Origin: Gemmatimonadota bacterium
GTDB taxonomy: Bacteria; Gemmatimonadota; Gemmatimonadetes; Palauibacterales; Palauibacteraceae
Length of the DNA: 18,671 nucleotides
Direction of reading: 5' to 3'
Assembly (NCBI GenBank): GCA_039588275.1
Contig: JBDHAC010000064.1
Span: forward strand, 1-18,671
The notes beneath the pieces are model-generated. The model saw nothing but the letters and a program-made list of their open reading frames with translations, did not search any database and was not told the DNA's origin. This document shows, piece by piece, positions 1 to 18,671 of this stretch. Every line of letters begins with the position of its first letter. The stretch's first letter is position 1. Both the position numbers and the translations under genes were made by a program.

Positions 1-1
1 T

Positions 2-205
2 CGCGATCCGCGGGGATCCGTCCACATGGCGGGGCGGGGCAGACCGCCGCCGCCGCGGCTTCAGGGTCGTCCCGCGACCGCGCTCGCGCGGCACAACCGC
101 CTCTGCGGCGCCGACCCCGGTGCCTGGACGGCCAGCGCACGCTGGAAACGGGAGGCCGATATCCCCGACCACGTCCTCTTCCGCGCCACCGAGGCAGCCA
201 TGTGA
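2..205 (+). CDS. possible 3' end of a gene entering from the left edge (product unknown)
   Basis: Frame 2 is open from the window edge to TGA at 203-205 (...WKREADIPDHVLFRATEAAM*), with mostly G/C third positions in its distal half. It converges on the strong hairpin at 245-269. No recognisable motif. Confidence 0.3.
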   Translation, partial: RDPRGSVHMAGRGRPPPPRLQGRPATALARHNRLCGADPGAWTASARWKREADIPDHVLFRATEAAM

Positions 206-244
206 CCCGAGGTCGAAGCCGGGCCGATACCGAAAGATGGCCTC

Positions 245-269
245 GGCGGGCCGGTTGAACCGGCCCGCC
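245..269. terminator. strong GC hairpin, probable terminator/stabiliser downstream of the BNR-repeat gene
   Basis: Perfect 11-bp inverted repeat GGCGGGCCGGT-tga-ACCGGCCCGCC, 16 nt beyond the stop codon of 286..3468(-). No clear U-tract on either side. Confidence 0.55.
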
Positions 270-285
270 AAGCTTCGGAGCTCGC

Positions 286-3200
286 CTAGCTCGTCGCGAC
301 TGGCCGGGTCTTGATGATTACGCCCGGCACGCCGTTCTCGCGCAGCCTCGCGTTGAAGTCCGCCACTTCCGTCTCGAGGATCTGCTGGAACTCATGTAGC
401 TGCACGTTGAGCTCGGCCTGCAGGTCGTCTGCCCGCTCGACGGCGCCCTCGGTCGGCCGGTCCTGCGTGCTGCGGATGTAGCCGTACAGCGCCGCGAGCT
501 GGTTGTCGAGCATGGGCGGGAAGTTGAGCGGGTCCTGACCGCTCTCGTTCCTGGTCTGCATCAGCTCTTCCTCGACCCCCGTCAGCTTCTCCCCGGTCTC
601 GTCGGCCATGTCGATGAAATCGTCGCCGAATCCGGCGTCCTTGGCGAGCGCCGCCTGCTCCTTCATCTGCGTGCGCACCGAGCGGATGTCCCGTACCGCG
701 TCGTGCGATTGCTGGAGCATGTCGCGCACGCGGATCATCAGGTCATGCCGCGCCTGCAGGTCCGCCACCGTGACCTGGTCCGCGACGCGCGGGTCGATCC
801 TCACCTCGAAGTCTTGCGTCTGGACGTCGTCACCCAGGGTCAGGCGCACCTGGTAGCTGCCTGGCACCGAGGGCACGGGGCCCGTGAAGCCCCAGATCCG
901 GGCGCCCTCCACGAGGTCGGCACCCAGCTCGGTCAGGTTCCAGGCCGTCCGGTTGAGCCCGGCGTCGGCCGGGATCTCGTCCGGCTCGAACTCCGGTCGC
1001 AGCCCGCGCTCCTCCTTCATCGCGTCGTCGAACTTGCCCGGCTGGCTCGAGAAGATCCGCACGACCTCGCCACGCGCGTTCAGGATCTCCATCAGCAGAG
1101 GCTCCTCGGACTCCGTGCCGAGCGAGTAGTAGATGATCGCTCCGTTGGGGCGCCCGCCGCCGCCACCGCCGAAGAAACCGCCGAACGAGGCGGCGTAGGT
1201 GTCGGCCGGGTCGAACAGGTGCAAATCGGCGTCGGCTACGGCCGGCGTGAGCTCGTGCAGCGGCGACAGGTCGTCGAGGATCCAGAACGAGCGCCCTTGC
1301 GTCGCCACGACGAGGTCGCCCTCGTGCACTCTCATGTCCGTGATCGGGGTGACCGGCAGGTTGAGCCTGAAGGATTGCCAGCTCTGACCGTCGTCGAAGC
1401 TTACGTACATGCCGTACTCGGTGCCCGCGTACAGCAGCCCCTGACGATCCGGATCCTCGCGGATCACACGCACGAAGTGCCCATCCCCGATCCCCTGCGT
1501 GCCGAGCCGCACCCACGTCTGACCGTAGTCATCCGTGCGGAACATGTACGGCTCGTAATCGGCCATCCGGTACCTCTGGACGGCGATGAAAGCCCGTCCC
1601 GGACCGTGCGCCGACAGGTCGATCATATTGACGGTGCCCCACTCCGGCATGCCGGGAGGCGTGATGTTCTCCCAGTTGGCGCCGTCATCGCGCGAGATGT
1701 GCACGAGACCGTCGTCCGACCCGGCCCACAACACGCCCTGCTCGTGCGGGGATTCCTCGAACGCGAACACGACGCCGTACACTTCGACCCCGGTGTTGTC
1801 CATCGTGATCGGCTCGCCCGCGTGGTACTGCTTCGTCGTGTCGTTGCGGGTGAGGTCCGGGCTGATCGTCTCCCAGGAGTGCCCCATGTCCGTCGTGCGG
1901 TGCACGTAGTTGGACGTGTGGTAGACCATGTCCGGGTTGTGGGGCGAGATCCGGATCGGCGCGTTCCATTGGAAGCGGTACTTGAGCGTCTTGGGCGCCT
2001 GCCCGAGCTGGAGCTGCGGGTAGATCAGGATCGCGCGCACATCACCCGTGCGGCGGTCCACGCGGCTGATGTTACCCCCGTAGCAACCCGCGTAGGTGAC
2101 CATGGGGTCGCGCGGATCGATCGCGATATGGCCGCTCTCGCAACCTCCGACCGAGGCCCAGTACTGCGAGGGCGTGACGCCCGGCAGCGGACGGCTGGGC
2201 AGCGTGATCGTCGAGTTGTCCTGCTGCGAGCCGTACACGAAATACGGGAACTGGTTGTCCACGAACACGCGATAGAATTCGGCGGTGGGCTGGTTGTAAT
2301 ATGTGGACCAGCTCTGCGCGCCCGTCGTCGTGACCTGCGCGCCCCCGTCGTCGGCGACGACTTGCTTGTCCGGATCCTCGTAGTTCACCCACAGGTCGTG
2401 CACGTCGCCGTGCGGTACGCGATAGGATTGGAACGTGCGACCGCCATCGATCGACTTGTAGTAGGACGTATTCAACGCGTAGACCGTGTTCTCGTCGACC
2501 GGGTCGGCGTAGATGTGCGTGTAATACCAGGCGCGCTGCTGGAGATTCCGATTCCGGTTGACCTGGCTCCAGGTATCCCCTCCGTCGTCGGATCGGTACA
2601 CGCCGCCCGCCCCGTCGGGGGCCTCGATCAGCACCCAGACGCGATCGGGGTTCGCGCGTGACACGGTCACCGCGGCCTTCCCGACCAACCCGGTGGGAAG
2701 TCCGCCCTCCAGCTTGTCCCAGGTGTCGCCGCCGTCTTTGGACCGGAATACGCCGGCCTCCGACGAACCGGAGATCATCGTCCACGGCTTGCGCTCGGCG
2801 CGCCATGCGGCGGCGAAGATGATGCGCGGGTTCTTCTGATTGAGCGCCAGGTCGACGAACCCCGTCGAGTCGCTCAGGAAGAGCACCCGCTCCCAGCTGT
2901 CACCGCCGTCCCTCGTGCGGTAGACGCCGCGCTCGGGATTCGGCCCGAAGGGATCTCCCAACGCGGCGGCGAACGCCACGTCAGGATCGTCGGGGTGCAC
3001 CTCGATGCGGCCTATCTGACCCGCGTTCGGGAGTCCTATGTGCGTCCATGTGTCGCCGCCATCCACCGAGCGATACATCCCGATTCCCTTCGAGACGTTC
3101 CCGCGCGCGCACGCGGAGCCGGTGCCGACGTAGATGACGTTGGGGTCGCTGTCCGAGACGTCGATGGCGCCGATCGATCCGGCCTCGAAGAAGTCGTCGG

Positions 3201-3468
3201 AGACATTGGTCCAGTTGAGTCCGGCGTCCACGGTCTTCCACACGCCGCCGCCGGTGGCACCCATGAAGAACGTGAGCGGCTGCTCCGTGATCCCGGCAAC
3301 CGCCGAGCTGCGGCCGCCTCGCGTCGGTCCGATCGAGCGATACCGAAGACCCGCTAAGGTGGCGGAGTCGTAGACCGCTCCCTCGTCCTGCGCCTGCAAG
3401 TCGATCGCGCCGACAGAGAGGGCCGCGATCGTGATCGCTCCCAGCGTGAAGAATCGAGCGCTACGCAT
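286..3468 (-). CDS. secreted BNR/Asp-box repeat beta-propeller protein (VPS10/sortilin-like, often annotated 'glycosyl hydrolase')
   Basis: Many Asp-box repeats (SVDGGDTW, TRDGGDSW, SKDGGDTW, SDDGGDTW, SIDGGRTF, SRDDGANW, SFDDGQSW). N-terminal 'RYRSIGPTRGGR' is typical of the family, and there is a signal peptide (MRSARFFTLGAITIAALSVGA...) and a helical C-terminal region. Start moved from 3486 to ATG 3468 because CAGGAG lies just upstream. Confidence 0.85.
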   Translation of the reverse strand: MRSARFFTLGAITIAALSVGAIDLQAQDEGAVYDSATLAGLRYRSIGPTRGGRSSAVAGITEQPLTFFMGATGGGVWKTVDAGLNWTNVSDDFFEAGSIGAIDVSDSDPNVIYVGTGSACARGNVSKGIGMYRSVDGGDTWTHIGLPNAGQIGRIEVHPDDPDVAFAAALGDPFGPNPERGVYRTRDGGDSWERVLFLSDSTGFVDLALNQKNPRIIFAAAWRAERKPWTMISGSSEAGVFRSKDGGDTWDKLEGGLPTGLVGKAAVTVSRANPDRVWVLIEAPDGAGGVYRSDDGGDTWSQVNRNRNLQQRAWYYTHIYADPVDENTVYALNTSYYKSIDGGRTFQSYRVPHGDVHDLWVNYEDPDKQVVADDGGAQVTTTGAQSWSTYYNQPTAEFYRVFVDNQFPYFVYGSQQDNSTITLPSRPLPGVTPSQYWASVGGCESGHIAIDPRDPMVTYAGCYGGNISRVDRRTGDVRAILIYPQLQLGQAPKTLKYRFQWNAPIRISPHNPDMVYHTSNYVHRTTDMGHSWETISPDLTRNDTTKQYHAGEPITMDNTGVEVYGVVFAFEESPHEQGVLWAGSDDGLVHISRDDGANWENITPPGMPEWGTVNMIDLSAHGPGRAFIAVQRYRMADYEPYMFRTDDYGQTWVRLGTQGIGDGHFVRVIREDPDRQGLLYAGTEYGMYVSFDDGQSWQSFRLNLPVTPITDMRVHEGDLVVATQGRSFWILDDLSPLHELTPAVADADLHLFDPADTYAASFGGFFGGGGGGRPNGAIIYYSLGTESEEPLLMEILNARGEVVRIFSSQPGKFDDAMKEERGLRPEFEPDEIPADAGLNRTAWNLTELGADLVEGARIWGFTGPVPSVPGSYQVRLTLGDDVQTQDFEVRIDPRVADQVTVADLQARHDLMIRVRDMLQQSHDAVRDIRSVRTQMKEQAALAKDAGFGDDFIDMADETGEKLTGVEEELMQTRNESGQDPLNFPPMLDNQLAALYGYIRSTQDRPTEGAVERADDLQAELNVQLHEFQQILETEVADFNARLRENGVPGVIIKTRPVATS

Positions 3469-3628
3469 CGGATACTCCTGTGGCAAAAGGGCGGGACACT
3501 GAATTCATCAGGTTCGTCTGTTCCTGGTCGCAAGCTAGAAGCGAGCGAGGAACGGCCGCAATCCGGCGGCGCGGCCGTCTTCGTCGCTCGGAAAGCACCA
3601 TGTGGAGGAAGCCCGGACGCCGCCGGAG

Positions 3629-5170
3629 CTACAGCTCCAGCAGGCACCACTCCTTCGTCGCGGGGACGGTCCCCATCTGGAGTCCCTTCTCCTCCGCCAC
3701 GAGGATGTTGTTCGAGTGGTTGAACCCGAACCCGTTCTCGGGGTCGTACAGCCCCGGCTCGTTGGAGAAGTGCATCCCGGGTCGCATCACCGTGTAGTCA
3801 CCGAGCGCCTGGTACGGCGGTTGGTGCCCCTCCATCCCCTCGCCGTGACCCGGCCGGTGGTAGATGAGGTGGGCGCACTCGTTCGCGACCTGATGGTCGT
3901 GGACCGCTTTGGCGACGTTCGAGCAGGTGTTCGCGGCGCGGGACTCCTCCGCCTGAATCTCGTACGAGCGCGTGTGCACCTCCCACACGTGCTCCTGCCA
4001 CTCGGTCCACGGCGCGATGAGGAACGAGCGGTACTGCTCGCCGCCATAACCGCCGACCCGGACCACTCCGGCGAGCTGTAAGGCGTCGCCCCGCTGGATC
4101 TTGCTCCAGTACTGCTGGTTCGGGTGTGGATACGCCGTCGCCTGCCCGGTGCGGCAGCCGATCCCGATCGAGATCCCGACCGCGTTGTGTGGCTCGCCCT
4201 CCTGCGGGATGTCCTGCATGATCCGGTTGAGGCCCCACAGATGGGCGGCGTTCCCGAGCTCCCAATCGGTCGTGCCGAGACCGCGCTCGAGCAGGTAGTT
4301 GCGTGCGAAGGCGTGCGTCTCCGACCAGTAGTCCTCCGCGAGCTGGGTGAGGCGGTTCTCCATCTCGTCCTTCACGATTCGGGCGCGGATCATGATGTCA
4401 TAGATGTCCACGAATTCCGCGTCGGGCATCGCCTTTGCCATCGCGCCCCACGAGCCCGACTCGGGTCGGCGCGGGGTCGGGGTCTCGATCTCGCCCCACA
4501 TGTCGAGGCGGTCCGAGTCCTCCTGGCCCGGGAGGATGCCGATCTCCGCCAGGCTCCCGCTGTCGATGCCGACCACGCCGTCGCCGTACCCGAGCCCGGT
4601 GAGCGTCTCGCCCCACCAGCGGTGGATGTTGACGGTGGCCCCTTGGAGCACCTGCCCCTCGTTCGGGAAGCCGCCGCGCGCGTGGTGCCAGTCGAAATAG
4701 GCGGCCGAGTCGGTCCGCCACCAGCTGGCGACGAGCTCTTCGTCGAGGTAGGGGTTCAGCCAGATCAGTGCGTCGTCGTCGTCCATCGGGAGGAAGCACG
4801 CGAAGCGGCGCTCGGTCGTCGTGTGGATGAGACCGGTCGCGTAGATGATGTTCCACCGGTTGGTGAGGAAGATCCCGCTCGTTACGCCGCGCCGGCGCGC
4901 CTCCTCCTTGAGTTGCTTCACCTTGGCCTTGTGCCACGCGAGAGGTAGCCGGTGGAAGTCGGCGGGCTCGGGGAGCTCGGCCTTTCGGAGAGCCTGCTCG
5001 CGGCGGAGGAGCACGAAGCTGTCGGTGGCGGCCTCGGCGCGGGCCATCGCCGTCTCATCGGGCCACACCTCGCGCGGGCCGATGATGGAGGGAGCGAGGA
5101 AACCGGCGCCGGCGGCCCCCAGCAGACCGCTGCCCGAAGTGGTGAGAAAGTCGCGGCGATTCCAGGTCAT
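3629..5170 (-). CDS. Tat-exported M24 (Xaa-Pro peptidase/creatinase fold) family hydrolase
   Basis: C-terminal pita-bread motifs HRPGHGEGMEGHQPP and NEPGLY. Twin-arginine signal NRRDFL followed by a hydrophobic stretch. Start set at ATG 5170 (MTWNRRDFL) behind GGAGGG; the track's 5488 start overlaps pntB. Confidence 0.8.
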   Translation of the reverse strand: MTWNRRDFLTTSGSGLLGAAGAGFLAPSIIGPREVWPDETAMARAEAATDSFVLLRREQALRKAELPEPADFHRLPLAWHKAKVKQLKEEARRRGVTSGIFLTNRWNIIYATGLIHTTTERRFACFLPMDDDDALIWLNPYLDEELVASWWRTDSAAYFDWHHARGGFPNEGQVLQGATVNIHRWWGETLTGLGYGDGVVGIDSGSLAEIGILPGQEDSDRLDMWGEIETPTPRRPESGSWGAMAKAMPDAEFVDIYDIMIRARIVKDEMENRLTQLAEDYWSETHAFARNYLLERGLGTTDWELGNAAHLWGLNRIMQDIPQEGEPHNAVGISIGIGCRTGQATAYPHPNQQYWSKIQRGDALQLAGVVRVGGYGGEQYRSFLIAPWTEWQEHVWEVHTRSYEIQAEESRAANTCSNVAKAVHDHQVANECAHLIYHRPGHGEGMEGHQPPYQALGDYTVMRPGMHFSNEPGLYDPENGFGFNHSNNILVAEEKGLQMGTVPATKEWCLLEL

Positions 5171-5328
5171 CGTTCCCTCCTGCGGCGGGTCATGTGGCGG
5201 ATGACGGTCCGGCAGACGACGAGTACAACGTCGAGACAGACTCCGAGGGGAGCAAGTGGGAGGGGGAGGGGGCCGGCCCCCCGGCGTCACCTGACGACCG
5301 GCCCATTCGATCTTGAGGGGCGGAAGCC

Positions 5329-6729
5329 CTACAGCTCCTTCACTTCGTCGATCATGCGCTGGATCGCGACCGACGCGTCGCCGAAGAACATGCGGTTGTT
5401 CGGCTTGTAGAAGAGCGGGTTGTCGATGCCCGCATACCCGACGCTCAGGCTGCGCTTGATCACGATCGACGTCTTGGCGCGATCGCACTCGATGATCGGC
5501 ATGCCGGCGATCGGGCTCGTGGCGTCGTCTCGCGCGAGCGGATTCACGACGTCGTTCGCCCCGATCGTGACCGCCACGTCCACGTTCTCGATGTCGGGGT
5601 TCACGTCCTCAGGCTCGTACAGCTGGTCGTACGGGACGTTGGCCTCGGCGAGCAGGACGTTCATGTGCCCGGGCATACGGCCCGCCACCGGGTGGACCAC
5701 GAACTTGACCGTGACCCCGCGCGCGGTGAGCAGATCGGCGAGCTCCCGCACCTTGTGCTGCGCCTGGGCGACCGCCAGCCCGTACCCGGGGACGAAGATC
5801 ACCTGCGAGGCGTACCCGAGCAGCATCGCCGCATCGTCGCCCTCGATCGGGATGGCGACCTTCTCGCCATCTTCACCCGCCTTGCTAGCCTCCATCCCCA
5901 CACCGAAGGCGCTGAACAGGACGTTCGCCAGTGAGCGGTTCATCGCCTTGCACATGATGCTGGTGAGGATGAGACCCGAGGCGCCGACCAGAGCCCCGCT
6001 GATGATCAGCGCGTTGTTGTCGAGCACGAACCCGGCCGACGACGCGGCGAGACCCGAGTACGAGTTCAGCAGCGCGATCACGACCGGCATATCGGCACCG
6101 CCGATCGGGATCACGACGAGCACGCCCAGGATGAGCGCGAAGACGATCAGCCCCCAGTACAAGAGCTCGTTGGCCCCGGTGACCACGAGATAGCCGGCTC
6201 CCCCCAACGCGCCGACGGCCAGGAGGATCGACAGGAGGCGGATGAACTGACTCTGGATCGCGCTCTCGGTCACGATCCCCTGCAGCTTCCCGAACGCGAT
6301 CATGCTGCCCGAGAAGGTGATCACGCCGATCAGCGTCCCCGCCATGATCGAGATGCCGTGGTCGGTCTCGAAGACGCCGGTCGACCTCGAGACGCGCAGG
6401 AACTCCGACACGGCCACCAACGCCGAGGCGGCACCGCCGAAACCGTTGAACGCGCCGACCATTTGGGGCATGGCCGTCATCGCGACCATGCGGGCCATGA
6501 TCAACCCGATCCCGCCCCCGATGACGAGCCCCGCGATGATCCACGTGAAGTCGAGGATCGCCCGATCGAGCAACGTGGCGACGATGGCGATCAGCATGCC
6601 GATTGCGGCGAGCCGGTTGCCGCCGCGCGCGGTCTCGGGTGATTGGAGGCGCTTCAGGCCGACGATGAACAGCACGGCCGAAACGAGGTAGCTGAGGAGT
6701 ATGAGGGTGCTGAGCGTTCCGGCCGGCAT
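5329..6729 (-). CDS. pntB: NAD(P) transhydrogenase subunit beta
   Basis: Multiple TM helices plus the hallmark motifs MPQMV, IGGADMPVVIALLNSYSG, MCKAMNRS, VPGYGLAVAQAQH, HPVAGRMPGHMNVLLAEA and GANDVVNP. Confidence 0.97.
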   Translation of the reverse strand: MPAGTLSTLILLSYLVSAVLFIVGLKRLQSPETARGGNRLAAIGMLIAIVATLLDRAILDFTWIIAGLVIGGGIGLIMARMVAMTAMPQMVGAFNGFGGAASALVAVSEFLRVSRSTGVFETDHGISIMAGTLIGVITFSGSMIAFGKLQGIVTESAIQSQFIRLLSILLAVGALGGAGYLVVTGANELLYWGLIVFALILGVLVVIPIGGADMPVVIALLNSYSGLAASSAGFVLDNNALIISGALVGASGLILTSIMCKAMNRSLANVLFSAFGVGMEASKAGEDGEKVAIPIEGDDAAMLLGYASQVIFVPGYGLAVAQAQHKVRELADLLTARGVTVKFVVHPVAGRMPGHMNVLLAEANVPYDQLYEPEDVNPDIENVDVAVTIGANDVVNPLARDDATSPIAGMPIIECDRAKTSIVIKRSLSVGYAGIDNPLFYKPNNRMFFGDASVAIQRMIDEVKEL

Positions 6730-6787
6730 GGAAGTACCCGTTTCCCTTGGTTAAAAAGCCCGCTGAGGCTTCTAGCTGTTGAGGCTG

Positions 6788-7084
6788 CTAGCTCTTGGTC
6801 TCCGGCCCGCGCCGGAACATGTGAAGCATGCGATCCGTCACCACGAACCCGCCGACGACGTTGATCATCGCCAGGATCACGGCGGCCAGACCGATCATCG
6901 TGAACAGCATCGATTCGCCCGAGCCGGCGATCACCAGCGCGCCGACGATCGAGATGCCCGAGATCGCGTTCGAGCCCGACATCAGGGGCGTGTGCAGCGT
7001 CGGCGGTACCTTCGTGATGATCTCGAATCCCACGAACATCGCCAGAACGAACACGTATACGCCGACAAGCAGGGTGCCGGTCAT
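6788..7084 (-). CDS. pntAB: NAD(P) transhydrogenase subunit alpha, membrane part (alpha2)
   Basis: 98 aa hydrophobic protein with VPPTLHTPLMSGSNAISG and INVVGGFVVTDRMLHMF; lies between pntAA and pntB. Confidence 0.95.
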   Translation of the reverse strand: MTGTLLVGVYVFVLAMFVGFEIITKVPPTLHTPLMSGSNAISGISIVGALVIAGSGESMLFTMIGLAAVILAMINVVGGFVVTDRMLHMFRRGPETKS

Positions 7085-7136
7085 GGGCCGATCCTCGCTT
7101 GAAGAGTCTTCGCTGGAGTAGTCCTAGTTCGAGGGC

Positions 7137-8285
7137 TCATCCCTCGAACCTCACCTGTCCATCGTGCGTGACGCAGCACGCGTCGAGGATATCATTCTCG
7201 AAGTCCACGCTCAGTCCATCGTCGGTGACCATCTCCTTCAGGAGCGCCGAGACGTTGCGCCCGAACATCTGACTGGCGTGGGTGGGAAGAGTCGCCGGCA
7301 GGTTCAGGGGAGCGTGAATGGTGACGCCGTGGCGCTTCACCGTTTGCCCCGCCTCGCTCAGGGCGCAATTGCCCCCGGCTTCGCCCGCCAGATCCACGAT
7401 CACGGAACCGGGGCTCATGGCCTGGACCATCTCCTCGGTGATGAGCAGTGGGGCCGGCTTGCCCGGCACGAGCGCCGTCGTGATGACGACGTCCGATTTC
7501 GCAACGTGGAGGGCCACCAGCTCGCGCTCGCGCGCTTGCTCGTCCTCCGCAAGCTGCTTCGCGTAGCCGCCCTCGGTCTCGCGTTCCGCCTCGGCTCCCG
7601 CGGTCTCGTCCTCGCCCCACTCGACGAACTTGGCGCCGAGGCTCTCGACCTCCTCCTTCACGGCGGCGCGGATGTCGTAACCCTCGACCGCGCCTCCAAG
7701 CCTGCGAGCCGTCGCGATCGCCTGGAGCCCCGCGACGCCAGCGCCCAGAATGAGCACCTTCGCGGGGGACAGCGTCCCGGCGGCCGTCATGAGCAGCGGA
7801 AAGATCCTGCCCAGCGAGTCCGCCCCGATCACGGCGGCCTTGTACCCCGCCAGCGTAGCCTGCGAGGAAAGGACATCCATCGCCTGCGCGCGCGTGGTGC
7901 GGGGGAGGAGCTCGAGCGCGAGCGCCGTGACCTTCCGCCCCGCGAGGCGCTGGATCAGGTCGGCGTTCTGGTGCGGTCGCATGAGCGAGATCAGGACGGC
8001 GCCCTCGCGGATCAGGTCGGCCTCGTGCCGGCCGTCGGCGAGCGCGTCGGGCGGGTTCACCTTGAGCACGACATCGGCCTCTCCGAGAAGCTGCGCCGCG
8101 TCACCCACGATGTGGGCTCCCTGCTCCTCGTAATCGGCATCGGTGAACGCGGCTGACTCGCCGGCGCCGGCCTGGACCGCGCACTCGACAGTGTCACTCG
8201 ACAGCCGTCGGACGCCATCCGGAGTGAGGGCGACTCTGGTCTCGCCCTCGGCGGTTTCGGTGGGTACCGCTACGCGTAGAGGCAC
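7137..8285 (-). CDS. pntAA: NAD(P) transhydrogenase subunit alpha, soluble NAD(H)-binding part (alpha1)
   Basis: Motifs ETRVALTP, RAQAMDVLSSQA, LMTAAGT, GAGVAGLQAIATARRLG, GGYAK and ITTALVPGKPAP. GTG start with upstream GGAAGGA. Confidence 0.95.
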   Translation of the reverse strand: MPLRVAVPTETAEGETRVALTPDGVRRLSSDTVECAVQAGAGESAAFTDADYEEQGAHIVGDAAQLLGEADVVLKVNPPDALADGRHEADLIREGAVLISLMRPHQNADLIQRLAGRKVTALALELLPRTTRAQAMDVLSSQATLAGYKAAVIGADSLGRIFPLLMTAAGTLSPAKVLILGAGVAGLQAIATARRLGGAVEGYDIRAAVKEEVESLGAKFVEWGEDETAGAEAERETEGGYAKQLAEDEQARERELVALHVAKSDVVITTALVPGKPAPLLITEEMVQAMSPGSVIVDLAGEAGGNCALSEAGQTVKRHGVTIHAPLNLPATLPTHASQMFGRNVSALLKEMVTDDGLSVDFENDILDACCVTHDGQVRFEG

Positions 8286-8504
8286 GGTCTGGTATATCCT
8301 TCCAGCCCGAAAGAGATGCCGGGCCGAGTCATCGTTACACGGGTTCTCCGACCCCGTTCACCACAACCCCGGCGCGAATCTCGAACGCGAAAGCGAAATC
8401 CGCAACCGCTTCGATGGAGCCATCCGGATCCCGCCGTGATGAGCCCATCGTGAGCCCTGACGCCGGCCGGTGATGAGCCGCTCCACCCGGTGACGCAAGG
8501 CCGC

Positions 8505-8533
8505 TTCGCCCGGCGATCATCCCCCGCTATAAT
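8505..8533 (+). promoter_or_regulatory. putative sigma70 promoter for 8600..9175
   Basis: Perfect TATAAT at 8528-8533 with TTCGCC (weak -35) 17 bp upstream; AGGAGG at 8589-8594 precedes ATG 8600. Confidence 0.5.
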
Positions 8534-8599
8534 GGAGCGCGCCGCGAGCTCCGCGCGCCGGTAGCCAGAGGGCAAAGACGCTGATTTCAGGAGGTCTTC

Positions 8600-9175
8600 A
8601 TGCACCCGAAAGTCACGGCAACAAAACCGCTCGGCTCCCTGATCGGGTGCCTGCTGCTGGCGGTCCTCGCGGTTCCGGCTCACGCGCAGGAGGAGGCCGT
8701 CCAGTCGGCGACGCTCCCGTTGCCGGCGTCCCAGCGAGACGCCGCGACCATCATCGCACGGGACGGAGAGACCTGGGTGGTGGCCCGGGATGGGGAAGGA
8801 GATTTCATCTGCCTCGCCGACGATCCGTCGGACGAGCGATTCCACGTCGCCTGCTACCACCACAGCCTCGAGCCGTACATGGCACGCGGCAGGGAGCTGC
8901 GGGCACAGGGGGTCAAGGGGCGGGAGTCGATCTCCAAGCGCTGGGAAGAGATCGACGCCGGGCAGCTCACCATGCCCGATCATCCGGCGGCGCTGTACTC
9001 GCTCTCTGGTCCCGCTAGCTGGGGCGGAGATGTCGATAACCTGAGTCCGCTCAGCGTGCTGTACGTGGCCTACGCGACGAGCGAGCGTCTCGGCGTCCCG
9101 GCGGAGCCTCGGCCCGGGAGGCCGTGGCTGATGTTCCCCGGCAAGCCGTCGGCCCACATCATGATCACGCCGTAA
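8600..9175 (+). CDS. hypothetical secreted protein
   Basis: Strong RBS; signal peptide ending A-H-A|Q (LLLAVLAVPAHAQ); protein-like composition with a Cys pair (FICLADD...HVACYH) and C-terminal WLMFPGKPSAHIM. Confidence 0.8.
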   Translation: MHPKVTATKPLGSLIGCLLLAVLAVPAHAQEEAVQSATLPLPASQRDAATIIARDGETWVVARDGEGDFICLADDPSDERFHVACYHHSLEPYMARGRELRAQGVKGRESISKRWEEIDAGQLTMPDHPAALYSLSGPASWGGDVDNLSPLSVLYVAYATSERLGVPAEPRPGRPWLMFPGKPSAHIMITP

Positions 9176-9238
9176 GGGCCCGCTGCCGACCGGCCCCCGA
9201 CGGTAACCTGACGAAACGAACTCAGCCCGCGCCATCTC

Positions 9239-9934
9239 TTGCCGGACCTGACGCGACACCAGCTCGGCGCCCTCCTTCTCGCCGCGTTGCGGCACGAAGG
9301 ACTCGGGTCGCGAGATACGTTCGAAGGGCGACAGGAGCCTCTCTCCTGGTTCTTCCGGGTACTGGCGTACGACCAGTCCGAGCTCGACATCCTCGAATCC
9401 GGGGCCGTGGATACCCTGTACGCCCCATCCGCTATGGTGGAGCTGGTCATCGACGAGATGGCCCTCGGGCTGCTGAACATCGGGCGGGAGGGAGTGTCCA
9501 CGTACCTGGTTCGGGAGGCTGAGTCGGGCGCGGAGCGGTTGAGTCCGGACGCCTTCGACGTGGACCCCGACGTGATGCTCGGCTTTCTCCACATCGATGT
9601 CGCTCCCCCGTCGCTGTGGCTCGATCAACGCGAATCCAATCCGGCGCTCAATGAAGAGCTCGCTTCGGGGCTGACCGGTCTGGCTCAGGAGATCGGGACT
9701 GCCTCAGACGCAGTGGAAGTGCATATCGAGGGCGCCCTGGATCCCTCCGGAGGCTGGGCCGATCCGCAGGAGAACGTGCGCCCGGCGGGTGTCGCGATCC
9801 ACTTCAGCTTCGACATCCCACTGGTGGGCACGGAGGAGCGGGAGTTGGCGACGATCTTCAGCAGAGGAGCCGCGGTGGCCGCCGAAACGGTGGAGCGCCT
9901 GCGTTCGGTGTTCCGCATGAACGGGGACGAGTAG
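9239..9934 (+). CDS. hypothetical acidic protein
   Basis: 231-codon ORF with high GC3 and normal amino-acid composition, co-oriented with the upstream gene. The TTG start is uncertain and I recognise no motif. Confidence 0.65.
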   Translation: MPDLTRHQLGALLLAALRHEGLGSRDTFEGRQEPLSWFFRVLAYDQSELDILESGAVDTLYAPSAMVELVIDEMALGLLNIGREGVSTYLVREAESGAERLSPDAFDVDPDVMLGFLHIDVAPPSLWLDQRESNPALNEELASGLTGLAQEIGTASDAVEVHIEGALDPSGGWADPQENVRPAGVAIHFSFDIPLVGTEERELATIFSRGAAVAAETVERLRSVFRMNGDE

Positions 9935-9998
9935 CCGCCCCGCGTCGATGCCGCGTGCGGTCACTCCTCTCCCGCGTGCGGTTTCTTTCCGCCTGCGA

Positions 9999-10808
9999 TT
10001 ACGGCTCTTGCTGCTCTCCTTGCTGCTCTTGCTGCTCTCCTTGCTGCTCTTGCTGCTCTCCGCCGTCCTTCAGCGCCAGAAGCTCGTCGATCGCGGTGCG
10101 AAAGTTCTCGATCGGAGCGGCGCCTCGAATCGCTACGCTGTCGGCGAGGATGAAATAGGGCGTGCTGGAGATCCCGGCCCGCATGACGTTCGTGTAATCT
10201 CCGAGCAGGAAGGGCGCGAGAAGATCGTCACGCATGCAGGCCCCGAACGACGCGGGGTCGATGCCCAGTTCCTCCGCGTATTCGACGAACGTCGTGAACG
10301 GATCGGCGGCTGACGACCATTCTCCCTGGCGCTCGAACAGGACGTCGTGCATCGGCCAGAACTTGCCGACCGCTCCGGCGCAGAACGCGGCCTCGATCGA
10401 GGGCCACGCGCGCGAGTGACCGGGGTTCGCGTACGAGATCCAGACGTATCTGACCTTCCCGGTCTGGATGTAGAGGCTGTCGAGGGCCCCCATCGTCTCC
10501 TCGTAATACTGCCGACAGAAGGGACACTCGAAGTCGGAGATCTCGACGATTCGAATCGGCGCGTCCTCGTCTCCCTTCACCCGCGCCTGGTCCGCACGGT
10601 CCCTGGCCACGCGGGCGTCACTGGGAACCACGACGAGGTCCTGCGAGCCGTTGGCATCCTGGGCGCAGCCGCTGGCCGAGATCGCCAGCAGCACGACGAC
10701 GACTGCCGTGAGATGCGGCGTCGGGCGGAGAGCCAGCGTCGGGCGGCGAGCCAACGTCGCGGATCGGGCTCGCCTGCGCGGAAGTGGATGCTTCGTTTCG
10801 TTCCTCAT
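9999..10808 (-). CDS. DsbA/BdbD-family thioredoxin-fold oxidoreductase, probable lipoprotein
   Basis: SDFECPFC active site, AVGKFWPMHDVLF, and cis-Pro loop GISSTPYF. A hydrophobic segment ends in lipobox-like ASGC. Start placed at ATG 10808 behind GAGGAG; the track's 10955 start overlaps the decarboxylase. Confidence 0.88.
   Translation of the reverse strand: MRNETKHPLPRRRARSATLARRPTLALRPTPHLTAVVVVLLAISASGCAQDANGSQDLVVVPSDARVARDRADQARVKGDEDAPIRIVEISDFECPFCRQYYEETMGALDSLYIQTGKVRYVWISYANPGHSRAWPSIEAAFCAGAVGKFWPMHDVLFERQGEWSSAADPFTTFVEYAEELGIDPASFGACMRDDLLAPFLLGDYTNVMRAGISSTPYFILADSVAIRGAAPIENFRTAIDELLALKDGGEQQEQQGEQQEQQGEQQEP
10005..10061 (-). repeat. 21-bp tandem repeat (~2.7 copies) encoding the GEQQEQQ tail of the DsbA protein
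   Basis: Unit CTCTTGCTGCTCTCCTTGCTG (+ strand) at 10005-10025 and 10026-10046, with a partial copy at 10047-10061. Confidence 0.9.
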
Positions 10809-10887
10809 GGCGTTCCGGCTCCTCAGTGTCCCCTCGTCAGTCTCCCCAGACCGCCCCATCACGGTCTGACCCGCGGCCCTCATCCGG

Positions 10888-12429
10888 TCACGCCGCGTCC
10901 TCGCCCCCGTGCAGCACGCGGTCGTACGCCACACACAAGCCCTCGAAGGCGGCAACGACGTCCTCTTCCCGTGTGTGAACGCTCCCGACCGACAGGCGCA
11001 GAGTATAACGCCCCCCGAGGACGGTGTGCGAGAGAAACACGCGCCCCTCCGCGTTCAGCGCCTCCAGCACGCGGTGGCCCAGCGCATCGGCCTCCTCCGG
11101 CGTCCGGCCGTCCCCGGGCTCTCCGTCACCATCCGCATCCGCGACCGGCCGAAAACAGACCGTGCTGAACGAGACCGGGGCGGCAAGCTCGAAGCGTCCA
11201 TCTCGCTCGAGCCGCTCGCCGAACTCGCGTGCCCATCCAATGTGGTCTCGCAACGTGTCGGACAGACGATCGGTTCCGAGCCCTCGAAACAGGAACCACA
11301 GCTTCAACGCGCGGAACCGACGCCCCAGCGAGAGCCCGTAGTCCATCAGGTTCGGAGCGCCGGGATGTTCGGACTCCAGATAGGTCGGCGTGAGCGCCAG
11401 CGACCGGCGAAACGGTTCGCCGTCGCGAAAGAGCAGGACGCTGCAGTCTAGCGGCGTCCCCATCCACTTGTGCGGGTTGAGGACGATGGAGTCGGCCAGC
11501 TCCCAGCCCTCGAACTCGGGGCGAAGCTCCTGGAGCATGGCCGCAGGTCCCGCGTACGCCGCGTCCACGTGCAGCCAGCAGCCGAAGCGCCGCGCCGCGT
11601 CGGCGATGTCGGCCACCGGGTCGACGCTCGCCGTCGACGTGGTACCGAGCGTGGCACACACGAATGTCGGACGCACCCCGGCATCCACATCCCGCTCTAG
11701 CGCCTCCTCGAGCGCCTCGGCGTCCATCCGGAAGCGCTCGTCGACCGGAATGCGCCGCACGTACCTCTGCCCGAGGCCCGCGGCGATCGCCGCCTTCTCG
11801 AGCGACGAGTGGGCCTGATCGGAGACGTAGACGCCGAGGGCCGGATGGTCCGCGTTTCCGGCCAGACCGCGTTCGCGGACGCTCTCCCCCGAGACCTCGC
11901 GCGCTGCGAGGAGCGCGGTGAAGCTCGCGGCCGACGCCGTGTCCATGATCACCCCCCGGAAGGCAGACGGCAGCCCGACCGCCTGACGAAGCCAGTCGAT
12001 CGTGACCAGCTCCAGCTCCGTGGCGGCGGGTGACGTCCGCCACAGCATCGCGTTGACCCCGAGCCCCGCGATGACGAGCTCGGCCAGGACGCTCGGGCCA
12101 GCCGCCGAGCTGGCGAAATACGCCATGAAGCCGGGGTGATTCCAGTGGGTGAGCCCGGGGACGATGATCTCGTCGAGATCGGCCAGGATTCGGTCGATCG
12201 GTTCTCCCGCAGCCGGCGGGTGGGCCGGCAGCCGCTCGCGCACGTCGTTCGGCTCGAGACGCGAGAGCACCGGGAACGACCCGACCTCCTCGCGGTACCG
12301 GGTCACCCAGTCAGCCACCCGTAGGAGCGCCTCGCGAAACTCGCTCGGTGTCAGATCCGCGGCGCCCTCGCTCCGACCGTCGTCCGGGCGCTGGCGTGTG
12401 GTGTCGGACCTCTGGTGCGTGGTATTCAT
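10888..12429 (-). CDS. group II PLP-dependent decarboxylase (aromatic L-amino-acid decarboxylase-like)
   Basis: Motifs THWNHPGFMAYF, SPAATELE, QAHSS, TLGTTST, HVDAAYAG, NPHKW (PLP lysine) and LGRRFRALKLWF. Start set at ATG 12429 (uncertain) because the longer track ORF overlaps the helicase. Confidence 0.92.
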   Translation of the reverse strand: MNTTHQRSDTTRQRPDDGRSEGAADLTPSEFREALLRVADWVTRYREEVGSFPVLSRLEPNDVRERLPAHPPAAGEPIDRILADLDEIIVPGLTHWNHPGFMAYFASSAAGPSVLAELVIAGLGVNAMLWRTSPAATELELVTIDWLRQAVGLPSAFRGVIMDTASAASFTALLAAREVSGESVRERGLAGNADHPALGVYVSDQAHSSLEKAAIAAGLGQRYVRRIPVDERFRMDAEALEEALERDVDAGVRPTFVCATLGTTSTASVDPVADIADAARRFGCWLHVDAAYAGPAAMLQELRPEFEGWELADSIVLNPHKWMGTPLDCSVLLFRDGEPFRRSLALTPTYLESEHPGAPNLMDYGLSLGRRFRALKLWFLFRGLGTDRLSDTLRDHIGWAREFGERLERDGRFELAAPVSFSTVCFRPVADADGDGEPGDGRTPEEADALGHRVLEALNAEGRVFLSHTVLGGRYTLRLSVGSVHTREEDVVAAFEGLCVAYDRVLHGGEDAA

Positions 12430-12505
12430 TCGAGTCCTGATCTCGCTGACATGGAAATTGTCGAGCTGACGTCGTAACGCCGAAAAGGTAAGCGTCCGAG
12501 CCCGA

Positions 12506-14521
12506 ATGCCAGACCTCGCGCGACCCGATACCGGAACCGGATCCGACCCGGGTGACTCGTCCGCGGAGCCGCCCGAGGACCTGTGGCTGCTGATCGCGGA
12601 TTGCCAGCGCGCCCTCGAGGAGGAGATCGAGGCCGTGCGCGCCGATCTCGCCCGGCGCGGGCTCGAGGCGCCGATCCCCTCGCCCTGGGGCCGTTTGAGC
12701 CGGGACGGGGGTGCGGGCTTCGAGTACTCCTTCCAGCTCCCGGGAAGACGCCTGGACATTCGACCCGAGGATCGGGTCCGCGTGCGGGTCGACGGACGCG
12801 AGACGCTCGGGGTCGTACGCCGCCACGACCGCAGGTTGGGCGCGCTCCACGTCATCGCACCCGAGTGGCTCGGCGAACGGCTGGGCGCGTCGGAGCTGGA
12901 GTTCGACCCGACGTGGCTTCTGCGCGAGCTGTCCCTGCGGCTGGATGACATCGTGGACGCACCGGAGGCCTACTTCACCGAGACGATCCGCGGTCTGTTC
13001 GGCCGCCGGCCCCCGACCGTGGGCCGCGTCCCCGGGGACCGACCCGCCTGGCTGACGTTGAACGAGCCTCAGGTGGCGGCGCTCGAGCGCATCCTCGGGA
13101 GCGAGGTGCAGCTCGTATGGGGACCACCGGGGACGGGAAAGACCCAGTTGGTGGCGCAGGCGGCGGTGGAGCTGAGCGCCGAGGGCCGCGTACTGGTCGT
13201 CGCCGGGACGAACGGAGCCGTGGACGAGGTCGCCGCACGGATCCGCTCTCTCATGGACCCGCAGTCGATCTCCGCCAACCAGGTGATCCGGGTGGGCGCC
13301 GAGTTCGGAGGTGCCTCGGACCCCGAGCTCTCTTTGGAGGCCGCTGTACAGCGCCGGATCGAGGGTGGGGCGGGCGGCATCGCCCGCGCGCTGGACGAGC
13401 TCGAGGGCCAGCACGACCTGCGCGCCCCGGCCGGAAACGGTCCCGCCCCCGGCGCCCGGGCCCGGTTGGCTCGACTGCGCGCCGTGGCCCTCGGCGGTGA
13501 CGATCCGGGCGCGGGTCGCACGTTGGGGCGGCTGGCGGTGGCGGTCACCCGCCAGGCGATCCTGGCGCTCGAGGACGCGGACGTCGTGCTCACGACGCTC
13601 GCCCGGCTGGCCGTGCGCGAGGAGCTCCGAAACTTGCGGTTCGAATCGGTCATCCTGGACGAGGCGAGCGCGGCGCCGCTCCCCTATGCCGCCCTCGCCG
13701 CCGCGCACGCCAGGAGCCGAGCCGTGGCCGTGGGAGACTTCCAGCAGCTGCCCCCCATCGTTCAGAGCGACGGGCCTGCCGCGGATCGCTGGCTTCGGCG
13801 GGATGTCTTCCGGGAGACGGAAGTCGTGCGGGGTGGACCGTCCGGGGAGGTGGCGCTCCCGTCCCCGCGGGATGCGCTGTGCGCGATGCTCACCGTCCAG
13901 TACCGGATGGCGCCCGCGATCCGGGCTCTGGTAAGCGAGCTGTTCTATGCCGACCGGTTGGAAGACGCGCCGGAGCTGCGACGCGGGGCGCCGGGCTGGG
14001 AACCGCTCTTGCTTCTCGACACCAGCGCGCTCGACCCGCGCGTGGAGCGCCTCGAGGGCTCACGCCGGAACCGGGTGCACGCCGAGGTCGTCGTGCGGCT
14101 TCTCGAGTTGGCGGCGGACGCGGGTCTCCAGGAGGTGGCGGTGGTGTCGCCCTACCGTCAGCAGACGCGGGCCGTTCGCGAGTTGGTGACCGGTCGGTTG
14201 GGGGCGGCCGCGCCGCGCGGCCTCGAGGTGAGCACGATTCACCGGTTCCAGGGCCGTGAGAAGACCCTCGTAGTGATCGACACGGTCGACGCCCCCCCGG
14301 GTCGCAGCTGGTTCCTGGACGAGCGCCGCAACCCGGACCTCCCGCGTCTCCTGAACGTGGCGCTCTCTCGGGCGCAGGAGATGCTGGTGGTCGTCGGGTG
14401 CGTGGATGGTCTCCGCAAGACGCTCCCCCAGAGCGCGCTGCTCAATCGGGTCATCGAGCGCGTCGGGCGACACGGTCGCTCGCACCCCGCCGGCGACCTG
14501 GATCGCCTCTTTGGCCGATGA
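12506..14521 (+). CDS. superfamily 1 helicase, Upf1/DNA2/NAM7-like (AAA_11/AAA_12 type)
   Basis: Q motif LNEPQ, Walker A GPPGTGKT, Ia TNGAVDE, Walker B LDEAS, III GDFQQLPP, QYRM, SPYRQQ, V TIHRFQGREK and VI LNVALSRA. Confidence 0.92.
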   Translation: MPDLARPDTGTGSDPGDSSAEPPEDLWLLIADCQRALEEEIEAVRADLARRGLEAPIPSPWGRLSRDGGAGFEYSFQLPGRRLDIRPEDRVRVRVDGRETLGVVRRHDRRLGALHVIAPEWLGERLGASELEFDPTWLLRELSLRLDDIVDAPEAYFTETIRGLFGRRPPTVGRVPGDRPAWLTLNEPQVAALERILGSEVQLVWGPPGTGKTQLVAQAAVELSAEGRVLVVAGTNGAVDEVAARIRSLMDPQSISANQVIRVGAEFGGASDPELSLEAAVQRRIEGGAGGIARALDELEGQHDLRAPAGNGPAPGARARLARLRAVALGGDDPGAGRTLGRLAVAVTRQAILALEDADVVLTTLARLAVREELRNLRFESVILDEASAAPLPYAALAAAHARSRAVAVGDFQQLPPIVQSDGPAADRWLRRDVFRETEVVRGGPSGEVALPSPRDALCAMLTVQYRMAPAIRALVSELFYADRLEDAPELRRGAPGWEPLLLLDTSALDPRVERLEGSRRNRVHAEVVVRLLELAADAGLQEVAVVSPYRQQTRAVRELVTGRLGAAAPRGLEVSTIHRFQGREKTLVVIDTVDAPPGRSWFLDERRNPDLPRLLNVALSRAQEMLVVVGCVDGLRKTLPQSALLNRVIERVGRHGRSHPAGDLDRLFGR

Positions 14522-14588
14522 CGGTCGCGCCGTGGCCGACGACGGCGCACGGTCGGCGGCAAACCGTGGCTTTGGATCTTGAGAATCC

Positions 14589-14621
14589 GCGATCCTCAAG
14601 GGGATCGCTATCGACTTTTTT
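14589..14621 (+). terminator. possible terminator of the helicase gene
   Basis: Hairpin GCGATCC-tcaagg-GGATCGC (14589-14608). The T6 run at 14616-14621 is displaced 7 nt from the stem, so the arrangement is non-canonical. Confidence 0.35.
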
Positions 14622-14629
14622 AAAAAAGT
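14614..14629. promoter_or_regulatory. 16-bp perfect AT palindrome upstream of the ncRNA promoter (UP element or operator)
   Basis: ACTTTTTTAAAAAAGT, ending 21 bp upstream of the -35 box; near-copy at 15148-15165. Confidence 0.55.
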
Positions 14630-14650
14630 ATCATTGCGCTGTCGGCGGGG

Positions 14651-14678
14651 TTGACGCTAAAAAAATTTCTTTTATATT
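14651..14678 (+). promoter_or_regulatory. strong sigma70-type promoter with stable-RNA-like architecture
   Basis: -35 TTGACG (14651-14656), 16-bp A/T-rich spacer, -10 TATATT (14673-14678), GC-rich discriminator CCCGGC; predicted +1 near 14685. Confidence 0.8.
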
Positions 14679-14684
14679 CCCGGC

Positions 14685-14970
14685 GTGCCTTGGAAGGAGG
14701 CACCGGCCAATTCGAAAGGCCGAGGTTGTAGACGGCGCTACGGGCCGTCCGACGTGAGGTCACAAGTGCAGGGCTTAGGCTCTGACGAAGAGGCGCAAGC
14801 CTTTGGGAAAATGGGTGGCTTCGCACAGCTGGTCGGGCAGAGATGGTACCAGGTCCGTGGAGTCCCGTGAGGCCGCGCAAACGAACGGGATAGAGCTGCT
14901 GGAGCCGCAAAACATAGTCCTTCTAACTTGGCCCCTGACACCCGCAAGGGTGCGCAGGGGCTGAGTTTTT
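14685..14970 (+). ncRNA. putative ~285-nt highly structured non-coding RNA of unassigned family
   Basis: Begins at the predicted +1 with hairpin GTGCCT/AGGCAC. Further local stems: CGGCC/GGCCG, GACGGC/GCCGTC capped by C(UACG)G, AGAGGC-GCAA-GCCTTT and TCCCGT/ACGGGA. Nested long-range helices AGGGCT/AGTCCT, GGCTCT/GGAGCC and CAGCT/AGCTG. Ends in a GCAA-capped hairpin plus T-run. No convincing ORF. Confidence 0.72.
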
Positions 14971-14972
14971 CT
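14925..14972 (+). terminator. 3' terminal hairpin / intrinsic terminator of the putative ncRNA
   Basis: GGCCCCTG-a-CACCC-GCAA-GGGTG-cg-CAGGGGCT (14930-14962), extendable by AACTT/GAGTT, followed by TTTTTCT. Confidence 0.7.
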
Positions 14973-15165
14973 ATGCCTATATGGAACGTCGGGCGCTCTC
15001 CAGGCTTCGTTCTCGCGCGATCCGGGCTCGCTACAGGCTCGCTCCGTATCACGATGTGGCGCACATGCTCGAGCGCATGCCCTCCCTGTCGGTCGCCAGC
15101 CCATCAGATGGTCCTTTCCGTGTTCGCGTCGGTAAAAGGGTTTCGCGACATTTTTTAAAAAAAGT

Positions 15166-15208
15166 TGTGGATAAATTTGTGGATAAGATGTCGAAAAATT
15201 GTGAAATT
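15166..15208 (-). promoter_or_regulatory. DnaA box cluster (two perfect and two degenerate boxes)
   Basis: TGTGGATAA (reverse complement TTATCCACA) at 15166-15174 and 15178-15186; TGTCGAAAA at 15189-15197 and TGTGAAATT at 15200-15208. All are in the same orientation with an 11-12 bp period. Confidence 0.7.
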
Positions 15209-15315
15209 GTCGGCTCGAACGGGAATGTCCTGAGTGCACGAGGGAGCGCGCAGGTTTTCCCCGCGACGGCGTTTGGGGAGCGCGGGGGGAAGGTGAAGGG
15301 GCTCGGGAGAAGGGT

Positions 15316-15753
15316 ATGCGAGTCGTAGCGCAGCGCGTGAGCCGCGCGCAGGTCAGGGTGGATGGGGAGCGGGTAGGGCAGATCGGATGGGGCCTGCTGG
15401 TCCTGGTGGGGTTCGGCCCGCAAGATAACGAGGGCACGCTCCGCTGGATGGCGGAGAAGCTCTGGGGGTTGCGAGTGTTCGCGGACGACGCCGGGCGGAT
15501 GAACCGTTCGGCGTCGGAGGTGGGGGGTGGGCTGCTCGTCGTGTCCCAGTTCACGTTGTACGGGGACGCGTCCCGAGGCCTGCGGCCCTCGTTTACAGGG
15601 GCCGCCCCGCCGGAGGATGCTCGCCGCCTGTACGAGCGTTTCGTCGAGGTGTGTCGTGAGCTCGGCAGTCCTGTCGAGGAGGGCGAGTTCGGGGGGATGA
15701 TGGACGTAGAGCTCGTGAACGCCGGACCCGTAACGATCTTGCTCGAACGGTGA
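15316..15753 (+). CDS. dtd: D-aminoacyl-tRNA deacylase
   Basis: MRVVAQRV start, SQFTLYGD, RPSF, GEFGGMMDV and the Gly-cisPro motif NAGPVT; 145 aa. Confidence 0.97.
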   Translation: MRVVAQRVSRAQVRVDGERVGQIGWGLLVLVGFGPQDNEGTLRWMAEKLWGLRVFADDAGRMNRSASEVGGGLLVVSQFTLYGDASRGLRPSFTGAAPPEDARRLYERFVEVCRELGSPVEEGEFGGMMDVELVNAGPVTILLER

Positions 15754-15799
15754 TCGAGCCGTGATTGAGCCCACAGGTCCCCTTGCGCCGAGGAGTCGA

Positions 15800-16282
15800 A
15801 TGAGACCGCTTCGGATCGGAGTGATCGGTTCGGGTGACGCGACGGCCGAGGCCCAGGAGCTCGCCCGCCAGGTCGGAGCGGCCATCGCGCGCGCGGAAGC
15901 GATCGAGGTGTGCGGCGGTCTCGGGGGGGTGATGAGGGCGGCGGCGGCCGGCGCGACCGAGGATGGCGGTGTCGTCGTCGGTATCCTGCCCGGCACGAGC
16001 GCGGAGGCGGCGGCCCCCGGAGTGACCGTCCCGATTCCGACGGGCCTGGGCGAAGCCCGCAACGTCCTCGTCGTGCGGGCCTCCGAAGCGATCATCGCGA
16101 TCGCCGGTGGGTGGGGAACCATGACCGAGGCCGCCTTTGCACGGAAGTTCGGCGTTCCGGTGATCGGCCTCGCGACGAACCTGCCGGATGAGCTGGTGAC
16201 GGAGCGCGCGGACGACCCGGCCGCCGCCGTAGCGCGGGCCGTCGAGCTCGCCGAGGAGAGAAGAAGGGGGAAGCTCGCATGA
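15800..16282 (+). CDS. TIGR00725 family / LOG-like (SLOG) Rossmann-fold protein
   Basis: Motifs IGVIGSG, VCGGLGGVM, VVGILPG, TGLGEARNVLVV and GGWGTMTEA. Start moved to ATG 15800 behind AGGAG (15791-15795). Confidence 0.88.
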   Translation: MRPLRIGVIGSGDATAEAQELARQVGAAIARAEAIEVCGGLGGVMRAAAAGATEDGGVVVGILPGTSAEAAAPGVTVPIPTGLGEARNVLVVRASEAIIAIAGGWGTMTEAAFARKFGVPVIGLATNLPDELVTERADDPAAAVARAVELAEERRRGKLA

Positions 16283-16662
16283 TCGGCTACCTGTTGTTTG
16301 GCGGGATCCTGATCCTGCTCGCGATAGCGGTCGTGGCGGCAGCCGTACGGAGTGGCAAGAGCGATCAGGTAATCGCCGATCCCGTCCGCGCGCGAAAGGA
16401 TGTTGCCATCGAGGCGTTGCGCGCGCTCGAGTTCGAGTTCCAGACGGGCAAGCTTGCCGAGGAGGAGTACGGACGGCTGCGCCGAGAGCTCGAGGTGGAA
16501 GCGGTACGCGCCCGGGACGACGCGCGGGCGGGTGCACCGGCCGACCGCACCGATGACGGCGGCGGCGAATCCGCCGCCGGGCCGCCCACGTGCGCCAACT
16601 GCGGGAACGATCTGGCGGGAGGCGAGTCGTTCTGTCCCAGCTGCGGAGCGGCGCTGCGTTAG
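16279..16662 (+). CDS. membrane-anchored zinc-ribbon protein (CcmI-N-terminus-like helix plus C4 ribbon)
   Basis: N-terminal TM helix, ALRALEFEFQTGKLAEEEYGRLRRELE segment, and C-terminal CANC-x10-CPSCG. ATGA overlap with the upstream gene. Confidence 0.8.
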   Translation: MIGYLLFGGILILLAIAVVAAAVRSGKSDQVIADPVRARKDVAIEALRALEFEFQTGKLAEEEYGRLRRELEVEAVRARDDARAGAPADRTDDGGGESAAGPPTCANCGNDLAGGESFCPSCGAALR

Positions 16663-16764
16663 CTGCCGTCGAGAACCGCTGGCCGAGGGCCCGTTGAGAG
16701 CCCGTTGACCTCACGATCCACCCTTTGGAGCCCCGTTGGGCGGTTTCGGTCACACCCGAAGAAA

Positions 16765-16793
16765 TTGCGAAAGTCCGATCGGGGTGCTATCGT
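16765..16793 (+). promoter_or_regulatory. putative recA promoter
   Basis: TTGCGA (16765-16770), 17-bp spacer ending in TGn, then TATCGT (16788-16793); GGAGG RBS precedes ATG 16855. Confidence 0.55.
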
Positions 16794-16854
16794 GCGACCT
16801 GCCCGGAGCATTCCCGGTCCGAGAGACGAATCACCTTGATCTGGAGGGCGATCC

Positions 16855-17970
<1,116 letters not shown>

Positions 17971-18016
17971 CCGCGCGGTAACCACACGACGCAGGCCCTG
18001 CAGCCTGCTGGACGCC

Positions 18017-18671
18017 TTGCCACGCGTCACCGCACTCCCATGTTCGAAGCGCCGTCCGGGTTGGATCGATGTCCAGCTGGACGGCGCTCTTGCATGCCGC
18101 CTGCCGATCGACGCCATCGAGTCGTTGGGACTTCGAGTCGGCGACGAGATCGCCCCGGCAGCGCTCGAAGCGCTCGAGGAAGAGGCACACCGGCAGGAGG
18201 CGATGCGCCAAGCCCTGCATTACCTTTCGGCTCGGCCCCGTAGCCGCTGGGAGCTCCGGCGGAACCTGCGCAAGAAGGGATGTCGGGAGGGGACGGTGGC
18301 GGCCGCGCTCGAGCGGTGTGACGCGCTGGGGTACCTGGACGACCGAGCCTTCGCAGCCGCGTACGCGCGCGACCGGATTCGCCTGCGTCCTCGTTCCATC
18401 AGGATGCTGGTGTCCGAGCTGGGAGCGAAAGGGGTCGCTCGTCCCGATGCCGAGGCGGGCGTCGAACGGGCCTTGAGCGACGAGCGTGTAAGCGAGCGTG
18501 AGCTGCTCGCGCGCGCGGCGAAGAAAGGGTCGCGGACGTTGGGTGGGGTCGATCCGCGAGCCGGGCGGCGACGATTGTACGGATACCTGGCCCGTCGAGG
18601 GTTCGCCGCGGACGCGATTCGCGAGTGTCTGGATGAGGTGTCGCGCGATATCTGGGGCGACCTTTCGGAAG
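18017..18671 (+). CDS. recX: regulatory protein RecX (long N-terminal form), truncated by the window edge
   Basis: My translation from TTG 18017 reads MPRVTAL...ALHYLSARPRSRWELRRNLRKKG...GYLDDRAFAAAY...ELGAKGV...RLYGYLARRGF and stays open to the end of the window. It lies directly downstream of recA and is absent from the ORF track because no stop codon is included. Confidence 0.93.
   Translation, partial: MPRVTALPCSKRRPGWIDVQLDGALACRLPIDAIESLGLRVGDEIAPAALEALEEEAHRQEAMRQALHYLSARPRSRWELRRNLRKKGCREGTVAAALERCDALGYLDDRAFAAAYARDRIRLRPRSIRMLVSELGAKGVARPDAEAGVERALSDERVSERELLARAAKKGSRTLGGVDPRAGRRRLYGYLARRGFAADAIRECLDEVSRDIWGDLSE

Follow-up and report, generated by a model that had tools for sequence, protein, structure and literature searches.

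The window analysed here, that is the whole stretch of 18,671 nucleotides, carries between two protein genes a segment for which a preliminary description had claimed an independently transcribed, large and structured non-coding RNA of an uncatalogued class. The locus raises the questions of whether such a gene exists, to which known RNA it comes closest and what its link to a nearby group of DnaA-box matches might mean. The claim is borne out by the Rfam search, the homologues, the promoter and the fold tests: the RNA gene is real and its class is uncatalogued. Comparison among loci, which are kin and not independent of each other, supports the gene, its promoter, its fold, the covariation within a palindrome and the linkage to the array.

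Genomic context, promoter and transcription

The RNA gene lies between an SF1 helicase gene and dtd (Table 1). From 12506 to 17970 all genes are in one orientation, in the order SF1 helicase, RNA cassette, dtd, SLOG-family protein, zinc-ribbon protein and recA. The TTGACG-N16-TATATT promoter of the preliminary description was recovered by the promoter scan as the sole promoter-like site called within 13500-16000 (shuffle mean 0.3), and a TTG(A/C)..-16/17/18-TANNNT promoter is located 4-9 nt 5' of the RNA in 108 of 109 distinct full-length copies, a set from which contig-end-cut and low-scoring copies were excluded. The homologues span 239-301 nt up to the end of the 3' hairpin. T-run/A-run motifs of the T6A6 type occur three times in the 4.1-Mb genome, two of them at the RNA locus; the third (G000:C2:58808-59010) is followed 120-200 bp further on by several DnaA-box matches and has no RNA homologue near it.

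Table 1. Features of the RNA locus, in coordinates of the window
Feature	Coordinates	Strand	Remarks
SF1 helicase gene (AAA_11/AAA_12), upstream neighbour	12506-14521	+	5' of the RNA in 73/92 loci
T6A6 element upstream of promoter (bend or protein site)	14616-14627	+	TTT-N0-3-AAAA at -46 to -91 in 86/94 loci
Sigma70-type promoter (-35 TTGACG, 16-bp spacer, -10 TATATT)	14651-14678	+	promoter scan
Structured non-coding RNA gene	14685-14972	+	start inferred from promoter
P1 hairpin (14685-89/14699-703)	14685-14703	+	98% canonical, nearly invariant
P2 hairpin (14704-08/14718-22)	14704-14722	+	91% canonical; double changes in 4/5 pairs; own partner better in 57/66
Central domain, closed by P3 (14724-27/14903-06) and weak P4 (14734-36/14895-97)	14724-14906	+	
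Long arm, P5 (14738-46/14852-60) and P6 (14747-53/14832-38)	14738-14860	+	
Palindrome 1, CAGCUG, unpaired in monomer, predicted intermolecular contact	14826-14831	+	core covariation
Palindrome 2, GGUACC, bulge between P6 and P5	14845-14850	+	
P9 stem (14862-68/14885-91)	14862-14891	+	91% canonical; own partner better in 64/66
Palindrome 3, GCGC in P9 loop	14875-14878	+	invariant, 109/109
Pyrimidine strand complementary to purine P1 loop 14692-98 (candidate long-range pseudoknot)	14918-14924	+	
3' hairpin P10 (14927-37/14955-65, 14939-43/14948-52), U run in this lineage	14927-14970	+	
DNA array: T6A7 followed by three DnaA-box matches of one orientation, at 15166, 15178 (exact) and 15189 (2 mismatches)	15151-15197		
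dtd (D-aminoacyl-tRNA deacylase), downstream neighbour	15316-15753	+	3' of the RNA in 73/86 loci

Open reading frames overlap the RNA region in several frames but were treated as incidental, because the homologues differ by many indels and by changes that keep pairs. Elsewhere in the window, ARAGORN called a tRNA-Leu(CAG) at 9675-9760 inside the long ORF 9239-9934, which has no Pfam match; probably either the tRNA call or the ORF is false.

Parts of the window are contained in 18 runs recorded as RNA. Transcription, which the preliminary description had proposed to look for in RNA data, was followed up in four RNA libraries from four studies, and contigs over the RNA gene were found in all four, the listed pieces lying inside 14702-14938. 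As these contigs come from relatives and DNA may be present in the libraries, they indicate presence and not level, strand or ends. Two of the runs gave a summed contig depth on the RNA of 1e4-4e5 and two of 2-11, although contig depth is no measure of expression. In the flanking bins, which include the array, dtd and most of the end of the helicase gene, contigs were scarce or absent. The runs were preselected for containing this stretch and were seen as contigs only, therefore neither the gaps in the flanks nor the depth count as evidence. One contig in RNA run X3 links 14966 back to 14690, which may reflect a circle, a concatemer or a library artefact.

Conserved secondary structure

The + strand of the RNA folds better than its shuffles (z -3.16, with 0 of 200 shuffles as good), and the - strand has no fold excess over shuffles (z -0.90). 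Individual helices were assessed on 66 sequences at <=95% identity, drawn from 101 and with a mean identity of 63%, by comparing the pairing of each sequence with its own partner strand with its pairing to the partner strands of distant homologues. The own partner was better in 66/66 sequences for P5, in 64/66 for P6, in 60/66 for P3 (80% canonical) and in 61/66 and 54/66 for the two segments of P10 (97% and 94% canonical); for P4 it was better in 53/66, with just 52% canonical pairs. The long arm is capped by a variable region (14754-14824) that contains two small hairpins. Every supported helix is also present in the structure of lowest predicted energy for the window's copy of the RNA. The conserved fold is multi-branched: P1 and P2 are followed by a long bulged arm with a side stem next to it, and the 3' hairpin comes last.

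Several helices of the preliminary description hold over the 66 homologues, namely P1, P2, 14863-68/14885-90 (95% canonical) and the 3' hairpin. It had made its structure depend on compensatory changes; the own-partner comparison supports P2, P3, P5, P6, P9 and the 3' hairpin, but not five of the helices it had listed. These were the C(UACG)G-capped stem 14731-36/14744-49, the TTGT/ACAA closure, the nested helices 14770-75/14916-21 and 14778-83/14901-06, and the CAGCT/AGCTG helix (14826-30/14894-98), all of them complementary in this sequence; with 45-65% canonical pairs across the homologues and the own partner better in only 24-36 of 66, all five were rejected. About half of the helices on its list thus give way to others, and neither the palindromes nor the array of DnaA boxes figure in it. 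Its GCAA-capped stem 14789-804 falls in a lineage-variable insertion and was not confirmed.

Two alignments were used to look at covariation. In a model-fitted alignment of 76 distinct rows (including the spurious G229), a kind of alignment that leans to its model, P5 and P6 reach 93-96% pairing and show double changes at 15 of their 16 pairs, values attained by 0 of 500 shuffles, while P9, which is misregistered there, is at 60%. A scan of a sequence-only alignment against a tree-based null gave one pair without null exceedance; the next pairs have 0.33 and 0.63 expected false pairs, and the third-ranked is no base pair. A complex conserved secondary structure with covariation, the mark of the OLE/ROOL/GOLLD/ARRPOF kind of RNA, was thus found, more weakly in the unbiased scan.

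The P1 loop and 14918-24 can form a duplex of at least 5 bp in 109/109 copies, with double changes such as GAAGGA/UCCUUC and GGAGGC/GCCUCC. In the helix test the own partner was better in just 30 of 66 sequences, i.e. without advantage over foreign strands. This pairing is a probable candidate for a 5'-to-3' pseudoknot.

The 3' hairpin had been described as a terminator. It is conserved in sequence among the homologues and is followed by a U run here, but a U-rich tail is found in just 9 of 104 homologues, in which the usual follower is (A/G)CAUC, and the terminator scan made no call at the hairpin. These comparisons point to a conserved RNA domain rather than simply a terminator.

Self-complementary segments

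The core of palindrome 1 (14827-30) is self-complementary in 109/109 copies (AGCU in 80, CGCG in 23, CUAG in 5 and CAUG in 1), compared to a background of 7.2% self-complementary 4-mers in the homologous RNAs. Neighbouring variants differ by two complementary changes, and no single-change variant was found. On the tree, at least four double-change events are needed (AGCU/CGCG, CUAG in each of the paralogue clades, and CAUG); the chance that a double change hits a symmetric pair and remains complementary is about 1 in 9 each, or about 1e-4 for four. The variants other than AGCU all come from a single genus, and the outer pair of the palindrome is unpaired in 13/74. Since neighbouring bases of the same chain are unable to pair and no intramolecular partner covering the variants was found across the homologues, the palindrome is predicted to pair between molecules. 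Covariation of adjacent bases was the criterion of Kretsch et al. for intermolecular kissing in OLE and GOLLD (PMC12286853), and palindrome 1 presents the same combination of a palindromic loop and adjacent-base covariation as the OLE/ROOL/GOLLD/ARRPOF kind. In 4 of 10 two-copy genomes the two copies differ in palindrome 1.

Palindrome 2 is GGUACC in 91 of the 109 copies, GGAUCC in 2, GGUGCC in 2 and degenerate in 8; in the remaining 6 a tetraloop hairpin stands in its place. The latter are the copies of genus g10 (L182, L183 and L195-L198), in which the array is also nearer to the RNA. The segment forms some helix, which could be inter- or intramolecular, a mini-hairpin being possible. A pairing between the tail and palindrome 2 was considered and dropped, as the GGAUCC variants do not covary with the tail. 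The GCGC of palindrome 3 is invariant and therefore beyond the reach of a covariation analysis. Taken together, the palindromes suggest pairing between copies of the RNA, and this self-pairing is well supported by comparison; the predicted contacts for self-assembly are most firmly palindrome 1 and probably also palindromes 2 and 3. That the RNA oligomerises is likely.

Relation to known RNA families and distribution

The search against Rfam 15 recommended in the preliminary description gave no match over the RNA in the window at E values up to 5. With 12 homologous loci and E values up to 10, two chance-level matches were obtained, one of which touches a 3' hairpin (E 3.8). Rfam 15 includes 6S, Ms1, raiA, OLE, ROOL, GOLLD, ARRPOF, RNase P, SRP, tmRNA, introns and riboswitches. 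The genome has its RNase P, SRP (slightly under the cut-off) and tmRNA at other loci, in agreement with the earlier reading that this RNA is none of these nor a tRNA; each of these assignments was rejected, as other loci fill those roles. Two likenesses, one between 14910-20 and the S element of group I introns and one between the 5' end and large SRP RNA, are not conserved in the alignments of homologues. No published description of the RNA was found in the literature searched, including the Palauibacterales paper (PMC10469786); motif tables supplementary to RNA-discovery papers could contain one.

Matches at the level of BLAST were found in 50 of 114 genomes of the family. A core model, which covers 147 positions instead of the full length and is limited in reach accordingly, found the RNA in 88 of 113 other family genomes and in 0 of 31 genomes of the sister family. 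In a class-wide sample the same model matched 33 of 37 family genomes and gave two weak matches (E ~5e-4) among 113 others; one of these, G229, proved on inspection of its sequence to have no full-length homologue, and the other, G166, was counted solely in the tallies. At the sensitivity used, the RNA is confined to one Gemmatimonadota family. The records of homologous loci are from Gemmatimonadota, several of them from Candidatus Palauibacter, and among the matches listed in a genome-wide pattern scan (80 titled rows) those that match the profile are all from Gemmatimonadota. No homologue was found in the collections of viral contigs, phages and plasmids. The RNA is single-copy in this genome.

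A DnaA-box array downstream of the RNA

In 98 of 105 loci the 450 bp downstream of the RNA contain a match to the DnaA-box consensus with no more than one mismatch, and upstream of the RNA such a match occurs in 0 of 94. The consensus array has a T-run/A-run followed by three boxes of one orientation (11-bp period in 89/105) and, after ~50 bp, an inverted pair. The inverted pair, ~50 bp further in the homologues, is degenerate in this genome; its spacer is 3 or 4 bp in 29 loci each and 5 bp in just 2 of 105. A pattern for the array that proved too strict was found in 0 of 5 genomes, including genomes known to carry it, and in 3 of 24 in the family. The DnaA of this genome ends in a GGRDHSTV motif, a motif with a role in the reading of DnaA boxes. 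HU/IHF-family genes are present as well. It is likely from these sequence matches that the array really binds DnaA.

In all five single-contig genomes dnaA and parS are found together, 0.91-1.02 Mb from the main RNA copy, and the array is therefore probably not oriC. The gap between dnaA and dnaN contains degenerate boxes and then CTA repeats in three genomes, repeats that we take to be DnaA-trios. In this genome, G000:C6 ~67700-68010 after dnaA has DnaA-box-like sites, CTA repeats and an AT-rich run, with the same layout in G091 and G038, and this gap is the probable oriC. No trio-like repeats were seen at the array. The RNA locus does not have the features of an oriC: it is away from dnaA/parS, the boxes and repeats are at dnaA-dnaN, and the locus is empty in G106. 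GC skew was too weak to place a switch (20 windows of 20 kb in each of two genomes). The polarity of the GGGNAGGG octamer, sampled in G091, gave an origin score of 20 on the dnaA side and of 6 at the RNA locus, with the best score, 34, near 2.75 Mb. As a separate observation, intergenic clusters of DnaA-box-like sites at G000:C9:82400-82700 and 85400-85700 contain ACAACATGTTGT palindromes, which may resemble NrdR boxes.

Gain and loss of the cassette

Ten of the 12 genomes of one genus have two full copies of the RNA. The second copy, which is not next to the helicase gene or dtd and in G038 is 0.23 Mb from dnaA, comes with a promoter and an array of its own. Both RNA and array are missing in G106 and G052, where the helicase gene abuts dtd, and in G099 a different gene precedes dtd; according to the core model the RNA is absent from the single-contig genomes G106 and G099. 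The small genome G098 has between helicase and dtd an AT-rich, decayed remnant of the 3' part of the RNA and of the array (L276:1200-1500). Promoter, RNA and array have thus been duplicated and lost together, and the cassette is dispensable to the cell.

Proposed function and alternative explanations

Overall, we give an even chance to a reading in which the RNA forms an RNA-only oligomer and its transcription is coupled to a DnaA site of the datA type. The stand-alone gene would make an RNA of 240-300 nt that folds into P1, P2, the bulged arm, the side stem and the 3' hairpin, and copies of this RNA would assemble through their self-complementary segments into an RNA-only dimer or small symmetric oligomer. 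The array, 150-250 bp downstream of the RNA, might bind and titrate or regulate DnaA in the manner of datA, and its occupancy might be set by transcription that starts at the promoter of the RNA and continues beyond the 3' hairpin, which in most homologues has no U run. This control by read-through is proposed by analogy with the read-through from glyVXY into datA, and that the RNA gene is functionally connected with the control of DnaA is put at slightly below an even chance. It is rather doubtful that a symmetric particle made beside the array scaffolds, sequesters or tunes DnaA or its DNA complex. A tetramer would have three two-fold axes, one for each of the palindromes, and switches of palindrome between two gene copies would keep their particles from mixing.

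Alternatively, the RNA may assemble with itself for reasons unrelated to replication, the array serving only to control the RNA gene: a protein bound to it, DnaA or a different one, would stop transcription as a roadblock or regulate it. DnaA can act as a roadblock for transcription termination. As 95 of 104 homologues have no U-rich tail, transcription may be ended by other means; the array accompanies the RNA and not dtd, and DnaA-box matches are also present at other intergenic sites of this genome. However, a roadblock at the array fits poorly with the presence in this genome of a U run as well as exact boxes, and with boxes that begin ~200 bp past the hairpin; the listed pieces of RNA contigs extend no further than 14938, apart from the joint at 14966. 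This explanation has perhaps one chance in a few, i.e. it is unlikely but to be taken seriously.

The preliminary description had likened the RNA to the RNA-polymerase-binding RNAs 6S and Ms1. Its own promoter and similar size agree with a divergent 6S or an Ms1 analogue, and a search with RF00013 found no 6S in this genome (G000, 86% complete) or in five other Gemmatimonadota genomes (G091, G038, G106, G130 and G151). But 6S is equally undetected in the three of these without the RNA (G106, G130 and G151), and the search finds it in only 5 of 14 controls; the phylum may have no 6S, or one that has diverged beyond the reach of RF00013. Palindromic bulges and several branches mark the conserved fold, in place of one long hairpin or rod around a central bubble; Rfam gave no match to 6S or Ms1 up to E values of 5-10, and the palindromes and the array would be left unexplained. 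We consider this relationship improbable.

Equally improbable is that the RNA primes or licenses replication at the boxes, as in ARRPOF or ColE1, the locus being then a secondary origin or what is left of a replicon that had integrated. ColE1-type origins have an RNA followed by a DnaA box, ARRPOF is dimeric, 255 nt long and within a region needed for plasmid replication, and the three tandem boxes abut an A/T run. On the other hand, a conventional oriC-like region is found at dnaA-dnaN, no trio-like repeats were seen at the array, the GGGNAGGG polarity in G091 fits the dnaA side better, the plasmid and phage collections gave no match, and the cassette has been lost in complete genomes. A selfish or catalytic, ribozyme-like element that spreads or circularises would account for the second copies at a new locus in one genus and for the contig that joins 14966 to 14690 in one run, but it is very improbable, since the duplication included the promoter and the downstream array and therefore points to a DNA-level event, the other genera have a single copy with fixed neighbours, no ribozyme family matches and the lone joint may be a library artefact.

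Natural RNA-only assemblies are few and their functions open, and this RNA family is a compact candidate for one, inexpensive to transcribe and to image. Its intermolecular contact is predicted beforehand by natural compensatory changes, the natural variants being ready controls, and the fixed link to a non-origin DnaA-box array is a concrete functional lead for an ornate RNA. If the preferred reading of a self-assembling RNA with a datA-like site is true, datA-type coupling of stable-RNA transcription to replication control extends to a distant phylum.

Comparison with known systems

The RNA would appear to work most like ARRPOF and OLE, and by model search it is a member of neither (PMC12990946, PMC5737381, bioRxiv 2026.07.01.735769). 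ARRPOF, from a Fusobacterium plasmid, is described as a homodimer of ~255 nt with a bulged complementary intermolecular helix and a pseudoknot with the 5' end (PMC12990946), and it is tied there to a plasmid replication region (PMC12990946, PMC5737381). Size, predicted self-pairing, a candidate pseudoknot with the 5' end and a replication-related tie are shared with the present RNA, here as predicted from sequence. In contrast to ARRPOF, the RNA has no Rfam similarity, is chromosomal and absent from the plasmids searched, and has another order of helices; its link is with a non-origin array of DnaA boxes and not with a replication region. In OLE, the kissing palindrome of L9.3 switches between GGCC, GAUC and AGCU (PMC12286853). 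Like OLE, ROOL and GOLLD, the RNA is predicted to have a symmetric contact whose palindrome switches sequence in evolution, but it is at most half as long as these RNAs, has no sequence or model match to them and has no partner gene that we saw alongside. With 6S and Ms1 it shares its own promoter, a length of 200-300 nt and a non-coding nature, but it is without their long rod and central bubble and without an Rfam match.

For the array, the closest counterpart is glyVXY-datA of E. coli, in which read-through from a stable-RNA unit controls a DnaA-box cluster (PMC10950094). Here too, a stable-RNA unit stands directly 5' of a DnaA-box cluster away from oriC; the upstream gene, however, is an orphan structured RNA instead of a tRNA, and the layout of the boxes differs. 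DARS1 and DARS2 of E. coli are likewise described as non-origin clusters with inverted and tandem boxes, and their core is an inverted pair with a 5-bp spacer and a third box 12 bp on (PMC11724364). The present cluster is also outside the origin and has both inverted and tandem boxes, but its tandem boxes come first, with an 11-bp period, followed by a separate inverted pair with a spacer of mostly 3-4 bp, and it did not match the DARS core. From its sequence features, the RNA thus appears to be of the ornate self-assembling kind, with a link to a DnaA array that seems to be without precedent for such RNAs.
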